Shown piece by piece: positions 1-6,070 of a stretch of 6,070 bases of DNA. The notes under the pieces are model-generated. The model had not been told where the DNA came from and made no database searches. It saw nothing but the letters and a program-made list of their open reading frames with translations. Positions within the stretch are counted from its first letter, which is position 1. Each line of letters starts with the position of its first letter. A program made the position numbers and the translations under genes. This stretch comes from a virus, in the IMG/VR virus record IMGVR_UViG_3300020041_000055, positions 1 through 6,070 of that record, one strand, 5' to 3'.

Positions 1-121
1 CTTCCCGTTTCTTCTCACACATGAAGGCATAAACTTTTGGCGTTCCGTTGATCAAGAGTGGCGAGCATTTGTCCGGCATCTTAATTTCAATTTTTAATCT
101 TATTTTTATGAGTCAAATCCA
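1..121. repeat. Terminal direct repeat, copy 1: exact duplicate of 5950..6070, the overlap of a circular genome in a linear window
   Basis: Base-by-base reading shows cttcccgtttcttctcacacatgaagg...ttatttttatgagtcaaatcca at 1..121 and again at 5950..6070 with no mismatch. The offset is 5,949 nt. Positions 1..97 are the duplicated 3' end of CDS 5732..6046 (stop TAA at 95..97 equals 6044..6046). The ATG at 108 equals the ATG at 6057. Confidence 0.97.
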
Positions 122-431
122 TGTAGTTCTTAGTCGTATCAATCCCGCTCTTGCGATTGATCTTGTTCGGTTAGGTCGTCTCGAAGACGGTCAATTTGTT
201 CAGCTGCCTCTTAACCTTTTTCCGGACACTCCTATTTCTGACTTGATCAGATTGACGGACATTTCCGATTCAGCCTATTTGCAGCATAAGGATGTTTCGC
301 GCCTTGTCTCGTCGCTTTCCTGTTATCCTGGCTTTGGCCTTGACTATTTTGAAAACACACTTGTTCTTGTTTTTGATTTTAACTTAGCTGAAGATGAAGT
401 CCCGACGTCGAAAGAAGACCCGCGGTCGTAA
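108..431 (+). CDS. Hypothetical protein, 107 aa, mildly acidic, no family recognised
   Basis: The ORF track gives 48..431 from a TTG. I prefer the in-frame ATG at 108, which lies 10 nt after the stop (95..97) of the preceding CDS and so avoids an overlap. It is on the same strand as all recognisable genes, and third codon positions are mostly T/C, as in the other genes. The translation starts MSQIHVVLSRINPALAIDLVRLGRLEDGQ... and contains no motif I recognise. Confidence 0.55.
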   Translation: MSQIHVVLSRINPALAIDLVRLGRLEDGQFVQLPLNLFPDTPISDLIRLTDISDSAYLQHKDVSRLVSSLSCYPGFGLDYFENTLVLVFDFNLAEDEVPTSKEDPRS

Positions 432-665
432 AACTGTAACCCGGCCGTTACTGGGGAGCGTTCTTTAGTTTTTGATCGTAAATTGATTGGCTTTTGCCGA
501 TATACAGAGTTGCGCTGCCGTTGAGAATGGCCGAGTGATGATTTCCGGTACCGAAGGTATCGCGGTCGCGAGACCGAGGTCCTGAAATCTCGCAGGCCAT
601 TTAGGCGCGCGGTTTTCGCGCTCAAAAGTACCGTCTTTTGAAGCGCATGATAATATTTGACAATT
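432..665 (+). promoter_or_regulatory. Largest non-coding region: hairpin-dense and locally GC-rich, candidate complementary-strand origin or regulatory region
   Basis: The + strand has no ORF longer than about 15 codons here. Four hairpins are readable directly: GTAAC(436..440)/GTTAC(447..451) with loop ccggcc; CGGTC(563..567)/GACCG(572..576) with a GCGA tetraloop; GCGCG(607..611)/CGCGC(617..621) with loop gtttt; and TCAAAAG(622..628)/CTTTTGA(635..641) with loop taccgt. CGGTACCG (546..553) is an 8-bp palindrome. Two possible long-range stems are AATGGCC(526..532)/GGCCATT(595..601) and TGCGCT(511..516)/AGCGCA(642..647). By my count 44 of the 70 nt at 551..620 are G/C. Confidence 0.5.
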
Positions 666-869
666 ATGGATATTTTTGATGCGTTCCGCCCGCGAACTTC
701 GCCTGTTGTTGAGGGTCAGCCACTTTGTTATTCCGTTGCAGCTTATCGCGGTAAAAAGCGTGTTGTTATCGCTTGGTTTTCCGACGAGACTTCCGCCTTT
801 GATTTCGTTACCCGTTGCCGTATTGATCGCCCTGACATTAAATATGATTGCATTAAAAGTCTTTTCTGA
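666..869 (+). CDS. Hypothetical protein, 67 aa, translationally coupled to Rep
   Basis: The ORF track starts at TTG 657. I prefer the in-frame ATG at 666 (MDIFDAFRPRTSPVVEGQPLCYSV...). The stop TGA at 867..869 overlaps the Rep ATG at 869..871 as TGATG. Third codon positions read out are predominantly T/C, matching the recognisable genes. The competing +1 ORF 676..936 is rejected as an alternative-frame artefact of the T-rich strand. No family recognised. Confidence 0.5.
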   Translation: MDIFDAFRPRTSPVVEGQPLCYSVAAYRGKKRVVIAWFSDETSAFDFVTRCRIDRPDIKYDCIKSLF

Positions 870-1939
870 TGGCATGCTCATCCCCTATATGGATACGGAA
901 TCGCCGCTATTTCGACAAGATGAATCCATGTCGTAATGGTTCTGACGTCGCAAAGTCAGCCCTGGCCCTTCGACCGTGGGATGTTGCGCGTCAATGGCTT
1001 ATGGTTCCCTGCGGAAAATGTGAAAACTGTCTGCGTCGTCAGCGTAACGACTGGTTCGTGAGGCTCGAACGCGAGCTTGCTCGATGCAAGGCAGAGCAGA
1101 AGCAGGCTATTTTTGTGACTATTACCATTGCTCCCAAGTATTATGACGAGGCCCTCGTTGATCCGTCGTCCTTCATTCGTCGATGGAATGAGCGGTTGCG
1201 TCATCGTATTGGTCATTCCTTCAAGCACGCTCTTTTTCAGGAGTTTGGCACTCACCCCGAAACCGGTTCCGAACCCCGTCTTCACTTTCACGGTTTTCTT
1301 TTTGCGACCAATACCCTTTATAACGATATTCGTTCTGCTGTTTCCGATTTAGGTTTTGTCTGGCTTTCGAAGGCTACCCTTAAGCGTGCGCGTTATTGTG
1401 TTAAGTATGTTACCAAACAAATTGAGTTTAAACCCGAGGATGTCTCGGATAAATATGTTACGATAAATGGATCAACCATATCACTGTCTTCTCTTCTCCA
1501 ACATCGCCGCTATACAAGGAAGTTTATTTCCGCTGGCGTTGGTGATTATCTTGGCGTTCGCCCTCGTCCTTCTGCCCGTATTTCGTCGTGGTCTTATCTT
1601 GATAGCAGAACTGGTGTCGATTATAAATATTCGATTCCTCGATACTATCTTCGATATCTTGAACAGAAAGACGAGATTCTTCGTTCGGTGGCCGCTGCTG
1701 ACTCTTATGCACGTTTCAGCAAGTCTCCTTTGGTTCAACATGTTGTTGCTTTGTGTGCTAAACGGTTCGGCCTCGATTCCTCCTTATCCCGTAGAGAGGC
1801 ATATTCGTGGGAAATCAAGCAAATGATGCGCTTTTCCGCATCTTCGCAAAAAATGCCCGATTTTGACCCTCCTACTTGGTTGGATCTTGATATTCTTCGA
1901 TTTTGGAGAGATCATTATAAACTTCAACTTCTTATTTAA
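869..1939 (+). CDS. VP4: Rolling-circle replication initiation protein, Microviridae VP4/gpA-like HUH endonuclease, 356 aa
   Basis: The translation shows motif I FVTITI (nt 1112..1129) and HUH motif LHFHGFLF (His-Phe-His at 1283..1291). It also shows the double-tyrosine catalytic motif YCVKYVTK (1394..1417), which compares with phiX174 gpA YVAKYVNK as I recall it. The N-terminal MACSSPIWIRN and the cysteine cluster PCGKCENC (1007..1030) are typical of gokusho/alpa-type VP4 proteins. Stop TAA is at 1937..1939. Confidence 0.93.
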   Translation: MACSSPIWIRNRRYFDKMNPCRNGSDVAKSALALRPWDVARQWLMVPCGKCENCLRRQRNDWFVRLERELARCKAEQKQAIFVTITIAPKYYDEALVDPSSFIRRWNERLRHRIGHSFKHALFQEFGTHPETGSEPRLHFHGFLFATNTLYNDIRSAVSDLGFVWLSKATLKRARYCVKYVTKQIEFKPEDVSDKYVTINGSTISLSSLLQHRRYTRKFISAGVGDYLGVRPRPSARISSWSYLDSRTGVDYKYSIPRYYLRYLEQKDEILRSVAAADSYARFSKSPLVQHVVALCAKRFGLDSSLSRREAYSWEIKQMMRFSASSQKMPDFDPPTWLDLDILRFWRDHYKLQLLI

Positions 1940-1942
1940 TTT

Positions 1943-3736
1943 ATGGGAAAACAACCTTTTATTTCGCACTCCGTAAATGGTTACTCTCGCTATGATGTTC
2001 CTGAGAGTAAAGCTTTTACGTGTACACCGGGTATTTTGTATCCGGTGCGTATCGATTTCATTAATGCTCGAGATCGCGTATCTATTGAGCAGGGCATCGA
2101 CGTTCGTAGTAACCCTTTGGCTGTTCCGTCGTTTAACCCCTACACTATTCGGTTGCATCGTTTTTGGGTGCCGCTCCAGTTGTATCATCCTGAGCTGAGA
2201 ACGAATAGCAGCAAGTTTGACATGAACGATTTGAGTTTGAATTTTGTTGCTGCTTCGTCGACTGCGTCTTATCCATTCACGTATCGCAATTATCCCTATT
2301 CTAATTCGCTACTTCGTTGGTTGCGTATCGTTCCCGCGTCCATTCCGGTCACAACCTCTAGTAATGTTCCCGTAACGGCTAATCTCTCGGCCGCCCAACT
2401 AGGACATCCTTCAGGTTGGTGCAACGCCGATTCTTATCTTGCTTATTGGGATATCGTCCGCAATTACTACAGCTATTCCCAGTGGGGACTCTATTCCTTC
2501 GCTTGGCCCAGTAGTTGGTATTTTATACCCAATAGCACCGGAGCTGGGTACAATGTCCCTCAGTTCAACGACTCCTCATCGTTCTTTTCGCAAAGATTTG
2601 GTAATCTTGAATTTTTGGATGCTTATTTTGAGAGTCAGTTCTATCCTTCGGCAGTACCTTCTTCGAACAATACGTATAATAGAGGAAACCTTTTTTCTCA
2701 GATAATCCTTTCGGATCTTGGCGCAACGATTACCGCTTCTAAGGATGGTTACCCTGTTTCCTCGATTTATCCTGGAAGTACTACTTTGACCGAAGCAGGC
2801 CCCGCGAATCAATTTTCTATCAATCCAAGTGATACACATGTTACTACTCTTGGGTCTTTCCTTGTGGCCCATCCGATGGCCGTTATACCTTCGAATCCCG
2901 ATCGTTACAGTCGGTTACTTCCTGTCGGTAGTGCTGCGGGGGTATCCATGTCCGGCGTTTCCACTATTCCCCAGTTGGCCATTGCTTCGCGTCTTCAGGA
3001 ATATAAAGACCTTCTCGGCGCTGGAGGAAGTCGTTATAGCGACTGGTTGGAAACGTTCTTCGCGTCAAAGATTGAACACGTTGATCGGCCTAAATTGCTT
3101 TTTAGTGCTTCACAGACTATTAACGTTCAGGTGATTATGAATCAAGCCGGCGCTAATAATTTTAGCAATAGCGAATACTCTATGCCTCCTCTTGGTCAGC
3201 AAGGTGGCGCTATCGCGTTCAATGACCGATTAGGTCGTCGACAATCCTATTATTTCCGCGAACCTGGCTATATGATTGATATGCTAAGTATTCGCCCTAT
3301 CTACTATTGGGCAGGCATTTATCCTGACTATCTCCACTACACTGGCGCTGATTATTTTAATCCTATCTATAACGATATTGGATATCAGGATATCCCTGGC
3401 TTTCAGTTTGGCTTTGGAACTACCTCGGCCACAGAGGCTGTAGCTTACGAACCCTGCTTTAATGAGTTTCGATCCTCTTACGATGAGGTTCTCGGTCAGT
3501 TGTCTTTCTTCCAAGGCAGTTCTGATTCTGCACCTCTTTATGCTTATTGGGTACAACAGCGCGTTTTGTCTGCAAGTTATAATCAGTATTACTCCCTTTT
3601 GTTTGTGGATATCGCTCAGGTAAATTCTCCGTTTATCTCCGCAATGGAAGACAATTTCTTTATCAACCTCTCGTATTCTGTTCAGAAGAAGAATTTGGTA
3701 AACAAAACCTTTGCAACCCGTTTGTCTAACCGTTAA
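1943..3736 (+). CDS. VP1: Major capsid protein, Microviridae VP1/F-like jelly-roll, 597 aa
   Basis: This is the largest ORF and starts 3 nt after the Rep stop. The N-terminal block reads FTCTPGILYPVRIDFINARDRVSIEQGIDVRSNPLAVPSFNPYTIRLHRFWVPLQLY. It follows the pattern I know from microvirus capsid proteins: G-x-L-x-P, then D-x-x-x-I, then PL-x-x-P, then aromatic-aromatic-VP-x-x-L. Size and genome context fit. Recognition is by memory of the family pattern, not by alignment. Confidence 0.88.
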   Translation: MGKQPFISHSVNGYSRYDVPESKAFTCTPGILYPVRIDFINARDRVSIEQGIDVRSNPLAVPSFNPYTIRLHRFWVPLQLYHPELRTNSSKFDMNDLSLNFVAASSTASYPFTYRNYPYSNSLLRWLRIVPASIPVTTSSNVPVTANLSAAQLGHPSGWCNADSYLAYWDIVRNYYSYSQWGLYSFAWPSSWYFIPNSTGAGYNVPQFNDSSSFFSQRFGNLEFLDAYFESQFYPSAVPSSNNTYNRGNLFSQIILSDLGATITASKDGYPVSSIYPGSTTLTEAGPANQFSINPSDTHVTTLGSFLVAHPMAVIPSNPDRYSRLLPVGSAAGVSMSGVSTIPQLAIASRLQEYKDLLGAGGSRYSDWLETFFASKIEHVDRPKLLFSASQTINVQVIMNQAGANNFSNSEYSMPPLGQQGGAIAFNDRLGRRQSYYFREPGYMIDMLSIRPIYYWAGIYPDYLHYTGADYFNPIYNDIGYQDIPGFQFGFGTTSATEAVAYEPCFNEFRSSYDEVLGQLSFFQGSSDSAPLYAYWVQQRVLSASYNQYYSLLFVDIAQVNSPFISAMEDNFFINLSYSVQKKNLVNKTFATRLSNR

Positions 3737-3748
3737 TACATTGACTCT

Positions 3749-4045
3749 ATGGCACTTGATTGGTTACTTGAAGACGCTCCCGCTTATGTTTCTCGCGGTC
3801 AGCGTATCCTTTCTGTCCTCGATGGTTCTGGATCAGTCGACGTCCTTCCTGGTCGCCCAGATGTGGTCGCTGAACCCTCTGACTTCGACAAGGGTGAAAA
3901 GTTCAACCCTGACATCGACTTCGATCCTAACTCCTTCTCTCGTATGGATAAGTTCGACGGCCTTGAGGTTGGACAGGAACTCATTGATTCTCAGCTCGAT
4001 AAAGCTAAGTCTACCTCAAAACCTTCTAATTCTGAAGAAAAATAG
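3749..4045 (+). CDS. Hypothetical acidic protein, 98 aa; possible internal scaffolding-like role is speculative
   Basis: ATG at 3749 lies 12 nt after the VP1 stop, and the stop is TAG at 4043..4045. The translation is rich in D/E (…AEPSDFDKGEKFNPDIDFDPNSFSRMDKFDGLEVGQELIDSQLD…). Third codon positions are mostly T/C. The overlapping TTG-initiated ORF 3711..4061 is Leu/Ser/Thr-rich alternative-frame sequence and is rejected. The scaffolding idea rests only on acidity, small size and position between the capsid and pilot genes. Confidence 0.6.
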   Translation: MALDWLLEDAPAYVSRGQRILSVLDGSGSVDVLPGRPDVVAEPSDFDKGEKFNPDIDFDPNSFSRMDKFDGLEVGQELIDSQLDKAKSTSKPSNSEEK

Positions 4046-4114
4046 TACCAGCTTTACTTGACGATATATGCTACGTGCGCGGACCCCTTCTGAAGAGTCC
4101 GTGAATTTCTGAAG
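4030..4114 (+). repeat. Three direct copies of the octamer TTCTGAAG within 85 nt, iteron-like
   Basis: Exact TTCTGAAG occurs at 4030..4037 (last codons of the 98-aa CDS), 4088..4095 and 4107..4114 (intergenic). I found no further exact copies when scanning the rest of the window by eye. Confidence 0.6.
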
Positions 4115-4152
4115 GTTATTGGTAACGACTGCAGGAGAGGCCGCGCATTTTT
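4076..4152 (+). terminator. Candidate structured element or terminator: long-range stem closed just before a T-tract, with a competing inner hairpin
   Basis: TGCGCGG (4076..4082) is the exact reverse complement of CCGCGCA (4141..4147), which is followed directly by TTTTT (4148..4152). An inner hairpin CGGAC(4080..4084)/GTCCG(4097..4101) shares bases 4080..4082 with the outer stem, so the two folds are mutually exclusive. The roughly 58-nt enclosed segment is atypical for a simple intrinsic terminator, hence the low confidence. Confidence 0.3.
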
Positions 4153-4177
4153 CTATCGTTCTTTAAATTTTATCCCT

Positions 4178-4369
4178 ATGTCTGACACTAAAACTCCTTT
4201 CTATAAGTCGAAGGCCTTTTGGACGCTTGTTTCGTCTATTATTGCCGCTCTATCAGCTTTTTTCCTTGCTTCGTGTTCCGCACAGGCAAAGGTTGCTCGA
4301 ACAGGCGTTCACATTGATACTGTTCGCGTAGATTACATTATTCGCTCGAACAATTTTACGCTTCCGTAA
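4178..4369 (+). CDS. Small putative lipoprotein, 63-aa precursor and about 31-aa mature peptide
   Basis: The translation is MSDTKTPFYKSKAFWTLVSSIIAALSAFFLASCSAQAKVARTGVHIDTVRVDYIIRSNNFTLP. It has a positively charged n-region (KSK), a hydrophobic h-region of about 20 residues, and the lipobox L-A-S-C with Cys33 encoded by TGT at 4274..4276. The ORF occupies its own non-overlapping slot. Its stop (4367..4369) is 1 nt before the VP2 ATG (4371). Confidence 0.6.
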   Translation: MSDTKTPFYKSKAFWTLVSSIIAALSAFFLASCSAQAKVARTGVHIDTVRVDYIIRSNNFTLP

Positions 4370-4370
4370 T

Positions 4371-5651
4371 ATGAGACTTATTGATTTCAAGTCCTACGTC
4401 GAACCTGTTTCCACAGGTGCTATACTCGGCGCTGCAGGCATTGCCGCTGGCGGTCAGGTCGCCTCTGGCCTTTTCAAGCCATCTCTTAAGAGGCAATGGA
4501 AGTATCAGCAAAAGCAAATGAAGCTTCAACAGCAGTACGCTTTGGAGCAGATGCAAAAGCAAGGTGAAATCAATTATGCTAACTGGCAGAAACAGTTTGA
4601 TTATGAGAATGCGTACAACGACCCCACGAAGGTTTTCGATCGTTACTTGAAGGCCGGCGTTACCCCTGCTGCCGTCTTAGGCTCTTCAGGCGTCGGCGTC
4701 AATGCTACTATGTCTGGCGGTTCTTCAGGTTCCGTTGGTGCTTCCGGCCCTTCAGGCGGCTCTTTTGACTTCTCCAGTCCTTTGCCTCCTGGTGCTGGCT
4801 CTGCCGCTGCAAGTGTCGCTCTCGAGTCCATGGGTGTTAATTCAACTATCGAACGCAATAAGGCTGCTGCTAATCTCGATAATGCCCAAGCTGAAGATAT
4901 TCGTAACAAGATGCCCACCAGGGAACAAGGCCAGGACCTTATCGAACTCGAGAAGCAACTAAAGCGAGCTAACATTGGCAGTCAGTCTTCGCTCGCTCGT
5001 TATTATGGCGAGTTGGCTATTAATCAGGAGGCCTACAACAAGTATGCAGATCTCGCTGCCACCTATGATTTTCAGCGCATTCAGTCCGCTTATGCTGAAC
5101 AGGTTGAGCGCACTAGGCGTATTCGTGCTGAAAATGATGCTGAAATTCCTCTTCTCGAACAGTCTGCTGCTGCTAACCTTGTTTATCTTTGCGCTATTGC
5201 CGATGCTGCTAAAGCTTCCGCTCGTGAGTCCCGTTCTCATGCTGATATTCTTGACATTCAGCAGAAGGATATGCAACGCATGTTTGAAGTCACTTGGGAA
5301 ACCCCTGTAAAGGTTCCCCTGGTCAACGAGAAGGGTCAACCCACTGGAGAATTCGAGGAGATTACAGGTCGTGAATATTACTCTTATCTCCGTGGTCTTG
5401 ATCTTGGTGAAGGTCGCCAGAGCCTGTCCGGTAACTGGTTTACCATCCGCAAGAACAAGAACGCTCTGTTTTATGATGTTACAAAGGCTTTTGCTACTGC
5501 CGCAGGCATCGCCGGTGCTTCCTACGTTGGTCGCAAGGCTGCGGGTCCCGCCGGCCCTGAAGGTTATGAAGAGATGCGAGAAGTTTACGGCCCTTCGGGC
5601 GACAGGATGGGCGGCACGTTCGTTCGTCGTAATTATTTTGAGAGAAATTGA
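4371..5651 (+). CDS. VP2: DNA pilot / minor capsid protein, Microviridae VP2/H-like, 426 aa
   Basis: It is the second largest ORF. An N-terminal Gly/Ala-zipper hydrophobic segment VSTGAILGAAGIAAGGQVASGLF lies at nt 4407..4475, followed by a Q/K-rich helix-like stretch. The block YNDPTKVFDRYLKAGVTPAAVLG (from nt 4614) resembles the YN-x-P...AG-(L/I)-NP block I know from gokushovirus VP2 proteins. A Gly/Ser/Ala linker spans about nt 4680..4820 and is followed by a long charged helical region. A second Gly/Ala hydrophobic segment AFATAAGIAGASYVG lies at nt 5487..5531. Stop TGA is at 5649..5651. Confidence 0.8.
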   Translation: MRLIDFKSYVEPVSTGAILGAAGIAAGGQVASGLFKPSLKRQWKYQQKQMKLQQQYALEQMQKQGEINYANWQKQFDYENAYNDPTKVFDRYLKAGVTPAAVLGSSGVGVNATMSGGSSGSVGASGPSGGSFDFSSPLPPGAGSAAASVALESMGVNSTIERNKAAANLDNAQAEDIRNKMPTREQGQDLIELEKQLKRANIGSQSSLARYYGELAINQEAYNKYADLAATYDFQRIQSAYAEQVERTRRIRAENDAEIPLLEQSAAANLVYLCAIADAAKASARESRSHADILDIQQKDMQRMFEVTWETPVKVPLVNEKGQPTGEFEEITGREYYSYLRGLDLGEGRQSLSGNWFTIRKNKNALFYDVTKAFATAAGIAGASYVGRKAAGPAGPEGYEEMREVYGPSGDRMGGTFVRRNYFERN

Positions 5652-5674
5652 ACAATTCTTTCAACCTTTTGATA

Positions 5675-5705
5675 TTTGCTGTTATCTTTTTTTGCCGTAT
5701 ATTTG
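5675..5705 (+). promoter_or_regulatory. Candidate Bacteroidota-type promoter: -33 TTTG plus -7 TAnnTTTG
   Basis: TTTG at 5675..5678 is followed by a 19-nt spacer and then TATATTTG at 5698..5705. This matches the Bacteroides consensus TTTG / TAnnTTTG as I recall it from Bayley et al. It lies in the 80-nt gap between VP2 and the next CDS, about 27 nt upstream of the ATG at 5732. The octamer ATATTTGC is duplicated at 5672..5679 and 5699..5706. Confidence 0.35.
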
Positions 5706-5731
5706 CATTGTAAACCAATAACTATATTGCT

Positions 5732-6046
5732 ATGAGAAAAAACAAACCTAGTCTCGATCCCCTTTACCTGGATGCCGCAGACTATATTTTCATTGAGTGG
5801 CTTGTTCGTCGCGGTTATTATTCGAGATTCAAGGATAACTTTATCAGGAACAACCCCGATTATGACAGCGCCCGCGAGGGTATTCGAGCCGTTCTTTCCA
5901 TGATTTTGCGTAGCAGGGCTTTTTCTTTTCGCGACGCTGTTTCTTCGTCCTTCCCGTTTCTTCTCACACATGAAGGCATAAACTTTTGGCGTTCCGTTGA
6001 TCAAGAGTGGCGAGCATTTGTCCGGCATCTTAATTTCAATTTTTAA
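5732..6046 (+). CDS. Hypothetical protein, 104 aa, Arg/Phe/Trp-rich, no family recognised
   Basis: ATG at 5732, stop TAA at 6044..6046. The 3' part (5950..6046) is duplicated at 1..97 because of the terminal overlap. It is on the same strand as all other genes and third codon positions are mostly T/C. The translation is MRKNKPSLDPLYLDAADYIFIEWLVRRGYYSRFKDNF... The 131-aa minus-strand ORF 5633..6028 is its codon-aligned antisense shadow. Confidence 0.55.
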   Translation: MRKNKPSLDPLYLDAADYIFIEWLVRRGYYSRFKDNFIRNNPDYDSAREGIRAVLSMILRSRAFSFRDAVSSSFPFLLTHEGINFWRSVDQEWRAFVRHLNFNF

Positions 6047-6070
6047 TCTTATTTTTATGAGTCAAATCCA
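5950..6070. repeat. Terminal direct repeat, copy 2: exact duplicate of 1..121
   Basis: See copy 1. All 121 nt are identical by direct reading. This copy contains the 3' end of CDS 5732..6046, the 10-nt spacer, and the first 14 nt (6057..6070) of the CDS annotated at 108..431. Confidence 0.97.

Follow-up and report, generated by a model that had tools for sequence, protein, structure and literature searches.

Locus and anatomy of the lipoprotein gene

The window (i.e., the whole stretch of 6,070 nucleotides of microvirus DNA that was analyzed) contains a short ORF between the capsid gene VP1 and the pilot gene VP2. It begins with an ATG at position 4178, ends with a TAA at positions 4367 to 4369, and has a product of 63 amino acids (aa). 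The ORF stands alone between a noncoding element and VP2 and is not overprinted in the scaffold gene. The features of the locus are as follows.

4075..4152, plus strand: conserved structured noncoding element with a T-run, directly upstream of the lipoprotein gene (covariation; anchor motif)
4178..4369, plus strand: prolipoprotein gene of 63 codons, with the stop counted within the coordinates (ORF list; 83 homologs; 354 clusters and 62 representatives)
4178..4213, plus strand: n-region, codons 1 to 12, MSDTKTPFYKSK, net charge of +2 (K5, K10, and K12; pN/pS of 0.10)
4214..4273, plus strand: hydrophobic h-region, codons 13 to 32, AFWTLVSSIIAALSAFFLAS, a predicted helix (Kyte-Doolittle profile, AF2 model, and pN/pS)
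4265..4276, plus strand: lipobox L-A-S-C, codons 30 to 33 (Cys invariant in 83 of 83 versions; consensus from PMC6139136)
4277..4366, plus strand: mature peptide after the Cys, codons 34 to 63, a predicted beta-hairpin (AF2 model, invariant residues, and recurrence behind other signal peptides)
4367..4373, plus strand: junction TAA-T-ATG between the lipoprotein gene and VP2 (sequence; spacing in relatives)
4371..5651, plus strand: neighboring VP2 DNA-pilot gene (PHROG 8689 and 31272, "pilot protein for DNA ejection"; called VP2 in relatives)

The prolipoprotein consists of MSDTKTPFYKSKAFWTLVSSIIAALSAFFLASC and SAQAKVARTGVHIDTVRVDYIIRSNNFTLP, before and after the predicted cleavage point, respectively. 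Its n-region is positive (K5, K10, and K12 versus D3), the K/R within the first seven residues agrees with the coded lipobox rule, and K10, S11, and K12 vary little or not at all among homologs. The h-region (A13 to S32) comprises 20 residues, all of them uncharged, which exceeds the typical h-region length, and its Kyte-Doolittle windows score at least 1.6. Cys33 is encoded by TGT at positions 4274 to 4276, and the predicted cut before it would yield a mature peptide of 31 residues. The LASC motif fits the published lipobox consensus [LVI][ASTVI][GAS]C (PMC6139136), and the ORF also agrees with a PROSITE PS00013-type rule that we coded. In the AF2 model (mean pLDDT of 80), residues 12 to 32 form a helix that is followed by two strands, with block-mean pLDDT values of about 90 for residues 11 to 30 and about 78 to 80 for residues 31 to 60. 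The two strands make up the predicted hairpin (strand 1, codons 35 to 42, positions 4280 to 4303; strand 2, codons 50 to 57, positions 4325 to 4348), the turn of which contains G43-H45-D47-T48.

The ATG of VP2 lies at position 4371, leaving a spacer of 1 nt after the lipoprotein stop codon. Relatives keep a spacing of 1 to 2 nt or a short overlap, and the junction suggests translational coupling of the two genes. The original prediction had placed a 63-aa ORF with Cys33 in an LASC lipobox at these positions, 1 nt before VP2, and had regarded it as a stand-alone gene tightly joined to VP2. The coordinates and the anatomy were recovered exactly as described, and the tight junction extends to the relatives. 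We likewise agree that the lipoprotein lies outside the canonical microvirus gene set, where it has no counterpart.

Conservation and modular exchange of the gene

A lipobox-type ORF occurred at least once in 28% of the dinucleotide-preserving shuffles of the window; the lipobox of a single sequence is therefore weak evidence, and the comparative data carry the claim. Homologs of the lipoprotein formed 354 clusters at 90% identity and 62 clusters at 50% identity. Across 83 distinct nucleotide versions of the gene, pN/pS in the lipoprotein frame was 0.14, and the variable columns at codon positions 1, 2, and 3 numbered 29, 18, and 61, respectively, over 63 codons. Four of the five other frames had pN/pS values above 1. 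The fifth (0.24) is an antisense frame, the third codon positions of which coincide with those of the lipoprotein ORF. Both Met1 and Cys33 were invariant (83 of 83 versions), the frame upstream of Met1 was not conserved, and the Cys was invariant also in a more diverse alignment (A4). The residue at position -1 to the Cys was S, G, or A in at least 51 of the 56 representatives of the 50%-identity set; for the remaining 5, our script apparently took the Cys three residues too early, the four with F at -1 being the same four in which the conserved Trp is 15 residues from the Cys. This Trp-to-Cys spacing was 18 in 44 of the 56 representatives. Elsewhere in the lipobox, position -3 is relaxed in relatives (T or L), and most type-2 relatives have an atypical Glu at -2 (LESC).

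Constraint differed between the regions of the protein, with pN/pS values of 0.11 for codons 13 to 33 (Cys included) and 0.18 for the mature part. The h-region segments AFWTL, AAL, and FF were invariant across the 83 versions, as were R41, G43, H45, D47 to R50, D52, Y53, and R56 to N58 in the mature peptide. Judged from these alignments, ORF 4178-4369 is a genuine, translated prolipoprotein gene, the lipobox of which is under selection as a lipobox, and the strict placement of [S/G/A]-Cys speaks for signal peptidase II processing. The idea that ORF and lipobox are fortuitous, which the rate of such ORFs in the shuffles might suggest, is refuted by the pN/pS of 0.14, the frame-specific third-position variation, the invariant Met and Cys, and the hundreds of homologs in conserved synteny, and its probability is negligible. 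The original prediction had named points on which it would stand or fall, and the comparative ones among them turned out in its favor: homologs exist by the hundreds, in conserved synteny, with the Cys conserved in 83 of 83 versions; the frame is under purifying selection, with third-position variation at 61 of 63 codons; and the type II signal-peptide anatomy is itself conserved under purifying selection (pN/pS of 0.14 overall, 0.10 for the n-region, and 0.11 for codons 13 to 33).

The gene was found in 77 of 80 genomes chosen by capsid (VP1) similarity, the other 3 being truncated contigs, and all inspected megablast relatives had a lipoprotein of type 1 or type 2. It is thus a core gene of an Alistipes-associated (Bacteroidota) lineage of gut microviruses. 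Relatives were found in two Alistipes prophages, and in these temperate relatives the lipoprotein gene is the first gene after a dif-like attL. No significant match to a dif-like att site was detected in the window, so that the phage may be purely lytic. The family as a whole occurs in only a small share of microviruses, with 30 GenBank records.

The signal peptide and the mature peptide behave as exchangeable parts. One conserved signal peptide precedes unrelated mature peptides in different homologs, and the mature peptide of the window recurs behind other signal peptides (L085, positions 9899 to 10105; P0143 and P0153); the lipobox is kept when either part is swapped. The lipoprotein module is 67 to 77% identical to that of distant clades, at saturated synonymous sites (pS of 0.64 to 0.84). 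In the same distant lineages, VP1 is 25 to 30% identical in local blocks, VP4 is 27% identical, and VP2 can barely be aligned; lineages that share a 67 to 77% identical lipoprotein module have no more than 25 to 30% identity in their capsid and Rep proteins. By these comparisons, the lipoprotein is the most conserved protein segment across lineages sharing Alistipes hosts.

Lipoprotein type did not covary with the capsid. Mean VP1 identity was equal within and between lipoprotein types, and 1 of 724 VP1 columns was diagnostic of the type. The type-2 genome L115 is 91% (VP1) and 85% (VP2) identical to type-1 genomes, which were also the closest in all VP1 hypervariable windows. This lack of covariation with the VP1 loops weighs against a receptor-matched exclusion factor. 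We also inspected 10 distant gut microviruses, a tblastn "spread" sample of GenBank that replaced an IMG/VR capsid-profile scan yielding only close relatives. Stand-alone small lipobox ORFs were present on the sense strand in four of them and on the antisense strand in none, and the only peptidase-bearing genome among the 10 was without a lipobox ORF.

Possible functions of the lipoprotein

For microviruses outside the phiX174 group, no lysis gene has been assigned (PMC3394797; PMC7062461; PMC9239249), as the original prediction had stated; reviews and genome surveys describe them as being without protein E, with acquired peptidases in some only (PMC3394797; PMC9239249; PMC7062461). Their exit from the host is a long-standing gap, for which the lipoprotein is a concrete and testable candidate, and they rank with the most abundant phages of mammalian guts. 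Searches of Pfam, PHROG, and NCBIfam gave no family match for the lipoprotein, and none of the known Llp/Cor, Rz1, colicin lysis, and E families was matched. A profile search of the PDB (2026 copy, which should include the FhuA-Llp and LptDE-Rtp45 entries) found nothing, and Foldseek against the BFVD viral structures returned only the family's own members. A Pfam LptM_cons match (E value of 0.14, two members) and a PADLOC match to the candidate defense protein PDC-M02A (E values of 0.003 to 0.01) were too weak to use. Two close homologs in nr are already titled "MAG TPA: lipoprotein [Microviridae sp.]," and the bare lipoprotein label is therefore not new; our literature search found no paper discussing this family.

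A phage lysis or egress effector is the reading that we prefer, at a probability of roughly 0.4. The basic n-region and the 20-residue helix would insert into the cytoplasmic membrane, Cys33 would be diacylglyceryl modified, and signal peptidase II would cut before it. The product would be a net-basic lipopeptide of 31 residues, folded as a two-stranded beta-hairpin and tethered to a periplasm-facing membrane leaflet. Acidic residues after the lipoprotein Cys direct surface exposure in Bacteroidota; such residues do not follow Cys33, and surface exposure is therefore not expected. The hairpin would most likely bind a strongly conserved protein of the host envelope by strand addition, and the outcome would be that of a single-gene lysis lipoprotein that impairs the integrity or biogenesis of the envelope. 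Part of the effect may come from the constrained signal-peptide helix in the inner membrane, as with the stable signal peptide of colicin lysis lipoproteins.

The presence of the gene in every informative relative, at a level of conservation far above that of the capsid, pilot, and Rep proteins, appears to support the lysis reading somewhat, and the new evidence as a whole moves the balance somewhat toward a core envelope-directed function such as lysis. Domain searches detected no peptidase or lysis domains in the other ORFs of the window. In a hydrophobicity scan, the lipoprotein was the sole clearly membrane-targeted product among the main called ORFs: the hydrophobic windows of ORF 48-431 and ORF 676-936 either precede the probable start or belong to an overprinted frame, and the hydrophobicity of VP2 is limited to a Gly-rich N terminus. 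The h-region is more tightly constrained than the mature part and common to unrelated mature peptides, which is not expected of a mere targeting signal.

Colicin lysis (bacteriocin release) proteins are prolipoproteins of about 45 to 52 aa with mature lipopeptides of about 28 to 33 aa, in which the lipopeptide and a long-lived signal peptide both contribute to envelope permeabilization and quasi-lysis. They are plasmid-borne, enterobacterial, and act through the phospholipase OmpLA. The window protein matches these proteins (PF02402) in size class (mature part of 31 aa). Its signal peptide is conspicuously conserved, which is consistent with a second function of that peptide. The protein does not match PF02402 (Lysis_col; no match at an E value of ≤0.1 for the window protein, and none at ≤10 for 23 family members), and its mature part is a predicted beta-hairpin of different sequence. 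The likeness to phiX174 E and other single-gene lysis proteins lies in a small, predicted membrane-targeted product of a small-genome phage without endolysin, with the N-terminal hydrophobic helix as the most constrained part. E itself is overprinted in gene D and is no lipoprotein, having no lipobox, whereas the window gene stands alone and is not homologous to it.

Several points count against the lysis reading. A structural protein may double as a lysis factor, as A2 does in Qbeta. Family, PDB, and Foldseek searches found no sequence or fold similarity to any lysis protein. The atypical Glu at -2 in most type-2 lipoboxes also seems to speak against it, as do the limitation of the family to a small fraction of microviruses and the first-after-attL position in temperate relatives, which is typical for conversion genes. 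Exchangeable mature-peptide types behind one signal peptide resemble the specificity cassettes of an arms race (exclusion, immunity) more than an effector acting on one essential target. Moreover, the only experimentally characterized stand-alone small lipoproteins of lytic phages, Llp, Cor, and Rtp45, are exclusion factors that dock through beta-strands (PMC9586334; PMC12685063).

A superinfection-exclusion or "lytic conversion" lipoprotein like T5 Llp, Cor (T1/phi80), or Rtp45 (Rtp) is the rival that we take most seriously, while considering it unlikely; it would block adsorption or DNA entry in infected or lysogenic cells, so that progeny would not be lost on debris. These proteins are, like the window product, small stand-alone prolipoproteins encoded near host-recognition genes, with a periplasm-facing mature part (PMC9586334; PMC12685063). 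The predicted beta-strand body also recalls Rtp45 (about 6 kDa), which docks on LptD via an intermolecular beta-sheet, and Llp, which jams the FhuA plug (PMC9586334; PMC12685063). The mature part in the window is half as large (31 aa, versus 61 aa for Llp and about 6 kDa for Rtp45), its carrier is a 6-kb ssDNA microvirus of Bacteroidota, and neither a sequence nor a fold match to Llp, Cor, or Rtp45 was obtained (the PDB sequence search was empty). The location between the capsid (receptor-binding) and pilot genes, the first position after the dif-like attL in Alistipes prophages, and the exchange of discrete mature-peptide types as cassettes would suit exclusion, as would the superinfection immunity conferred by gokushovirus carriage, to which no gene has been assigned (PMC7062461), and the weak PDC-M02A match. 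Known exclusion lipoproteins pair with the receptor-binding protein, whereas the lipoprotein type here is uncoupled from VP1; the failure of the type to track the VP1 hypervariable loops, together with the sense-strand lipobox ORFs in 4 of 10 distant gut microviruses, would favor lysis over exclusion somewhat. The module is also far more conserved than the capsid and other structural proteins, in contrast to Llp, Cor, and Rtp45, which as a group evolve fast (35% identity for related phages; PMC12685063). Exclusion would leave the strongly constrained signal peptide unexplained, and it fits less well with a window that has no dif-like site and a phage that is possibly purely lytic.

The constraint on the h-region, the tightest of the protein and common to homologs with unrelated C-terminal peptides, would be accounted for if the hydrophobic segment were the effector, like phiX174 E or an ssRNA-phage Sgl. 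The helix (cleaved or not) would then inhibit a wall-synthesis membrane enzyme of the MraY/MurJ type or oligomerize as a pinholin-like lesion, with the Cys and the hairpin serving topology or stability only. Small-xxx-small motifs (AALSA) are present in the helix. phiX174 E tolerates replacement of its C-terminal domain, and this tolerance parallels the occurrence of a short form and of long forms with disordered tails. We nevertheless regard this reading as improbable: the type-1 mature hairpin has a function of its own, since it is highly conserved too and recurs with different signal peptides; the strictly placed [S/G/A]-Cys points to signal peptidase II; and there is no similarity to E. 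The spanin reading of the original prediction was not supported. Domain searches and the hydrophobicity scan of the main called ORFs showed no endolysin, holin, or i-spanin in the genome, and the window product, an o-spanin analog in that reading, has no C-terminal transmembrane domain (TMD). Lambda Rz1 (o-spanin) and T1 gp11 (u-spanin) do share with it a canonical lipobox in a lipoprotein signal at the N terminus, a signal that spanins of both types require, and the periplasmic domains of u-spanins are predicted to be beta-rich (PMC6139136). The window protein differs from them in having no i-spanin partner, endolysin/holin cassette, C-terminal TMD, proline-rich periplasmic domain, or periplasmic Cys, and its 31-aa mature peptide, ending 30 residues past the Cys, is too short to span the periplasm. 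The long forms of the Alistipes-prophage clade (about 200 aa) looked u-spanin-like, ending in a moderately hydrophobic stretch and a basic tail; that interpretation was rejected in view of the AF2 model of the long form P0127, which has no C-terminal helix and pLDDT values below 50 beyond residue 60, and by a separate 24-aa ORF (see below). A spanin-type outer-membrane disruptor is, in sum, highly improbable. Some other envelope role is a further, rather unlikely alternative. Examples are tethering of replication or assembly to the membrane, readying of the envelope for VP2-mediated events, and modulation of a TonB-dependent or Lol/Bam/Lpt host function. The conserved tight coupling to VP2 would fit such roles, and the invariant G-x-H-x-D-T-V-x-V strand may loosely resemble the TonB-box core; D-T-V-R-V departs from the PROSITE-type TonB-box pattern at two positions. 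The idea is unspecific and without microvirus precedent, and an exported peptide cannot reach cytoplasmic assembly intermediates.

Returning to the lysis reading, its full and still tentative form is that a non-phiX microvirus lineage would have its missing lysis gene in the lipoprotein, which would also be the first single-gene phage lysis protein of the lipoprotein type. As a "protein antibiotic," a lipid-tethered beta-hairpin of 31 residues with a cofunctional signal helix, it would disable a conserved machine of envelope biogenesis in Bacteroidota, and analogs would have arisen repeatedly in gut microviruses. The target of such an effector would be a new vulnerable point of the Bacteroidota envelope, with a minimal lipopeptide inhibitor in hand. 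An exclusion factor would be the smallest known and the first in ssDNA phages and would reveal which receptor gut microviruses use or how they enter. The size of 63 codons makes synthesis and mutant work simple.

The upstream structured element and a small basic ORF

The element directly upstream of the lipoprotein gene has a conserved anchor motif in 102 of 115 loci. Its structure comprises 22 pairs, 8 of them with compensatory changes. The proportion of cells that were paired was 97.8%, versus 92.7% in shuffles (0 of 500 reached 97.8%) and 32 to 48% in slid controls. Folding of the single sequence was unexceptional (z of about -1), the structure being revealed by covariation only. An Rfam search of the whole window returned no family. 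Scans for sigma-70 promoters and simple terminators had no matches at the locus and no excess over shuffles, with consensus patterns that are unsuited to Bacteroidota. A role of the element as attP was considered and dropped; the att repeat of the Alistipes prophage is a different sequence, and the window has no dif-like match.

Databases often translate this element as an N-terminal extension of the lipoprotein. The resulting 100-aa version (beginning with MLRARTP), which is called in MG945455, MG945456, and most database entries, was rejected. The in-frame upstream stretch varies in length among loci and has 39 open codons in just 30 of the 83, a 1-nt deletion shifts the frame in the window, and the region evolves as a base-paired structure. 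The annotation of these genomes can thus be corrected at the true gene start, at the mistranslated structured cis-element, and at a missed 24-aa J-like gene.

The last of these is an unannotated, basic, J-like ORF of 24 aa in the clade of the window. The C terminus of the long form is homologous to this 24-aa ORF, which has its own GTG or TTG start in most of the long-form loci checked, and overlapping genes that are read through are therefore the probable source of the long form.

Coding status and start of the lipoprotein gene

The window represents a complete microvirus genome of 6,070 nt in which every gene lies on the plus strand. In GenBank, the closest sequences, at approximately 78 to 80% nucleotide identity, come from the feces of pig, civet, and musk deer and are deposited as unverified "Microviridae sp." genomes.

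Features of the window
48-431, 657-869, and 5732-6046, +, small ORFs
394-468, +, unannotated, highly basic 24-aa ORF, MKSRRRKKTRGRKTVTRPLLGSVL, in a different frame from ORF 48-431, whose 3' end it overlaps
869-1939, +, Rep (VP4)
1943-3736, +, major capsid protein VP1
3749-4045, +, acidic 98-aa ORF at the VP3-like scaffold position
4075-4152, +, structured element (4075-4148) and T-run, directly 5' of the lipoprotein gene
4178-4369, +, lipoprotein ORF, 63 aa
4371-5651, +, pilot protein VP2

The original observation on ORF 4178-4369 was confirmed. It runs from an ATG at 4178 to a TAA at 4367 to 4369, 1 nt ahead of the VP2 ATG at 4371, and its product has a basic n-region (K5, K10, and K12), a hydrophobic core of 20 residues, none charged (A13 to S32), an L-A-S-C lipobox with Cys33 encoded by TGT at 4274 to 4276, and a mature part of 31 residues.

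Homologs formed 354 clusters at 90% identity, and 62 homologs were obtained when 1.8 billion representatives at 50% identity were searched with a profile. Selection was analyzed on 83 distinct nucleotide versions of the gene from IMG/VR and GenBank loci. The pooled ratio of nonsynonymous to synonymous change (pN/pS) was 0.14 in the lipoprotein frame, >1 in four of the other five frames, and 0.24 in the antisense frame that has the same third codon positions. Variation was seen in 29 first, 18 second, and 61 third codon positions, and Met1 was unchanged throughout. Of the checks proposed with the original prediction, those on purifying selection on the frame, a conserved Cys, and homologs at the same locus came out in its favor: third positions were the most variable, Cys33 was invariant in 83 of 83 versions, and all megablast relatives inspected carried the gene directly before VP2 and 3' of the conserved structured element, with either of two mature-peptide kinds (type 1, as in the window, or type 2). 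Judged by these patterns, the ORF is a real gene that begins at the start originally predicted.

Most databases hold a 100-aa version that begins at an upstream ATG (MLRARTP...) and is named "100-aa hypothetical protein" (e.g., MG945455, 3218 to 3520); its 37-aa N-terminal extension corresponds to window positions 4068 to 4177. We rejected this call because the upstream frame is not conserved (open for 39 codons in just 30 of 83 loci, for 4 codons in 24, and for scattered lengths in the rest), because the window's own upstream stretch carries a 1-nt deletion, and because the stretch is a base-paired noncoding element. The true start is the ATG at 4178. The anchor motif of this element was found in 102 of 115 loci, and the element is 87 to 89% identical even in microviruses whose remaining DNA gives no megablast match to the window. 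Its structure has 22 pairs, 8 of which show compensatory changes; 97.8% of the cells were paired, compared with 92.7% in shuffles (0 of 500 as high) and 32 to 48% with slid partners, and the structure's G-U pairs assign it to the plus strand. The element may be a minus-strand origin or a leaky terminator/attenuator between the capsid/scaffold and lipoprotein/VP2 genes.

Distribution, hosts, and degree of conservation

Among 80 IMG/VR loci selected by VP1 similarity alone (≥68% identity), 77 carried the gene; the three lacking it are truncated contigs. By tblastn, 30 microvirus records in GenBank (pig, rodent, lemur, and tortoise feces) contain the family, which is labeled there as "hypothetical protein," left without annotation, or absorbed into "VP2." Two nr entries, DAM05898.1 and DAW10193.1, bear the name "MAG TPA: lipoprotein [Microviridae sp.]," and literature searches found no paper on this lipoprotein.

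Features of the related and compared loci
L084 (A. montrealensis), 9878-9898 and 15608-15628, 21-nt dif-like direct repeats, TTACTATTATGTTAAAT(A/T)ATA, with XerD-arm-like TTATGTTAAAT, flanking the prophage
L084 9977-10585, L086 1512-2114, L087 634-1218, and L088-L094 (prophage clade), long forms of ~200 aa, 5' of Rep
Window, type 1 mature peptide, containing ...GVHIDTVRVDYIIRSNN...
L112-L115, L144, L147, L149, L153, and L155-L158, type 2 mature peptide, TARHYVVQSASSVKSGDTTRTTITYEQIGNFKRP
L162 3945-4133, L166 from 6178 (67 aa, TTG start), and L168 from 5829 (83 aa) (distant gut microviruses), unrelated lipobox ORFs; lipoprotein signals good, mature parts unrelated

Across 185,579 species-representative genomes, the family occurred twice, both times in Alistipes, which makes Alistipes or close Bacteroidales the hosts. 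One occurrence (L084, NZ_JAGYXY010000001.1) lies inside a 5.7-kb microvirus prophage, and the other lies in a prophage of an Alistipes MAG (L085, about 9900 to 13470). In both prophages, the lipoprotein gene is the first after the left junction, 5' of Rep. No dif-like site was seen in the window.

When the window was compared with the A. montrealensis prophage, VP1 was alignable in blocks only (25 to 30% identity), and identity was 27% for VP4, 31% for VP2 (over 91 residues), and 69% for the lipoprotein module (over 52 residues). The window module showed 67 to 77% identity to its counterparts in seven distant clades, with saturated synonymous sites (pS, 0.64 to 0.84), a pattern of old divergence under strong constraint rather than of recent transfer. 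Among members of the window's own clade, the h-region was more constrained than the mature peptide (pN/pS, 0.11 versus 0.18). On the basis of these sequence comparisons, the gene is lineage-wide, ultraconserved, and modular, and it encodes a predicted envelope effector, without known relatives, of Alistipes microviruses.

Lipobox and modular architecture

The window ORF satisfies a PROSITE PS00013-type lipobox rule. It also fits the consensus [LVI][ASTVI][GAS]C (PMC6139136). A lipobox in a single sequence is weak evidence, since 28% of the window's dinucleotide shuffles hold a lipobox-type ORF by chance; the argument is carried by the relatives. Ala24 and Cys33 were the only invariant positions in a diverse alignment, in which identity fell as low as 26%, and the Trp-to-Cys spacing was 18 in 44 of 56 representatives. 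The residue before the Cys was S, G, or A across 50%-identity representatives; for the few odd residues, our script apparently chose a Cys three residues too early. From this conservation, the predicted lipobox is under selection as a lipobox.

The family is a mosaic in which one signal peptide (KSKKFWTLVAAIVAALAAFF...SC) is joined to mature peptides unrelated to one another, comprising types 1 and 2 and at least three more kinds, and the type 1 mature peptide also occurs behind other signal peptides (L085 9899 to 10105 and the homologous proteins P0143 and P0153). Only the [S/G/A]-Cys junction is constant throughout, and, within the mature peptide, most types have just a G-x(1-3)-D-[TS] turn in common. 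An invariant D-T-V-R-V strand (HIDTVRVDY; codons 45 to 53, window 4310 to 4336) loosely resembles a TonB-box core, D-T-I/V-x-V; the PROSITE-type pattern failed at two positions. AlphaFold2 (AF2) applied to the diverse alignment gave a helix (12 to 32) and a beta-hairpin (35 to 42/50 to 57), with a mean pLDDT of 80. The lipoprotein nature of the window protein is a strongly supported prediction, and the protein is very probably a true signal peptidase II substrate, with the caveat that most type 2 members have Glu at -2.

A cassette exchange relative to the window was seen at L115 (2780 to 2983) and the other type 2 loci, where the type 2 mature peptide stands in place of type 1. The exchanged cassette is bounded on one side by the signal peptide and the conserved element 5' of it, and on the other by VP2, and the VP1 and VP2 of these genomes are nearest to those of type 1 genomes.

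The long-form ORFs consist of the lipoprotein module, ~110 low-complexity codons, and a J-like basic peptide. Their middle overprints, in a different frame, a gene that is better conserved (motif FDPxxxPVYTC). Their basic C terminus (RRGGRRGKPRPKIKTIPLGGSHL) is homologous to the 24-aa ORF that stands separately in the window clade; in most loci checked, this C terminus has its own GTG or TTG start 27 to 30 codons before the stop. AF2 of the long form P0127 gave the N-terminal helix alone, with the rest at pLDDT <50. Given the AF2 result, the overprinted middle, and the separate C-terminal ORF, a u-spanin-like topology, suspected at first, was dropped. In 100 of 111 genomes, the Met of the 24-aa ORF sits exactly 24 codons ahead of the stop; its product is a candidate counterpart of the phiX174/alpha3 J DNA-binding protein.

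Possible lysis, exclusion, and other envelope roles

The lipoprotein matched nothing in Pfam (Lysis_col, Rz1, and Entericidin included), NCBIfam, the named PHROGs, or a PDB sequence search. Its sole PHROG matches were weak, to families without known function, and Foldseek against viral models returned its own family members only. The PADLOC candidate defense protein PDC-M02A weakly matched over the lipobox-to-hairpin region (E = 0.011 for the window protein and 0.0028 for P0127).

Export, lipidation, and docking of the periplasm-facing beta-hairpin on a host envelope protein would be steps common to lysis and exclusion, the two functions originally suggested. We tentatively prefer a lysis or egress effector (probability of roughly 0.4) because the gene is present in all informative genomes, within a 6-kb genome that has no other lysis candidate; because it is conserved far beyond the capsid; because the constraint on its signal peptide resembles that on a functional element; and because of a negative receptor-matching test and the 10 distant gut microviruses sampled. 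In colicin lysis lipoproteins, the signal peptide is likewise constrained as a functional element. The spanin form of the lysis proposal fared worse and is very improbable, since endolysin, holin, and i-spanin were not found in the window genome and the u-spanin reading of the long forms was dropped.

Superinfection exclusion ranks below lysis and is somewhat doubtful. Llp and Rtp45, the only characterized stand-alone small lipoproteins of lytic phages, both act by exclusion, and Rtp45 binds via an intermolecular beta-sheet (PMC9586334, PMC12685063). The gene's position near host-recognition genes, and beside att in prophages, would suit this role, as would the exchangeable types of mature peptide and the superinfection immunity that microvirus carriage confers, to which no gene is assigned (PMC7062461). 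However, lipoprotein type was independent of VP1: the type 2 genome L115 shares 91% (VP1) and 85% (VP2) identity with type 1 genomes, its VP1 windows, hypervariable ones included, were nearest to type 1 genomes in every case, and 1 of 724 VP1 columns was diagnostic of type. Some other envelope role is unlikely, and a helix-centered, E-like mechanism is improbable.

In the 10-genome sample, stand-alone small lipobox ORFs were present on the sense strand of four genomes and absent from the antisense strand of all. L167, the sole sampled genome with an annotated peptidase, had no lipobox ORF. One of the four ORFs is a family member and three are unrelated; the signal of one of the latter, in L162, resembles the alternative signal peptide of L085.
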